Made by a program: the position numbers and the translations under genes. A DNA stretch of 64,000 nt from Clostridia bacterium. Lineage in GTDB: Bacteria; Bacillota; Clostridia; Oscillospirales; CAG-272. Where the stretch lies: positions 83,311-147,310 of the forward strand of contig JAGATD010000033.1 in assembly GCA_017621415.1 (NCBI GenBank). The letters run 5' to 3'. The notes under the pieces are model-generated. The model did no database searches and was not told the origin of the DNA. It worked only from the letters and a program-made list of their open reading frames with translations. Positions within the stretch are counted from its first letter, which is position 1; the number at the start of each line of letters is the position of its first letter. Of the stretch, positions 1 through 64,000 are shown in pieces.

Positions 1-719
1 GCGGCGAAACGGTTACTCCGGAAATTCCTACAGGATATCAGCCCGGAAACGGAAAGTTCTATAATGACAGAGCAAATATCACAGGCGGTTCTGTATCGGT
101 AAAGGACTTTAACGCAACCACAACAGGTATAGGTGTAAACAATTCCAACGGAACCTCTAAGGTGGTTAAAGGAGTAAGCGAGTTTAATATGAGCGCAGCA
201 TCGGATTCTTATATAAGGATAGAGAATACGACATCTCCTACCGATCTTACAGAATATATCACTGTTTCCGAATTTGATATAAAGTTCTCGGGATTTGATA
301 TAAGTGCTATGAAAACGGCAGGAAATTACCCTTACTACTTTGCATATTTCCGCATTTACAACGGCAATGATTCGGGTGCAAATTACATCAGATTTGTGCT
401 GAATGATGACGGTGAGACTCTGTCACTTGGTACAAAGAACACTGCCGAAATAAAAATGGATGAGTGGTTCAATATTAGATTTGAAATAGTTTATAACGAA
501 GACGGATCAGCAGAATTCGACATTTACATTAACGGAGAGTTTGCAACCACCGTTAAGTACGATTCATTTGTTATGAAGTGCGGTAAGACATGGATATGCG
601 CAAATAGTAAGATGTATAAATCCGAGGCTGGAGCCGAGCAAGGCACAATATATCTTGATAACATCTATTACGGACACATTTCTTCGGAATATAAGACCGA
701 AGCAGAGGAAAATAGCTAA
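1..719 (+). CDS. 3' part of a gene open from the window edge; C-terminal LamG/concanavalin-like jelly-roll module of a secreted-protein family
   Basis: Frame 3 has no stop from nt 3 to the TAA at 717-719, so the listed GTG at 162 is unlikely to be the start. Motifs DEWFNIRFEIVYNEDG..DIYINGEF..IYLDNIYYG match the module recurring in 2299..3753, 40086..45326 (x3) and 46954..49146 (x2). Confidence 0.7.
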   Translation, partial: GETVTPEIPTGYQPGNGKFYNDRANITGGSVSVKDFNATTTGIGVNNSNGTSKVVKGVSEFNMSAASDSYIRIENTTSPTDLTEYITVSEFDIKFSGFDISAMKTAGNYPYYFAYFRIYNGNDSGANYIRFVLNDDGETLSLGTKNTAEIKMDEWFNIRFEIVYNEDGSAEFDIYINGEFATTVKYDSFVMKCGKTWICANSKMYKSEAGAEQGTIYLDNIYYGHISSEYKTEAEENS

Positions 720-778
720 ATTAATTTAACAAAAGCCCGACGCAGCGGGCGTCGGGCACGACCCTAAGGTATAATAAA

Positions 779-2032
779 ATGGAAAAATTCAGTGAAAAAT
801 GGCAGGCTCTCGAAGCCGAAGCAAACAGACGAGGCGGTGACGGGGAAGCGATAGTTGCCGCTATGAAGGACCACTACAAGATATACAGCGAGAGCATTTA
901 TCTTTGGCTTGCGGGACTTTATGATAAAAACGTGGGAGGCTTTTATTATTCCAACTCAGGAAGAGATAACGAGCCATTCCGCCCGGATATTGAATCCACA
1001 AATCAAGCGACAAACTTTATGCTCTCCTCGGGGCTTATTGATAAGCCTGAGGACCTTCCTCTTGCTATGAGAGAGCAGATGACAAAATTCTGTCAGAGCC
1101 TTATCAGCCCGACAGACGGCTACATTTACCATCCCCAGTGGGACTATAACGACCCGAATTGGAAGCAAAAAGATTCCAGAATGGGCAGAGATATGGGCTG
1201 GGCTGTAGATATGGCAAGAAAATTCAAGTTCAAGTACCCTTATCCCACCGCCAACGAAAGACTCAAGGCATCTCTTGAAAAGTCTGCGAAAAATGATGAT
1301 AAATCCAACCTTGCGCCTCATCTTCGCTCGGCTGAAGCTCTTTGGGAGTATCTCGAAACCTACAACTGGGAGACCGATGCATACTTCTCCGGTAATAACG
1401 TTGTAGCGCAATCCGGACAAATAATCGCCGCGGGGCTTAAGGATGTTGCAGTAGACTTCCTAAATAAAAAACAGAATCCCCAAACCGGACTGTGGGGTGT
1501 TCAGGGGGGCTATGTAGGAATAAATGCTCTGTTAAAAATTTCCGGTTTCTACAGAGAGGCAAAGGCGGTTATGCCCAACTCTGACAAGGCAATGCAGGCG
1601 GCAATAGATTGTATTACCTCTGACGAGGACTGCGGAACGATATGCTACCAGTATAACGCATGGTTCTCTGTAAGCAATATTCTTGAAATACTCAGAAACA
1701 TAGGCACTACGGAGGCAAAAGCCGAAGCCGAGAAGGCGCTCAAGGTGCTTTACAAGGGGGCACCCGAGGCCATAAGAGCAACTACCGAAAAGGTAAAAGC
1801 CTTTGCAAAGCCCGACGGCGCATTCTCCTATTTGCAGAAGACTAGTACAGGCTTCTCACAAAAGGCACCCGTATCAATTCATATGACTGTCGAGAGTGAC
1901 GTTAACGCAAGCGTTATTGCCAGCACCGGCACAACAAGGCATATGTACCAAGCTCTCGAACTGCAAGACTTCTTTGTTCCATTCTTTGATAAAGAGGATA
2001 GAAAAAAATTCATAGAAGCCCTTGATTATTAA
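779..2032 (+). CDS. alpha/alpha-toroid-like repeat protein (prenyltransferase/terpene-cyclase-like repeats), no signal peptide; function unknown
   Basis: 417-aa ORF. Full-length paralogue of 45352..46725 and of residues ~186-640 of 40086..45326 (shared LYD..VGGFYYSN, PD.EST.QA, NAWF, PEAI..T.EK...FAKPDG.FSY, E.DVNA). Repeated G-aromatic motifs (GGFYYS, TGLWG, DGAFSY) resemble toroid repeats. Confidence 0.75.
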   Translation: MEKFSEKWQALEAEANRRGGDGEAIVAAMKDHYKIYSESIYLWLAGLYDKNVGGFYYSNSGRDNEPFRPDIESTNQATNFMLSSGLIDKPEDLPLAMREQMTKFCQSLISPTDGYIYHPQWDYNDPNWKQKDSRMGRDMGWAVDMARKFKFKYPYPTANERLKASLEKSAKNDDKSNLAPHLRSAEALWEYLETYNWETDAYFSGNNVVAQSGQIIAAGLKDVAVDFLNKKQNPQTGLWGVQGGYVGINALLKISGFYREAKAVMPNSDKAMQAAIDCITSDEDCGTICYQYNAWFSVSNILEILRNIGTTEAKAEAEKALKVLYKGAPEAIRATTEKVKAFAKPDGAFSYLQKTSTGFSQKAPVSIHMTVESDVNASVIASTGTTRHMYQALELQDFFVPFFDKEDRKKFIEALDY

Positions 2033-2091
2033 TCTAAATGTAAAATATTGTTAGCAAAAACAAACAAAAAACAAGAGAAAGGAGTGACGGC

Positions 2092-2232
2092 ATGAGATGC
2101 AAAAAAGAAAAAAGCTTGTATCAAGCTCCGGAAATTGTGATAACAGAGCTTTATATACCCGACATTATCACCACCTCGGGACCCCTTGGCGGAGATGAAT
2201 CCGATGGCTTTGACGCAGGCGGCTGGACCTAA
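2092..2232 (+). CDS. small 46-aa ORF (MRCKKEKSLYQAPEIVITELYIPDIITTSGPLGGDESDGFDAGGWT), not in the ORF track; paralogue at 46778..46906
   Basis: ATG 7 nt downstream of AAAGGAG (2079-2085). It sits in the same intergenic slot as a second small ORF in the paralogous cassette. Shared core: Y.A.E(I/V)...(hydrophobic)..DI(I/V)TTSG, then a Gly/Asp/Glu-rich tail ending W(T/A). Confidence 0.6.
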   Translation: MRCKKEKSLYQAPEIVITELYIPDIITTSGPLGGDESDGFDAGGWT

Positions 2233-2298
2233 TATCTTATGCAAAAAATCGACAACAGAAACTTCAACAAAAACACAAATATTGAAAGGAAAAGAAAA

Positions 2299-3753
2299 AT
2301 GAACAAAATTAAAAAGATTTTTGCTCTTAGCGCACTTGCGGTATGTCTTGCAGGTATGGTTTTTGCCTTCGGCTCTTCCGCAGGAAGTGAAAGTAAGCCC
2401 GAAATTATTTCAAAGAACGTAATGTACACCGACAAGTTTATTCTTATGTATGCCGTTGACGCAGAAACGGTGGAGGGAAATGAAGCGATCCTTAATGTTT
2501 ACGAAGAGTATCCTACAGAGACTTCTACACCCGTTTGTACATTAAAGGATACTACCACAGAGACTGTTAAAAAGGCTGACGGAAATACCCACGAATGCTA
2601 CGTATTTATTACCAACGGAATTTCCGCAACCAAATTTACCACCAATTATTACGTAACCGTAACCGACGGCAAAAATGTAAGCGATGTTGTAAGATACAGC
2701 GTTGCCGAGTACTTAAATGAGCGCCTTTACAAAAACGGCATTGTCAAGGTCACCGAGGGAGATGACTTATGGAGAAAGGAATTTTACCTTTCCACTCTTG
2801 AATTCGGTGCAAAGGCGGAGCATGTTCTGTTTAATCTTGATGATAAGGCAGAAAATGACAGAGACGACCTTGTAACCGACTATAAGTACATCTACACAGA
2901 TCTTGGAACAATTGACGGATTTTACTCGGGCATTTATGCTCCCGGAACAGAGGTTGATGTTACTTACACAGGAAGCGATTCCAATGTTAAGGGCTGGACT
3001 GTTGAAAACCTCCAAAGCGGTAAAAAGGAATTTCTTGCCAGCGGCGCAAAGCTGACAGTTAGCGCAGGCTATTATTTGGAGCCAAACACGTTAGGAACTG
3101 TGTTCGAATTCGGCAAGGGCATTTATTACAATGATACAGCAGTTACAAGCGCTGCAAGATTTGATTACAGCAGTATGATAAGCATATCCGGATATATGAC
3201 CCGCTCTCTTGTAGACGGAACATTTAAGGCGACAAAGCAGACCGATCCCTCCACGGGACTTTGCTATGCGTCAGAAGCAACTGTATATGGTGCGGATAAT
3301 GCGGTTAGTGATTCTGTGTATACAGCAATGACAAATCCTGCGCTTGTATTTGAAACGGACATTATGTTTGATGGTTTTGACAATGATACCATATCAAATA
3401 TAATGGTCAGATTTAACGGTCTTGGCAAGCAAAACAGATTCTACCTTACAACCGACGGTGAGAAAGTAACACTTTCAGGTACTAACTTAAGCCTTGAGAT
3501 CGGTGAGTGGTACAACCTTAGATTTGAGTTTTATAAGGTCAGCGACTCCGGAGATAACGGAACTTATGCAACAAAGATTTACGTAAACAACGTATATGTA
3601 GGAACAAAAACTCCTACCACAGATGCAGGAACATCCCCATCGTTCCGCTTCAGACTTTATATGACAAAGGATGCATTGGCTCCCGACTCAACATTCTATC
3701 TTGATAATACTTTCTACGGATACGTAGATAAAGCTTATGTTGCGGGTCAGTAA
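2299..3753 (+). CDS. secreted protein with N-terminal beta-rich region and one C-terminal LamG-like jelly-roll module
   Basis: Start moved to ATG 2299 (MNKIKKIFALSALAVCLAGMVFAFGSSAG signal peptide; GGAAAAG upstream); the ORF-track start is 2239. The N-terminal region is homologous to that of 46954..49146 (YSVAEYLNERLYKNG vs VSVGHYLYTKLYKEG). C-terminal motifs GEWYNLRFEFYK..IYVNNVYVG..FYLDNTFYGY. Confidence 0.8.
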   Translation: MNKIKKIFALSALAVCLAGMVFAFGSSAGSESKPEIISKNVMYTDKFILMYAVDAETVEGNEAILNVYEEYPTETSTPVCTLKDTTTETVKKADGNTHECYVFITNGISATKFTTNYYVTVTDGKNVSDVVRYSVAEYLNERLYKNGIVKVTEGDDLWRKEFYLSTLEFGAKAEHVLFNLDDKAENDRDDLVTDYKYIYTDLGTIDGFYSGIYAPGTEVDVTYTGSDSNVKGWTVENLQSGKKEFLASGAKLTVSAGYYLEPNTLGTVFEFGKGIYYNDTAVTSAARFDYSSMISISGYMTRSLVDGTFKATKQTDPSTGLCYASEATVYGADNAVSDSVYTAMTNPALVFETDIMFDGFDNDTISNIMVRFNGLGKQNRFYLTTDGEKVTLSGTNLSLEIGEWYNLRFEFYKVSDSGDNGTYATKIYVNNVYVGTKTPTTDAGTSPSFRFRLYMTKDALAPDSTFYLDNTFYGYVDKAYVAGQ

Positions 3754-3812
3754 AATTTAAACACCGTTGTATTGAAGCTAACGAAAAAATAATTTGATAA
3801 AATAAAAAAGTT

Positions 3813-3844
3813 AAAAGCGACACTTGAGAGAGTGTCGCTTTTTG
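3813..3844. terminator. bidirectional intrinsic terminator between convergent genes
   Basis: AAAGCGACACT-TGAGAG-AGTGTCGCTTT, flanked by an A-run upstream and a T-run downstream. Confidence 0.7.
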
Positions 3845-3902
3845 CGCTCTAAAAGCCAAGAAATGTAAATAAATATTGTCAAAATGCCGTTTTATCTGTG
3901 TT

Positions 3903-4520
3903 TTAACGTCTTATAAAGTTCGTCTTTGCTGCGGATTCCTTTTCGGGGAGTCCGTATTTTTCTTTGCCGAGAGAGATGGATTTTATCATAAATGCCATGT
4001 TTCTTGCGAGGTTGCGCATAGTCTGCATACCCTCTTCGTCAAAGGAGGCATCCTCGCCGTTTGAGCCATGTACCTGGTTCCAATAGGAGCTTGTGGCGAT
4101 AGGCATACCGGAAATAGAGAAATACTTGTTTATTACGTCAAAGCTGGCGGTACAGCCGCCTCGTCTTGCGCAGACTACTGCAGCTCCCACTTTCATAGTT
4201 TTATCAAACTTTGAGCTAAAGAACAGACGGTCGAGAAAGGCTACAAGACTGCCGTTTGGCGAAGCATAGTAGACAGGGGAGCCGACAATAACTCCGTCAG
4301 CCTCTTTCAGCTTTTCCGCCGCCTCGTTTACCGAGTCTTTTATAACACACCCGCTTCCGTCTTTACATCCCAGGCATACCATACAGCCCTTTACACTTGT
4401 ACCGATGTGCAAAATCTCGGTTTCCACACCCTCTTCTTTAAGAATGCGTTCAGCCTCGGACAGAGCGGTAAAGGTTGTGCCGTTTTTATGAGGCGAACCG
4501 TTGATTAAAAGTACTTTCAC
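3903..4520 (-). CDS. flavodoxin-like fold NAD(P)H-dependent FMN reductase / iron-sulfur flavoprotein family
   Basis: MKVLLINGSPHKNGTT.. N-terminus, VIVGSPVYYASP motif and a Cys cluster CMVCLGC..GC typical of this family. Confidence 0.8.
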   Translation of the reverse strand: MKVLLINGSPHKNGTTFTALSEAERILKEEGVETEILHIGTSVKGCMVCLGCKDGSGCVIKDSVNEAAEKLKEADGVIVGSPVYYASPNGSLVAFLDRLFFSSKFDKTMKVGAAVVCARRGGCTASFDVINKYFSISGMPIATSSYWNQVHGSNGEDASFDEEGMQTMRNLARNMAFMIKSISLGKEKYGLPEKESAAKTNFIRR

Positions 4521-4670
4521 TTGTTTTCTCGCTTTCTATTTGTTAATTTTTTGTAAATTAAATCAATGAATTAATTTGAAAAATGTAGGTTTTACTATTG
4601 CTTCACCGCTATTTTACCACAGTTTTCTGTTTCTTTCAAGTCTTAAAAAGCAAAAAAATTCATTTCCCCC

Positions 4671-4699
4671 TTGAAACTGCCCAGCTTGTGTGCTATAAT
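4671..4699 (+). promoter_or_regulatory. sigma-A-type promoter for the MutS-like operon
   Basis: TTGAAA (4671-4676), 17 bp, TATAAT (4694-4699), with TG two nt upstream of the -10. Confidence 0.55.
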
Positions 4700-4758
4700 A
4701 TAAAATAACTTTAATTTATTTGTATGCGCGATGTGTTTTGCGCGTGAAAGGCAGCGAA

Positions 4759-6372
4759 ATGCAAGAGAATTTTATCAGTCTTCTTTATCCGAACGAGAAT
4801 TCCCGGGATGCTCATGCCGACGGAAAGTCTCTTCCCAATATATCCGATGATGTTTGCTATGAGCTTGGACTTGAAGAAATATTTGACCTTAAGTGCGGCT
4901 CGCTTTCGAATTTCTTTACTAAAGACGAAGAAGTTATAGCATATAGGCAAAGAACTCTAAATGACGTTGTTGAAATTCCCGAGCTTAGCAAAACGCTTTC
5001 TGCGGTTACACCTATTCTCGAAGATATAAATGAGCTTCGCCGTCTTGATATTGAGACAAATGCTTCCGGAGAGTCCTACCTCTATAGCATAACAGAAATC
5101 GAGCTTTATGTTTCCTGCATTGATACTCTTTCACGTGGGCTTTCTCCCGTGCGTGAAAAAATAAAGAGCGAGGCATTCTCTGCTCTTGCGGATTTTGCGA
5201 TAAAGCTTTCACAGTCGGAGTATTACAAAGAGCTTAACAAAAGTCTTGAATCCCTTGCATCAAGAGTTCACGAGGTAAGAAGCATTACGGTAGGAGTAAA
5301 CCTTGATAACCAGCTCCGCCCCGCATCTGCAGGTGTTATTTCGATAAATTCCGAGCAGTTCAAGTCGGGAAAGGTGCTTGATAAAATTCTTCGTTTTTCG
5401 TTCAAGAATGATGCTTTTACCTGTATTGCGGACCTTTCTCCTTTTGGAAAGGGTCAAAGCGAGAATAGGCAGGAGGCGCTTGTAGGTGCTTTCAACTCGG
5501 CTATTGAGGAGGTCTTCCGCAGTTCTGTAAAGGGTTGGAGAGCGGTTGTCGGAGAGTATGTTCTTGACAGTACGGATTTTCTTCTACGTCTTCTTCCTGA
5601 AATTGAGTTTGTAACCAAATCGGCAGAGCTTGTGTCAAAGCTTTCGTCACACCCGGGCTGCAGGATGACCGTGCCTAAGATTTGCCCTAAGGAGGAGCGG
5701 GCATTCCGCGCCGTAGGCATATACAATCCCAGGGTCGCACTGGCAATTGACGATGAAATTGTTACAAACGATTTTATGTTTGACGATGATGCTCACATTT
5801 ATGTTCTTACAGGACCTAACCGAGGCGGAAAGTCTGTTATAACCGTCGCCGTGGGAGCTTCTCAAGCTTTATTCCAGCTTGGACTGCCTGTTCCGGCTGA
5901 GTCCGCGGAGCTTTCGGTCGTTGATGCAATATTTACTCATTTCCCCGAGGGGGCTGATGACACCATTGATAAAGGGCGTCTCGGTGAGGAGTGCGCAAGA
6001 CTTAAGGAAATATTTGATTCTGTAACACCCGACAGTATGATACTTCTTGACGAGTCTCTATCGTCAACCGGTGCATACGAGGCATCGTATATCGCGTCTG
6101 AAATTCTTTCGGGATTTGCTGTGCTTGGGTGTCGCGGAATATTCTCGACCCACCTTCACGAGCTTGCGGCAAGTGTTCCCGAGATAAACAAGCGCTCAGA
6201 GGAGCTTGGCGGAATAAAAATAGATACCTTAGTCGCAGGTATCGAGGAGGGACGCCGTTCGTTTAAAATATACAGGGCAAAGCCTGACGGTAAATCATAT
6301 GCCCGAGATATTGCCGACAAATACGGTCTGTCCTTTGACACCCTTATGCAAAGAATCGGAAAGGGCGATTGA
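4759..6372 (+). CDS. MutS-family ATPase (domain V type) lacking an obvious mismatch-binding N-terminal domain and Smr domain
   Basis: Walker A TGPNRGGKS; MutS signature region ILLDESLSSTGAYEASYIA..FSTHLHEL. Start chosen at ATG 4759 (GAAAGG RBS) rather than the TTG at 4720. Confidence 0.8.
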   Translation: MQENFISLLYPNENSRDAHADGKSLPNISDDVCYELGLEEIFDLKCGSLSNFFTKDEEVIAYRQRTLNDVVEIPELSKTLSAVTPILEDINELRRLDIETNASGESYLYSITEIELYVSCIDTLSRGLSPVREKIKSEAFSALADFAIKLSQSEYYKELNKSLESLASRVHEVRSITVGVNLDNQLRPASAGVISINSEQFKSGKVLDKILRFSFKNDAFTCIADLSPFGKGQSENRQEALVGAFNSAIEEVFRSSVKGWRAVVGEYVLDSTDFLLRLLPEIEFVTKSAELVSKLSSHPGCRMTVPKICPKEERAFRAVGIYNPRVALAIDDEIVTNDFMFDDDAHIYVLTGPNRGGKSVITVAVGASQALFQLGLPVPAESAELSVVDAIFTHFPEGADDTIDKGRLGEECARLKEIFDSVTPDSMILLDESLSSTGAYEASYIASEILSGFAVLGCRGIFSTHLHELAASVPEINKRSEELGGIKIDTLVAGIEEGRRSFKIYRAKPDGKSYARDIADKYGLSFDTLMQRIGKGD

Positions 6373-7235
6373 TGATGAAAACTGTAATTGGAATAGATGT
6401 TGGAGGCAGCACAACTAAGATTGTGGGCTTCCGTATAGAAAAGGGGTGCTGCGAGCTGATAGAGCCGCAGATAGTTAAGGCTAATGACCCCATAACTGCG
6501 ACATATGGCGCTTTTGGAAAATTTACTGATGAAAACAATCTGAAGTTTTCTGATATAGCCAAGGTTTATATGACAGGTGTAGGCTCTGCCTACATTCGCA
6601 AAAATCTTTACGGTCTCTCTTGCGAGAGAGTAGAGGAATTTAACAGTATAGGACAGGGCGGACTTTATCTTTCGGGCCTCTCTGAAGCCTTGGTTGTGAG
6701 CATGGGTACAGGTACTGCTATGGTACATGCAAAGGCAGATGGAAAAATGACCTACCTTGGCGGTACGGGTGTCGGCGGCGGTACTCTTATGGGACTTTCA
6801 AAGCTTATGCTCGGCGCTGAAACCGTTGAACACATTATCGAATATGCCGAGGAGGGCAGCCTTGATAACATAGACCTGAAAATCAAGGATATGACCGCTG
6901 ACGATTCGCTCACGGCATTGTCTCGCGACCTTACCGCAGCTAACTTCGGAAATGTATCCGACCTTTGCACAAAAAACGATATTGCTATCGGAATTCTCAA
7001 TCTTGTTTTCGAGACGGTGGCTATGGTATCTGTTTTTGCCGCCAGAAGCGTTGGTGTATCTGACATTGTGCTCACAGGAAGCATAACTCAGCTGGCTCTG
7101 TGCCGTAAGAAGTTTGAGGAGCTTAATGCTATGAATTACGGTGTTAAATTCCATGTTCCAGAGCGCTCAAGGTATGCAACAGTCATAGGTACGGCTATCA
7201 GAGCTATACCGTGTGAGTACTGCGAGGTAAATTAA
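6372..7235 (+). CDS. coaW: type II pantothenate kinase-like (Fumble/CoaW family, ASKHA fold)
   Basis: GIDVGGSTTKIVGF phosphate-1 motif, GTGTAMV, GGTGVGGGTLMGL, IVLTGS. The start overlaps the upstream stop (TGATG). Confidence 0.65.
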   Translation: MMKTVIGIDVGGSTTKIVGFRIEKGCCELIEPQIVKANDPITATYGAFGKFTDENNLKFSDIAKVYMTGVGSAYIRKNLYGLSCERVEEFNSIGQGGLYLSGLSEALVVSMGTGTAMVHAKADGKMTYLGGTGVGGGTLMGLSKLMLGAETVEHIIEYAEEGSLDNIDLKIKDMTADDSLTALSRDLTAANFGNVSDLCTKNDIAIGILNLVFETVAMVSVFAARSVGVSDIVLTGSITQLALCRKKFEELNAMNYGVKFHVPERSRYATVIGTAIRAIPCEYCEVN

Positions 7236-7237
7236 CC

Positions 7238-7660
7238 GTGAACATTCTACGCTTTATGGTTCCGAAAAGTTTGGTTGAATACCTGACGGAGGACCTTACT
7301 TTCAGGCAGGCGCTTGAAAAAATGAGATATCACAGATATGCCGCAATTCCTGTTCTCGACAGCGAGGGCAGATATGTCGGAACTCTTCGCAACGATGACG
7401 TATTGCGATTTATCTTGGAGCTTTCGGAATTCAGTCCCAAGGCGGCAGAGAAAATTTCGCTCTCCTCGCTTATGGATTCCAAGAGTGTAAAGCCTGTTTA
7501 TCATAATGCTTCAATGCAGGAGCTTATCGAACAGATAAAGGAGCACAATTTTGTTCCGGTTGTTGATGATAGGGGCTGTTTTATCGGCATTATACTTAGG
7601 CGGGACGTTTTAAATTATTTGTTGGACTTTTATAACGAAAATGACGGGGGTAACCAATAA
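7238..7660 (+). CDS. CBS-pair protein, CbpB/YkuL-like
   Basis: 140 aa, two CBS motifs (HRYAAIPVLDSEGRYVGTL; HNFVPVVDDRGCFIGIILRRDVL). GTG start preceded by GAGGT. Confidence 0.7.
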   Translation: MNILRFMVPKSLVEYLTEDLTFRQALEKMRYHRYAAIPVLDSEGRYVGTLRNDDVLRFILELSEFSPKAAEKISLSSLMDSKSVKPVYHNASMQELIEQIKEHNFVPVVDDRGCFIGIILRRDVLNYLLDFYNENDGGNQ

Positions 7661-10600
7661 TGGCAGAAAAGAGAGAAAAACCTATTGTAGGTAAGGTTGG
7701 TGCTGATAATAAGGCGGACCTTGCCGCAAGGCTGAATGCTGCCTCGGGCAATATTGAACGTGTAAGCGCTGATACTGTTGCCCGCCAGACTGAGCAAAAG
7801 AAGAATTTGAAAAAGAGTGAAAGCGACGCCAGGGCGAGAGCCAGGGGGTCCGAAAAGCAGCTGGTTGCGGATAACAAACGCAGAGACGACGAGGCTGCCA
7901 GGAGACTTGCTGAGCTGGAGTATGCTGAGGATTATAGAAAAAAGCTTCAGCGTGACCGCAAGCGCGCCATGGCGGAGGCAAAGGAGGCTAAGGAGGCTGC
8001 TGAGGCAAAGGCTCGTGAAGAGAGAAGCCGACAGATAGCCGAAATGCTTGAACAGGAGCGCCGAGAGGCAAGGGAGAGAGGCGAGAGAGCCGATGCTCTC
8101 CTTAGAATGCTGGCGCGCCGCGACGCGTCTGAAGTGACAGAGGAAGCACCCGAGCAGCGGAGTACAACTGAAAGCGCCTCCGAGGATACGGCTAATTCCT
8201 TTGAGCCGTCAGAGGCAGCTGCTAACGAAGAGATTTCCGACGCAGTAGCCGAAGCTGTTGTCGATAGCGCTGTAAATGAGGATAACGAATATGCCGAGAA
8301 TACGGTGTCCGAGGAAAGTGAGGAGGCCGCACCCCCGGCAGCCGAATCATACTCTGAGGCTATAGCGTCGTACGAAGAGCCTGTGGCAGAAGCCGAGCAG
8401 ACAGAAAAAATAATCATAGATGTCAAGGATGACAGACTGCTTCTGAACATCGGTCCCGATGGCAGCTTTTACTCAATTGAGGATCCGAAAGCGGAGGGAA
8501 GCAAGACTGAGCAGCGCGAAGAGGTTGTAGGCGAATATCCCGACCCCAAGCTTTCGTCTGATCCTGTCGTTGCCGCAATTCAAACCCTTGGCAAGAGTGT
8601 TTACAGCACATCAACCTATCGTAAGTATGTTGACAAGAGCCGTGCGGCTATAAAAGAGTTTAAGAGAATTTCTGCCGATGCGGCGCAGAATGCGTCTATC
8701 GGAAGCATAGATGAGGGCGCAGCAGGCGCTGCTATGGTGCAATCTATCAAAGCGGCGGGACGAATTGTTGAGATAAGATGTGACAATCTCCGTCTTGCGT
8801 CAAAATTCGGTCAGAAGAGCGTAGGAGATATTTCAGACGAGCTTCATAAGGATATTGACAGGTACAATTCAAGAGCATCTGAGTTTACTGCCTATACCGG
8901 CGAGAGACTTACACGCATTTCAACAGCTCTTCCTGCGAGAATTGCCGACGGTACGGGCCTTGAGGTTGTTCCTGAGCTTACATACGATGAAAGATACATT
9001 GAGTACAATGGCGAATACAGCGGTGAACGAACAAGATCTTACGTTATAACAATAGGATCTCAGGATGAAGAGCCCAGCGTTACACGCGAACGATCTAAGG
9101 GTGTTTCCGGAACATATATTGTAAATCCGATTATTCCCGAACTTACCGCAGAGGAGCTTCTCAGAGGCACATATGTATACGATACAGAGTCTTACGAGAG
9201 CTATCGCTATGTGGTTAAGAACGCAGGCCGTGCTATCGAACGTGCAATCAAGGATATCTCCAGAGGTATAAGCCTTGCAGAACGCGAAAACACAAAGCTT
9301 GCGGGTCGTCTTGAATATCATCGCAAGAGCATTGAAAAGCTGCTCGAAAATATGCAGCTTAAGATAGATGATGCAAAGGACGTAATGTTCAGAAAAACTC
9401 TTGCTGTGCTTGAGGGAAAGAGAGCTAAATACGAAAGGGACGAGAAAAAGCTCGAGCTTAACCGTACTTACATTGAGGACGAGAACAGAAAGCGCAGCAT
9501 AACAGTTAGTACATTTGCGCTAAGACGTGAAAAGCTTCTTCTTGCGTTCAATACGCTTTCTGCATCAACCGTTTCTGACAAGGCAGAATATGTTGAGAAA
9601 GCCAAGGCAGAGCTCATTGCCGAAATGGGTCTTTATAACAAGGCGGCAGAGGATTGCTCTGTTGCAATAGGAATTCCCGTAAGTCCTGTCAGCGCAAGCC
9701 TTGCCGACGAGATTATCGAGGGTAAAACTTGTGTGGATATACCCAGAATAGCTATTCTTAAGGAGCTTGTTGAGACTGTTGGCGAGGAGTCCAGAGTTAT
9801 CGGCAGGTGTGAAAACACATCAGGTGCTGCAACATGTACCTTTGTTATCAAGGGACAGCAGTCTGAAAAGAGTGAAAAAACCGTTGGCGGTGTAAAGCGC
9901 CGTTCCGGAATAAAGACGGTTCACGGACATTTTTTTATCGGTGGTACGGCATCTAACGGCGGAGCCTTAAGCGGTGATGCCGGATGTGCCGATGCTCTCG
10001 TAACAGGAGCTATACTTGCAGGACCTATGATATCTGCAGGCGGTGGCGATGGAGTTGATCCCGGCGCGGCAGCAGCTACAGCATTGGCATTCGGAACCGC
10101 AGCAAGAGCCTCGGGATTCCCGAGTGTTATAAGCGCCGCTTCGGATAACGGTGCTGTCGGCAGCTCTACTGAGGACATCGGATACGATGCAACTCCGGAG
10201 ACTGTTGAGACCGCTCCCGAGTCTGTTGCAGTGCCCGAGGCGGTCTCTGCGGCTGCGTTAACAGCACAACCCGCCATTGCTTCAGAAGCAGCGTCGGTTG
10301 CAGAAGCAGCACCTGTCGAGGAGGTTGCTCCTATTGCGGATGTTGAGCCTATTGCGGATATTACACCTGCTTCGGAAGCAGCACCCGATGGCTCGGAATT
10401 TGCGTTCACACCCGGTGTGTTTGGATTCGAAAATCAGCCTGAAGATACAGAGGAGTTGCTGTCTGCTGTTCCTGAAGAAAACATAGAGATATCCGAGGCA
10501 GCGAACGAAGCGTCTATCCCAGAGAATTTTGAAGCGCCCGCGTTGGAAGAGTCGGTGATAGAGGAAACACCCATTATTGAAGATATTCAGCCCCTCGAAG

Positions 10601-13014
10601 AGTTTGCGGATGAAGCGGCTGTCGAGGAGAGCTTCTCGGCAATGCCCGAGCAGGCTCCCTCGTTCAATATTGAAAAAACCGATGACTCTTCGTTTGATAT
10701 TGCGGATGAGGCTGACGTGGCTTTTGATAATGCTGAGACTCAGGAGCCTACTGATATTTCCGAGGCTCCGATAGAGGAGATTTCTCCTAAGAAGCTTGTC
10801 AAGACGGTTCGCAATGCTGACGGCGGCGAAACAGTTTCTGAAGAGCCTTATACCGAGGAGCTTGTTGATGACGGCGACGGATTTGATTCTGAGCAGTCCG
10901 GCGAAGAAGTCTCAGACGAGATGTATAGCGGACTTGAGCCTGTCGATATGACCGGCGGTGATGAGACTGCAAAGGGTAAAAAGCTAAAGCTTGTTCAGCT
11001 TCCTCCTCCTGAGGGTGCAGATGGAGCACAGGACGCAGAGCAGGGAGAGCTTACGGATGATGGCATGGGTCCTGTATATCCCGGAAATATGATAGAGCAT
11101 TCCGATTCGGACAAATATGCAGACCCTGATGACCTCTCATCTCTTCCCGACGTTATTGAGATAGACGATAGCGCTGATATTACCGAGGGAGATGTTCTTA
11201 CCAATCCCACAAAGCGCGGTCTTAAGAAGCATTTGGCTTATATTTCCAGAAAAGTCAAGAGAGCTGAGCATGAGCGCTCGCGTCTTATTCGTCTTAAACG
11301 TGCTGAAAAGAGTGTTGTACCCAAGGTTAAGTACATAATTTCCATACTCGGTATTCAAAAAGAAATAATTGATTGGTACTGTAATGCTCTTTCGTCTGCG
11401 TGTGACGTAGGTGTAAAGAAGAAAATCAGGAAAATTGCGACAAGGCTTCGTTCGGAGCTTAAGCGCTATAACAAGTTCGTTAAGGAATATGAGCACATAA
11501 CCGATGACCGTCTGACAAGAGCTTCTCTTGAAATTCCCGCATGCATTATTGATGGCGAGGATTATCCGATTATTCCTAAGGTAAAGCTTCGAGAGTTTGA
11601 GGCTCCTGAAAACGGAGTGGTATATGAGGACGGTATAACCGAAATTGCCGACGTTGATGTTGATTTTTCTGACAATGTCATAATGACAGAAAAGGATCTT
11701 AAGCGCCGTCTTCGTGAAAGCTCAAGAGAGCTTGCAAGACTTCATAATGAGCTTGATAGAAAGTCAAGAGATAAGCACAACGCTTGGGGAATTGATAAGT
11801 CTGTCCTTGTAGCAGAATGCTTTGCTATAGAGAAGAAGATTATTGACAATTTGGCAGCCGATCTTCACGCCGCATGTCAGGTTTCAGCGGTAAAGGATAT
11901 TCAGTCTGTCAAGAAGGATCTTGCATACGAAATAAAGCAGTATAACCGTCTTGTCAGCGAGTATAGAGCGGCAACAGGAAATGTTCTTACTCCCGCGTCA
12001 GACAGTATTCCTCAGGATATTATCGCCGGTAAGCTCTATTCTCCCATTGCCAAGGTTGGCTGTATACATAATGCCGATGATGATCTTGAGGCTGAAATCG
12101 GCTTAATGTCACGCAATACTTACGGTGTTGAGGATGATGACATAAGCGAGGCAGGACGCGCTGCTTTCAGATCTAATGTTATTGCTCAGGCTAACAAAGA
12201 TTTCACATTCATCACGCGCCGTGCGGATTATCGAATCAGTATGCTTGAGAGCGAGAGAGATATGCTGGAATATAGATTCGGCAAGGAGTCATCTCAGGTA
12301 AAGCGTGAGAAAAAGGCAATTACAAAGCTTATCGAGCAAATAAAAGCAGAGCACAAGGCTGCTCTCCGTTATGAGAATAGCGACAACAGACGCTATTATG
12401 CAGCTGTAACAGCTAACCCCAGAACTATGACTCTGCGTAACAGAAGAGCAGACAGAACAAGAATTGCTGCTCTACGTTCAAGAATTATCAGTCTTCTTAA
12501 CGAAAGAGATTTGATAAACGGTAAGCTTATGGCTCTTTATGGCGGTGAGGGCGAGGGAACTCTCGGAAGTATAAATCAGACCTTCCGCCGTGTTAAGAAT
12601 AACGCAGCAGCAAAGTCGAAGAAAAAGCAGAAGAGTCTTGCTAAGGTAGTAAAATCACTTCCTATTACAGTTAAGGATAAGGAAAGATTCTACGATCTTA
12701 TGAACAAGAAGGTGGATGCTGAGTCGACTATTGCCTTTGTTAAATACCGTATGAAGAAGGGTAAACTTCACAAGGCAGATATGCTTTGTGCTAAGCGCGA
12801 CATAAAGGAGCTTAAAGCAAAGGTAAGCCGTATAGAAAAAGATATCAAGGACCTTATGAAGAGCGTTAAGCAACGCATATCAGAGGTAGAGTCAGGTTCA
12901 ACATGGCTTGTTGCATTTATGTTTGTGCTTGTGCTTATCGCCGCAGGAATTGCGCTTTATGTTTATTTCTTCGGTGACAGCATTACGCAAATGCTGAATA
13001 TCTTCAGCTCATAG
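7660..13014 (+). CDS. 1784-aa tail-anchored protein: charged coiled-coil N-terminus, four ~125-190 aa internal repeats, Gly/Ala-rich segment, ~350-aa acidic Pro/Glu/Ala low-complexity region, C-terminal TM helix
   Basis: ATG overlaps the CBS gene stop (TAATG). One hydrophobic helix sits near the C-terminus (WLVAFMFVLVLIAAGIALYVYFFG). The four repeats end in YN....E(F/Y)....TG..LT..S..IP..I(I/A).G. Confidence 0.8.
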   Translation: MAEKREKPIVGKVGADNKADLAARLNAASGNIERVSADTVARQTEQKKNLKKSESDARARARGSEKQLVADNKRRDDEAARRLAELEYAEDYRKKLQRDRKRAMAEAKEAKEAAEAKAREERSRQIAEMLEQERREARERGERADALLRMLARRDASEVTEEAPEQRSTTESASEDTANSFEPSEAAANEEISDAVAEAVVDSAVNEDNEYAENTVSEESEEAAPPAAESYSEAIASYEEPVAEAEQTEKIIIDVKDDRLLLNIGPDGSFYSIEDPKAEGSKTEQREEVVGEYPDPKLSSDPVVAAIQTLGKSVYSTSTYRKYVDKSRAAIKEFKRISADAAQNASIGSIDEGAAGAAMVQSIKAAGRIVEIRCDNLRLASKFGQKSVGDISDELHKDIDRYNSRASEFTAYTGERLTRISTALPARIADGTGLEVVPELTYDERYIEYNGEYSGERTRSYVITIGSQDEEPSVTRERSKGVSGTYIVNPIIPELTAEELLRGTYVYDTESYESYRYVVKNAGRAIERAIKDISRGISLAERENTKLAGRLEYHRKSIEKLLENMQLKIDDAKDVMFRKTLAVLEGKRAKYERDEKKLELNRTYIEDENRKRSITVSTFALRREKLLLAFNTLSASTVSDKAEYVEKAKAELIAEMGLYNKAAEDCSVAIGIPVSPVSASLADEIIEGKTCVDIPRIAILKELVETVGEESRVIGRCENTSGAATCTFVIKGQQSEKSEKTVGGVKRRSGIKTVHGHFFIGGTASNGGALSGDAGCADALVTGAILAGPMISAGGGDGVDPGAAAATALAFGTAARASGFPSVISAASDNGAVGSSTEDIGYDATPETVETAPESVAVPEAVSAAALTAQPAIASEAASVAEAAPVEEVAPIADVEPIADITPASEAAPDGSEFAFTPGVFGFENQPEDTEELLSAVPEENIEISEAANEASIPENFEAPALEESVIEETPIIEDIQPLEEFADEAAVEESFSAMPEQAPSFNIEKTDDSSFDIADEADVAFDNAETQEPTDISEAPIEEISPKKLVKTVRNADGGETVSEEPYTEELVDDGDGFDSEQSGEEVSDEMYSGLEPVDMTGGDETAKGKKLKLVQLPPPEGADGAQDAEQGELTDDGMGPVYPGNMIEHSDSDKYADPDDLSSLPDVIEIDDSADITEGDVLTNPTKRGLKKHLAYISRKVKRAEHERSRLIRLKRAEKSVVPKVKYIISILGIQKEIIDWYCNALSSACDVGVKKKIRKIATRLRSELKRYNKFVKEYEHITDDRLTRASLEIPACIIDGEDYPIIPKVKLREFEAPENGVVYEDGITEIADVDVDFSDNVIMTEKDLKRRLRESSRELARLHNELDRKSRDKHNAWGIDKSVLVAECFAIEKKIIDNLAADLHAACQVSAVKDIQSVKKDLAYEIKQYNRLVSEYRAATGNVLTPASDSIPQDIIAGKLYSPIAKVGCIHNADDDLEAEIGLMSRNTYGVEDDDISEAGRAAFRSNVIAQANKDFTFITRRADYRISMLESERDMLEYRFGKESSQVKREKKAITKLIEQIKAEHKAALRYENSDNRRYYAAVTANPRTMTLRNRRADRTRIAALRSRIISLLNERDLINGKLMALYGGEGEGTLGSINQTFRRVKNNAAAKSKKKQKSLAKVVKSLPITVKDKERFYDLMNKKVDAESTIAFVKYRMKKGKLHKADMLCAKRDIKELKAKVSRIEKDIKDLMKSVKQRISEVESGSTWLVAFMFVLVLIAAGIALYVYFFGDSITQMLNIFSS

Positions 13015-13072
13015 GGTATAGTGTGAAATTCTGTAATGTGCGGTCGCCGTTAGGCGGCAGAATGGAGTTTTT

Positions 13073-13312
13073 ATGAAAGTTAAAAGAACAAGCGGAATAA
13101 GAAAGAAAAAATCAAATTCAGCCAGAATTGTCGACACACACATATTCCTTGAGCGCAGAAAGGATGCCGAGCAGCTTGAAAAGCAGCGACTTTCTGTTAA
13201 CCGCGAATTAGAAGAGGTGTTGGCAGAATATGCCGACCTTACGGGTTATAAAAAGCTTAAAACCCGTCAATACAAGGTTGGAGATGCGCCGAACGATTGG
13301 AAAAAGGGATAA
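13073..13312 (+). CDS. small basic hypothetical protein (79 aa)
   Basis: ATG preceded by GGAG at 6 nt. Lys/Arg-rich N-terminus with a predicted helical remainder; no recognisable family. Confidence 0.4.
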   Translation: MKVKRTSGIRKKKSNSARIVDTHIFLERRKDAEQLEKQRLSVNRELEEVLAEYADLTGYKKLKTRQYKVGDAPNDWKKG

Positions 13313-13358
13313 TTTTTCCATAAAATACATAATTTTCAAATATTTTATTTAAAAACTA

Positions 13359-13386
13359 TTGATTTTTTTGAAAAGTATGGTATAAT
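13359..13386 (+). promoter_or_regulatory. sigma-A-type promoter of the rimP-nusA-infB operon
   Basis: TTGATT (13359-13364), 16 bp, TGgTATAAT extended -10 (13381-13386). Confidence 0.5.
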
Positions 13387-13412
13387 TACTATAGTTGAAT
13401 ATAGTAGAATTA

Positions 13413-13445
13413 TGAAGAGTGGCTTTCGGGTCACTCTTCATTTTG
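13413..13445 (+). terminator. leader hairpin with a short U-tract between the promoter and rimP (candidate attenuator)
   Basis: TGAAGAGTG-(9 nt)-CACTCTTCA followed by TTTTG. It lies inside the spurious N-terminal extension of the 13412 ORF. Confidence 0.4.
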
Positions 13446-13471
13446 TAAAAAAGATATTCTTAGAGGTGTTT

Positions 13472-13930
13472 ATGAAAAAAGGAATCAAGGACACGGTAAG
13501 AGAAGCAATTGAGCCTACCGTTACCGAGCTTGGGTACTCGATTTGGGATATAACCTATTCCAAGGTTGGTGCAGATTATCATCTTGAGATAACCATTGAT
13601 AACGAGAAGGGCATTTATATTGAGGATTGTGAAAAGGTACACAGAGCCATAGACCCTATTCTTGATGAAATAGACCCCATTGAGGGATTTTATTATCTTG
13701 ATGTCTCAAGCCCCGGGGTAGAAAGAGAGCTGCGCACAGAGGAGCATATTACTGCTATGGTGGGCTCTAAGGTTGAAGCTAAGCTCTTCTCGGCAAGAGA
13801 CGGTAAAAAATCTGTTATAGGTAAGCTTTTAGGTCTTGAGGGTGACAGTGTTGTTATCGATGAGAATGGAGAGGTTTCTATTCCCCGTGCTGAAATTTCA
13901 AAGCTTACAACACTTTATTTCGAGGACTAA
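13472..13930 (+). CDS. rimP: ribosome maturation factor RimP
   Basis: Start at ATG 13472 (AGAGGTG RBS). Motifs LGY..WDI......HL.I.ID...G...EDCEKV.RAIDPILD and LDVSSPGVERELR; position upstream of nusA. Confidence 0.85.
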   Translation: MKKGIKDTVREAIEPTVTELGYSIWDITYSKVGADYHLEITIDNEKGIYIEDCEKVHRAIDPILDEIDPIEGFYYLDVSSPGVERELRTEEHITAMVGSKVEAKLFSARDGKKSVIGKLLGLEGDSVVIDENGEVSIPRAEISKLTTLYFED

Positions 13931-13990
13931 TTAATATATATTCTAATAATAATGAAAGGACCGTATAAATTTACGGGGTAAAACGGAAAA

Positions 13991-15022
13991 ATGAACGCAG
14001 AGTTTTTCAACGCCCTTGACCTTTTAGAGAAGGAAAACGGCATTCCAAAGGAGTATATGATTGCGCAGATTGAGCTTGCTCTTGCAAACTCCTGCCGAAA
14101 GGAGCTTGGACCGACAACGGTCATCCGTGTTCAGCTTGACCCTAACAAGAAGGATATGCGTGTGTTCCAGCAGCGCACAGTTGTTCCCGACGGTGAGGTT
14201 ACAGATGACAAGTGCGAAATTTCCCTATCGGCAGCAAAGGCGCTTTCCAGAAGACACAAGCTTGGCGGAGTTGTTGAGACCGAGCTTAAAACAAAGGATT
14301 TCAGACGCCTGTCTGTTCAGCCCGGAAAGCAGATGATAGTTCAGGCTATCCGTACCGCAGAGCGCGAGAGACAGACCAAGGAATACGAGAACAAGAAGGA
14401 AGAAATCATCACCGCTATGGTTGATAAGGTTGATAATTCTACAGGAAACCTTATCCTTGACACGGGCACAGGTTATGCAACTCTTCTTAAGGAGGAGCAG
14501 ATTCCCGGTGAGGTTTACGATGTTGGCGATAGAATAAAGGTGTTTATCTCCGAGGTTAAGTCGGGCGAGACACGCGGTCCTATCGTAACTCTTTCGAGAG
14601 TTCACCCCAATTTTGTTAAGAGACTCTTCGAGCTTGAGATTCCCGAAATTCAAGACGGAACAATAGTTATCAAGGGTATTGCACGTGAGGCGGGCAGCCG
14701 TACTAAGATTGCGGTTGAGTCAAGAGATGAAAATGTTGAGGCGGTTGGCTCATGTATAGGTAAAAACGGTATGAGAATTTCCGCAATTCTTGATGAGCTC
14801 TCCGGAGAGAAGATCGATATAATCAAGTACAGCGACGATATCTGTGAGTTTGTTGCAGAGGCTCTTTCTCCCGCAAAGGTGCTTAGCGTTACCCTTGAGG
14901 AAGAGCGTATATGCCGTGTAACAGTTTCTCCCGACCAACTCTCTTTGGCAATTGGTAAAGAGGGTCAGAACGCAAAGCTTGTTGCCCGTCTTACAGGCTG
15001 CAAGATAGATATAAAAGCATAA
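13991..15022 (+). CDS. nusA: transcription termination/antitermination factor NusA
   Basis: N-terminal LE.EKGI..E.....IE.AL, an S1 domain and two KH domains (GSCIGKNGMRI; LAIGKEGQNAKLVARLTG). Confidence 0.95.
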   Translation: MNAEFFNALDLLEKENGIPKEYMIAQIELALANSCRKELGPTTVIRVQLDPNKKDMRVFQQRTVVPDGEVTDDKCEISLSAAKALSRRHKLGGVVETELKTKDFRRLSVQPGKQMIVQAIRTAERERQTKEYENKKEEIITAMVDKVDNSTGNLILDTGTGYATLLKEEQIPGEVYDVGDRIKVFISEVKSGETRGPIVTLSRVHPNFVKRLFELEIPEIQDGTIVIKGIAREAGSRTKIAVESRDENVEAVGSCIGKNGMRISAILDELSGEKIDIIKYSDDICEFVAEALSPAKVLSVTLEEERICRVTVSPDQLSLAIGKEGQNAKLVARLTGCKIDIKA

Positions 15023-15023
15023 G

Positions 15024-15305
15024 ATGCAGGTACAAAGACCAAAAAAAATACCGACACGCAGATGCCTCGGATGTAACGAGCATTTTCCGAAGCTCACACT
15101 CATTCGTGTTCTCAGAACCAAGGACGGCGAAGTAGTCCTTGACCTTACTGGAAAGATGTCGGGCAGGGGCGCATATATTTGCAAAAGCCTCTCCTGCTTC
15201 AAAAAGGCGAGAAAGGCCCGTAGATTTGAGACCGCGCTTGAGTGCGCTATTCCCGATGAGGTTTATGCGAGAATGGAAGAGGAGCTGTCGGTTGGAAAAG
15301 AATGA
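15024..15305 (+). CDS. rnpM: YlxR/RnpM family (DUF448) RNA-binding protein
   Basis: RRCLGC....K..LIRV....DGEV.LD.TGK..GRGAYIC motif; conserved position after nusA. Confidence 0.85.
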   Translation: MQVQRPKKIPTRRCLGCNEHFPKLTLIRVLRTKDGEVVLDLTGKMSGRGAYICKSLSCFKKARKARRFETALECAIPDEVYARMEEELSVGKE

Positions 15306-15324
15306 TTTTACACGCTTTCGCGGT

Positions 15325-15615
15325 ATGCTTGGCTTTGCTATGCGGGCAGGAAAGGTGCTTATCGGTACCGATAGAGTGATTTCCGCTTTGCCTGACAGGG
15401 GAGAAAAGGCGGTAAGGCTTGTTTTGATTGCCAACGATGCATCAGAGGCCACAAAGAAAAAGCTTACCTTTAAGTGTGAATTTTATGGAAAAGAAATAAT
15501 TGTTGCGCCTCTTAGCGGTGAGGAGCTTGGCAAATTGCTTGGTAAGCTTTATGTTCCCGCAGTTGTAGCAATTACCGACGATAGATTTGCCGACGAGCTT
15601 AAAAAATCCATATAG
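15325..15615 (+). CDS. ylxQ: L7Ae-family ribosome-associated protein YlxQ
   Basis: MLGFAMRAGKVLIGTD....L.......LVLIANDASE.T.KK; ATG at 15325. The longer ORF-track version (15139) overlaps ylxR in another frame. Confidence 0.8.
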   Translation: MLGFAMRAGKVLIGTDRVISALPDRGEKAVRLVLIANDASEATKKKLTFKCEFYGKEIIVAPLSGEELGKLLGKLYVPAVVAITDDRFADELKKSI

Positions 15616-15675
15616 CTTTAAGGCAATCAGCAAAGAAGAGAAAGGAGTCTCCCTTTCGGGAGACAGGTGATACTT

Positions 15676-18450
15676 ATGCCACAAATTTCGGTAAAGATTA
15701 CTCAAATCTCTAAAGATTTTGATTTAAAATCAAAAGATGTTCTTGATACCTTTAAGGAGCTTGGTATTGATAAAAAAAGCGGAGGTACAGTAGATACCGA
15801 CGAGTTTGAGCTGTTTATGCAGCATATTACCAAGAGCCGCCAGATAAAGGATCTTGATGCTTACAGAGATGGAAGAGTTAAAATAACAGCTCCCAAGGCA
15901 GAAAAGCCTGCGCCAAAGGCAGAGCCTGCTTTAGAAAAGAAGCCCGAGCCGCCAAAGCCTGAGGTAAAAGCTGCTGAGGTTAAAAAGCCGGTGGAGAAAA
16001 AAGCAGAGGAAAAGAAGCCTGAGGAGCGCCGCAGCTATGACAATAGCCGTCAGGGTGAGAGAAAGACCTCTTACCAAAAGTACAGTGCTGCTCCGACAGA
16101 GAATCCTTTTGCTAAAAAAATTGATAATATGAATCTGAAGGCGCAGGGATTTAAGGGTCCTAATTCTCAGAAGCCCCAGCCGGAGGCAAAGAAGCCTCAG
16201 CCTGAAATAAAGAAGCCTGAGCCGCCAAAGCCCGAGCTTAAAAAGGCAGAGCCTTCGCCTGTTCGTCCCGCGCAGCAGGCAATGGCTGAAAAAGCGCAGA
16301 AGATAGAGGCGCAAAAGGCTGCACCTAAGGCTGCGCCCGCACCTCAGCCCAAGCCCAAAAAAGAGGAAAAGAAGCCTCAGAAGCAACAGTTCAAGACTAT
16401 TACCCCCACAATTGACAGAAGCGCTGTTAAGGGCGGTGTAAATATCGGTGCTGAATATGCCAGCGAGACAACACAAAAGACCCGTGTTGTTGATATGAGA
16501 ACCTCTGACGTAAATCTCTCTAAGTACGATGACAGATACAACGAGCAGTATTACGCAATTCTTAACGGCACCGACTCCAAGGCATCTAAGCAGAAGCTTA
16601 AGAAGCAGGATAACAAGGGTCAGAATCAGAAGAGCGCAAAGGATAAGGAAAGAGCTGCTCAGGAGAAGATTAAGCGCCTTGAGGCTGAGCGCGCAAGAAA
16701 CAAGCAGCTTGAATTTACCGTTCCCGATGAGATAACCGTTGTTGAGTTTGCATCCAGACTTAAAAAGAGTGCTGGCGACGTTATCAAAAAGCTTATGTTT
16801 ATGGGCGAAATGAAGGGAATGAACGATACTATTGATTATGCAACCGCAGAGATAATTGCCGATGAGTTCGGCGCAAAAATTACCAAAGAGGTTGTTGTAA
16901 CAATAGAAGAAAAGCTCTTCACCGAGGCAGAGGATTCAGCAGAGGACCTTGTTGAGCGCGCACCTGTTGTTTGTGTTATGGGTCACGTTGACCATGGTAA
17001 AACCTCTATTCTTGATGCAATCAGACATACAAATGTAACGCGCGGCGAGGCGGGCGGTATCACCCAGGCTATCGGTGCATACAGAGTTAAAGCCAACGAC
17101 AAGGATATCACTTTCCTTGATACCCCCGGTCACGAGGCATTCACCGCAATGCGTATGCGCGGAGCTAAGTCTACCGATATTGCAATTCTGGTTGTAGCAG
17201 CTGATGATGGTGTAATGCCCCAGACAGTTGAGGCAATAAACCATGCTAAGGCTGCGGGAATTGATATTATAGTAGCAATAAACAAAATGGATAAGCCCAC
17301 CGCAAACCCCGACAATGTTCTTAATCAGCTTACTCAATATGAGCTTGTTCCCGAGTCATGGGGCGGTGATGTTATCTGTGTACCGTGTTCTGCACACACA
17401 GGTATGGGAATCTCAGACCTCCTTGAAAACGTGCTTTTAGTTGCTGAGGTTAAGGAGCTTAAGGCTAACCCCAAGCGCCGTGCGGCAGGTCTTGTTATCG
17501 AGTCTAAGCTTGATAAGGGCCGCGGTCCTGTTGCCACCGTTCTTGTACAGAACGGTACTCTTCACCAGGGTGATTACGTTATCGTTGGTAACGCAGTTGG
17601 CCGTGTAAGAGCAATGGTAGACGACAAGGGCAAGAACGTAAAGGTTGCAGGTCCCTCTGTTCCTGTTGAAATTATCGGACTTGATGATGTTCCTCAGGCA
17701 GGCGACGAGCTTAATGCGGTTGAAAATGAGAGAATGGCTAAGGACCTTGCCGAGCAGAGAAGAGAAAAGCAACGCCAGGAAATTCTTGCAGCTAACTCCA
17801 GAGTTAACCTTGATGAGCTCTTCGGTCAGATTGCGGCAGGTGTTCAGACCCTTAATATAGTTGTTAAGGCAGACGTTGCAGGCTCTGTTGAGGCGGTTAA
17901 GTCTTCACTTATTAAGCTCTCTAACGAGGAGGTTAAGGTTGCCGTAATTCACTCAGCGGTAGGCGGTATCACCGAGAGTGACGTTATGCTTGCTGCTGCA
18001 TCAAATGCAATTATCTGCGGATTTAATGTTCGTCCTGACAGAAATGCTCTTGATTCCGCAGAGCGTAATAAGGTTGATATCAGAACTCACAGAATTATAT
18101 ATGAGATAATCGACGAGGTAGAGGCTGCGATGAAAGGTATGCTTGCGCCTACCTACAAGGAGGTTCTCCTCGGCCATGCTGAGGTTCGCCAGTGCATCAG
18201 AGTTCCTAATGTCGGTATTATCGCAGGATGCTATATTCTTGATGGAAAAATTACCCGTAATGCCCAGATTCGTATCGTTCGTGACGGTATAGTTATATTT
18301 GAGGACAAAATTGCTTCTCTCCGCCGTTTTAAGGATGACGTTAAGGAGATTAATGAGGGCTACGAATGCGGTGTTGGTATAGAAAAGTTTAACGACATTC
18401 GCGAAGGTGATACGCTTGAAGCATTCGTTATGGAAGAGGTCAAAGACTGA
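15676..18450 (+). CDS. infB: translation initiation factor IF-2
   Basis: Lys/Pro/Glu-rich N-terminal region, G-domain [23 protein letters not shown], and C-terminal IF2 domains. Confidence 0.95.
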
Positions 18451-18484
18451 TTCAAAATTTGAACTTCTACAGTTCGCTTAAAAA

Positions 18485-18530
18485 ACTCCCACAAATGTAC
18501 TTATTTAAGTCTTTTGTGGGAGTTTTTGTT
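18485..18530 (+). terminator. intrinsic terminator directly after infB
   Basis: ACTCCCACAAA-(17 nt)-TTTGTGGGAGT followed by TTTTGTTG. Confidence 0.75.
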
Positions 18531-18633
18531 GTATTTTTTTAGACAAAATCAAATTGAAAAAAGGTTCAAAAATATACAAACCGCGAACGATTTTATACAA
18601 AAAATAATTATAAGGGCTTTTTTGCTCAAAAAC

Positions 18634-18661
18634 TTGACATTATATTCGTTTTTAGTATAAT
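18634..18661 (+). promoter_or_regulatory. sigma-A-type promoter for the oxidoreductase gene
   Basis: TTGACA (18634-18639), 16 bp, TATAAT (18656-18661). Confidence 0.55.
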
Positions 18662-18725
18662 TTAGTTGTAAGGTTTTTTGAACCTTTAATTTCTGAATGC
18701 AATTATTAAAAAGGAGAACAAAACT

Positions 18726-19760
18726 ATGGCACAGAAAAAAGTAAGATTTGCAGTAGTTGGTGTTGGCGGTCTTGGCAGATCGCATATGATAGGCGTCAAC
18801 AACAATTCCGACATTGCTGAGATCACAGCTATCTGCGATGTTAGCGAGGAGTTTCTTCAGAAGAGGGGCGATGAGTTTGGCGTTGAGAGACGTTACACCG
18901 ATTATTACGAGATGATTAAAGACGGTGGTTTCGACTGCGTTATTCTTGCAACCCCGGACTACATTCATAAGGAGCACGCTGTTGCTGCTTGTGAAGCGGG
19001 AATTCACGTTCTTTGCGAGAAGCCTCTTGCTCAGACTGTTGAGGACTGTAACGCAATGATTGAGGCTTCCGAAAAGGCTGGTGTTAAGTTTATGACCGGT
19101 CAGGTTTGCCGTAAGGCTCCCGGTTTTATGAAGGCTAAGGAGCTTGTAGAACAGGGCGAGATTGGCGATCTCTTCTATGTTGAGTCTGAGTATGCTCACG
19201 ACTATCAGTTCCTTGGCAAGGCTTGGAGATGGGATCCTGTTCATCTTCGTTATTCTATCATCGGCGGCGGCTGCCATGCTATCGACCTCCTTCGTTGGAT
19301 TGCAGGCGACCCCGAAAAGGTTATGGCGCTTGCTAACAGAAAGGTACTTACCGACTGGCCTGTTGATGACTGTACAGTAGCTATTATGCAGTTCCCGAAC
19401 AATGTTGTAGGTAAGATATTCTGCGGTATCGGTGTTAAGAGAGATTACACTATGCGTACCTGCCTTTACGGTACAAAGGGTACTATCATTTGTGACAACC
19501 GTTCCCCGGAGATTACTCTCTTCCGCCATGCTATAACCGATAACGGTCAGCACATCTATCCCGACAAGAAGATTCCTGTCGATGTCAACAACCATAACGT
19601 AACTGCTGAGATTAAGGATATGGCAGAAGCAATCCTCAATGACACTCCCCTTGAGTGCACAGTTTACGAGGGTGCAAACACTGTTGCTGTTGGTATTGCG
19701 GCAGTTGAGTCTGCGGCTAAGGGCGGCGAGCCTGTTGCTCCCAGATACTACAAAAAGTAA
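18726..19760 (+). CDS. Gfo/Idh/MocA family NAD(P)-dependent oxidoreductase
   Basis: Rossmann N-terminus VRFAVVGVGGLGRSH and the EKPLA motif (CEKPLAQTVEDC). The 418-aa ORF on the opposite strand is an antisense shadow. Confidence 0.85.
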   Translation: MAQKKVRFAVVGVGGLGRSHMIGVNNNSDIAEITAICDVSEEFLQKRGDEFGVERRYTDYYEMIKDGGFDCVILATPDYIHKEHAVAACEAGIHVLCEKPLAQTVEDCNAMIEASEKAGVKFMTGQVCRKAPGFMKAKELVEQGEIGDLFYVESEYAHDYQFLGKAWRWDPVHLRYSIIGGGCHAIDLLRWIAGDPEKVMALANRKVLTDWPVDDCTVAIMQFPNNVVGKIFCGIGVKRDYTMRTCLYGTKGTIICDNRSPEITLFRHAITDNGQHIYPDKKIPVDVNNHNVTAEIKDMAEAILNDTPLECTVYEGANTVAVGIAAVESAAKGGEPVAPRYYKK

Positions 19761-20060
19761 TGAGCGCCCTTTAGGATAGGTTATGAGCAATAAAATGCTT
19801 TCCATTGCGATAATTCAGTTTGACACCGCGAGGGTGGCTGTTAACAATGAAATAATATCGCGCAATGCGGAGGTCAAAGGCTCATAACGGCTATTTTGCC
19901 TCAATATTAAGGGGCTTGAAAGCCATTTCCTTAGAAAAGTAAGCCATTAAATAGAGCTTATCGACTGATTTTGCATAAAAGCGAGACTGACAATCCCAGC
20001 CTTTTAAGGGATTTGATGTTTCGCTTTTTTGTTTGCTTTAAGCATTTTACTTAATAGGCA

Positions 20061-20110
20061 ATAAAAACTAGCTCAAGCACAAATGCGTGCAGCTGAGCTA
20101 GTCTTTTTTA
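20061..20110. terminator. bidirectional intrinsic terminator
   Basis: Imperfect stem ACTAGCTCA..GCAC / GTGC..TGAGCTAGT flanked by AAAAA and TTTTTT. Confidence 0.6.
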
Positions 20111-20145
20111 TTGCGCATTACTGATTTAAAGCTGTGGTTATAAAA

Positions 20146-20976
20146 TTATTTTTCGGGTATTACAGTTACGTTGATATTACGATTCACCCAATCGTCATCG
20201 CTCTTGCCCGAAGCACCGTATCGAATGTAAATATCACTTGTCAGTCTGCTAATATCCAGAGTTACCTCAAAGGAGACCGTTTTCCAGCTTTCGTCTAAAA
20301 CACCGGAACCGTGTTCGAATTTGTGCATATAGAGAAGAGAGGGATCACCACTATCTTCACCGAATACGTATTTGTCATAGAAATCCATCACAGAGGAAAT
20401 ATCATTGCTTGCGCACTGAGTATTACTGTAAAGGAATATGTACTGATATCCGTCATCCTTTTCTCTGACCTCTGCGGAGAGAGAAACCGTTATTTTTGTA
20501 TAGCCGGCCCTTTTGAGGTCTACAATGCTATAATTGGAACTGATTCCTATTTTATCAAGCTGCTGATTTGCTCTTCCGGAGTCGGTGATTGTCGCATCTC
20601 CTTCCCTTACGAGGTAGGATGAGGGTTTAACTGTTATCCACTTTGCGTATGCTGTTCCTTTGGCTTTTTGCGCCTTTGTAATGTCAAACGGATGAATGTA
20701 ATCATTAAATGAGGAGTCACTGTACCAGCCGGCGAAATCATAGCCTTCCTTTGTGGGCTTAGTGGCAATAATGTCCTCGAATTTTGTATTTTCAGTGGGG
20801 TTAATACCGGTTCCGCCGTTCAAGATGATATTTATAGTTTCTCCACTTCCGAGAGGAGCGGAGCTGCCGTCGGAGTAAACGTTAATAGGGCGGTTGTCAT
20901 CTGAGCAGGAAGTTAGAGCTGCTAACATGGAAATTCCCAGGACCGCCGCTATAAATAAGTAGATTGCCTTTTTCAT
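20146..20976 (-). CDS. lipoprotein with a Listeria-Bacteroides-type (Flg_new-like) repeat; function unknown
   Basis: Signal peptide with lipobox MKKAIYLFIAAVLGISMLAALTSC; the segment GYDFAGWYSDSSFNDYIHPFD is typical of that repeat. Confidence 0.7.
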   Translation of the reverse strand: MKKAIYLFIAAVLGISMLAALTSCSDDNRPINVYSDGSSAPLGSGETINIILNGGTGINPTENTKFEDIIATKPTKEGYDFAGWYSDSSFNDYIHPFDITKAQKAKGTAYAKWITVKPSSYLVREGDATITDSGRANQQLDKIGISSNYSIVDLKRAGYTKITVSLSAEVREKDDGYQYIFLYSNTQCASNDISSVMDFYDKYVFGEDSGDPSLLYMHKFEHGSGVLDESWKTVSFEVTLDISRLTSDIYIRYGASGKSDDDWVNRNINVTVIPEK

Positions 20977-21116
20977 ATTCTAGTACCTTTCTTTTTAAAT
21001 AATTGCGCAATATTCTTCCAATTTGGAATTAATATTATTATAATTCCGTTTCGGAATTTTGTCAATAGATTTTGGAGATATAATTCTAAAAAAGAAGAAA
21101 AAAAGGATGAAATTAT

Positions 21117-21365
21117 ATGAAGATTAGAAAGCAGGAATACGGAAACGCAAATATGGTTGGCAAAAATATCGAGAGACTTCGTAAGGAGAAAGGAATAAAG
21201 CAAAAGGATTTTATTGCAAAAATTCAAATTATGGGTTGCGATATGAACCCCACAAGTTATTCTAAGCTTGAAGGACAGGTGAGGAGCGCCACCGATAAAG
21301 AGATATATGTTATCTCCAAGGTTCTTGGCATAAGAATGGAAGAGTTGTTCGAAACAGAAAATTGA
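21117..21365 (+). CDS. XRE-family helix-turn-helix transcriptional regulator (82 aa)
   Basis: GKNIERLRKEKGIKQKDFIAKI......SYSKLE HTH_3 pattern. Confidence 0.8.
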   Translation: MKIRKQEYGNANMVGKNIERLRKEKGIKQKDFIAKIQIMGCDMNPTSYSKLEGQVRSATDKEIYVISKVLGIRMEELFETEN

Positions 21366-21466
21366 CATATTGTAATAAGATTAGAGGGGCAATTGCTGTT
21401 TTGTGTCAATGCCTGTTCAGCATTCTATAACGGTTAGAGAAAATGAACTTCATATCTCTAAATTAC

Positions 21467-21503
21467 AAAAGCCAAGCGAGGTTTTACCGCCGCTTGGCTT
21501 TTG
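21467..21503. terminator. bidirectional terminator between the XRE gene and the HAD hydrolase gene
   Basis: AAAAGCCAAGCG-(12 nt)-CGCTTGGCTTTT. Confidence 0.65.
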
Positions 21504-21504
21504 C

Positions 21505-22293
21505 TTATTCTTCTATTCCTGCTATTTCTCCAACGCCCTTAAGTATGTATTTAGGTCTGTATGCAAAGTCGTTTATACTTTCCATAGTCGAAACACCCGA
21601 AAGCACAAGAACTGTGTCCATCTCGCTTTCTATACCTGCGATAATGTCGGTGTCCATTCTGTCACCGATAATTACAGCATCTGAGCGCGAAACACCGAGA
21701 CTCTTTAATGCGTGGCGCATCATAAGAGGGTTGGGCTTTCCTACAAAATACGCTTTTTTGCCGGTTGTAAGCTCAATGGGCGAAATCAAAGCCCTGCAGG
21801 CGGGAATTATACCCTTTTCAGAGGGGTCGGTGAGGTCGCTGTTTGTGCCTATAAGCTTTGCTCCGTTCATAACCAGGCGCGAGGCTTTTTCTATCTGCTC
21901 GTAGTTAAGGAATTTGCTTGAGCCGAAAACTACATAATCCGGGTTAACGTCATTCATGCTGAAGCCTGCCTCATACATTGCGTAAGTAAGTCCCGGTTCG
22001 CCGATAACATAAACAGAACCTCCGTCGCACTGGCTCTTTAAAAACGATGCGGTGGCGAGAGCGCTGGTGTAGAAATGGTCCTCGCTGACACTAAGTCCCA
22101 TTCTTTTAAGCTTTTGAGCAAGCTCTCTTGGCGAGCGGCCGGAGCCATTAGTTAAAAACAGATATTTTTTGTCATTATCTTCAAGCCATTTTATAAATTC
22201 TTTAACATGGGGAAGGAGCTTATTTCCGTGATAAATTACTCCGTCCATATCGCATATAAAGCCTTTTTTACTTCTGAGATCGGTGTAGTCCAT
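21505..22293 (-). CDS. HAD-IIA family hydrolase (NagD/sugar-phosphatase-like)
   Basis: DMDGV motif I (FICDMDGVIYHG), LTNGS motif II, GK....M and GDRMDTDI motifs III/IV. Confidence 0.85.
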   Translation of the reverse strand: MDYTDLRSKKGFICDMDGVIYHGNKLLPHVKEFIKWLEDNDKKYLFLTNGSGRSPRELAQKLKRMGLSVSEDHFYTSALATASFLKSQCDGGSVYVIGEPGLTYAMYEAGFSMNDVNPDYVVFGSSKFLNYEQIEKASRLVMNGAKLIGTNSDLTDPSEKGIIPACRALISPIELTTGKKAYFVGKPNPLMMRHALKSLGVSRSDAVIIGDRMDTDIIAGIESEMDTVLVLSGVSTMESINDFAYRPKYILKGVGEIAGIEE

Positions 22294-22395
22294 TTGTTTT
22301 TCCTCTGCTCTTTGTTTTTACTACACCATTATAGCTCTTTTTGTTACATAATTCAAGTAGCTTGTGAAAAAAATCACAATCAAAGTTTGCTATTG

Positions 22396-23196
22396 TCAAC
22401 ATTTTGCTTTGAAAATTGTATTTCCGTGGCAGTCAAAGATGTAGCTTTCGCTGTTTGAGTCGGTGTAGGCCTGTGTATACACGCAGCCATCATCGCACGG
22501 GGCAGCGAGGGTGTTAAAGGTTGGGTGAATAATAAATTTTCCGACAGTATCGATATACCCGTATCTGCCGTTAAGTCTTACCGCGGCAAGACCTGCATCA
22601 GTAAAATCGTAGGCATCGTCAAATTTGGGCGATATAACAAACTCACCGTCGATGTCGATATATCCATACTTTCCCTCGTATAATACAAGAGCAAGACCGC
22701 AGGATGCAAAGTCCGAGGCATAATCAAAGGTAGGCGGAATAATAAATTCCCCTTTTGTTGATATAAAACCATATTTACCATTGAGCTCAGCCCTTGCTAT
22801 ATTAAGGTCGGTAAAGCTGTATGCGCACTCAAATTCTGGAGATATGGCATATTTACCGTTTTTTTCAATATATCCGTACCTGCTGCCAACCCATACTAAG
22901 GCAAGTCCGATAGGCGAGAACGGAAGAGCTCCGTCAAAGCCAGGAGCGACGATGTAATCTCCGTTAGTATCAATATATCCGTATTTGCCGTTAACGGAGA
23001 CAACAGCCGCGCCGTTAATTGAAAAATCCGCAGCATAGTCAAACAAAGCCGGAATAACAATGTCTCCCGAACTATTGATATACCCATACTTTCCCCTTGC
23101 TCTGAAAAGCGATAAGCCGCAGCTTTGCGCAAGCTCCTCTTTAGGAAAGGTAGTATCTATTTCTGCCGCTAATGTTTCCTTGTGTCCGACATGCAT
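22396..23196 (-). CDS. WG-repeat (KWG) protein, no signal peptide
   Basis: Seven or more repeats of GKYGYI(D/N)..G..(V/I)I.P.FD.A..F. Confidence 0.8.
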   Translation of the reverse strand: MHVGHKETLAAEIDTTFPKEELAQSCGLSLFRARGKYGYINSSGDIVIPALFDYAADFSINGAAVVSVNGKYGYIDTNGDYIVAPGFDGALPFSPIGLALVWVGSRYGYIEKNGKYAISPEFECAYSFTDLNIARAELNGKYGFISTKGEFIIPPTFDYASDFASCGLALVLYEGKYGYIDIDGEFVISPKFDDAYDFTDAGLAAVRLNGRYGYIDTVGKFIIHPTFNTLAAPCDDGCVYTQAYTDSNSESYIFDCHGNTIFKAKC

Positions 23197-23329
23197 ATAA
23201 ATTATACCTCCCCTTACAGTGAAAAAAAGTTTATTTTTCGAACATTATACCGCAAAATGCGGTAAATGTCAATACCGCAAATTGCAGTTTGGTATAATTT
23301 TGTTAAAAGCCGTCAATAGTGAGGACGAT

Positions 23330-23545
23330 ATGGTTTATAAACGGATACGTGACCTGCGCGAGGACAGGGATATTACTCAAAAGGAAATAGCGAAAAAGCT
23401 TAACTGTTCCCAACAGGTATACTCAAATTACGAGCTTGGACAAAGAGATATTCCAACAGATATTCTCATCAAATTATCAAACTTATATAATGTGTCTGTG
23501 GATTATATTCTGGGGCTTAGCGATTCTCCAAAAAGAGCAAAGTAG
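23330..23545 (+). CDS. XRE-family HTH regulator (71 aa)
   Basis: Start at ATG 23330 (GTGAGGA RBS). IRDLREDRDITQKEIAKKLNCSQQVYSNYELGQRDIP and a VDYILGLSD tail. Confidence 0.8.
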   Translation: MVYKRIRDLREDRDITQKEIAKKLNCSQQVYSNYELGQRDIPTDILIKLSNLYNVSVDYILGLSDSPKRAK

Positions 23546-23737
23546 GCATGTAAAAATAGAAAACAGGAGCAAAGCAACACAGTTTTCGCTCTTGTTTTTT
23601 GTTGAAACAAAGTTATGCCTTTTTTGTTTTTAGTAATTTTTAAACAGATAAAAACTTTTTATTTGTGGAAAATGTCCTTTGTATTTTTTTCTCAAAATAT
23701 GGTAAAATATATACAGTAGAAAAATGCGGAGGACGGT

Positions 23738-24247
23738 ATGTATAAGGTAGGGGACAGGATAGTATACGGTCAGGCGGGAGTGATGACTGTTGTTGACATA
23801 AGGGAGGAGAAGGTTCTTAACGAGAAAAATACCTACTATGTTCTGAGAGCACATGATGCAGGGGAGGGGGCGCTTACGTTTGTGCCTACTGACAACGAGG
23901 AGTTAGTTTCCCTTATGCGTCCTCTTATGACCAAGGAAGAGATAGAAAAAATGATTATTGCCGTTAAGGAATCTCCCGATATACAATGGATAGAGGATAC
24001 AAGGGCGAGGTCTATGGTGTTTAAAAAAATTGCCGACTCCTCGGATTTTACAGAAATTTTGCGCATGATAAGGTCAATTGAAGAAAAGATAACTATTCGC
24101 ACCGAGTCTGGGAAGAGAAGCTATCTTTCGGATGAGATAATAATGAAAAAGGCGAAAAAAAGAGTTTATTCCGAATTTTCTGCCGTTCTGGACCTGGATT
24201 ATGAGCAGACCGATAATTATATTAGATACATGATGTCTCAAAAATAG
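23738..24247 (+). CDS. CarD/CdnL-family RNA-polymerase-binding protein
   Basis: N-terminal Tudor-like MYKVGDRIVYGQAGVMTVVDI.......YYVL motif. Confidence 0.75.
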   Translation: MYKVGDRIVYGQAGVMTVVDIREEKVLNEKNTYYVLRAHDAGEGALTFVPTDNEELVSLMRPLMTKEEIEKMIIAVKESPDIQWIEDTRARSMVFKKIADSSDFTEILRMIRSIEEKITIRTESGKRSYLSDEIIMKKAKKRVYSEFSAVLDLDYEQTDNYIRYMMSQK

Positions 24248-24255
24248 TGGATATA

Positions 24256-24297
24256 AAAACAGCACTTGAGCAAGAAAAACTCAAATGCTGTTTTACT
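24256..24297. terminator. bidirectional terminator between the carD-like gene and addB
   Basis: AACAGCACTTGAG-(9 nt)-CTCAAATGCTGTT, flanked by AAAAA and TTTTAC. Confidence 0.7.
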
Positions 24298-24298
24298 T

Positions 24299-27200
24299 TT
24301 ATTTTATGACCGCAGAACGGCATATAGGCTTAAATTCGCAGCTTTCGCACCTTGTGCTTCCGTTTTCTTCTGCGGGGGAGGCCTTAATATTTCCGCCTGT
24401 GATGCCCTCGGCAATTGTTGCTACCGCAGCCATAGCATCGTTCATTATTTCCTCAAAGCCATCCTCGGTAAACAGGAATTTGCGCTTTGAGTCGGACACC
24501 TTATCAGGCTTTCTTTTATCCGTAACCGGAGTGAATTCAAGCCCCATTGCCGTAAGGCTCTCTTCATTGTCAAGAACCATACCCTCTCTGCCCTGAGCTT
24601 CTTTGACGGTTATTTCCGCAATGTTGTCATCGGGGATGTCTACCCTTGTATCTCCAACAGCGGTTTTAATGTATATTACACCTGCAGGTATTGCGCGGCC
24701 GCCCTCTTTAACTCCCAGCTTTTCTTTAAAGCTTTTGTTACCCGAGTCAAGTATAGATTTGAGATATAGAAACATTTGCAGATTTTTACCCTCTGAAATA
24801 TCCTCCGGGGCGAATTTTTTAGCACCTGTTTTATAGTCGACTACTCTGACAAAAACATCATCTCCCGACTCGTAGGTATCAACTCTGTCAATATATCCGT
24901 AAACGTATATGTCTCTGCCACCGAGAGTTTTTGTCTTAATGGGCTCGGGGCAGTCCTCTCTGTCGGGTGCTATGGCAAGCTCGAAGAATTTCGGCTTGAA
25001 GCCGGATACTGCAAACTCGTCACAAAGACCGTCAACAATAGGCGTAGCCGCACGCACAAGTCTTGATATTTTTATCCTTGTCAGCGCCGAGCTCTCATCA
25101 GCTCCTTCGCCAAGCTCAGTTAAATATTTTTGTGCGGCTTTGGCGGTGAGATTTTCTCTTTCCTCTTTTGAGAGACTTGCTGTGTCGATGCCCTTGTCGC
25201 TTATATGCCGAAAAACATTCTCTAATATTGCGTGTATAAACGTGCCTATGTTTCTTGCGTCGAATTCGGCAGGCTCTTCGGGACTTAGCGAAAGGGTATA
25301 TCTGCAAAAATATCCAAAGGGACAGCTTCTAAAACTGTCTATTCTTGATTGGGTTAGTGAGATTGGGCGTGCTTCGTTGTCAAAATTGCTTCGAGTAAAT
25401 GAAAGAGATGCGTTTGTTATTGATGAGCGGCATCGATCTACCATATCAGAAAGCCCCGCCTTGCGTAATGCCTGCTCAGCCGCTTGCAAATCAACGGTAG
25501 AAAGAGTTGAAAGTGACTCAAGTGCGCCCTCCGCAGAGTATATCCTCTCGGATACGCATAGCTCGGAAATCTTTTTTACCTCGAGCCCTTCAACAATGGA
25601 TATCAAACGGTCGATTACCCCTGAGCGCTCGGTGACCTTGTATTTTGTATTTCTTGCCGAGTAGGTGAGTGTAACGCTTTCAGTAGCATAGGTGTAGCAT
25701 CTTGTGAAGATATAAAGCTCCTTAGCTCCTTTTGTTTCAAGCTCGGGGGATACCGATAAACCAAGCGCAGAAAGCGCTGCTTTGTCCTTTTCGGAAAAGT
25801 AATCGTTGTCGGTTACATTTCCTGGGAATTCGCCTGCGTTAACTCCGATAAGATAAATATGCTTCTTTCCGTAAAGCCTCAGCATATCGGCATTTCCCAC
25901 TGTAACCTCGTCAACATAAGAGGGGATCTTAGCCATATCTATCTGACCAAGGCATATCTTAAGCTGACCGATAAATGCTTCGCTTCCGGAGGGCATTTCG
26001 TCTGAAACCTCAACTAGTGTATCAAGGCATTCGCAAAGCATAGGCCATAGCCGCCTTGTTTCATCAGCAATAGCCCCCTCTCCTATCAATTCCAATTTTT
26101 TCGCTTCGGATTCAAGAGAATCGGGGAGCTTTATTCGCAATAAATATGAAACAAACAGTTCAGCCTGCTCTTTTACGGTTTTAGCCTTTGATTGTCCATC
26201 GGCAAAATCTTTTAAAGGAGCAATAAGTCTGCTTTTTATTTCATTTATTTTGGCGACATGCTCCGCAGCGCCGGATCTCCACATGGTTGTATACCCATCG
26301 GGATTCATGTTCCATATTTCTCCGTCGGTAAAGCGCGAGCCGTTAATCTGCCATTTTTCAACATAATACTCAAGCTCATCACACTCCTCACGGCTTATTC
26401 CCGCAAGGGCGCATTTGGCATAAGCGATAACAGCTTCTTTGGCAAAGCCCGACCTTGTTACCGCATAAGCCGCATAAATTAGCTTTATTGCCTCGTGTGA
26501 GCTGATGTCCTTTTTCTTCGAGAAAAAGGCGGGAACCTTGGCAAGCTCAAGAGAAGAATCAAGAATACCGACGTATTTTTCGGTGTTTCTCGCTACTATG
26601 GCAAAGTCGGAGAAAGACTCGCCTGCCATAACTCGCCTTTTTATATCCGAGGCAATAAAATCACATTCTTCAAAAGGCGTTTCAGCTTCTAAAACTCTAA
26701 TTTGTTGGTTGTTTTGTAAACCAATCTTGTCAAAATTGCCGTTTTGGCGCCATAAAAGCTCGCTGGAAAGAGTTATTGCACTTTCATAATTCGAGCATCT
26801 GTATTCGTTTTCAAGTTTTACATCGGTGTCAGCAAGTCTGCCTACACGTTTTAGTCTGTCGATAGTATCTCTTACTTCTGCATATTCAAAGGAATCTGAA
26901 GCGCTGTGAGAAATATTAATAAGCACAGACACGCAGCCTCTTTTGCTAAGCTCTGAAATAACCGAATACTGGGGAGCGGTAAATGAGGTAAACCCCTCAA
27001 TAAATATATAGCTTTTATTAAGGTACTCGGGGTTTGATCTCAGCTTTTCGGGCATAGCGGAGATAGCATCCATACTGTCCAAGTAACGCTGGGATATTAA
27101 CTTTTTATAAAGAGAAAAAACTGCCGCAAGATCTTTAGTCTTAGACTTTAATCGCGTATCGGTCAGTCCATCTGAATCAAGTACTTGTATTAGCTCCGCC

Positions 27201-27598
27201 TCGGTTATTCCCTGAGCGGAGAGCTGTTCAGATGCCGCAAGATACCTCGAAACCATACTCTCGTTTACTGTTTTTGAGCCGCAGGATGAGAGAATGGGGC
27301 AAAGCTCGGTGAGCGCGCGCCACATAATAAGGCTCTTTTTCGTTTTGTCACAGTATTCACCGGATATTCCGCCAAGCGCTCTTGATGCGGTATCAGAAAG
27401 TCGTGTAAAGTTTGTCGCTTCAAAGCTCAAAGGAGCAGACGAGGGCAAAAGGTCTGCCATTTCAGCTTCTGCCATAACGGTTTGTTGCTCGGGGACAATA
27501 AGAAGAACCTTGTGCCCCTCGGCTACATGCTCCTTTATTTCGTCTTTTATTTTTTCACGGCCCAAAGAAGTAAATCCGCTTCTGATTATTCTAAGCAT
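24299..27598 (-). CDS. addB: helicase-exonuclease AddAB subunit AddB (PD-(D/E)xK nuclease with Fe-S cluster)
   Basis: N-terminal LLIVPEQQT motif. C-terminal nuclease block VDRVD....VRVVDYKTG and Cys cluster C(x)n..CESCEFKPIC. Start at ATG 27598 behind GGAGGAGG. Confidence 0.85.
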   Translation of the reverse strand: MLRIIRSGFTSLGREKIKDEIKEHVAEGHKVLLIVPEQQTVMAEAEMADLLPSSAPLSFEATNFTRLSDTASRALGGISGEYCDKTKKSLIMWRALTELCPILSSCGSKTVNESMVSRYLAASEQLSAQGITEAELIQVLDSDGLTDTRLKSKTKDLAAVFSLYKKLISQRYLDSMDAISAMPEKLRSNPEYLNKSYIFIEGFTSFTAPQYSVISELSKRGCVSVLINISHSASDSFEYAEVRDTIDRLKRVGRLADTDVKLENEYRCSNYESAITLSSELLWRQNGNFDKIGLQNNQQIRVLEAETPFEECDFIASDIKRRVMAGESFSDFAIVARNTEKYVGILDSSLELAKVPAFFSKKKDISSHEAIKLIYAAYAVTRSGFAKEAVIAYAKCALAGISREECDELEYYVEKWQINGSRFTDGEIWNMNPDGYTTMWRSGAAEHVAKINEIKSRLIAPLKDFADGQSKAKTVKEQAELFVSYLLRIKLPDSLESEAKKLELIGEGAIADETRRLWPMLCECLDTLVEVSDEMPSGSEAFIGQLKICLGQIDMAKIPSYVDEVTVGNADMLRLYGKKHIYLIGVNAGEFPGNVTDNDYFSEKDKAALSALGLSVSPELETKGAKELYIFTRCYTYATESVTLTYSARNTKYKVTERSGVIDRLISIVEGLEVKKISELCVSERIYSAEGALESLSTLSTVDLQAAEQALRKAGLSDMVDRCRSSITNASLSFTRSNFDNEARPISLTQSRIDSFRSCPFGYFCRYTLSLSPEEPAEFDARNIGTFIHAILENVFRHISDKGIDTASLSKEERENLTAKAAQKYLTELGEGADESSALTRIKISRLVRAATPIVDGLCDEFAVSGFKPKFFELAIAPDREDCPEPIKTKTLGGRDIYVYGYIDRVDTYESGDDVFVRVVDYKTGAKKFAPEDISEGKNLQMFLYLKSILDSGNKSFKEKLGVKEGGRAIPAGVIYIKTAVGDTRVDIPDDNIAEITVKEAQGREGMVLDNEESLTAMGLEFTPVTDKRKPDKVSDSKRKFLFTEDGFEEIMNDAMAAVATIAEGITGGNIKASPAEENGSTRCESCEFKPICRSAVIK

Positions 27599-28133
27599 TT
27601 TTACCTCCTCCAAGATACTTTTTATCAATACAGTATCCCTGTTTTCTTGACGATAGAATTATTTTTTCTCCTTGCTCGATTTTTTCTCTCAGGTAGTGGA
27701 TATAAACATTCACTATACCGTAATCGGCATCACCGCTCCATACGCGGGACAGTATTTCCTCTCGGCCGACAAACTCCCCCTCAGCCGACATAAGGCAGGA
27801 TAGAAGAGATGCTTCAAGCTCGGTAAGCTTTATTCTTTCTCCTCTGATACGGCAGATGCGGCCGTCAAGGGCGATAAGCGCCGCGCTATTATCTTCAATA
27901 AGGGTATTCAGCGACTCAAATTTGCAAGGAAGCGCAAGGTCGGCCGGTGATGAATAGCTCATAGTTAAAATCTTTTCATTTTTAGGAGCATCTGAATAAT
28001 CAATATCCCAAAGACATATATCACAGTCAGCATCAGCAGAGCCCAGAACCTCAACCGTGTATTTGTCTGACAGGGCGAGTTTTATTTTTTGCCCAAGATA
28101 CGGCTTGTCTGTTACCACAAGTACCTTTTTCAT
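27591..28133 (-). CDS. OmpR/PhoB-type winged-helix DNA-binding protein with a short, atypical receiver-like N-terminus
   Basis: C-terminal LTELEASLLSCLM...GEFV.REEIL..VW.......IVNVYIHYLREKI (Trans_reg_C pattern). The N-terminal ~85 aa resemble a truncated REC domain (VLVVTDKP; CLWDID). Confidence 0.7.
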   Translation of the reverse strand: MKKVLVVTDKPYLGQKIKLALSDKYTVEVLGSADADCDICLWDIDYSDAPKNEKILTMSYSSPADLALPCKFESLNTLIEDNSAALIALDGRICRIRGERIKLTELEASLLSCLMSAEGEFVGREEILSRVWSGDADYGIVNVYIHYLREKIEQGEKIILSSRKQGYCIDKKYLGGGKNA

Positions 28134-28262
28134 ATTCTGCGCTCCTTTCTAAATTCTAATTTATTAAAAACATTATAATATAACTTACACTCCTTGTCAA
28201 GTAGAAAACACAAAGAGGATGTCAGAAATCAACAACATCAACTTTCGCAATATCGAGAGCAA

Positions 28263-28300
28263 TTTTTGCAATTGTTGCAAAAAGCTTTATATTGTATAAT
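28263..28300 (+). promoter_or_regulatory. candidate promoter with an overlapping perfect palindrome (operator-like) upstream of eda
   Basis: TTTTTGCAA-TTG-TTGCAAAAA (28263-28283) overlaps a TTGTTG -35 (28273-28278); 16 bp; TATAAT (28295-28300). Confidence 0.4.
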
Positions 28301-28340
28301 ATATATGCATTTAAAATATAATTTTTAAGGAGATATAAAA

Positions 28341-29309
28341 ATGAACAACGACATGATGAAAGAACTCTATTCTATCGGCCTTATTCCTGTAATCAAGATT
28401 GAGAATCCCGATGATGCAGTTCCGCTTGCTAAGGCGCTTATCGACGGCGGTCTTCCCGCTGCTGAAATCACTTTCAGAACCGCATGCGCTGCTGAGGCTA
28501 TTAAGAATATCACCGAGGCATATCCCGAGATGCTTGTTGGTGCAGGAACTGTTCTTACCTGTGAGCAGGTAGACGCAGCAATTGCAGCAGGCTCTAAGTT
28601 TATTGTTTCCCCCGGTCTTAACCCCAAGGTAGTTTCCTACTGCCTCTCTAAGGGTGTTCCCATGCTTCCCGGCTGCTCCAACCCCTCTGATGTTGAGGTA
28701 GCTCTCGAGCTTGGTCTTAAGACTGTTAAGTTCTTCCCAGCAGAGGCTGTTGGCGGACTTAAGATGCTCAAGGCTATGGCTGCTCCTTACGGTCAGCTTA
28801 CCTTCATGCCCACAGGCGGCATCAATGCAGATAACCTTCTTGACTACCTTAAGTTCAACAAGATTGTTGCTTGCGGCGGCTCCTTTATGGTAAAGGATGA
28901 GCTTGTTAAGGAGAAGAAGTGGGACGAGATTACCGCTCTTACCAAGGATGCGGTTAAGAAGATGCTCGGTCTTGAATTTACCCACATGGGTATCAATACC
29001 GATAACAAGGAAGAGGCTGAAAAGTCTGCAAAGCTCTTCAATCTTCTCTTCGGTATGCCTATTAAGGAGACCTCCAAGTCTTACTTTGCGGGCGATGCCT
29101 TTGAGTTTATGATGGGCAAGGGCCCCGGCAAGTGCGGTCACATCGGTATTAAGACTCACTTTGTTGACAGAGCAATTGCATACTTCAAGCGTATGGGCTT
29201 TGAGTTTGACGAGTCCTCTATCACCTATGATGATAAGACCGGCAAGCCCAAGTTTGTATACTTTAAGGATGAGATTGCCGGATTTGCAGTTCACCTTGTT
29301 CAAAAATAA
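28341..29309 (+). CDS. eda: KDPG/KHG aldolase (Eda) fused to a C-terminal VOC/glyoxalase-like domain
   Basis: Residues 1-~205: IPVIKI......A.AL..GGL..AEITFRT, GAGTVL, KFFPAE..GG, PTGGI. Residues ~210-322: FTHMGIN...EA....F...FG.....GHIGI..... (VOC-like). Confidence 0.85.
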   Translation: MNNDMMKELYSIGLIPVIKIENPDDAVPLAKALIDGGLPAAEITFRTACAAEAIKNITEAYPEMLVGAGTVLTCEQVDAAIAAGSKFIVSPGLNPKVVSYCLSKGVPMLPGCSNPSDVEVALELGLKTVKFFPAEAVGGLKMLKAMAAPYGQLTFMPTGGINADNLLDYLKFNKIVACGGSFMVKDELVKEKKWDEITALTKDAVKKMLGLEFTHMGINTDNKEEAEKSAKLFNLLFGMPIKETSKSYFAGDAFEFMMGKGPGKCGHIGIKTHFVDRAIAYFKRMGFEFDESSITYDDKTGKPKFVYFKDEIAGFAVHLVQK

Positions 29310-29407
29310 TTTTCGGATATAATATGTGTGTTGCGGGCTTTGCGTAGATAATTGCGCCCAGTGCCGGCGAGAAGTAGCAATCTCGAAAATTCAAACTTTA
29401 GCTATCA

Positions 29408-29435
29408 AGCTCCCTTGAAAAAAGGGAGCTTTTTT
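29408..29435 (+). terminator. intrinsic terminator after eda
   Basis: AGCTCCCTT-GAAAA-AAGGGAGCT followed by TTTTT. Confidence 0.7.
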
Positions 29436-29485
29436 CGTCTTAATTATAAAAAATAAAACTCCCTTTTACAGGAGTTTTTGAGGGG
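29431..29485. repeat. 55-bp direct repeat, copy 1 (contains a bidirectional terminator hairpin)
   Basis: TTTTTCGTCTTAATTATAAAAAATAAAACTCCCTTTTACAGGAGTTTTTGAGGGG is identical to 30894..30948. Internal hairpin AAAACTCC-CTTTTACA-GGAGTTTT. Confidence 0.9.
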
Positions 29486-29570
29486 ATTTTGGGGCTATCT
29501 CAATGAGACAACCCCATATTTATAACGAACATATTTTGCACTATTTTTCACTTGTTGAAATATGATATTT

Positions 29571-30206
29571 TTATCCGTTATTAGTGCAATAAAGATAACC
29601 CATGTTGGTGAAAGATTGAACGGTCATTGCGATAGGATCTATTCCGATTTTGAATTCATACAAACCAGAACCGTAAGCTTTCGCATTTGTTGTGGATATG
29701 TTGTATCCAGCTGCATCAAAATTGCTACAACTCCATCCTAATGCGTAGGTATAACCATACGAAGTAGCTCCAATGTACTCGACACTAATGCCATCATATA
29801 TGAAGTCTGCATCAACGTAAAAATCCCAAATTGTCATACCGAAAACGTTTTTTCCTTCAGCATGATATCTTTTCATTACCCAATAAGCGGTGCCTCTAGT
29901 GTTTTTCTGTGAGGTATATTCTTCACACGTTATTGTTACATAGTATGTATCGTTGAGTTTGATTGTTGTTTCATCATCCGAAACCATTCTTGAAGCATTT
30001 AAAGCATTGGACAGTTTATTCGTTGAGAATGCATCAATCATGTCATCAATTTCTTTGTCGGAATATGTGTAATTGTTCCATGCAGCAGCCTTGCTTGAAT
30101 CATAGGATGCTTTGGTAGAGGTGATAGCCGGTTCTTGTGCATTTACGCTAAGGGCAAATGTAAGCATCAGTCCAATGGCTAAGATGAGGGAAGTAAGTTT
30201 TTTCAT
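29571..30206 (-). CDS. secreted hypothetical protein (211 aa)
   Basis: Start at ATG 30206 (AAAGGATGG RBS). Signal peptide MKKLTSLILAIGLMLTFALSVNA/QE; Tyr/Gly/Thr-rich mature part with no recognisable family. The region is visibly more A+T-rich than its flanks. Confidence 0.65.
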   Translation of the reverse strand: MKKLTSLILAIGLMLTFALSVNAQEPAITSTKASYDSSKAAAWNNYTYSDKEIDDMIDAFSTNKLSNALNASRMVSDDETTIKLNDTYYVTITCEEYTSQKNTRGTAYWVMKRYHAEGKNVFGMTIWDFYVDADFIYDGISVEYIGATSYGYTYALGWSCSNFDAAGYNISTTNAKAYGSGLYEFKIGIDPIAMTVQSFTNMGYLYCTNNG

Positions 30207-30316
30207 TAATAACCATCCTTTCGGTTTGTTTCCATAGCAAAATACGATATGGAAGTTTTGTTCTTGTAAAGGGAAAAACAGATAATACATTCGTATAAAT
30301 TTTTGTATTACTATGT

Positions 30317-30757
30317 TTATAAGGAAAGTTCCTTTGTAAACACATCAGATGATGATACGTTAATGGAAATAGTTTTTCCAAAAGTGTACCATAGTAAAAG
30401 CAGAACTATAATTGAAATCAACGTTATGCCAACAATTTTCCAAATTTTCCTATTAAATCTTGCTTTGGTTGCCAGTTGTTCATTTAACTTTGATAGCTGA
30501 ATAGCGAGAAAATTTTTTGATTCAACAGTATCGGTTGTTTCAGCATAATCATCTAATTCAGAATTAGGAGATTTTAATAAATATTGAACATCCGTTTCCA
30601 ACACCAGAGCAATTTTTTCAAGCAAATTAGCATCAGGCACAGAGAGATTTTTTTCCCATTTTGATATGGTTTGTCTCACTATGTGAAGTTCTGTTGCTAA
30701 GTCCTCTTGCGTTAATCCTTTTTGCTTTCGTAATTTTTTGATATTATCTCCAAGCAT
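30317..30757 (-). CDS. membrane-anchored XRE-family HTH regulator
   Basis: Start at ATG 30757 behind GGGAGG. GDNIKKLRKQKGLTQEDLATELHIVRQTISKWE HTH and one TM helix (IWKIVGITLISIIVLLLLWY). Confidence 0.75.
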   Translation of the reverse strand: MLGDNIKKLRKQKGLTQEDLATELHIVRQTISKWEKNLSVPDANLLEKIALVLETDVQYLLKSPNSELDDYAETTDTVESKNFLAIQLSKLNEQLATKARFNRKIWKIVGITLISIIVLLLLWYTFGKTISINVSSSDVFTKELSL

Positions 30758-30893
30758 TATGGACCTCCCATCGGTTGTTTTTGCCATTAGTATATCACAA
30801 TTTGTGCGTTGCTTCAAGCAACGCATATTAACATTACTGTAAATTTTCGTAAAATGTAGTGACTAAATAGCTGAGAGTATTATCAACTTAATG

Positions 30894-30948
30894 TTTTTCG
30901 TCTTAATTATAAAAAATAAAACTCCCTTTTACAGGAGTTTTTGAGGGG
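30894..30948. repeat. 55-bp direct repeat, copy 2; also serves as the atpC terminator region
   Basis: Identical to 29431..29485. On the - strand the hairpin AAAACTCC..GGAGTTTT is followed by ATTTTTT. Confidence 0.9.
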
Positions 30949-30997
30949 TTTTAAGGGGAGCTTTTTGCAAAAAGCTCCCATCTTTCTTTATCATCTG

Positions 30998-31414
30998 CTA
31001 TTTGTGATTATTCTCGGCAACGCTGATACGGCTTATTGCTCGTTTAAGCTTTGCCTTTGCCAAAAGAATATCCCTGTCGTTTTTTGCTCTCGTAAGGGCT
31101 TCTTCGGCTCTTTCCTTTGCTGCCCTTGCGCGGTTTATGTCTATCTCATCAGCAAATTCAAAGGTAGTGGCAACAAGCTTGACTGACTTTTTGTCAACCG
31201 AGATAAACCCACCCGACAAGGCGCCTATTCTGTCCCCCGTGGATGTTCTTATCCTCGCTCTGCCTGTGGCAAGAGTTGCAAGATAGTCTGCGTGCCCTGC
31301 GAGAATTTCAACATCACCGTCGTCTGTGCGAACAAGCAAGCTTTCCGCCTCACCTCTATAAGCTGAGCCGTCAGGGGTTACTATTTCAAGCTGAAATGTT
31401 CTCATATCGCTCAC
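30998..31414 (-). CDS. atpC: F1 ATP synthase epsilon subunit
   Basis: 138 aa; F.LEIVTPDG........VR...G...IL.GH motif; last gene of the atp operon. Confidence 0.9.
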   Translation of the reverse strand: MSDMRTFQLEIVTPDGSAYRGEAESLLVRTDDGDVEILAGHADYLATLATGRARIRTSTGDRIGALSGGFISVDKKSVKLVATTFEFADEIDINRARAAKERAEEALTRAKNDRDILLAKAKLKRAISRISVAENNHK

Positions 31415-31416
31415 CG

Positions 31417-32859
<1,443 letters not shown>

Positions 32860-32958
32860 TTATATTTTTGCGCAAAAAAGCAAAACCAAAAATGAACTTT
32901 AATTTATCATTTTTCATTTTCAATTTCTCATTTAAGGCGAAATTTTTCGCCTTAAAGC

Positions 32959-33261
32959 GCTTCGCTGCCGGAAACGATCTCTGTTATTTCTTGTGTTATA
33001 ACTGCTTGACGAGCTCTGTTTCCAGCCTTCCCCTTGGGGAAGGGGGACCGGCTTGCCGGTGGATGAGGTGGCTACAATGCTTCGCTGCCGGAAACGATCT
33101 CTGTTATTTCTTGTGTTATAACTGCTTGACGAGCTCTGTTTCCAGCCTTCCCCGTTGGGGAAGGGGGACCGGCTTGCCGGTGGATGAGGTGGCTACAATG
33201 CTTCGCTGCCGGAAACGATCTCTGTTATTTCTTGTGTTATAACTGCTTGACGAGCTCTGTT
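32959..33261. repeat. tandem repeat, period 120/121 bp, 2.5 copies: 62-bp atpG 3' end plus a 58/59-bp double-hairpin element
   Basis: The 62-bp unit GCTTCGCTGCCGGAAACGATCTCTGTTATTTCTTGTGTTATAACTGCTTGACGAGCTCTGTT occurs at 32959, 33079 and 33200. Elements lie at 33021..33078 and 33141..33199. Confidence 0.95.
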
Positions 33262-34041
33262 GTAGCTTAACATCAAGCTATCAATCATCTCGGTCGCGTT
33301 TTTGTTTGCTGCGTTCATTGCCGTTCGTCTTGCACCTGATTCAGAAGCCAGCGACTCGGAGACTGCAGACGCTAAAACTCCTCCGATGTACTGTGGCACA
33401 ATTTTATCAAGCATTTCCTCGGGGTCACCCTCAAAGAGAATATCGTTTTCTTTAAAATCGGTTTTGCTTTCCTCGTTGTTAAAAGGAAGAAGATTTACAC
33501 TTTGAGGAAGCTGTGTCAGCATTGAAACAAATTTTGTATACACAAGTGTCACTCGCTTAAATTCACCGTTTTTGTATCCCGTGGCAATAAGCCTTGAAAT
33601 GTCAAGCGCCCTGCCAACAGATACGTCATCTGCATATTCGAATGAGTCGCTGAAGATAGGAGTGCCTCTGTGGCGATAATGCTCAAGCGCCTTTTTACCT
33701 ATCGGTAAAACAATATCGCCCTCGTTATATAAGGATGCCGCAAGCTTAAAAATGTTAGAGTTGTATCCTCCTGCAAGACCTCTATCACCGGCTATTACAA
33801 TAAGGAGACCGGGTCCGCCATCTGACTTAGCCGACCAGACAGAGCCCTTGGCTTCTGATGAAGCATCTATTATGTCGATAGCACTTCTTATAACCTCAAA
33901 ATAAGGGCGTGACCTTTCGGCCTTTTCCTTTGCGCGCCTGAGCTTTGATGTAGCAACAAGCTCCATAGCTTTGGTTATCTGTCTTGTGCTTTCGACACTT
34001 TTTATGTGAGCTTTAATGTCATTCATTGACCTGCCAGCCAT
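33193..34041 (-). CDS. atpG: F1 ATP synthase gamma subunit
   Basis: 282 aa; I...ES..QITKAMELVA..KLRRA and C-terminal NRARQA.IT.E..EI.SG. Confidence 0.95.
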   Translation of the reverse strand: MAGRSMNDIKAHIKSVESTRQITKAMELVATSKLRRAKEKAERSRPYFEVIRSAIDIIDASSEAKGSVWSAKSDGGPGLLIVIAGDRGLAGGYNSNIFKLAASLYNEGDIVLPIGKKALEHYRHRGTPIFSDSFEYADDVSVGRALDISRLIATGYKNGEFKRVTLVYTKFVSMLTQLPQSVNLLPFNNEESKTDFKENDILFEGDPEEMLDKIVPQYIGGVLASAVSESLASESGARRTAMNAANKNATEMIDSLMLSYNRARQAVITQEITEIVSGSEAL

Positions 34042-34089
34042 GACGTTTTTTCTCCTTTCTGTAAACTATTATTTTCAAAATAGCCTGTT

Positions 34090-35592
34090 TTAGAAATTTT
34101 CTTTGCAGTGGTTGATAGCATTTTTGAGAATTTCTTCGTTCTCAGAAGAGAGAACTCCGCTTGTTCTAATGTCTGCAAGAAGACTCTCGCAGTTTGAGGT
34201 GAGATACTCGAACAGTCTCTCTTCAAAGAGCGGAATATCCTCTACTGCAATTTCCTTAAGCATATTATTGACTACCGCATATATAATGGCTACCTGAAGC
34301 TCTACTGCGATAGGTGAATTTCTGTTTTGCTTAAGAACCGCAACAATTCTTTCACCCTGGGCAAGGCGAGCCTTTGTGTCGGCATCAAGGTCGGAGCCAA
34401 ACTGAGCAAAGCCTGCAAGCTCGCGGTACTGAGAGTAAAGGAGCTTAAGAGTTCCCGAGACCTTTTTCATCGCCTTGATTTGCGCATTACCGCCAACACG
34501 GGATACCGAAATACCGGGGTTAACCGCGGGTCTTACACCCGAGTGGAAAAGCTCGGTTTCAAGGAATATCTGACCGTCGGTGATAGAAATTACGTTTGTG
34601 GGAATATAAGCAGAAACGTCGCCTGCCTGCGTCTCAATTATCGGAAGAGCGGTAAGCGAGCCGCCGCCATACTCGGGTGCAAGACGCGCCGCACGCTCAA
34701 GAAGTCGTGAGTGAAGATAGAACACGTCTCCCGGATAAGCCTCTCTGCCCGGGGGGCGTCTGATAAGCAGGGAAAGCGCTCGGTATGCGACTGCGTGCTT
34801 TGACAGGTCGTCGTAAATTATGAGAACATCTTTTCCTTTATCCATAAAGTATTCACCCATAATACAGCCGGAGTATGGAGCAATATACTGCAGGGGAGCG
34901 GGGTCTGAGGCGGTTGCCGCAACAACTATGGTGTAGTCCATAGCCCCTGCCTTGGTCAGGGTTTCAACAACACCTGTAACCGTTGACTGCTTTTGTCCTA
35001 TGGCAACATAGATGCATATAACATCCTTGCCCTTTTGGTTGATTATTGTATCGGTGGCAATAACGGTTTTACCTGTTTGGCGGTCACCGATAATAAGCTC
35101 ACGCTGACCTCTGCCGATAGGAATCATTGAGTCAATAGCCTTAATACCTGTTTGTAACGGTACAGAAACAGATTTTCTCTCAATTATTCCATAGGCGCGT
35201 CTTTCAATGGGATTATATTCGGCAGCTTCAATGGGACCCTTGGAGTCTACCGGCTCACCGAGAGCATTTACAACTCTGCCAACCATGTTTTCGCCGACAG
35301 GGACTGATACAACTCTGCCTGTGCGCTTAACAAGGCTGCCCTCGCTGATGCCAACATCACTGCCGAGAAGAACCGCGCTGACAAGATTCTCTTCAAGGTT
35401 AAGCGCCATACCGTAGGTGCCGTTTGAAAACTCAAGAAGCTCGTTGGACTTGCACTTATCAAGGCCGTGAACTTTTGAAATACCGTCACCAACAGAGATA
35501 ACATAGCCAACCTCGTCTTGCTCGGTTTTCTTAGAGTAGTTTTTTATCTGCTCTTTAATTATCTTGCTGATATCATCTATTTTAGATTGCAT
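34090..35592 (-). CDS. atpA: F1 ATP synthase alpha subunit
   Basis: Walker A GDRQTGKT; 500 aa; typical alpha-subunit motifs. Confidence 0.95.
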
Positions 35593-35639
35593 TCTTTTTC
35601 TTCTTTCTTTCTGCCCTTGCAGAAGCTTTTTCGGAAAAA

Positions 35640-36173
35640 TTAAATAACTGTTTTGGCAAGAGCCTCTTCAAACTTATCAAGCCTTGTTTTAACAGAGCCG
35701 TCAAGCTGAACTTCTCCGTATCGGAGCATAACTCCGCCAAGAATATTTTTGTCTTGGGTATTCTTTAAAACAACCGTCTTTCCTGTCTCGTCCTCAAGCT
35801 TTTTCTTCATATTAAGAAGCTGATTTTCGGACATAGGAACAGCGGTTATGGCCTCGGCATGCAGAATTCCGCGCGCATCACAGTAAAGGGCATAATACTC
35901 CTTCTGCAAATGAGGGATAATACGTGCCAGCCTGGATTCGGCCAAAATCTTTATTAGATTTTTGAGCATTAAGTTAAATGAGGACAAAGCCTCGTCAATA
36001 AGCGAAAGTCGTTCCTCTTTAGAGAGGGCAGGGGTGTCGAGAAGCCTTGAATATTCGGGATTTTCTTTCATTATCCCGGCGATGGCAGAAAGCTCCTCCA
36101 GAACCGCTTCGGTCGTGCCCTCTTCCTCTGTCAGAAGAAACAGGGCCTTTGCATATTCCTTGGCTCCGTTCAT
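35640..36173 (-). CDS. atpH: F1 ATP synthase delta (OSCP) subunit
   Basis: 177 aa; YAKALF N-terminus; position between atpF and atpA. Confidence 0.85.
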
Positions 36174-36694
36174 TTTTCATCACCCATATTATTGATAAAA
36201 TCGTCAATTAGGTCGGAATGCTCCTCTGCCTTAACATCGCGCTCAATAACGGCAGATGCTATGCTGATAGCCATTTCCGAAACCTCATTTTTCACCTGAT
36301 TAAGAGCATGCTTTTTCTCAAGCTCAATCTGCTCCTCAGCTCTTTTAAGGGTGCGGGCAGCCTCGTCGTTTGCTTCCTTGATAATTTCCTCCTCACGAAG
36401 CAGTGCGCGGCGCTGCGCATCCTTAAGTATAGCCTCGCTCTCGCTGTGTGCCTCGGAGAGCTTCTTTTCATACTCGGTCTTCATATTTTCCGCATCAGTG
36501 CGAGAGATTTCCGCCTCGGAGTACATATCATCAATCTCCTTTTGGCGGGAATCTATCATTCTCTTAAGCGGAACAAAGGCCAGCTTTTTCAAGAAAAGAT
36601 AAAGGATAAGAAGGTTTAGCCAGGCGAAAAGCATTGTCCATGGATTTACACCGACAAAGGCTTCAAATTTCTGTAAAAACCACTGATATTCCAC
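36170..36694 (-). CDS. atpF: Fo ATP synthase subunit b
   Basis: One N-terminal TM helix followed by a long charged helix; 4-nt overlap with atpH. Confidence 0.85.
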   Translation of the reverse strand: MEYQWFLQKFEAFVGVNPWTMLFAWLNLLILYLFLKKLAFVPLKRMIDSRQKEIDDMYSEAEISRTDAENMKTEYEKKLSEAHSESEAILKDAQRRALLREEEIIKEANDEAARTLKRAEEQIELEKKHALNQVKNEVSEMAISIASAVIERDVKAEEHSDLIDDFINNMGDEK

Positions 36695-36743
36695 TTGCTT
36701 TTCCTTTCTTCTCTAAGCTTTTTGTAATATCCTTATAAGAACA

Positions 36744-36983
<240 letters not shown>

Positions 36984-37028
36984 CTAGATTTCAATTTATT
37001 TTTTATTTTTTGAATACAAATGTAAATA

Positions 37029-37979
37029 TTAATTAGCTTTTTGCCCTTTTTTCTCTGTTTTTTCACGTCTGTTATCGGGAATTTCCTCGGGCGGAGGACA
37101 GGCGCCTCCAACGTAGACCATTGTCAAAAGTGAGAATACAAGGGCTTGAACAAAGCCCGAAAACAGGTCGAAATACACGGAGAGAAATGCGGGAATACCT
37201 ACCTGAAGAAAAGGTATTTGGGAAATCATATCAGGCAGGAATGAAAATACCAGCTGAGAAAGACCTGCCAAAGCAGCATAGATAAGGGCGGTAAGAACAC
37301 CGCCTCCGGCAACGTTACCGAAATGACGGAAAGCAAGAGAAATGGGCTGAGCAATTTCTGATACAATATTCATAGGTGTCATAACCACAATGGGCTCGGT
37401 AAAGCCCTTAAGCCATGCCCCAAAGCCAAAGTTTTTGATATTGTTGTACCATACCATGCCTGTTGTAACAAGCGCCCACGCTAGGGTTACGGAGAGGTCA
37501 GCGGTTGCGGAGGGAAGCAGCTGAGTCATCCCGAGAAGCGTTCCTAAAATAGAAGAAAGAAAAAGTGTTCCTATATAGGGCGCGAACTTCGCGTTATGCT
37601 TGCCCATAGTGTCCTCTACCAGGTTGTAAAGCATTGTAACAAGCTTTTCTATAACTATCTGCACTCCGGTGGGGCGCTTTTTAAGTCCCCTGGTCAGAAC
37701 ACAGGCAAGAACAACTAAAATAAGTGTAACCGCACACAGCGAAATGGTAGTTACAGTTAAAATATTACCAAGCTCCAAAATAGGAATACTTTCCGAAATC
37801 TCCTGAAGAGCAGGGATGCCAAATATTACTCTTGCGCCGTTTGGAGAAATCAGCGCCCCATCATCCTCCGGCACCGGAATAGCATCATAGAGCAGGGCTA
37901 CAAGAAGGCATAGACCGCTGATTACGGCTAAGACCGCAAACAGTACCGCAAGCCTTACTATTATCTTTTTGTTTTTCAT
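37029..37979 (-). CDS. atpB: Fo ATP synthase subunit a (with an N-terminal extension)
   Basis: Polytopic membrane protein; conserved LAFRHFGNV..G (essential Arg). Confidence 0.9.
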   Translation of the reverse strand: MKNKKIIVRLAVLFAVLAVISGLCLLVALLYDAIPVPEDDGALISPNGARVIFGIPALQEISESIPILELGNILTVTTISLCAVTLILVVLACVLTRGLKKRPTGVQIVIEKLVTMLYNLVEDTMGKHNAKFAPYIGTLFLSSILGTLLGMTQLLPSATADLSVTLAWALVTTGMVWYNNIKNFGFGAWLKGFTEPIVVMTPMNIVSEIAQPISLAFRHFGNVAGGGVLTALIYAALAGLSQLVFSFLPDMISQIPFLQVGIPAFLSVYFDLFSGFVQALVFSLLTMVYVGGACPPPEEIPDNRREKTEKKGQKAN

Positions 37980-38437
37980 TTTTCGGTTTTTCCTTTTAAT
38001 GTTTCACTAATGTAAATAAGCGGCCTGAACATAAGCATCGGGATTGCTGTGCAAAGCGGATTAAACCAACCGGTAACAAAGGCGATTACAAGTGCTGCAA
38101 GCATTGAGAGGGTCCTTATTATAAACGAGAACTTGATTTTGTTCTGAATCACCATAGAATTCTCGTTGGTGAAGCGCTCTGCCTCTTCTTCGGTCATTTC
38201 CCGAGAGCCTCTTGCCTCAAGATAGCTGTCCACCGCGCGATTGACCGACAGGGTAAGAAACGCAAAGTTGAGTACAACAACCAGCGCTCCGAGAATGGCA
38301 CCTGTTACAGCACTTAGGTCAAAGGTGTATTCTGTGAAAAGCGAAATTACAAATGCTCCGATAGCCGTCAATGCGGCAATAACGATTTCTCCGACAATAA
38401 GTATAATTACTTGGCGGTTAGTTTGCTTTTTATCCAT
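37976..38437 (-). CDS. atpI: ATP synthase subunit I-like membrane protein
   Basis: Four predicted TM helices. Start taken at ATG 38437, overlapping the upstream stop by 8 nt; the ORF-track start is 38488. Confidence 0.6.
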   Translation of the reverse strand: MDKKQTNRQVIILIVGEIVIAALTAIGAFVISLFTEYTFDLSAVTGAILGALVVVLNFAFLTLSVNRAVDSYLEARGSREMTEEEAERFTNENSMVIQNKIKFSFIIRTLSMLAALVIAFVTGWFNPLCTAIPMLMFRPLIYISETLKGKTEK

Positions 38438-38714
38438 TATTATTACCTGTTTTATCAGATTTTTTACTACTGTTTTGCTCTTTTTCAAGCCTTTCGTATG
38501 CCGCCATAGCGGAGAGCACGAATTTTATCATGGAATAAAACCCCGAAAGAGCTCCGAGGGTGATAAGAACTGCATATATCCACCTCGGCGCGGAAAGATA
38601 GGTTACAAGAAGCCAAGAAAGCCCAAAGCCTAATCCGATAGGAATTGAGAGAGTGAATACGGCTTGAGAGACGATGTTGAAGATATATAAAGCGCTGACA
38701 AGTTTTTTATACAC
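38430..38714 (-). CDS. AtpZ/AtpI-family small membrane protein (first gene of the atp operon)
   Basis: 94 aa, two TM helices; GTG start 8 nt after GGGAGG. Confidence 0.6.
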   Translation of the reverse strand: MYKKLVSALYIFNIVSQAVFTLSIPIGLGFGLSWLLVTYLSAPRWIYAVLITLGALSGFYSMIKFVLSAMAAYERLEKEQNSSKKSDKTGNNNG

Positions 38715-38754
38715 CTGCTGTCCTCCCTAAAAATTACCAACTTTCCACATATAG

Positions 38755-38783
38755 TATATTACACCAAAACGGATATAAAATCA
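38755..38783 (-). promoter_or_regulatory. candidate promoter of the atp operon
   Basis: On the - strand: TTGATT, 17 bp, TAATAT. Confidence 0.4.
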
Positions 38784-38927
38784 AGAAGCGCAGCGAAAGT
38801 TAAAATTTTAACTTTTGTTCCGGCAAATAATAGCACAATAATGCGCCGTGTTTTTTGTGCAAAAGCGACATTCATAAAGAAACAAGCGGATATTGCTACC
38901 GTAAAATTGGGCAAATATCCGCTTAAC

Positions 38928-39659
38928 TTATATTTGGCTCTCAGAGCTCATTTTGTATTTTCTGGGAGACATTCCGAAATGGGACTTAAAGGTTTTTGAA
39001 AAATATGCCATATCAAGGAACCCGCATTTTTGCGCAATTTCATTTACCGAAAGCTCGGTAGAGAGAAGCATATCTCCCGCATTTTTTATTCTCACGTGAT
39101 TTAGGAATTTTACAGGGGGCATTTTGGCAACCTCAAGAAATTTGCTTCTGATATAATCCTCAGCATAGCCGCTGGCGCGCATAAGATCGCCCGCTCTCAG
39201 ATGAGGGTCGCCATATCTGTCTTCCATTATGGAAATAATTCTGTAAATTGTGGAATACACATCCTTTGCGTACTCGGTGCGCTTCATAAGAGCAAAACGG
39301 ACAAGGGCATTTATGCAGGCATTTGCATAAGCCTCGTTCTCCAAAGCGTAGCGCAGGGCTGTCTCAGCGAGCATTTTTGCTTCGCCAAACTCTGTGTCGT
39401 GAGTTTCATAAATATCGGTCAAAAAGGTGAGGTTATCAAGGTGCTCACCTATAGAAATTATTCTGTGAGAGATTTTTGAACGGGTTGCATGAGGAACATT
39501 CGGCGGTGCAATAAAAAGGCATCCCGGAGAAAAGGGAATTTCTCCGTACTGGGTGATAAGTGAGCCCTCGCCCTCCAGGACAAACATTATTTCGTGATGT
39601 GGGTGGGTGTGCATTGGCCTAAAGTTAACATTAGGCGCCGTGACCTGTGCGTACAACAT
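38928..39659 (-). CDS. AraC-family transcriptional regulator with N-terminal cupin sensor domain
   Basis: Cupin HTHPHHEIMFVLEGEG; C-terminal AraC HTH LSVNEIAQKCGFLDMAYFSKTFKSHFGMSPRKY. Confidence 0.85.
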   Translation of the reverse strand: MLYAQVTAPNVNFRPMHTHPHHEIMFVLEGEGSLITQYGEIPFSPGCLFIAPPNVPHATRSKISHRIISIGEHLDNLTFLTDIYETHDTEFGEAKMLAETALRYALENEAYANACINALVRFALMKRTEYAKDVYSTIYRIISIMEDRYGDPHLRAGDLMRASGYAEDYIRSKFLEVAKMPPVKFLNHVRIKNAGDMLLSTELSVNEIAQKCGFLDMAYFSKTFKSHFGMSPRKYKMSSESQI

Positions 39660-40085
39660 ATCTTACTCCGATCGATATCGTAATAGTTGATATTCTACAG
39701 TTAGTTTAACATTTTGTCTATCTTTTATTCAAGACTTTTCTTAAAAGAAGTGTGTTTTATACATAAACTGCTATCTTTTATTATAAAAACTTTTAACATA
39801 GCTCAAAAAAAGGCTTTTCTACATTATTTATTTGAATAAAATATATTTTTCGCTTTCGAGAGTATCAGAGAATGACGTTTTATAGCCGAGTTGTCTGATT
39901 TGGGGCTCAATTAGTATGTTTTACACAAGAATTAGTCTGTTTTATTATACAAAATTTTCAAAAATAATGATATACTAGAAATGTAAAATATGCAAGTTGA
40001 CTATACATAGTTTATCTCTATGCTTTTGTTGTTTAATTTAGTGCTATATTGTAAATGCCATTATGTTTAATTTAAGGAGAATTGT

Positions 40086-43000
40086 ATGAAAAAATTAAAT
40101 TTTTTAATTGCTTCTATGATACTTTCGCTTGCTGTGCTTGCTTCCTGCACAGGTGGTGAAAGCGAGGATAGTAAAAACAACCCGGGCGGCGGTCAAGAGG
40201 GAGAGACAGCTTCTATTGCGATAATCTTCCCCAATACCGAAAACAGTAAGGTTACAGACAGTTTTTATGAATTTTATTATGCGCTTGGAGACCTTACAGG
40301 AGCAACACCTGAGCTTATCGGTGCAACCGACAGTCGGCGAGAGAGGGAAATCATTTTCGGCAAGAGTGAGCGAGATGTATCTGTTGAGGCTTACCGCAGA
40401 CTTGAAAGAATAGATCTTTCTGATGAGGATATAGATGCTAAAAATCCCAGGGTGCTTATCTACTCTGACGGAAAGTCTGTTGCGGTGGCATATGAGGAGT
40501 GCGAGGATGATGTTGCGCTTATTACGGCTATCGGCATACTTAATGAGAAAATTTCTTCCTTGTATCCTACCACGCAATCGGGCGTTTTACATAAAGAGGT
40601 TGTAAGCCTCGATAAATACTATCAGGCTATTGATGATAAAATGATTTCTGAAAAATGGGCAGCTCTCGAAGACAAGATAGGCGGAACTCTTGGAAAAGAC
40701 ATTGTATCCGCTATGAAAGGGTTGTATTCGCTTTATTCTGATGACCTCATCTCCTGGTTTGCAAACCTTTATGACCCGGCGGTAGGCGGATTTTATTATT
40801 CAAATTCCGCGAGAAATACCGATGGCTATCTTCCCGATGCAGAAAGTACAGAGCAGGCGTTGCGTTTTATTAACACATCGGGCATGATTGAGGGTGTAGC
40901 CGACAGCTATGCAAAGGCCCTGCCGGAGGAGATAGGCGAGCAAATAGTTAACTTTATATACAATCTCCAGGACTCTAACGGATATTTCTATCATCCCCAG
41001 TGGTCAAAAGAGGCGGTAGATAACAGAGTATCCCGCCGTTCAAGAGACCTTAGCCACTGTGTATCAATACTTTCTGCCTACGGTGTGGCTCCCCAGTATA
41101 AAACTCCGTCGGGTGTTGACACCGAGAATGCAGAGCCTGTATCATTCGTTAATCTTACAGGTCGGCTTAGAGCATCTGCTGTTAGCGCGGTTTCGAAAAT
41201 CATTGCGGCCTCAGACTCGGAGGTTGCCGTTGACCCTAATCTTAAGGATGACGTAAGCTTCCGCAAATATCTTGACAGTCTTGATGTACAAAACAATTCA
41301 TACAGCGCAGGAAACACACTTACCGCATTTTTCAGCGAGATAGAGTATAGAGACAGTGTTTTGCAGGAGCAGAATGTTGGTTACTCGCTTGTTGATATAA
41401 TGATAGAGCATCTCAACTCAAAGCAGTTCGAGCATAACGGCCTCTGGCACAAGGAGACTAATTACTACGCAGTAAACGGACTTATGAAGATAAGCGGTGT
41501 TTACTCAAAGGCGGGAGTTCCTATTCCCAATTCCGAGAAGGCTACAAGAGCCGCCATGGATGCCATAACCTCCGAGGAGGAAGCGGGCGCTGTAACCGAT
41601 ATTTATAACACATGGTTCGCAGTCAGCCGTATGTTCAATATTATGACAAAGTATGGCGGTGCAGAGGGAGAAGCCCTCACTGAGACAATGAGAGCCGAGC
41701 TGCTGGCAAAAGCACCTGAGGCTATCAAGACAACGGCTGAAAAATTTGCGGCATTCCTTAAGGAAGACGGCTCATTCTCCTACACTCCTATGTATTCTTC
41801 CAAGAACTCTCAGGGTATGCCGGTTGCTGTTCCAAACAGTGTCGAGGGAGATGTAAACGCAACCGTAATTTGCAGCTCTGATGTTCTCGGTTACATATAT
41901 AGCGCTCTTGGTCTTAGCGATTATAAGGTTCCTATGTGTACATACAACGATTGGAGACATTATAAGGCGATTCTAGAAAATCTTGGACCCGTAATAAAGG
42001 ATACTGAGGATCCTATATACGAGCCGATAAGCTTTGACGATCAATCCCTTGACCAGGAAGAGATATATATAGAAAATCTTACGTTCTCCGAGCGCTCAAA
42101 GGCTGCGGGCGGCGGAGTATCTCTTATCGCTGACCCGAGAGAGGGCTATACTGGAAATGTTCTCAAGGTAACATCTATCACAGGAACAAGCGATTCTATT
42201 GATATAAGCTCGCCCAATCTGTCTCACGCATTTTCTTGCTTCGCTTTTGAGGGAGATTTCTGTCTTGTTTCATCAAATACCGATTTCCCTGTAAGATTTT
42301 CGATAGGTGATTGCTACATTGTATCATTGAAGATATCCGACGGCCACATAAGGCTTGTACAGTCCACCTCGGGAACGGCAAGCAAGTCTCAGGACACAAT
42401 TCTCTGCGACGGACCTGCGCTTGGCGAGTGGTTCAGCTTTAAGGTAGAGTATTACAAGGGCGACCATAACACAGTGCGTATAAAGTTCTATTTTGACGGT
42501 GACCTCACAGACGGTAAGGCGCTTAAGCTTGTTGCTGTAACCGACGGATACTGCGACCCCGAGGGCTTAAAGTTTACCGAGGGCTTTGGCGAGCCGGCTA
42601 CACAGTATCATAGCACTAACCTTTGGTTTATGAAAGGGTATGATATTGTAATGCTTATGGATAACGTAGCATCCTATAAGTCAAACGATATCTACAGGAA
42701 ATATACCGATACAAAAAATCCCCTTAAGCTTAATGTTGATGCGCCTATCCCCGAAGCAGGAGACGATGCGTCAGGCATTCCCGCTTATACAGATACCTAT
42801 TATAATCTTGCGGAAGTAATAGGATCAAGATACGACTATTCTCAAAATCTCGCAAAGGATAGTATATTCAACAAGAAGTACGATAGCGAGACAGATAAAT
42901 CCACCGTCTCACTCCCAACAGTTACAGGTGTTTCGGGCGGAAAGCTTAATGTATCAAACCTCTCTAACTGGACAGCATTCGCTATCGCAAACCTTTCGGA

Positions 43001-45326
43001 GAATAAGGCAGGTACAGCGGGCGCAAAATACGTCTTTGATACAACATTTGTATGGATTGGCGGTCGTCAGACCGAGGGCACAGGCGCTGCCGCATACATC
43101 GGTCCTCTCGGCGCGCATAAGGCGGTTGATAACACATATATGCATGCGTACACCGAAATGACCTTCTCTGAAACCGACCCCGATATTATTTTTGTCGGCG
43201 GCGCGAAGCTTGAGAAAGGAAAAGCCTACAATATAAGAATAGAGTACATTGTGGGTGAATCGATACACGTCTACGTTGATAACGTAGAGGCTTACGGCGG
43301 CTTTGTTGCAAAGGGAGCTAATGCTGATGAAACAACCTTTGAGGCATTCGGCTTCTACATGCGTAAAAACTACGTTGACGCCTTTGAATTCACTTTTGAC
43401 AATACCTTTGTGGGTGTTGTTTATCCCGACAGCGAGGGAGATTATCCTATAGTTGCCGTTGACCCCAACGCGCCTCCTGCCGATGCGGGACTTCCCGAGG
43501 GTCTTGAAACACTTTATGCAAACACTGAGTATAACGGAACAAGATACGACTTTACAACCGTAGCAGATTACACAACAGATAAGATCTATAACAAGACCTC
43601 TGGTGACGGTGTTATAGCAGCCAATATCGCTAAGGTTAAAGACGGCAAGCTCTACGTTGACAATATGGGTCTTAGATGGGAGGCTCTGGCGTTCAAGAAC
43701 GAGGGCGCGACCGAAGGCGGCGATGGATACACTTATGTCTTTGAGGCGGATATCAGATGGATCTCAGGACATCAGGCGACAGATCAGCTGGCAAGCGGCG
43801 CTGCATTCATTGGCTTCCTCGGTGAGCATGCAGCGGTAGAAAATAGCTATATGCCGGCCTGGGGTTATATGAAGTTTATCGAGGGCGAAAGCAACAAGAT
43901 GATAATAGGCAACACCGAGATAAATCGCGGCACAACCTACAATCTTCGCTTCGAATATACCGTTGGTACAGGAGTTAAGATGTATGTAAACGGCACTCTT
44001 GCCGACTTTGGAAAGACTAACGCAGGCAAAAACGGTGACAGCTCCACATACCAGGGCTTCGGTATTTACTTAAGAAAGAGCTTTGCTCCCGACCTTGAAT
44101 TTACCGTTGATAACGTATATATGAATGTATTTGGGCCTGATGATATTGTTCCCGACACAACTCCCGGAAAGCCTATTCAGACCGAAACAGCAAAGGTTCT
44201 TTCCACACCTACAGGTGCTGATGGCATTGTTGTGCTGATGCACGATGACGGAACACTCGATACAGTAAGTATAATGGATAAGATCTTTGCCGACTACGGT
44301 CTGAGAGGAAATATTGCTCTTCTCGGTAACAAAGTATATGCAGACGGCGCTTATAAAACTGCCGAGATAGCAAAATGGCAGGCATATCTTAACACAGGCC
44401 GTTGGCAGATATCCTCTCACTCAATGACTCACACCTTTTGGGGACTTACCGACAAGGCAGAAACGGTTTATGCACCCGACGGCACAACTGTTCTTGCAAC
44501 AATTACCGAAGACGGAATGATCACTTATGAGGTAGTAACCTCAGCTGAGATTTTGCGTACCGCTTTCCCGGGACAAAGAGTACTCACCTTTGCTTATCCC
44601 GGCTTCTGGGCGCAGCGCTCACTTGGCGAAAGCCGCTTCTCAGCGGTGGCAAGGCTTCTTGTTGATAAGACCTATATCGCTGGCAGAGATGCTTACGGGA
44701 ACGCAAACATTTCACTGGCAGACAAAACAACCGATTGGGAGTTCTCTCCCTCGTATCAGCTTGACAGCACTAATGTAAACGACATTGTTACTGCGGTGAA
44801 TAGAGCTAAGAACGGACAAATGGCAGTTATCTTTACTCACAAGGTAATAAGCGACGACACTGAGATTCCGTCAGGCTCTGAAACAAGCTACATTCACGAG
44901 AGTGACTACTGCACCGTTGCGGCAAAGGTTAAGGATCTTGCAGATGACGGTAAGGTGTGGAATGCATTTTACGAGGATGCAGTACTTTACACCAGAGAAG
45001 CGCAGGCGGCAAATCTTACATACAGCGCTACGGGCTCAAAGATAAGGTTTAATCTTACAACCCCCGACCTTGATGTTGATATATACAACTATGCTCTCAC
45101 TGTCAGGGTTCTTGTTCCCGAAGCTTGGCAAACCGTTAAAATAGCGCAGGGAAAAAATGAAAAAGAAGTGACTGCAAGCCTTAAGGACGGTGTTTGGTGC
45201 GTTGATGTTGAGGTTGTTCCCGGTAGTGGAACAGTAACTTTGACTAATGCTGCAGAGCCTGATGTTCCCGATGTTGAGGGGGCCCCTGACAGCGGTGATA
45301 TAAGCGGCGATTGGACCGAAAACTGA
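40086..45326 (+). CDS. 1746-aa multidomain lipoprotein: N-domain, alpha/alpha-toroid-like domain, three LamG-like jelly-roll modules, CE4/NodB-like polysaccharide deacetylase domain, C-terminal beta domain
   Basis: Lipobox MKKLNFLIASMILSLAVLASC. The toroid region (nt ~40641-41990) is collinear with 45352..46725. Modules end in MLMDNVASY, FTFDNTFVGV and FTVDNVYMNV. Deacetylase-like VVLMHDDGTLDT ... SSHSMTHTFW. Confidence 0.85.
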   Translation: MKKLNFLIASMILSLAVLASCTGGESEDSKNNPGGGQEGETASIAIIFPNTENSKVTDSFYEFYYALGDLTGATPELIGATDSRREREIIFGKSERDVSVEAYRRLERIDLSDEDIDAKNPRVLIYSDGKSVAVAYEECEDDVALITAIGILNEKISSLYPTTQSGVLHKEVVSLDKYYQAIDDKMISEKWAALEDKIGGTLGKDIVSAMKGLYSLYSDDLISWFANLYDPAVGGFYYSNSARNTDGYLPDAESTEQALRFINTSGMIEGVADSYAKALPEEIGEQIVNFIYNLQDSNGYFYHPQWSKEAVDNRVSRRSRDLSHCVSILSAYGVAPQYKTPSGVDTENAEPVSFVNLTGRLRASAVSAVSKIIAASDSEVAVDPNLKDDVSFRKYLDSLDVQNNSYSAGNTLTAFFSEIEYRDSVLQEQNVGYSLVDIMIEHLNSKQFEHNGLWHKETNYYAVNGLMKISGVYSKAGVPIPNSEKATRAAMDAITSEEEAGAVTDIYNTWFAVSRMFNIMTKYGGAEGEALTETMRAELLAKAPEAIKTTAEKFAAFLKEDGSFSYTPMYSSKNSQGMPVAVPNSVEGDVNATVICSSDVLGYIYSALGLSDYKVPMCTYNDWRHYKAILENLGPVIKDTEDPIYEPISFDDQSLDQEEIYIENLTFSERSKAAGGGVSLIADPREGYTGNVLKVTSITGTSDSIDISSPNLSHAFSCFAFEGDFCLVSSNTDFPVRFSIGDCYIVSLKISDGHIRLVQSTSGTASKSQDTILCDGPALGEWFSFKVEYYKGDHNTVRIKFYFDGDLTDGKALKLVAVTDGYCDPEGLKFTEGFGEPATQYHSTNLWFMKGYDIVMLMDNVASYKSNDIYRKYTDTKNPLKLNVDAPIPEAGDDASGIPAYTDTYYNLAEVIGSRYDYSQNLAKDSIFNKKYDSETDKSTVSLPTVTGVSGGKLNVSNLSNWTAFAIANLSENKAGTAGAKYVFDTTFVWIGGRQTEGTGAAAYIGPLGAHKAVDNTYMHAYTEMTFSETDPDIIFVGGAKLEKGKAYNIRIEYIVGESIHVYVDNVEAYGGFVAKGANADETTFEAFGFYMRKNYVDAFEFTFDNTFVGVVYPDSEGDYPIVAVDPNAPPADAGLPEGLETLYANTEYNGTRYDFTTVADYTTDKIYNKTSGDGVIAANIAKVKDGKLYVDNMGLRWEALAFKNEGATEGGDGYTYVFEADIRWISGHQATDQLASGAAFIGFLGEHAAVENSYMPAWGYMKFIEGESNKMIIGNTEINRGTTYNLRFEYTVGTGVKMYVNGTLADFGKTNAGKNGDSSTYQGFGIYLRKSFAPDLEFTVDNVYMNVFGPDDIVPDTTPGKPIQTETAKVLSTPTGADGIVVLMHDDGTLDTVSIMDKIFADYGLRGNIALLGNKVYADGAYKTAEIAKWQAYLNTGRWQISSHSMTHTFWGLTDKAETVYAPDGTTVLATITEDGMITYEVVTSAEILRTAFPGQRVLTFAYPGFWAQRSLGESRFSAVARLLVDKTYIAGRDAYGNANISLADKTTDWEFSPSYQLDSTNVNDIVTAVNRAKNGQMAVIFTHKVISDDTEIPSGSETSYIHESDYCTVAAKVKDLADDGKVWNAFYEDAVLYTREAQAANLTYSATGSKIRFNLTTPDLDVDIYNYALTVRVLVPEAWQTVKIAQGKNEKEVTASLKDGVWCVDVEVVPGSGTVTLTNAAEPDVPDVEGAPDSGDISGDWTEN

Positions 45327-45351
45327 TTTATCGGTACGAGGATTTTTGAAG

Positions 45352-46725
45352 ATGAAAAACGAAAAATATTATAAGGCTCTTGCCGACAAGGTTGGCGGTG
45401 AGCAGGGAATAAAAATAGCCGAGGCTATAAGAGATATGTACACTCTCTACAAGCCCGAAATGATAGACTGGTTTGCGAACCTTTACGACCCGGCAGTTGG
45501 CGGATATTATTATTCTAACGGCGCAAGAGATAACGAAAAAATTCACTACCAGGGTGTCAGCTACGACCTGCGCCCCGATACCGAGTCTACCGAGCAGGCT
45601 CTGAGGTTTATCAGCACCTCGGGTCTTCTCGGAGACGGAACGCTAAAGGAAAAGCTCCCCGCCTGGATGCAGGAGCAGATAGTAAGGTATATTAAAGGGC
45701 TACAGGACCCTAACGGATTTTTCTATAATCCCCAGTGGCCTAAGGAGCTTACCGACTCAAAGCTTTCAAGAAGAGCCAGGGACCTTAGCTGGTGCGTGTC
45801 TATTCTTGAAAACCTAGGCTCAGCGCCCACATACGATACCCCAACAGGGGTAAAGGGCGACGGACTTGACATAGACGGCAAACCCATTAAAGTCATTGGT
45901 GAAAGCTCCTGCACCGAGAGGGAAGAGGGGCCTAAAAGCTCGGTTGCGATACCAAAAGAGCTTGAAAACAAGGAAAGCTTCATTAATTATTTAAATTCCC
46001 TCGACATAAAGCACGAGTCCTACTCGGTAGGTAATACGCTGACAGCAATTGCAGGGCAGATAATTTACAGAGACAGGGAGCTTGAAGCTGCGGGAGCTGA
46101 CTATTCGCTCAGAAAGATTGTTATCGACTGGCTTAACGAAAACCAAAATCCCGAAAACGGACTCTGGCACGAGACCGCAAACTATTACGGAGTAAACGGT
46201 CTTATGAAAACCAGCGGAGTTTACGGCAAGATAGGGGTGCTGATGCCCCATGCCGACAAAGCGGTGAAATCCGCCATAGATGCTATAAGCACAGACCAGA
46301 CTCCCGGAGCTGTAACCGATATTTACAATACTTGGTTTGCGGTTACAAGAATTAAGCGACATTTGCGTACCTACGGCGGCGACGAGGGGCAGAGAATGGC
46401 AGATAAAATAGTCGAGGACCTAATAAAAATGGCTCCCGAGGCTATAAGAATTACCAAAGAAAAGCTTTCGGTATTCGCTAAGCCCTACGGCTCATTCTCT
46501 TACACTCCTATGGCATCGGCAGGCAGGTCACAGGGAATGCCTGTTACCTTTAGAGGCGCCTATGAGGGCGACGTTAACGCAACCATAATCTGCTCATCTG
46601 ATATTCTCGGATATATGTATTCTGCACTTGAATTGTCTGATGTGAGAGTTCCTATATATTCTCCCTTGGACTTCGTAAGATACATTGAAATTCTTGAGAA
46701 AAACAGGGCTAAAATTATTGGTTAA
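45352..46725 (+). CDS. alpha/alpha-toroid-like repeat protein, no signal peptide (paralogue of 779..2032 and of the toroid domain of 40086..45326)
   Basis: Collinear similarity to the lipoprotein toroid region over the whole length (WFANLYDPAVGG(Y/F)YYSN, STEQALRF, NGLWH.E.NYY.VNGLMK.SGVY, GAVTDIYNTWFAV, GSFSYTPM, EGDVNAT(I/V)ICSSD(I/V)LGY). Confidence 0.8.
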   Translation: MKNEKYYKALADKVGGEQGIKIAEAIRDMYTLYKPEMIDWFANLYDPAVGGYYYSNGARDNEKIHYQGVSYDLRPDTESTEQALRFISTSGLLGDGTLKEKLPAWMQEQIVRYIKGLQDPNGFFYNPQWPKELTDSKLSRRARDLSWCVSILENLGSAPTYDTPTGVKGDGLDIDGKPIKVIGESSCTEREEGPKSSVAIPKELENKESFINYLNSLDIKHESYSVGNTLTAIAGQIIYRDRELEAAGADYSLRKIVIDWLNENQNPENGLWHETANYYGVNGLMKTSGVYGKIGVLMPHADKAVKSAIDAISTDQTPGAVTDIYNTWFAVTRIKRHLRTYGGDEGQRMADKIVEDLIKMAPEAIRITKEKLSVFAKPYGSFSYTPMASAGRSQGMPVTFRGAYEGDVNATIICSSDILGYMYSALELSDVRVPIYSPLDFVRYIEILEKNRAKIIG

Positions 46726-46777
46726 ATAAAAAGAGCGCAACAAAAAACAAAATAAATTAAATTGAAAGGAGACTTTT

Positions 46778-46906
46778 ATGGAAAAGCTGAAAGAATTTTA
46801 TGAAGCGGCAGAAGTCGAGGTAGTTCTTTTTGAATTTTCCGATATTGTAACTACCTCAGGTTGGGTAGACCCGCCTGGTGAGGGTGACATTGGTGACTGG
46901 GCGTGA
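46778..46906 (+). CDS. small 42-aa ORF (MEKLKEFYEAAEVEVVLFEFSDIVTTSGWVDPPGEGDIGDWA), not in the ORF track; paralogue of 2092..2232
   Basis: ATG 7 nt after AAAGGAG (46765-46771). Same position between toroid gene and secreted jelly-roll gene as at 2092, with the same DI(I/V)TTSG core and acidic Gly-rich tail ending in W-x. Confidence 0.6.
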   Translation: MEKLKEFYEAAEVEVVLFEFSDIVTTSGWVDPPGEGDIGDWA

Positions 46907-46953
46907 AATTTGTAAAAACAAAATTTTCAAAAATATGAAAGGTGAAAAAAACT

Positions 46954-49146
46954 ATGAAAAACACAAACCATTCCCGCATTCTTATTTTAGCTCTCTCGCT
47001 TGTAATTCTCGTAGGCGCTATGGTTGGCTTCTCCTCAAGCGCTGAGGACACAGAATATACGAACGAGATCGTATCTATGAACATCGCATACGGCGACACA
47101 GTTCAGGTTCTTATTGCTCTTGACGCTCCCATAGACAACCAGGATGGTATTACTGTTAAGTATATCGACCCTAATGGTGACGAGCAGACCGCAACCTATT
47201 GGAAGACAATGGACGTTAAGGGTACCAATCGCCCTGTATGGTACACTAAGGGCATATCCGCAAAGGACCTTGGTCAGGATGTTGTTGCTACCGTTTATGT
47301 TGACGGTGAGGCTATCAGCACCGCAAATGTTAGCGTTGGACATTACCTTTACACAAAGCTTTACAAGGAAGGTTTTATCAACGCAACCGAAGAAACAGAC
47401 CTTCACAAGAAGGAGCTTTACCAGAACCTTCTTACCTATGCGGCATCTGCTGAGACTGTTCTTTGGAATGATAAGGCAGAGAATGCATCTAACCAGAGAG
47501 TTCTTATTACCGATAAGCTTTACGTTTATGCGGTTGATGGCACTGTTGACGCAGACAAGAAGCTGACAGAGGACGTGCTTACAAAGTCCGAAACTGTAAC
47601 TCTTAACTATACCGGCACCGCTCCAGAGGGATATGAGTTTACAGGAATTTGGCTTTCTTCTATCGACGGTACATCGGTAATAAAGGATGGCGTTGCTACA
47701 ATGCCTACCGTTCACGGTGTTTACGAGCCTATATTCGACTCTGTGACCCATACCGTCGGCAAGTATTATTCCAGCGAAACCGAGGGCACAAGATACGACT
47801 TTGATACAAAACTCAATCTTTCCGGTGACGATCAGACAGACCTCTCGGTTTATAATGCTGAAACCAATCCTACAGGCATTCTTGCAAACGAGCTTGGTGC
47901 AGATGCAACAGCCAGCCTTGTTTCCGATAAGCTTTCTACTCTTGACAACTCTACAGGCGAACTTGTATTTAATATGACCTCCACCGACTGGACCGGCTTC
48001 AATCTTGCTAACAAAAGTGACACAGAAGGTGCTACGGGCTCAAAGTATATCGCGGAGTTTGACTTTACCTACATTGATTCCGCAGCTTACACAGGCTCAG
48101 GCAGCTCCAATCAAGTTGCATTCTACATAGGACCCACATCTTATAACGAGAACGACAAGTATATGCACTCTATAACTCACGCAAAGTTTGAGGCAGACCG
48201 TGAGGTAATGATGTTCGGTAACGTTCCTGTGGTAAAGGGCAGAACCTATACTATTCGAATCGAAACCACCGTTGACGGTAGCTATGCTCTTTACGTTAAC
48301 GACGTTCTCGCTGCCGATAAGCCTGGTTATTACACCAATGAAGCTGAAATTCCTGCAGATTATGATGAAACAATCTATGCAGGCTTTGGATTCACTGTTC
48401 GTCAAAGACACGCAGGCGATAGCTTCTCGTTCTCTGTTGATAACTTCTATATGGGTACTATCGACTCATATTATGATGATAAGACGGTAGCAGGTGACAG
48501 ATACGACTTTACCGATAGCTTTGATGTTTCGGTATATGATGCGGAATCCAATTCCACAGGTCTTCTTGCAGGAACTCTTACAAACGATGATGTTGATGCT
48601 CTTCAGACTAAAAAAACTCTGTCGCTTACCAACACCGACAGTCGTCTTCTGGTTGATATGACAACAAGAGAATGGGCAGGATTTACTATTGCAAACAGAG
48701 AAGCAGTTACTGCATATGAAGGCTCTGTTCATATTGCCGAGTTTGACTTCACCTACATTTCTAACACTGCATATACCGGCACAAGCAAACCAGACTATAA
48801 TGCATTTGCTTTTGGTATCTCCAGTAGTGGAGGTGCTCTTAACAGTATGATCTGTTACAACTATGTGGACCACAAGGATGATACTTTTGGAGGATCTCTT
48901 GCATATAATACTGCAGTATTCGAGATGAACAAGACCTACAGGATAAGAATTGAGAGCACTGTTGGCGGTGACGAGCTTATCTACGTTGATAACGTTCTCG
49001 TTTCTAAAAACGCAAGTGCCAAAGGTAAATCGAACGATCCTTACATCTACGCAGGTCTTGGATTCTACTTCCGTGACAGACACGCAGGAGATGCTTTGTC
49101 ATTCTCTATCGACAATCTGTTTATGACAACTCTTGATCCTAAGTAA
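46954..49146 (+). CDS. secreted protein with an N-terminal beta-rich region and two LamG-like jelly-roll modules
   Basis: Start at ATG 46954 (AAAGGTG RBS). Signal peptide MKNTNHSRILILALSLVILVGAMVGFSSSA. Modules GTRYDF...KGRTYTIRIETTVDG..LYVNDVL...FSVDNFYMG and GDRYDF...NKTYRIRIESTVGG..IYVDNVL...FSIDNLFMT. Confidence 0.85.
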   Translation: MKNTNHSRILILALSLVILVGAMVGFSSSAEDTEYTNEIVSMNIAYGDTVQVLIALDAPIDNQDGITVKYIDPNGDEQTATYWKTMDVKGTNRPVWYTKGISAKDLGQDVVATVYVDGEAISTANVSVGHYLYTKLYKEGFINATEETDLHKKELYQNLLTYAASAETVLWNDKAENASNQRVLITDKLYVYAVDGTVDADKKLTEDVLTKSETVTLNYTGTAPEGYEFTGIWLSSIDGTSVIKDGVATMPTVHGVYEPIFDSVTHTVGKYYSSETEGTRYDFDTKLNLSGDDQTDLSVYNAETNPTGILANELGADATASLVSDKLSTLDNSTGELVFNMTSTDWTGFNLANKSDTEGATGSKYIAEFDFTYIDSAAYTGSGSSNQVAFYIGPTSYNENDKYMHSITHAKFEADREVMMFGNVPVVKGRTYTIRIETTVDGSYALYVNDVLAADKPGYYTNEAEIPADYDETIYAGFGFTVRQRHAGDSFSFSVDNFYMGTIDSYYDDKTVAGDRYDFTDSFDVSVYDAESNSTGLLAGTLTNDDVDALQTKKTLSLTNTDSRLLVDMTTREWAGFTIANREAVTAYEGSVHIAEFDFTYISNTAYTGTSKPDYNAFAFGISSSGGALNSMICYNYVDHKDDTFGGSLAYNTAVFEMNKTYRIRIESTVGGDELIYVDNVLVSKNASAKGKSNDPYIYAGLGFYFRDRHAGDALSFSIDNLFMTTLDPK

Positions 49147-49198
49147 TCTTTGGTTGATAAATTAAGATTAAGATTTCATAACGAACATAAACAAAAAA

Positions 49199-49225
49199 AT
49201 GCGGCTCTTTGGAGTCGCATTTTTA
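49199..49225 (+). terminator. intrinsic terminator after 46954..49146
   Basis: ATGCGGCTC-TTTG-GAGTCGCAT followed by TTTTTAT. Confidence 0.7.
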
Positions 49226-49228
49226 TAT

Positions 49229-49390
49229 AAGGCTTCCCCAGCGAAGCGTGTTGGGGAAACTGTCACGCAGTGACTGATGAGGTAAGAGATAGGCTAGATT
49301 ATTGTTTGACTTGCGTTTTTCTTAAAGTTAGCCTCTGGAACACCTCATCCGTCAGGCTTCGCCTGCCACCTTCCCCCACTGGGGAAGGCT
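49229..49390. repeat. inverted pair of REP/MITE-like double-hairpin elements (same family as 33021..33078 and 33141..33199)
   Basis: Left copy 49229..49283 (AAGGCTTCCCCA..TTGGGGAAAC TGTCAC-GCA-GTGAC TGATGAGGT). Right copy 49341..49390 in reverse orientation (CACCTCATCC GTCAGGC-TTC-GCCTGCC ACCTTCCCCC-ACT-GGGGAAGGCT). Confidence 0.75.
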
Positions 49391-49410
49391 AATATTTTCA
49401 ATTTCTAATG

Positions 49411-49456
49411 AAAAAGCCTTTCCCGAGAGAGACGCTTCGTAAAGAAGTTGTCTCTC
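49411..49456 (+). terminator. second hairpin terminator
   Basis: CCCGAGAGAGAC-(16 nt)-GTCTCTCTCGG followed by TTTTTATTT. Confidence 0.6.
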
Positions 49457-49581
49457 TCGGTTTTTATTTCAATAAAAAAATGACACTTAACACAAAGATT
49501 GTGAAAGTGTCATAGTGGGTTACATACTTTAAAAAGGTTAAAACCTTACCGAAATTTAATGTTTTTTCGGTGTGTAAAGAA

Positions 49582-49754
49582 TGATATATCTCTAACGAGA
49601 TATGATATACAGCTTTGCCGTATGATATATTTTCACTTCGTGAAAACATGATATAATATCCGTTCCTGAATATGCCGCAGGCATATATCATCGCTCGTAG
49701 AGCGATATCATACCAAAGGAATATCACCCGTTCCGCAGAGGAACGGATATCATT
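49582..49754. repeat. array of eight (A)TGATAT(A) motifs, four forward then four reverse, interleaved with short tetraloop-type hairpins
   Basis: ATGATATA at 49582, 49603, 49623 and 49649. Reverse complement (T/G)ATATCAT at 49685, 49705 and 49747, plus a partial AATATCAC at 49721. Hairpins: ATATCTC-TAAC-GAGATAT, TTTTCAC-TTCG-TGAAAA, ATATGCC-GCA-GGCATAT, CGCTC-GTA-GAGCG, CCGTTCC-GCAGA-GGAACGG. Confidence 0.7.
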
Positions 49755-49801
49755 GAGGCGCACTCCGTAAGGACGTGCGCCTCGAAAGAAGGGCTTTTTT
49801 A

Positions 49802-50626
49802 TTACATCTTCATCAGATAATCGTATGTAGCTTTTACAAGCTTTGTTTTTTGGTGCAGGACCTCTCGGGGGCAGTTCTTTGAGTCGCCGGGGATTTCATA
49901 GTTAAACATCCCCTCGTAATTTATCTCTCTCAGACCGTCAATAAAGTCCTGCCAGTCAATATTTCCACGGCTGAACGGGAGAATATGCTGGTCCTCACCG
50001 CCGTCGTTATCGTGAACGTGCAGAGCTTTTATAAGGCTTCCTCCCTTTACGAGAAATTCCTTTTGAGAGGAGGTTTTTGTCCTGTTAAGGTGGCCTGTAT
50101 CAAGGCAAATTGCAAATTTCGGTGAGCCAACTCTCTTGATTAGCTCGAGAATAGGGTCAATTCCCACAGGAGCGCCGCCGCCAAGGTTTTCAAGACAGAT
50201 GTACATATCAATATGCGCCGTACGTCTTGCAACCTCCTTAAGAGCAACAACATTTTTTTCAAATATGTCCTCGTCGGTCACATCAACCCCGCGCATATAG
50301 TCGCAGTGTAGAACAGAGCACTTAATGCCGATAGCCTCGTAGAGCTCTGCCTGGCGGACAATATAGTCAATAAAGCTTTCACCCTCGCAGACAATAAGAG
50401 AGGGAAAAGCCAAGTGACCCTGCGTTGCGGTAATGCCATGCTCAGCCATAAATTCTTTGAATTTTCTGCCGTTTTCTCTATAGTCTCCATCTCTTGCCAA
50501 AATGGCGCTGCCGTGCTCATGAGAAAGCTCAATATGAGTTACTCCGTCTTTTTCAAACTCGAGAATAGCCTCTTCGGGCTCCTCGGTGTTGTAATACTGT
50601 GACCATATACTAAATGGCGCGTTCAT
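49802..50626 (-). CDS. xylose-isomerase-like TIM-barrel protein (sugar phosphate isomerase/epimerase family)
   Basis: 274 aa; THIELS, CLENL, CLDTGH and HVHDN patterns typical of the AP_endonuc_2 fold. Confidence 0.75.
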   Translation of the reverse strand: MNAPFSIWSQYYNTEEPEEAILEFEKDGVTHIELSHEHGSAILARDGDYRENGRKFKEFMAEHGITATQGHLAFPSLIVCEGESFIDYIVRQAELYEAIGIKCSVLHCDYMRGVDVTDEDIFEKNVVALKEVARRTAHIDMYICLENLGGGAPVGIDPILELIKRVGSPKFAICLDTGHLNRTKTSSQKEFLVKGGSLIKALHVHDNDGGEDQHILPFSRGNIDWQDFIDGLREINYEGMFNYEIPGDSKNCPREVLHQKTKLVKATYDYLMKM

Positions 50627-50669
50627 AGATAATTATACTCCTTTTTCTGGAAGACGCAGTTTGTTTGAT

Positions 50670-51401
50670 TTAGTCGTGTCTTTGGTCCTTACGGTAATAG
50701 GTTTCGCAAAATCTTGCGGCAAATGCAGGCTCAACATCTTTAACATAAAGGTGTGACGTATCGCCAAAGCTGCCCATTCTGAAATATGCGACACCCTCTC
50801 TGCGCTCCTCGGTTACAAGGGTTGTTACAGAAGTGGGCGCAGCGCAGCTGCCGTGCCATAGAGGTACAGGTGAAATATTCAGAATGTGAGAGAGTAAAAC
50901 ACATTCAAGGCCGAAATGGCAGAAGAGAACTACCGTATCCTCGTTGGGTCTCTCAGCACGGTAAACAAGGCCGTCTCTTACATATCCGTGCTTTTCAAGC
51001 AAAGTGTCAAGCCCGTCGCACACATATTTATATGCCTCGGGAACACCCGCCTCCTTGTATACAGGTACGTTCATCCATTTATCCTTGTCGAAAAATTCGG
51101 GGATAACGGTCCAGGCGGTAGGAAGCCAGTCCCAGCAGCAGCTAAGCTCCTCAGCTCCCTCTTTTCCTTTTATCTGAGGAGGAAATTCGCGAAGCCAATC
51201 AAGAGTTTCAGCCTCTCTGCCCATTTTTCTAAGAGTGGGCTTTGAAGTCGCCTGTGCTCTTCCTAATGGGGAGCAATAAAAGGCTGTAACATCCATTTTT
51301 TTAATCTTTTCCGAGAGCAGCTCCGCTTCAATAAAGCCCCCCTCGGTCAGCGAGTCGTGCTCGTAGTCCGGGTCGCCGTGCCTTATGATAATAAGCTTCA
51401 T
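50670..51401 (-). CDS. histidine phosphatase (phosphoglycerate-mutase-like) family protein
   Basis: N-terminal catalytic RHG motif (LIIIRHGDPD) and SPLGRAQ.T. Confidence 0.8.
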   Translation of the reverse strand: MKLIIIRHGDPDYEHDSLTEGGFIEAELLSEKIKKMDVTAFYCSPLGRAQATSKPTLRKMGREAETLDWLREFPPQIKGKEGAEELSCCWDWLPTAWTVIPEFFDKDKWMNVPVYKEAGVPEAYKYVCDGLDTLLEKHGYVRDGLVYRAERPNEDTVVLFCHFGLECVLLSHILNISPVPLWHGSCAAPTSVTTLVTEERREGVAYFRMGSFGDTSHLYVKDVEPAFAARFCETYYRKDQRHD

Positions 51402-51413
51402 AACTTTTCCTCT

Positions 51414-52310
51414 TTATCCGAGACGTCTTTCGTAAAGGGTCATAAAGTCCTCTTCGGTAACACCCGAGTGCTCGTAAGGACAGTCGTAAACAGGGTCGGG
51501 GAATGTGAGAAGCCCGCCGAGAATATTCTCGTGGTCTGCGCCGCCCATTTTGTAGAGCTTATGCTCATCACATACCTTTTCGTAGAAGTCGTGCTCCTCG
51601 GGAGTGAGCATAGAGTGCCTGGTCTCAAAGCCCATAACACCCATGTTGATATAATAATCTACAAGATGACCGTTGTTATGAGGGTGGGCAATAACAGGAA
51701 CACCGCCCGCCGCCTTTATGATACGTACAACGTCCTCGGTTATAATGTCCTTGTAGCCGTATCCGATAATTTCGCGAATCTTATCCTCGTAGCCCAGACG
51801 GTAAGAGAAGTTGGGCTTTAGGAACACGTCGTCATACTCTGCCTTTATGTAAATTCCGCGCTTAAGCATGGATTCAAAGACCTGGTTGTTGCAGATGTAG
51901 TCGTTATAGGGGTGGTCGTCAAGCACGTCTTGCCAAGTAATACCGTCTCTGAGAGTTCCGCGCTCCTGTCCCCACTTAAAGAGCAGCTCAGAGCGTTTTG
52001 TCTGAATGGAAGACCCTTTGCGCAAAAGCTCACGCATTTCGGGGTACTCGGGGTCAAAGTCAAAGCCGCAAAGATGCGCTCCGCCATGCCGGTTATGGGT
52101 AGAGAACTCACATCCCATCATGGTTTTCATGCCGCGTCTGTCGCACTCAGCCTTGATAAAGGGATAACCCTTTGCTGTGTCGTGGTCGGTGAGAATGATT
52201 CCACCGTGTCCCATGTTCCATGCCATTCTCGCCAGAGTTTCGGGGGTATATTCCGCATCCGAGAAGCAGGAGTGGTTATGGCAGCTTGCAAAAATTCTTA
52301 CATCACTCAT
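51414..52310 (-). CDS. PHP-domain metal-dependent phosphoesterase
   Basis: CHNHSCFSD..YTPE......GHGGIILTDHD (PHP motifs I/II) and downstream His clusters (IAHPH). Confidence 0.75.
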   Translation of the reverse strand: MSDVRIFASCHNHSCFSDAEYTPETLARMAWNMGHGGIILTDHDTAKGYPFIKAECDRRGMKTMMGCEFSTHNRHGGAHLCGFDFDPEYPEMRELLRKGSSIQTKRSELLFKWGQERGTLRDGITWQDVLDDHPYNDYICNNQVFESMLKRGIYIKAEYDDVFLKPNFSYRLGYEDKIREIIGYGYKDIITEDVVRIIKAAGGVPVIAHPHNNGHLVDYYINMGVMGFETRHSMLTPEEHDFYEKVCDEHKLYKMGGADHENILGGLLTFPDPVYDCPYEHSGVTEEDFMTLYERRLG

Positions 52311-52573
52311 TTTTAAATACCTCGTGTCTTTGTCCTCAATAAATTCAAGGAGAGTATATTGTTAATTATAGCACAAAAGACCTGCTTGGTCAAGATTATT
52401 TCATAAAATAAATAAAATATTTTAAATATTTTAAGCTGCGCTGTTAATTAAGCTTGAAACAATGCTAACAACTAATAAAATGGGTTAAGAATTGATAAGC
52501 TAAATTGGCAAATAATCTTGAAAAATGAAAAGAATTGTTTGCAAAATACCTGCAAATTGCGTTTTTTAGGAAA

Positions 52574-52612
52574 TAAAAAATTCGAAGAGAAAAAATCTCT
52601 TCGAATTTTTTG
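52574..52612. terminator. bidirectional terminator ending the T-box-controlled two-gene operon
   Basis: AATTCGAAGAGA-AAAAA-TCTCTTCGAATT flanked by A- and T-runs. Confidence 0.75.
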
Positions 52613-52642
52613 TATGTGATTTGCAGGCTGAAGCTCTGCGAG

Positions 52643-55156
52643 TTAAGATTTTGCCGGTCCTGCGGTGTCGGAGCCGTCTCCGACCAGTCCGAGGCGCTTT
52701 GCGGCATCCTCTCTCATCTTATATTTAAGAACCTTTCCCGCAGCATTCATAGGGAAGCTGTTAACAAATTCAATGTACTTCGGAACCTTATGACGCGCCA
52801 TACTTGCCTTAATGTAGTCGGACATTTCCTCAACGGTAACGCTACCCGGCTCTTTAAGGATAATGCAAGCCATAATTTCCTCACCGTATTTTTTATCGGG
52901 AACACCGATAACCTGTACGTCCTTTGTCTGAGGGTGAGTATAGATGAACTCCTCAATTTCTTTAGGATAAATATTTTCGCCTCCGCGGATTATCATATCC
53001 TTAAGACGTCCTGTAATGCGGTAGTTGCCATCCTCGTCACGGGATGCAAGGTCGCCCGAGTGAAGCCAGCCGTCCTCGTCTATTGTGCCCTTTGTTGCCA
53101 TAGGCATTTTGTAATAGCCTTTCATCTGGTTGTAGCCCTTGGCGCAGAACTCACCGTTAACACCGGGTCCAACCTCTTCGCCTGTTTCGGGGTCTACTAT
53201 CTTGCAGCGAACGTGCGGGAATGCGTATCCAACCGTTTCGGTACGCACCTCAAGTGAGTCAGTCCAGGAGCTCATTGTGTTTCCGGGAGCGCATTCGGTC
53301 TGACCGTAAACGCTGACAATACCTGTCATATTCATTTCATCGGGCCTTGCGGCTCTGCGCATAAGCTCAGGGGGACAGCCCGCACCTGCCATAATACCTG
53401 TTCTCATATGGGAGAAGTCGGTAGAACGGTAGCTTGGGTGGTTAAACATTGCGATAAACATCGTGGGAACGCCGTTAAAGCAGGTGATTTTTTCCTGATT
53501 TATACAAGCGAGAGATGATTTTGCGGAGAAGTATGGCATAGGACACATGGTAGTTCCGTGGGTCATTGATGATGTCATAGACAGTGTCATTCCGAAGCAG
53601 TGGAACATAGGCACCTGAATCATCATTCTGTCAGCGGTGGAAAGACCCATGCGGTCGCCTATACACTTGCCGTTATTTACAACATTGTAGTGAGTAAGCA
53701 TAACTCCCTTAGGGAAGCCTGTTGTTCCTGAGGTGTATTGCATGTTACATACATCGCTTGGGCGTACCGCCGCTGCCATTTTAGCAACCTGCTCGGAGCT
53801 TACAAGCTTGTATCTTGCCATAGCCTCGTCAAAGGTGAGAGAGCCGGGCTGCTTGAAGCCTACTGTAATAACATTTCTGAGGAATGGCAGCTTCTTTGAA
53901 TGAAGAGGCTCGCCGGGAACGGTGTCTTTTATTTCGGGACAGAGTGTGTTTATAATTTCCTTGTAGTTTGAGTCAAGGCAGCTGTCAATCATAACCAGTG
54001 TATGGGTATCAGACTGACGGAGCAGGTACTCGGCCTCGTGAATCTTATATGCGGTGTTAACTGTGACAAGAACTGCACCGAGCTTTACGGTAGCCCAGAA
54101 TGTGATATACCACGCGGGAAGGTTTGTTGCCCATATTGCAACCTTAGAGCCCGCCTTTACACCAAGAGAAACAAGAGCTCTTGCAAAGCGGTCAACGTCC
54201 TCACGGAACTCGGCATAGGTTCTTGTGTAATCAAGTGTTGTGTACTTAAAGCAGTACTGGTCAGGGAACTCGTCGGCAACTCTGTCAAGCACCTGTGAAA
54301 ATGTAAGGTCGATAAGCTCGTCTTTTTTCCACACATACTGGCCTGTGCCGTCATGGTTGAAGTAGAGTTTCTTTTTCATATCCCTTGTTGAATGGAAGCG
54401 GGACATGTAGTTTACAAAATGAGGGAAAATAATTTCGGGGTCAGAGAGCTCGTCGAGCCACTCGGGCTTCCACTCAAGAGAGATAAAGTTATCGTAGTTT
54501 ACCGAGGAAAGAGCGCGCATAACGTCGTCAATAGGCATACTGCCCTCGCCGATAAGCTGATATGTTCCCTCATCGTCAGAGTCTCTTAAGTGAACATGGC
54601 GCACATAGCAGCCAAGGTTTTTTATTGTATCATCACCCGACTCACCGTTGTCTCTGTATGGGTGATGAACGTCCCAAAGAACCGCAAGATTGTCGCTTGC
54701 AAAACGGTCAAGCATATCTCTAAGTCTTGCTGTGTTTGAATAAATTCCGCTTGTTTTTACAAGAATTGTAACATCCGAGGCTTCAGCATAAGGTAAAAGC
54801 TCGGTGAGCACCGAATATACAGTATCCTCATTGTCATTAAGCGCGCATACAACAACATAGGGCACACGGCTGTCGCTTGCAGTATTTATAAGAGACTTTA
54901 CGGTATCCTTTACAGATGGGTCTTTGGAGATGTCGCAGGATGTGTCAAAGCAGGGAATAGTGAGCTGCTTTTCGCGAAGAGTGCGCACTGTTGCAGCAGT
55001 ATTATACTTGTGGAAAGGACCTCCGCGGTCGGTAAGAGCATTAAAGCTTTGAAGATTATAAACCTCTATGCCGGAAAAACCCATTTCCTGCGCTGTTTCC
55101 AGCATTTCATCAAAGGACAGCCCCGGCCAGCCTCTTGTGGAAAAGGAGAGCTTCAT
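52643..55156 (-). CDS. fusion protein: N-terminal xylose-isomerase-like TIM barrel (~270 aa) + C-terminal AMP-forming acyl-CoA synthetase/ligase (~560 aa)
   Basis: N-terminus: MKLSFSTRGW...GFSGIEVY...HVHLRD...SLEW. C-terminus: AMP-binding motif YTSGTTGFPKGV, GYGQTE-like VYGQTE, WLHSGDL, GRLKDMIIRGGENIYPKEIE. ATGA overlap with the upstream gene. Confidence 0.85.
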   Translation of the reverse strand: MKLSFSTRGWPGLSFDEMLETAQEMGFSGIEVYNLQSFNALTDRGGPFHKYNTAATVRTLREKQLTIPCFDTSCDISKDPSVKDTVKSLINTASDSRVPYVVVCALNDNEDTVYSVLTELLPYAEASDVTILVKTSGIYSNTARLRDMLDRFASDNLAVLWDVHHPYRDNGESGDDTIKNLGCYVRHVHLRDSDDEGTYQLIGEGSMPIDDVMRALSSVNYDNFISLEWKPEWLDELSDPEIIFPHFVNYMSRFHSTRDMKKKLYFNHDGTGQYVWKKDELIDLTFSQVLDRVADEFPDQYCFKYTTLDYTRTYAEFREDVDRFARALVSLGVKAGSKVAIWATNLPAWYITFWATVKLGAVLVTVNTAYKIHEAEYLLRQSDTHTLVMIDSCLDSNYKEIINTLCPEIKDTVPGEPLHSKKLPFLRNVITVGFKQPGSLTFDEAMARYKLVSSEQVAKMAAAVRPSDVCNMQYTSGTTGFPKGVMLTHYNVVNNGKCIGDRMGLSTADRMMIQVPMFHCFGMTLSMTSSMTHGTTMCPMPYFSAKSSLACINQEKITCFNGVPTMFIAMFNHPSYRSTDFSHMRTGIMAGAGCPPELMRRAARPDEMNMTGIVSVYGQTECAPGNTMSSWTDSLEVRTETVGYAFPHVRCKIVDPETGEEVGPGVNGEFCAKGYNQMKGYYKMPMATKGTIDEDGWLHSGDLASRDEDGNYRITGRLKDMIIRGGENIYPKEIEEFIYTHPQTKDVQVIGVPDKKYGEEIMACIILKEPGSVTVEEMSDYIKASMARHKVPKYIEFVNSFPMNAAGKVLKYKMREDAAKRLGLVGDGSDTAGPAKS

Positions 55157-56556
55157 TCTACTTCCTCCTCGTAAATTATTTTGTTAAGTGCACTGAGATA
55201 CGCCTGTATACCAGCGCCTACAATGTCGGTGGATATTCCTCTTCCGGAATACACCTTTGCGCCCGAGCGGAGCTTGACAATGGTCTGTCCCATAGCCTCG
55301 CGACCTTCGGTTACTGCCTGGAGCTGGAAGTCATCAAGCTCGTAGTGGCAGCCGGTGATTTTTTCAATAGCCTGGAATGCGGCATCGATAGAGCCGTCTC
55401 CGATATACACACCCTCGGTGGGCATGCCGTTTTTCAAGAGCTTGATATGAGCGGTGGCGGAAATGGTATTTCCGGATGTAATAACATAGGTGTCAAGCTT
55501 GTATGTAGGCGGAACCTGCATGGCAGATGACGCAACTATTGCATCAAGCTCCTTTAAGCCAACCTTTTCCTTTTTCTCTGCAATTTGCATGAATGCGTTA
55601 TATACCTTAACACTGTCCTCCTCAGAGAGGTCATAGCCAAGCCTCTGGACCGCAAGAGTCACTGCGGCTATGTCATCGTGAGAGGTAAGATAAATGTCGG
55701 ATTCCTCGCTTTGTGTGGCTGCGACTGCATTTTTCTTTCCGGGATGGCACATCCAGTTTATCTGGTCAATTATTCTGCTGAGCTGAGTTGTTTTAACCCC
55801 GCTGAATGCATCAAGAGTATCCGACTTTGCCGCAAGTATACGCGCAATATTCGCAACAGATGCCGCATCAATGGGATATGCCGCAGCTCTTATCTGCTCA
55901 GCTCCTGCGGATGCTGCGGCAATTGCGCAGGCATCTGCCATAGAAATCGCATCAGAGCAGCAAACACCGAGGCATACTTTTTTTAGCTCGGGAAGATTTT
56001 CATATTGGAGCTTAATGAATGCCGCAAATTCATCAGGAAGCATAGCGCTTGCCGTATCGCAAACTGTAACAGTTGTCGCTCCCGCATCAATTGCCGTTTT
56101 TAATGCCAATGTAAGGAAGGATTGCTCGCTCCTTGTTGCGTCGCCTGCAATAAATTCAACATCGGGGCAGAGAGATGCGCACTTTGCGACAGATGTTTTT
56201 ATAGCCTCTATCATCGCATCGGGCTTCTTGTGGAACAGATATTCAATCTGCACGGCGCTTGTAGGCGCAAACACCTGAAGCCTCGGCTTTTTAGCAGTCT
56301 TTAAAGCTGCCCATGTAGCCTCAATGCTTTCATTATTTAATTCTACGGGAACGGCAACGGCGCTGTCGGCAACGGCCGCTGCAATAGACTTTATACGAAG
56401 GGAGTCAATACGGGCGTTGCTTATTCCCTCAAGCTCAATCACGTCAACTCCGAGCTTGTCAAGCAGCTTCGAAAATTCTATCTTTTCTTTAAATGATAGG
56501 TTAAAGTTTTCGGATATCTGCTTCATTGTTGCATCGCTGATTTTGATTTGTTTCAT
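55153..56556 (-). CDS. 2-isopropylmalate-synthase-like protein with degenerate catalytic motifs but an intact LeuA C-terminal regulatory domain
   Basis: Collinear with LeuA (PRLQVFAPTS, DVEFIAGDATRSE, DAGATTV.VCDT; C-terminal Y.L....TSG......A.I.L..NG....GV..G.GSIDAAF.AI..I). TLRDGEQ is replaced by ATMKQIS and HxH(D/N)D by CCSDA. Start at ATG 56556 behind AAGGAG. Confidence 0.8.
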   Translation of the reverse strand: MKQIKISDATMKQISENFNLSFKEKIEFSKLLDKLGVDVIELEGISNARIDSLRIKSIAAAVADSAVAVPVELNNESIEATWAALKTAKKPRLQVFAPTSAVQIEYLFHKKPDAMIEAIKTSVAKCASLCPDVEFIAGDATRSEQSFLTLALKTAIDAGATTVTVCDTASAMLPDEFAAFIKLQYENLPELKKVCLGVCCSDAISMADACAIAAASAGAEQIRAAAYPIDAASVANIARILAAKSDTLDAFSGVKTTQLSRIIDQINWMCHPGKKNAVAATQSEESDIYLTSHDDIAAVTLAVQRLGYDLSEEDSVKVYNAFMQIAEKKEKVGLKELDAIVASSAMQVPPTYKLDTYVITSGNTISATAHIKLLKNGMPTEGVYIGDGSIDAAFQAIEKITGCHYELDDFQLQAVTEGREAMGQTIVKLRSGAKVYSGRGISTDIVGAGIQAYLSALNKIIYEEEVE

Positions 56557-56605
56557 AACTTTTTCTCCTTTCAATATAAAAACAAACGTCAGTAAAATAG
56601 CAATT

Positions 56606-56880
56606 CAAAAAAACAAAAATCCCTGAGGCTGCCAAACGCAGCTTCAGGGACGAAAATACATTTCGCGGTACCACCCTGATTATCCCCCAAAAAGGGAAAT
56701 CTCTCAACCTCAAACAAGGTATTGCCCTGTAACGGTGGCATCCGTGTCTCATTACTCGCGTATCGCTTTGACAAGACCGACTCGGGAAGAAGAATGCCCA
56801 ACCCATCCGTATCGGCTTACACCAACCGCCGACTCTCTGCAACATCCGAAAAGGGCAAGATTTCCGTCACTGTCTTTAAG
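56606..56880 (-). promoter_or_regulatory. T-box leader (tRNA-sensing riboswitch) with terminator/antiterminator
   Basis: On the - strand: K-turn GACAGUGACGGAA, AGAGAG box, distal GGUUGGUGUAAGCC, F-box CCGUUA, T-box AAUCAGGGUGGUACCGCG. Terminator CCCUGAAGCUGC-GUUU-GGCAGCCUCAGGG followed by AUUUUUGUUUUUUU. Confidence 0.9.
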
Positions 56881-56903
56881 TGAATGGCTATTCAATTATC
56901 TAT

Positions 56904-56932
56904 ATTTAATCACTAAACTGCCGTTTTGTCAA
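56904..56932 (-). promoter_or_regulatory. promoter for the - strand T-box operon
   Basis: On the - strand: TTGACA, 17 bp, TTAAAT. Confidence 0.5.
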
Positions 56933-57028
56933 GAGAAAATTTGAAAAAATGAACATATTTGTCATTTGTGTCAAAAAAGGATTTAAGCTTTCAGCATAAT
57001 TTTGGATATTTTAACAACAAAAAAATGT

Positions 57029-57057
57029 TTGACATTTGAAAAAAGATGTGGTACAAT
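57029..57057 (+). promoter_or_regulatory. promoter for the + strand T-box operon
   Basis: TTGACA (57029-57034), 17 bp, TGgTACAAT extended -10 (57052-57057). Confidence 0.6.
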
Positions 57058-57065
57058 AAACTCAT

Positions 57066-57316
57066 AAAAACTGTGACGAAGACGGTACGGTGAAAAAGTT
57101 CTCAGAGAATCGGCGGTTGGTGTGAGCCGATAGCTTGTAGCCTCAGTGCCTATCACTTCCGAGTTGGTGGTTCGAGCGATTATCGCCAGGGCTTACCCGT
57201 GCACCCGCGTTAAGGGATAGGGCTTGTTGGAGTCTGAAGCGGCGATCTATCGCAATTTGAGTGGTACCGCGGGTATATTTACTCGTCTCAAGAATTATTT
57301 CTTGAGATTTTTTTGT
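57066..57316 (+). promoter_or_regulatory. T-box leader (tRNA-sensing riboswitch) with terminator/antiterminator
   Basis: K-turn AACUGUGACGAAG, AGAGAA box, distal GGUUGGUGUGAGCC, F-box-like GCGUUAA, T-box AAUUUGAGUGGUACCGCG. Terminator UCUCAAG-(7 nt)-CUUGAGA followed by UUUUUUU. Confidence 0.9.
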
Positions 57317-57442
57317 TTTTATAGGACTTTTTAAGTCTGATTTATCCCTATTACTATTAAACTAGCGGTTTTGTGTTTCATTATAACTAATGAAATAATT
57401 CTATAATCCAAAAACCAAAAAAACGAACAGGAGGAAAAAGCT

Positions 57443-59710
57443 ATGACGAAACAAACCGAAACAAATCAACTTCAGAGGATAGCGCTTCGAATTCGCGAAA
57501 TGCGTCAGATTCTCGGTTTTACTACGGCGGAGATGGCAGAGAAAACAGATCTCACAGAAGAGACCTATCTCTCATACGAGTCGGGCACAGTTGATTTACC
57601 ATTTACATTTATGCACAAGTGTGCGAAGGTGTGCGGCATAGAGATTACCGATATTCTTGAGGGACACAGCGCAAAGCTGTCGGGATATACAATCACCCGC
57701 AAGGGCGAGGGACTCACTACTGCCAGCGAGGACGGCATCACCATTCAGGATATGGCGCCTCTCTTCCGTCAGAAGCTTGCAACCCCATATTGGGTTACAT
57801 ATAAATATTCCGAGGAGCTTCAGAGCCAGCCTATAAGCACGGTTACTCACGCAGGTCAGGAGTTTGACCTTGTATTAAAGGGTGCTATGCGTATCCGTGT
57901 TGGCGAGAAGGAAGAGGTTCTTCGCGAGGGCGACAGCATCTTCTATAAATCCTCAACACCCCACGGTATGATTGCTGTTGAGGGTGAGGATTGCGTATTC
58001 CTTGCAATGGTTATGGCAAGCGATACAACCGATACTCCTATGTATATCGGAAACGGTGACTACAAGGTGTCTGAGAGACCTCTTCTTTGTGAGAAGTTTG
58101 TTAAGCCTGTTGAGGACGAGAACGGAGTTCTTGTTGATATTAATTATGAGAATGAAGAAAAGTATAACTTTGCCTTTGATACAGTTGACGAAATAGCCCG
58201 TAAGTATCCCGATAAGCTGGCTATGCTCCATATTTCTAACGATATGACAGAGCGCCGCTTTACATTTAAGGATATGAAAGATGCCTCCTCACAGAGCGCA
58301 AACTACTTTAAGTCCCTGGGAATCAAGCGCGGCGACAGAGTTATGCTGGTGCTTAAGAGACATTACCAGTTCTGGTTTGCTATTCTCGGTCTTCATAAGC
58401 TTGGCGCTATTGCTATTCCCGCAACAAATCAGCTGGTAGAGCATGACTTTACCTATCGCTTCAAGGCGGCAGGAGTAAGCGCAATTCTCTGTACTGCAGA
58501 CGGTGATACCGCGCATCAGGCAGAGCTTGCAGAGGCAGCCAGCGGTCTTTCGCTTACCAAAATTATGGTTGGCGGAGAGAGAGAGGGCTGGCACAACTAC
58601 GACCGTGAGTTTGTTCTCTTCAGCCGTAGATATGTGCGTGAGGCTGATGCTCCCTGCGGAAGCGACCCTATGCTTATGCTGTTTACTTCGGGAACAACAG
58701 GCTATCCCAAGATGGCTATGCATTCATATAAGTATGCTCTCGGTCATTACGTAACCGCAAAATACTGGCACCTTTGCCGACCCGACGGATTACACTTTAC
58801 CATTTCCGAAACAGGATGGGGTAAGGCGCTTTGGGGTAAGCTTTACGGTCAATGGCTCTGCGAGGGCGCGGTATTTACCTACGACTTTGACAGATTTGAT
58901 TCGGCAAAGATTCTTCCTATGTTTGCCAAGTATAAAATCACCACATTCTGCGCGCCTCCCACAATGTACAGGATGCTTATCAAGCAGGATTTAAGTCAGT
59001 ATGACCTCTCCTCTATCCGCCACGCAACTACTGCGGGTGAGGCGCTTAACCCCGAGGTGTTCTATCAGTTTGAAAAGTCCACAGGGCTTCGTATCGCTGA
59101 GGGCTTCGGTCAGACCGAGATGACTCTCGGTATCGGAAACCTGCTTGGCACACAGCTTAAGCCCGGCGCTATGGGTAAGCCTATCCCCGGATATGGCATA
59201 GACCTTGTTGATACAGACGGAAATCCGGTTGCCGACGGTGTAAACGGTGAAATAGTTATCCGTACCGAGCCTAAAACCGCCTGCGGCGTATTCCTCGGTT
59301 ATTATCTCAACCAAGAGGCGACCGACAATGTATGGCATGACGGTATGTACCATACAGGCGACCTCGCTTGGCGCGATGAGGACGGATATTACTGGTATGT
59401 GGGACGCGCCGATGACGTTATCAAGTCTTCGGGCTACCGTATCGGTCCGTTCGAGATAGAGTCTACAATTATGGAGCTTCCTTATGTTCTTGAGTGCGGT
59501 GTTTGCGCAGCTCCCGACGAGGTTAGAGGTCAGGTTGTTAAGGCGTGCATCGTGCTTGTTAACGGAACAGAGGGCACAGAGGAGCTGAAAAAGGAAATTC
59601 AGAATTACGTAAAGCTTCATACAGCCCCCTACAAGTATCCCAGAATTGTAGAATTCCGCAAAGAACTGCCTAAAACAATAAGCGGTAAAATAATGAGAAA
59701 TAAGCTGTAA
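57443..59710 (+). CDS. fusion protein: XRE-type HTH + cupin domain (~190 aa) + medium-chain-type AMP-forming acyl-CoA synthetase
   Basis: HTH IREMRQILGFTTAEMAEKTDLTEETYLSYESG; cupin HAGQEFDLVLKG..R..VG......GDSIFY.S..PHGM. AMP-binding FTSGTTGYPK, GFGQTE, YHTGDLA, GRADDVIKSSGYRIGPFEIES and a C-terminal SGKI.R. Confidence 0.85.
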   Translation: MTKQTETNQLQRIALRIREMRQILGFTTAEMAEKTDLTEETYLSYESGTVDLPFTFMHKCAKVCGIEITDILEGHSAKLSGYTITRKGEGLTTASEDGITIQDMAPLFRQKLATPYWVTYKYSEELQSQPISTVTHAGQEFDLVLKGAMRIRVGEKEEVLREGDSIFYKSSTPHGMIAVEGEDCVFLAMVMASDTTDTPMYIGNGDYKVSERPLLCEKFVKPVEDENGVLVDINYENEEKYNFAFDTVDEIARKYPDKLAMLHISNDMTERRFTFKDMKDASSQSANYFKSLGIKRGDRVMLVLKRHYQFWFAILGLHKLGAIAIPATNQLVEHDFTYRFKAAGVSAILCTADGDTAHQAELAEAASGLSLTKIMVGGEREGWHNYDREFVLFSRRYVREADAPCGSDPMLMLFTSGTTGYPKMAMHSYKYALGHYVTAKYWHLCRPDGLHFTISETGWGKALWGKLYGQWLCEGAVFTYDFDRFDSAKILPMFAKYKITTFCAPPTMYRMLIKQDLSQYDLSSIRHATTAGEALNPEVFYQFEKSTGLRIAEGFGQTEMTLGIGNLLGTQLKPGAMGKPIPGYGIDLVDTDGNPVADGVNGEIVIRTEPKTACGVFLGYYLNQEATDNVWHDGMYHTGDLAWRDEDGYYWYVGRADDVIKSSGYRIGPFEIESTIMELPYVLECGVCAAPDEVRGQVVKACIVLVNGTEGTEELKKEIQNYVKLHTAPYKYPRIVEFRKELPKTISGKIMRNKL

Positions 59711-59757
59711 TTTTCAGCATAATTTATTGAACCAAAAGTGAAATTTATCAAAAAGTA

Positions 59758-59787
59758 TTGACAAGACCCGACAAGGTTATGTATAAT
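59758..59787 (+). promoter_or_regulatory. near-consensus sigma-A promoter in front of the second synthetase paralogue
   Basis: TTGACA (59758-59763), 18 bp, TATAAT (59782-59787). Confidence 0.6.
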
Positions 59788-59859
59788 ATAATTTGATAAA
59801 TTTTACTTTTAATAGATTTTTCTATCAAAAGACAGTAAACTTTGTAAAAGAGGTACGAT

Positions 59860-62145
59860 GTGGAACCGATTTTGAACGAAATGGAAAACAAAATAAAGCA
59901 AATAGCAAATCGTATAAAGGAGCTTCGTCTTATCACAGGTCTTTCTGTCCAGGAAATGGCTACTCGCACAGGTACTACTGTCGAGGAATACGAACAGTGC
60001 GAGGCAGGTAACCGCAACTTAAGCATTGCATTCCTTTATCACTGTACATTAAGCTTCGGCGTTGATATGGGAGATATCCTTGAGGGTAAAAGCCCCAAGC
60101 TCCGCTCGTATGCGCTTACACGCAAAGGCGACGGTCAGAAAATAGAGGAAGCTCATCATATGATAGGCTATAACCTTGCTTCCGGCTTCCGCAACCGTAT
60201 TGCATTGCCGCTTTATATGGAACTTGGATATCGCGAGGGCTCGGAAAATCAGCCTATTGATCTTGTAACTCACGAGGGTCAGGAATGTGATATCGTGATT
60301 AAGGGTCAAATGAAAATTCAGATTGGCGACCACTCTGAGATACTGAATCCCGGCGATTGTATTTATTATGACTCCGGCACACCCCACGGTATGATTGCCG
60401 TAAACGGCGAGGATTGTACATTCTATGCTATCGTGCTCCGCAACCAGGCGGCAAGAGAGGGTGAGCAGGTAGCTGAAATGTCGGCTGCCACCAAGCGCCT
60501 TGAGGAGGATTCAAAGCGCCGTGTATATCACGACTTTATTATTCCAACCGAAGAAAACGGTGTTCTTAAGAAGATTGAATTCAAGAATGAAGAGAAGTTC
60601 AACTTTGCCTTTGATGTTGTTGATGCTCTTGGCAGACGCAAGCCCGAGAAGCTTGCTATGCTTCACGTAAGCGAGGACGGAACTGAAAGGCGCTTTACAT
60701 TCCGCGATATGAAAAAGGAGTCGGCAAGAGCTGCCAACTACTTTAAATCTCTGGGTATCAAGCGCGGTGATAGGGTAATGCTTGTTTTGAAGCGCCACTA
60801 TCAGTTCTGGTTTGCTATTCTTGGTTTACATAAGCTTGGTGCGGTTGCTATTCCCGCACCCAACCAGCTTCTAGAAAAGGACTTTAAATACCGCTTTGAG
60901 GCAGGTAAGGTAAAGGCTATACTCTGCACCTCTGACGGTGAGGTTGCCGATGCGGTAGATAAGGCAGCTGCTCAATGCCCCGGACTTGAATACAAGATAA
61001 TTGTGGGTAAGGACAGAGAGGGCTGGCATAACTTCAATGAGGAGTATGCTATCTTCAGCAGCCATTATGCCCGCACAGAGGATGCGCCCTGCGGCAGCGA
61101 CCCGATGCTGATGTACTTTACCTCGGGAACCAGCGGCTATCCCAAAATTGCGGCTCATAACTATAAATATCCTCTCGGTCACTTTATAACCGCTAAGTAT
61201 TGGCACCAGGTTAATCCCGAGGGACTTCACTTCACAATTTCCGATACAGGCTGGGCAAAGGCTATGTGGGGTAAGCTTTACGGCCAGTGGCTCTGTGAGG
61301 CGGCAAACTTTGTTTACGACTTTGACAGATTTGATGCCGAGAAGATACTTCCTCAGTTTGCAAAGCATAAGATTACTACATTCTGCGCACCTCCCACAAT
61401 GTACAGAATGCTGATAAAGCAGGATCTTTCAAGGTTTGACCTCTCTTCAATAGAGCATGCATCGACTGCGGGCGAGGCGCTTAACCCTGAGGTATTCCGC
61501 CAGTTTGAAAAGCACACAGGTCTTAAGATTATGGAGGGCTTCGGCCAGTCCGAGAGTACACTTATTATCGGTAATCTTGCGGGCGGCAGCCACAAGATAG
61601 GCTCTATGGGTAAGCCTGTTCCTCTTTACGACGTTCATCTTCTTAACCCCGACGGTGAGGAGGTTCAGAGAGGTGAAAGCGGTGAGATATGCATAAATAT
61701 CTCGAACGGACTTCCTTGCGGTCTTGCATATGCATATGAGGCAAACGAGGAGGTTACCCGCGAGACCTGGCGTGAGGGATATTATCACACAGGCGACGTT
61801 GCTTGGATGGATGAGGACGGATTCCTCTGGTATGTCGGACGCGCTGATGACGTTATTAAGTCCTCGGGCTACAGAATAGGTCCGTTTGAGATTGAGAACG
61901 TAATTATGGAGCTTCCTTATGTTCTTGAGTGCGGCGTTTCTGCCGCTCCCGATGAAATAAGAGGCCAGGTAGTTAAGGCAAGCATAGTTCTCGTTAGTGG
62001 TACCGAGGGAACAGACGAGCTGAAAAAAGAAATTCAGAATTACGTTAAGTCCCGTACCGCGCCTTACAAGTACCCAAGAATTGTGGAATTCCGTGAGAGT
62101 CTTCCTAAGACCACCAGCGGAAAGATTATAAGAAAACAACTTTAA
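59860..62145 (+). CDS. second HTH-cupin::acyl-CoA synthetase fusion (tandem paralogue of 57443..59710)
   Basis: Same architecture with long identical stretches (ANYFKSLGIKRGDRVMLVLKRHYQFWFAILGLHKLGA; ITTFCAPPTMYRMLIKQDLS; GRADDVIKSSGYRIGPFEIE). GTG at 59860 behind AGAGGT; alternative ATG at 59881. Confidence 0.85.
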   Translation: MEPILNEMENKIKQIANRIKELRLITGLSVQEMATRTGTTVEEYEQCEAGNRNLSIAFLYHCTLSFGVDMGDILEGKSPKLRSYALTRKGDGQKIEEAHHMIGYNLASGFRNRIALPLYMELGYREGSENQPIDLVTHEGQECDIVIKGQMKIQIGDHSEILNPGDCIYYDSGTPHGMIAVNGEDCTFYAIVLRNQAAREGEQVAEMSAATKRLEEDSKRRVYHDFIIPTEENGVLKKIEFKNEEKFNFAFDVVDALGRRKPEKLAMLHVSEDGTERRFTFRDMKKESARAANYFKSLGIKRGDRVMLVLKRHYQFWFAILGLHKLGAVAIPAPNQLLEKDFKYRFEAGKVKAILCTSDGEVADAVDKAAAQCPGLEYKIIVGKDREGWHNFNEEYAIFSSHYARTEDAPCGSDPMLMYFTSGTSGYPKIAAHNYKYPLGHFITAKYWHQVNPEGLHFTISDTGWAKAMWGKLYGQWLCEAANFVYDFDRFDAEKILPQFAKHKITTFCAPPTMYRMLIKQDLSRFDLSSIEHASTAGEALNPEVFRQFEKHTGLKIMEGFGQSESTLIIGNLAGGSHKIGSMGKPVPLYDVHLLNPDGEEVQRGESGEICINISNGLPCGLAYAYEANEEVTRETWREGYYHTGDVAWMDEDGFLWYVGRADDVIKSSGYRIGPFEIENVIMELPYVLECGVSAAPDEIRGQVVKASIVLVSGTEGTDELKKEIQNYVKSRTAPYKYPRIVEFRESLPKTTSGKIIRKQL

Positions 62146-62195
62146 TACATAAAGCGCCGTCTGCCCGATATAGGGTAGACGGAAAGAGAAATACT

Positions 62196-62864
62196 ATGGA
62201 TTCTAAAAGATTAACTCTCTTTGCAGGGCACTATGGCAGCGGCAAAACCAACATTGCTGTAAACTATGCTTTACATCTTGCAGAGAAAGGGAAGAAAGTC
62301 TGTATTGCCGATCTGGATATTGTTAATCCGTATTTCAGAACGAAGGACAGCGAGAGGGAACTCAAGGAAGCCGGAATTGAGCTGGTTTCTCCAAAGTATG
62401 CTAACAGCAACGTGGACCTGCCTGCGCTGCCTGCCGAGAGCTACCGTCTTGTTCAGGATAAGTCTGTGTACGGTATAATGGATATCGGCGGCGATGACAG
62501 AGGCGCTTATGCGCTGGGTAGGTTTGCTGATTTTATAAAGGCAGAGGATGATTACCGTTTTGTCTTTGTGGTAAATTGCTTCCGGCCGCTTACCTCTACT
62601 GTTGATGACGCGATAGAAATCATGCGCGAAATTGAGAAGGCGGCGGGACTTGAGTTTACCTGTATAGTAAATAATTCCAATATTGGAAAAGAGACAACGA
62701 CAGAGCTGTTTTTGACAACGCTCGACTTTGTCCAAGACTTAAGCGAAAAAACAGGGCTTCCGATATGGATGCATACTGCGGAGCGCTCTGTTGCGGAGGG
62801 ACTTTCGGGTCTTACCGTTCTGCCTATGACGCTTCAAAAGAAATATTTTGACCTGCCCGACTGA
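62196..62864 (+). CDS. P-loop NTPase of the MinD/ParA/CooC-like (SIMIBI) type
   Basis: N-terminal Walker A GHYGSGKTNIA, DLDIVNPYF and MDIGGDD (Walker B-like); 222 aa. Confidence 0.7.
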   Translation: MDSKRLTLFAGHYGSGKTNIAVNYALHLAEKGKKVCIADLDIVNPYFRTKDSERELKEAGIELVSPKYANSNVDLPALPAESYRLVQDKSVYGIMDIGGDDRGAYALGRFADFIKAEDDYRFVFVVNCFRPLTSTVDDAIEIMREIEKAAGLEFTCIVNNSNIGKETTTELFLTTLDFVQDLSEKTGLPIWMHTAERSVAEGLSGLTVLPMTLQKKYFDLPD

Positions 62865-62905
62865 TAGCGGTTATATGGCAGGCTTGATTATAAGGAGGAA
62901 TATAA

Positions 62906-63112
62906 ATGGCAAAGGTAACTTTTAATACCGATATGTGTAAGGGCTGCGGTCTTTGTGTTGATGCGTGCCCTAAAAAATGTCTTGCGATTGCAGACGACAA
63001 GCTTAACCAAAAGGGCTACTCTCCCGCTTATATGAAAGAGCAGGAGAAGTGTATTGGATGCGCATTCTGTGCAACAATGTGCCCCGATTGTATAATTACT
63101 GTTGAAAAGTAA
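62906..63112 (+). CDS. 2x[4Fe-4S] ferredoxin-type delta subunit of a 2-oxoacid:ferredoxin oxidoreductase
   Basis: CKGCGLCVDACP and CIGCAFCATMCP motifs; 68 aa; immediately upstream of the alpha subunit. Confidence 0.85.
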   Translation: MAKVTFNTDMCKGCGLCVDACPKKCLAIADDKLNQKGYSPAYMKEQEKCIGCAFCATMCPDCIITVEK

Positions 63113-63127
63113 GGAAAGGAGACTGTT

Positions 63128-64000
63128 ATGGCAGAAAGAATTTTAATGAAAGGCAACGAGGCTATTGCTGAAGCTGCGATAAGAGCAGGTTGCCGTCACT
63201 ATTTTGGTTATCCTATCACTCCCCAGACTGAGATTGCCGCTTATATGGCAAAGAAAATGCCTAAGATTGGCGGAGTATTTCTTCAGGCAGAGAGCGAAAT
63301 TGCATCTATAAACATGGTATATGGCGCAGCTGCGGCAGGTATGCGTGTTATGACATCATCCTCCAGCCCCGGAGTTTCACTTAAGGCTGAGGGTCTTAGC
63401 TACATAGCCGGCTCTGATGTTCCCGCGCTTGTTGTTAACGTACAGAGAGGCGGCCCCGGTCTCGGCGGTATTCAGCCCTCTCAGTCTGATTATTTCCAGG
63501 CTACAAAGGGCGGCGGACACGGTGATTACCGTATGATAGTTCTTGCTCCCGCATCGGTTCAGGAAATGGCAAGTCTTACTATCAAGGGCTTCGACCTTGC
63601 TGATAAATACTGCGTTACCTCTATGATCCTTGCCGACGGAACAATCGGTCAGATGATGGAGCCTATTACCTTTGAGGACACCGAGCCTAAGGTTTATGAC
63701 AAGCCCTGGGCGCTTACAGGTACTGAGGGAAAGCGTAAGCACAATGTTGTTAACTCACTTTACCTTAAGCCCGACGAGCTTGAAAAGAAGAATTTCGAGC
63801 GTTATGAAAAATACGCTGAGATAGAGAAGAACGAGGCTATGTGGGAGGAATATATGATGGACGATGCCGAATATTGCGTTGTAGCATTCGGTATTGCATC
63901 CCGTGTAGCGAAGAATGCGGTAGTAGCCGCAAGAGAAGAGGGAATTAAGGTAGGTCTTATCCGTCCTATCACCCTTTGGCCCTTCCCCACAGCTGCTTTT
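63128..64000 (+). CDS. vorB: 2-oxoacid:ferredoxin oxidoreductase alpha subunit, VorB-like (3' end outside the window)
   Basis: Not in the ORF track because there is no stop before the window end. My translation: MAERILMKGNEAIAEAAIRAGCRHYFGYPITPQTEI....FLQAESEIASINMVYGAAAAGMRVMTSSSSPG...VVNVQRGGPGLG. Confidence 0.8.
   Translation, partial: MAERILMKGNEAIAEAAIRAGCRHYFGYPITPQTEIAAYMAKKMPKIGGVFLQAESEIASINMVYGAAAAGMRVMTSSSSPGVSLKAEGLSYIAGSDVPALVVNVQRGGPGLGGIQPSQSDYFQATKGGGHGDYRMIVLAPASVQEMASLTIKGFDLADKYCVTSMILADGTIGQMMEPITFEDTEPKVYDKPWALTGTEGKRKHNVVNSLYLKPDELEKKNFERYEKYAEIEKNEAMWEEYMMDDAEYCVVAFGIASRVAKNAVVAAREEGIKVGLIRPITLWPFPTAAF

Follow-up and report, generated by a model that had tools for sequence, protein, structure and literature searches.

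Conversion of branched volatile fatty acids to leucine, isoleucine, and valine by reductive carboxylation is a classical trait of rumen bacteria and methanogens. Methanogens, like many anaerobes of the rumen and the gut, need these acids as nutrients. For isovalerate, carboxylation leading to leucine has been described (PMC7356843). Our literature search found no paper that assigned the genes considered here, their T-box control, or their HTH-cupin partner to the carboxylation pathway. Nothing relevant was found on the fusion, on the gene pair, or on operons combining a T-box, an acyl-CoA synthetase (ACS), and a 2-oxoacid:ferredoxin oxidoreductase (VOR).

The synthetases closest to those of the locus are MacsMa and MbcS. 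MacsMa, the medium-chain acyl-CoA synthetase of Methanosarcina acetivorans, prefers 2-methylbutyrate as a substrate, is active by itself as a recombinant protein, and has been reported to mishandle non-cognate acyl-adenylates (PMC10455477). MbcS, the methylbutyryl-CoA synthetase of Staphylococcus aureus, accepts 2-methylbutyrate and isobutyrate, and isovalerate poorly (PMC10026030). The latter enzyme feeds fatty-acid synthesis, and no N-terminal module or T-box is known for it.

Proteins built of an HTH and a cupin domain include the Escherichia coli transcription factors PuuR and SutR. A similar build, an HTH-like alpha-domain with a metal cupin, is found in the enzymes HppE, Psf4, HEPD, MPnS, and SznF. 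Enzymes of the HppE type catalyse O2-dependent phosphonate or N-oxygenation chemistry, and, to our knowledge, the HTH-like domain of HppE, HEPD, MPnS, and SznF does not bind DNA; therefore, the HTH-like plus cupin build need not be a DNA-binding one. Enzymes covalently linked to regulators, or doubling as such, are represented by BirA, NadR, and PutA. In addition, FadD1 of Pseudomonas aeruginosa, an acyl-CoA ligase, binds promoters (PMC12754631), although it uses a leucine-zipper motif for DNA and not an HTH. Here, we describe two adjacent genes, designated A and B, in a 64,000-nucleotide stretch of DNA (the window), each of which encodes an HTH-like domain and a cupin fused to a synthetase.

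Organization of the locus

The initial annotation had described two adjacent open reading frames with a common three-part architecture. Their coordinates and lengths were confirmed (Table 1), as was the presence of an XRE-HTH-like domain, a Cupin_2 domain, and an AMP-forming synthetase in both paralogues; the cupin motif quoted in that annotation was found in A and B alike. Pairwise alignment showed 61% identity between the two proteins across 753 residues. In A, four Pfam domains were above their cutoffs, namely HTH_3 (27.2 bits; cutoff 23), Cupin_2 (43.7; cutoff 27.2), AMP-binding (217; cutoff 29.9), and AMP-binding_C (69; cutoff 24.5). The scores of the last three in B were 44.0, 193, and 71 bits, respectively, whereas its HTH was under every HTH cutoff (HTH_19, 24.4 vs. 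30.2 bits) and yet aligned with the HTH domain of A. The synthetase core motifs were FTSGTTGYPK and PKTISGKIMR in A, and FTSGTSGYPK and PKTTSGKIIR in B, with the catalytic lysine in the C-terminal SGK motif of each. By domain scores and core motifs, both proteins are AMP-forming acyl-CoA synthetases of the ANL superfamily. The linker, reported earlier as divergent, was the least conserved part, with 54–62% identity among orthologues. The GTG start of gene B at position 59860 is preceded by the ribosome-binding site AAAGAGG at a distance of 6 nt.

Table 1. Coordinates of genes, domains, and regulatory elements in the window.
Feature	Position	Strand	Description
Context operon	52643..56574	-	two genes with a 4-nt overlap, under the Leu T-box
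TIM barrel-synthetase fusion	52643-55156	-	xylose-isomerase-like TIM barrel fused to acyl-CoA synthetase; second gene of the Leu T-box operon
LeuA-like protein	55153-56574	-	catalytically degenerate; first gene of the Leu T-box operon
Leu T-box	56643..56879	-	divergent; Rfam 112.4 bits
Promoter P_A	57029..57057	+	TTGACA-17-TACAAT with TG extension; 11/12 consensus; drives the Ile leader and gene A
T-box leader of gene A	57064..57293	+	Rfam RF00230
Terminator of leader A	57285..57315	+	intrinsic; 10-bp stem, then T-run
Gene A	57443..59710	+	755 aa; predicted 2-methylbutyrate-CoA ligase
HTH-like domain of A	~57479-57667	+	
Cupin of A	~57680-58018	+	followed by the linker
Synthetase of A	~58148-59707	+	Macs/MbcS type
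Promoter P_B	59758..59787	+	TTGACA-18-TATAAT; serves gene B and the VOR genes
Gene B	59860..62145	+	761 aa; GTG start; predicted isobutyrate-CoA ligase
HTH-like domain of B	~59902-60090	+	
Cupin of B	~60103-60441	+	
Synthetase of B	~60586-62142	+	
P-loop NTPase	62196..62864	+	CbiA/ParA/Mrp-like; conserved between B and vorD
Ferredoxin-like delta subunit	62906..63112	+	2x[4Fe-4S]; subunit of 2-oxoacid:ferredoxin oxidoreductase
VorB (alpha subunit)	63128..64000	+	ends at the window edge

A four-subunit VOR is encoded downstream of gene B. The delta subunit gave weak OGOR_delta and PorD_KorD matches, all under the curated cutoffs, and its position is conserved. The partial VorB reached 482 bits (cutoff 399). 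The full-length VorB of a locus with 97% identity (L001) scored 552 bits and was followed by the beta and gamma subunits, which were recognised, though under their own cutoffs. The VorB score and the accompanying subunits assign the complex to the 2-oxoisovalerate:ferredoxin oxidoreductases. The gene order was kept in 80 loci. Contigs of relatives, without 5' ends, were present in two metatranscriptomes of the bovine gut, which is weak evidence that the homologues are transcribed.

The divergent operon represents a parallel case, in that the partner of its Leu-controlled synthetase is a LeuA without catalytic function but with the allosteric domain retained.

Promoters and T-box leaders

The position of gene A behind a T-box, as given in the initial annotation, was supported by a match to RF00230 of 94.5 bits, just above the gathering score of 93. 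The specifier in the Stem I loop, the T-box sequence AGUGGUACCGCG, and the terminator (57285..57308 without the T-run) were all present. The specifier AUC (Ile) occupies positions 57152-57154, ahead of A57155 and the CUUC stem; ATC was found at this position in 78/78 readable related loci. The -35 and the extended -10 elements of P_A were kept across 60 related loci.

Gene B was said to have its own near-consensus promoter, and P_B indeed matches the consensus at 12/12 positions. The P_B region of this genome is without a T-box. A promoter of the form TTGACN-16..19-TANNNT was present in the spacer between A and B in 56/72 related loci, and in 17 loci, from 17 species, it was followed by a Val T-box upstream of the B orthologue. 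All 17 specifiers of these leaders were valine codons (GTC in 16, GTG in one); the Val leaders stayed below the gathering score of 93, and the one that was scored separately gave 89.6 bits, just under it, with a match to the model at full length. The specifiers of the Leu T-box (n = 66) were CTG (33), CTC (20), and CTT (13), so that variation was limited to the wobble position.

T-box leaders activate their genes in response to the uncharged form of a particular tRNA. Amino-acid starvation would in this way gate the expression of the locus, through the Ile leader on A and the Val leader on B in many relatives, while a third synthetase of another kind, encoded on the minus strand, would be under the Leu T-box.

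Predicted substrates and pathway

The closest solved structure of the synthetase domain was that of MacsMa (PDB 3ETC; E = 6e-180 across 514 residues), whose identity to the synthetases of A and B was ~50–54% (tblastn). The best NCBIfam model was MbcS, with scores of 427 bits for A and 421 bits for B; both values are below the equivalog cutoff of 850, and A and B are not MbcS equivalogs. Nevertheless, the selectivity of MbcS fits the Ile and Val leaders of the locus. Based on homology to 3ETC and MbcS and on the leader specifiers, we infer that the product of gene A most likely makes 2-methylbutyryl-CoA, and that of gene B isobutyryl-CoA. The earlier suggestion that the paralogues activate different short or branched acids agrees with this prediction, given the Ile T-box on A, the Val T-box on the B of relatives, and MacsMa and MbcS as the closest enzymes.

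According to the proposed scheme, VOR would reductively carboxylate both acyl-CoAs, giving the 2-oxo acids from which isoleucine and valine would arise by transamination. Overall, the locus would provide salvage from branched volatile fatty acids, which are plentiful in the gut. Both the predicted chemistry and the habitat (guts of ruminants and other animals, methanogens) are the same as in the classical carboxylation of branched acids. The synthetases might instead, in the manner of MbcS, provide membrane fatty-acid synthesis with branched starter units, or they might take part in catabolism. The reversibility of VOR would allow this, and no aminotransferase gene was found within the operon. 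However, AMP-forming ligases proceed toward acyl-CoA, co-transcription with VOR suits carboxylation to the 2-oxo acid, and the Ile, Val, and Leu specifiers pair one to one with the three branched acids, so we consider such a purpose very unlikely.

Comparison with MacsMa demonstrated both similarity and differences. The synthetase domains are alignable, and the cluster of close MacsMa orthologues consists of an HTH-cupin gene followed by the synthetase and VOR. MacsMa, however, stands alone, and its partner is encoded separately ~200 nt upstream, whereas the A/B locus has a duplicated gene with a fused partner and is transcribed under T-box control.

The N-terminal module and its standalone form

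The standalone form of the module is a protein of 184 aa, whose gene directly precedes that of a Macs-type synthetase in over 590 species of bacteria and archaea. The fused modules share 31–43% identity end to end with the standalone proteins (183–190 aa). In 74/74 assessable genes, the standalone gene was followed on the same strand by an ACS gene, usually 10–50 nt away, whose product was 46–56% identical to the synthetases of A and B. The module gene was also located upstream in 72/79 MacsMa-type loci, with vorB downstream in 48 of those 72; this set includes loci of other Methanosarcina genomes, with synthetases 84–96% identical to MacsMa. Among the pairs of Bacteroidota, VOR was nearby in just 7/80 loci. 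Three apparent fused loci were rejected, as they represented same-frame neighbours with a stop codon between them. The N-terminal module of A and B is thus the fused form of the 184-aa partner protein. The possibility, considered in the initial annotation, that the N-terminal region belongs to the basic structure of some known HTH-less synthetase subfamily does not hold; the region forms a widespread module of its own, with an HTH fold. The module is probably dispensable for catalysis.

The two cupin motifs contain a 2-His-1-Glu triad (H136, E140, and H174) that did not vary among 40 family members and is shared by PuuR, and the further polar residues R86, Y82, and D164 of the module were invariant as well. 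The "lid" segment (E94, R95, Y99, and Y101) was nearly invariant in standalone members, but diverged in the fused copies. Fixed differences between A-type and B-type proteins amounted to 19% of positions in the cupin, compared with 8% in both the HTH and ACS-N and 5% in ACS-C, and they clustered at residues 91-118; further cupin differences were located at residues 133, 141, 167, and 169. Since the paralogue-fixed differences concentrate in the cupin, it behaves as a sensor that carries specificity and probably senses a ligand. The dN/dS values for the HTH and the cupin were ~0.06–0.07, which indicates purifying selection, although the values are rough because dS is saturated (>1.3).

The AlphaFold model of the HTH-like domain comprised five helices with a pLDDT of 88–97. 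The model of full-length A (pLDDT 56, pTM 0.37) was unusable for domain packing, owing to the shallow alignment for the synthetase part. The top structural matches of the module found with Foldseek were HppE, Psf4, HEPD, MPnS, and SznF (E ~1e-10), all of them two-domain enzymes, and HppE, with the same metal-ligand positions, was the only full-length PDB sequence match. The identity to these enzymes was ~20%, and the relative orientation of the domains was unlike that of the module (TM ~0.35).

These structural neighbours raise the question of whether the module, comparable to HppE, works as a metal-dependent enzyme or an editing domain that acts on the substrate or the product of the synthetase. 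Examples of such activity would be hydrolysis of wrongly activated acyl-AMP or acyl-CoA, or isomerisation of a branched intermediate. The invariant triad with R86, Y82, and D164, the strict one-to-one pairing of the module with a single enzyme family, and the reported mishandling of non-cognate acyl-adenylates by MacsMa are all in line with this role. However, the triad is no indicator of catalysis, because it is shared by the regulator PuuR, and the pathway shows no missing chemical step. An epimerase role is impossible for B, as isobutyrate is achiral, and the lid residues of the standalone proteins have diverged in the fused copies. In addition, the hosts of the A/B-type locus are strict anaerobes, unlike the O2-requiring chemistry of the HppE-type enzymes. 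Taken together, a catalytic or editing role appears quite unlikely.

The module could also drive oligomerisation, or dock the synthetase to VOR for handover of the acyl-CoA, with no sensing involved. Oligomerisation through cupins and HppE-type alpha-domains is known, a physical complex would suit both the fusion and the close spacing of the genes, and VOR adjoins the pair in many lineages. On the other hand, an invariant metal triad and paralogue-fixed differences in the cupin are unexpected for a pure scaffold, and most loci of Bacteroidota are without a nearby VOR, which makes this explanation highly improbable.

Analysis of DNA-binding features

In the initial annotation, a trigger-enzyme arrangement was suggested for A and B, with autoregulation by substrate or product occupancy. 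In such a model, the HTH would bind their own promoter or promoters, with a cupin ligand or the catalytic state altering the binding, in addition to the T-box. Several features are consistent with this view. The HTH_3 domain of A is over the Pfam cutoff, the family of the module bears the database name "XRE family transcriptional regulator," and the T-box-free promoter of gene B would need other control. The module matched the PuuR model NCBIfam NF007408 with 24.8–34.5 bits (cutoff 211), a weak full-length similarity that marks it as remotely homologous to PuuR, a genuine repressor. Precedents are provided by BirA, NadR, and FadD1.

Nevertheless, the composition of the domain differs from that of the basic HTH of PuuR and SutR. 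The net charge of the module HTH was -1 to -9 in every member examined, whereas it was +3 in PuuR and +4 in SutR; for the segment from helix 2 to helix 3, the values were -2 to -6, -1, and +1, respectively. The DNA-contact positions of helices 2 and 3 are occupied by Glu or Asp in the module, in contrast to Arg, Lys, Gln, Ser, or Thr in PuuR and SutR (Q-R-R, T-H-S, S-R, and S-K). Comparison of orthologues showed that helix 3 is the fastest-evolving and least conserved part of the HTH, changing at the rate of the linker. Moreover, the T-boxes already control transcription, and the module-synthetase pair spans bacteria and archaea, whose promoter types differ.

No conserved operator-like element was found at P_A or P_B in 56–60 related loci, and no footprint was detected there beyond the promoters. 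Three candidate sequences were considered. The 14-mer TTTCAGCATAATTT, located upstream of both promoters, was absent from 165/165 other loci. The inverted repeat TTTGATAA...TATCAAA, which lies right after the -10 of P_B and would suit an operator, was lost even in the 97%-identical locus L001; both candidates were rejected. The pair TGATAA/TTATCA after the -10 occurred in 9/56 loci belonging to a few close clades only, compared with 2.6 on average and 9 at most in shuffled sequences, and was unconvincing. We also searched the regions upstream of 65 standalone genes, where no common palindrome was found, the top motif being present in three loci, equal to shuffles, despite a family-wide consensus in helix 3. 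In Methanosarcina only, a conserved AT-rich imperfect inverted repeat was observed upstream of the partner gene, and it represents a candidate binding site.

For BirA, NadR, PutA, and FadD1, DNA binding has been demonstrated, whereas no tested feature of A and B favours it. An acidic HTH and the lack of exact shared palindromes may still be compatible with degenerate or fast-co-evolving operators. However, with an acidic HTH, no contact residues, no conserved operator, and enzymes as the nearest folds, we consider DNA-mediated autoregulation unlikely. Thus, the earlier interpretation holds in part: the architecture and the different branched acids are retained, while DNA binding and autoregulation are not.

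Proposed role of the module and its implications

We propose that A and B are paralogous short branched-chain synthetases of the Macs/MbcS type, and that the HTH-like and cupin domains together form a small-molecule sensor, with the 2-His-1-Glu site, that would act on the attached synthetase. The sensor might mediate feedback inhibition by the end product, or it might gate the enzyme in response to substrate, CoA, or acyl-CoA. Action of the module via operator DNA is less likely than such small-molecule control of the enzyme. The model as a whole, in which starvation-gated synthetases for isoleucine and valine salvage are controlled by a sensor module, has in our estimation about an even chance of being correct.

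More tentatively, and with somewhat lower confidence, the 184-aa "XRE/cupin regulator" distributed from Bacteroides to methanogens may be a hitherto unrecognised allosteric sensor subunit and not a transcription factor, as part of a general design that combines a sensor with a CoA ligase. If this is true, the subunit, fused in Oscillospiraceae, would switch a branched-chain synthetase by an amino-acid or acyl ligand, and the HTH fold would have been put to a new use in protein control. With the dead LeuA as its counterpart in the Leu branch, the sensor and CoA-ligase design would then cover the salvage of isoleucine, valine, and leucine.

The physiology of the conversion of branched acids to isoleucine, valine, and leucine has been known for decades, and the locus supplies a concrete candidate gene set for it, consisting of two specific CoA ligases, VOR, a third ligase, and one leader per amino acid. 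Thousands of proteins that carry the name "XRE family transcriptional regulator" occur as obligate partners of a single enzyme family; they may lack DNA binding, which would affect genome annotation and regulon prediction. The module is open to study in genetically tractable Bacteroides and beside the solved structure of MacsMa. If it is an allosteric sensor, it would represent a new mode of control for an adenylate-forming enzyme.

Organization of the locus and its leaders

The tandem fused architecture that the initial annotation had read in genes A and B was confirmed: both open reading frames were recovered with the coordinates and lengths listed in the table, and the domain and identity data agreed. 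The Pfam models AMP-binding, AMP-binding_C, and Cupin_2 scored above their cutoffs in both proteins, which were 61% identical over their full length. HTH_3 passed its cutoff in A, whereas the HTH scores of B were below the cutoffs, although its domain aligned with that of A. The T-box that had been proposed ahead of the first copy and the near-consensus promoter of the second were both found.

Features of the locus and their positions in the window
Feature	Coordinates	Strand	Remarks
Gut-1 small RNA (RF01706)	49680-49755	-	54.9 bits; gathering score 50
TIM-ACS fusion gene	52643-55156	-	837 aa; xylose-isomerase-like TIM barrel (AP_endonuc_2) and acyl-CoA synthetase
LeuA-like gene	55153-56574	-	473 aa; under Leu-specific T-box
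Second, divergent T-box	56643..56879	-	Rfam
14-mer TTTCAGCATAATTT, first copy	56989-57002	+	exact
P_A, promoter of A	57029..57057		11/12 consensus match; TG-extended -10
T-box upstream of A (leader A)	57064..57293	+	Rfam
Specifier of leader A	57152-57154		ATC (Ile)
Terminator of leader A	57285..57308
Gene A	57443..59710	+	755 aa
Residues 91-105 of A	57713-57757		ASEDGITIQDMA
14-mer TTTCAGCATAATTT, second copy	59712-59725	+	exact
P_B, promoter of B	59758..59787		12/12 consensus match
Gene B	59860..62145	+	761 aa; GTG start, AAAGAGG ribosome-binding site 6 nt before
P-loop NTPase gene	62196-62864	+	222 aa; CbiA/ParA/Mrp/ApbC-like, weak matches

For comparison, 80 related loci (about 300 more exist) were fetched from species-level genomes of Oscillospiraceae, namely Faecousia, Lawsonibacter, and MAGs from ruminant and other animal guts. 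The gene order TIM-ACS(-), LeuA-like(-), A(+), B(+), P-loop, VorD, VorB, the last two encoding the delta and alpha subunits of a 2-oxoacid:ferredoxin oxidoreductase (VOR), was nearly invariant; B was absent from four loci. The A-B spacer occurred in three forms. In the first, seen in the window, it holds only a σ70 promoter; in the second, the promoter precedes a Val T-box; in the third, the spacer measures merely 15-44 nt and carries a ribosome-binding site, so B is co-transcribed with A. A promoter was present in the spacer at 56 of 72 loci.

The specifier of leader A was ATC in all 78 readable loci. A further T-box core, leader B, was located in the spacer (340-515 nt) of 17 loci; it matched the Rfam model over its full length with 89.6 bits (gathering score 93), and its specifier was always valine (GTC in 16 loci, GTG in one). 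The divergent leader carried CTG, CTC, or CTT, all leucine codons varying at the wobble position alone. Each of the three branched-chain amino acids thus has a leader of its own in the locus. Amino-acid genes are commonly under T-box control; no description of such control over a salvage operon of CoA ligase and VOR, with a separate leader for every branched-chain amino acid, was found in the searchable library. The Gut-1 small RNA on the opposite strand had no apparent link to A and B.

Synthetases of the locus

The synthetase part of A aligned over 514 residues (E=6e-180) with MacsMa, the medium-chain acyl-CoA synthetase of Methanosarcina acetivorans (PDB 3ETC). Among curated family models, MbcS, the methylbutyryl-CoA synthetase, scored best for A as well as for B, with both scores below its equivalog cutoff. 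In their enzyme core, A and B are a new addition to the Macs/MbcS kind. The preferred substrate of MacsMa is 2-methylbutyrate (PMC10455477), and MbcS selectively activates 2-methylbutyrate and isobutyrate, isovalerate being poor (PMC10026030). The amino acids of leaders A (Ile) and B (Val) pair with these two acids, and the earlier suggestion that the paralogues activate different branched acids holds as a prediction from this match.

The LeuA-like protein, encoded on the opposite strand, lacked the catalytic motifs of isopropylmalate synthase: RDGEQ was replaced by KQISE and the HxH ligands by CCS, GERAGN was absent, and about 28 residues, the SGIHQDG segment among them, were deleted. The C-terminal allosteric/dimerisation domain of LeuA was retained. 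On this evidence the protein is likely to be a pseudo-enzyme, recruited as a partner that senses leucine. The start of the TIM-ACS gene overlapped the LeuA-like stop by 4 nt, and the pair was kept in most of the 80 loci. The TIM-ACS synthetase belongs to another subfamily than A and B (PRK12583-like) and is a candidate isovalerate-CoA ligase of the Leu branch. No description of a dead-LeuA partner of a third ligase was found in the searchable library.

The N-terminal module and its genomic pairing

When residues 1-204, covering the HTH-like and cupin domains (the module), were compared with 1.8 billion representative proteins, 2075 relatives were obtained. Some were further full-length fusions (758-768 aa), whereas many others measured just 183-190 aa and aligned with residues 7 to 191 at 31-43% identity. 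This standalone family is large, with over 7,600 clusters at the 90% identity level, nearly all of 184 aa and bearing domain-based names only. No curated family claimed the module, its sole full-length NCBIfam similarity being a weak one to PuuR.

An acyl-CoA synthetase gene lay directly 3' on the same strand in all 74 assessable standalone loci of 80 from reference genomes, as well as beside two members checked one by one. These synthetases were 46-56% identical to the window synthetase domain, and the gap was mostly 10-50 nt. The hosts were Bacteroides, Phocaeicola, Prevotella, Clostridia, Geobacter, and spirochaetes, as well as Methanocella, Methanolobus, and Methanobacteriaceae. In the reverse search, started from MacsMa, the module gene was upstream in 72 of 79 assessable loci, with vorB downstream in 48 of the 72; these loci included Methanosarcina enzymes 84-96% identical to the crystallised one. 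Given this constant pairing, the window fusion represents a Rosetta-stone form of a gene pair that is old and widespread. The partner is not required for catalysis, since recombinant MacsMa is active on its own (PMC10455477). Neither an obligate HTH-cupin partner of Macs-type synthetases nor its fusion was found described in the searchable library.

Tests of DNA binding by the module

The initial annotation had proposed a trigger enzyme, in which the attached HTH binds DNA and autoregulates the genes. This mechanism is not supported by present evidence, and five independent lines of indirect tests indicated that the module probably does not bind DNA. First, the HTH-like domain was acidic, with a net charge that ranged from -4 to -9 among standalone members and from -1 to -7 across all orthologues of A and B, whereas the same segment is basic in PuuR (+3) and SutR (+4), the HTH-cupin regulators of E. 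coli annotated as DNA-binding. Second, the contact positions of helices 2 and 3, occupied by Q-R-R and T-H-S in PuuR and by S-R and S-K in SutR, were A/Q/E-E/D and T/V-E-E/D in the module (family consensus [ST]xE[ED]xYxxYExG). Third, helix 3 was the fastest-evolving part, like the interdomain linker (0.17-0.21; 61% versus 72% identity in A), of a module that is as a whole under purifying selection (dN/dS ~0.06-0.07); with dS saturated, all these rates are only indicative.

Fourth, a search for an operator in the divergent promoter region of 60 loci revealed just A-tracts and two promoters arranged back to back, each with a -35 and an extended -10; after P_B, where 5'UTRs vary between clades, no operator was conserved, and upstream regions of 65 standalone genes shared no palindrome above chance. 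Fifth, the AlphaFold model, confident inside the domains (pLDDT 88-97), best matched HppE, Psf4, HEPD, MPnS, PhpD, and SznF, enzymes composed of an HTH-like alpha-domain and a metal cupin. HppE was also the sole full-length PDB sequence match; the only "regulator" among the structural matches, 1Y9Q, comes from structural genomics and is not known to have functional data.

Two operator candidates were rejected. An inverted repeat of the window was not conserved in related loci. The 14-mer TTTCAGCATAATTT, located ~30 nt upstream of the -35 elements of P_A and P_B, had a match count reached by no shuffle and resembles part of a CodY box; none of the 165 other loci compared contained it, not even the 97%-identical one, and it is strain-specific.

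A caveat comes from Methanosarcina (L167-L190), where a conserved AT-rich block, TGATAATGTATATTAATTATAATTTTCAATGGTTCTGGAAG, is located ~85-125 nt before the start of the HTH-cupin gene, with a BRE/TATA-like AGGTTTTTAAG ~60 nt downstream of the block. The block holds an imperfect inverted repeat, TGATAAT-N8-ATTATAA, with flanks that are not conserved. Overall, we regard the trigger-enzyme model as unlikely.

Probable role of the module

Residues H136, E140, and H174 were invariant and aligned with the iron ligands of HppE and their PuuR equivalents. Catalytic or scaffold roles of the module share most of the probability left by the other readings.

Positions that differ between A-type and B-type proteins, with conservation of 90% or more inside each type, made up 19% of the cupin; the share was 8% in the N-terminal synthetase domain, 5% in the C-terminal one, and 8% in the HTH. 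They clustered at residues 91-118, aligned with the substrate-binding region of HppE, a pattern expected for a ligand-binding domain that would be specialised in each paralogue. In standalone partners, the segment ERRKxYKYQSLA (E94, R95, Y99, Y101), aligned with the same HppE region, was near-invariant; residues 91-105 of A, modelled with low confidence, and the equivalent segment of B had diverged from it.

Demand is sensed at the RNA level by the leaders, and the first committed enzyme of a biosynthetic pathway is usually also feedback-controlled. The most likely role, to which we give slightly less than an even chance, is therefore that the module would control the attached ligase directly, the signal being end product, substrate, or CoA status. 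Direct control is supported by the parallel in the Leu branch, where a Leu-controlled synthetase is paired with a LeuA homologue keeping its allosteric domain.

VOR genes and the proposed salvage pathway

The genes downstream of B encode a conserved P-loop NTPase, the ferredoxin-like delta subunit, and VorB, whose score was above its curated cutoff; in the 97%-identical locus (L001), beta and gamma subunits followed, completing a four-subunit 2-oxoacid:ferredoxin oxidoreductase. The P-loop NTPase, located between B and vorD in every locus whose contig reaches there, may deliver Fe-S clusters to VOR as a carrier. VOR genes also occurred beside the split HTH-cupin/synthetase pair in seven loci (L098, L122, L148, L155, L162, L163, and L164) of spirochaetes, Methanolobus, Methanobacteriaceae, a Desulfuromonadales genome, and a Bacteroidaceae genome, with vorB in 7/7 and vorD detected in 4/7. 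The ligase-VOR link thus crosses the domains of life.

T-boxes turn genes on when the cognate tRNA is uncharged, AMP-forming ligases work in the direction of acyl-CoA formation, and reductive carboxylation of branched acyl-CoA to 2-oxo acids by VOR is classical rumen and methanogen physiology. For leucine, its formation from isovalerate by reductive carboxylation has been stated (PMC7356843). Taken together, the leaders, the ligase direction, and VOR carboxylation suggest that the locus would function as a starvation-induced operon for branched-acid salvage, in which 2-methylbutyrate would be converted to isoleucine and isobutyrate to valine.
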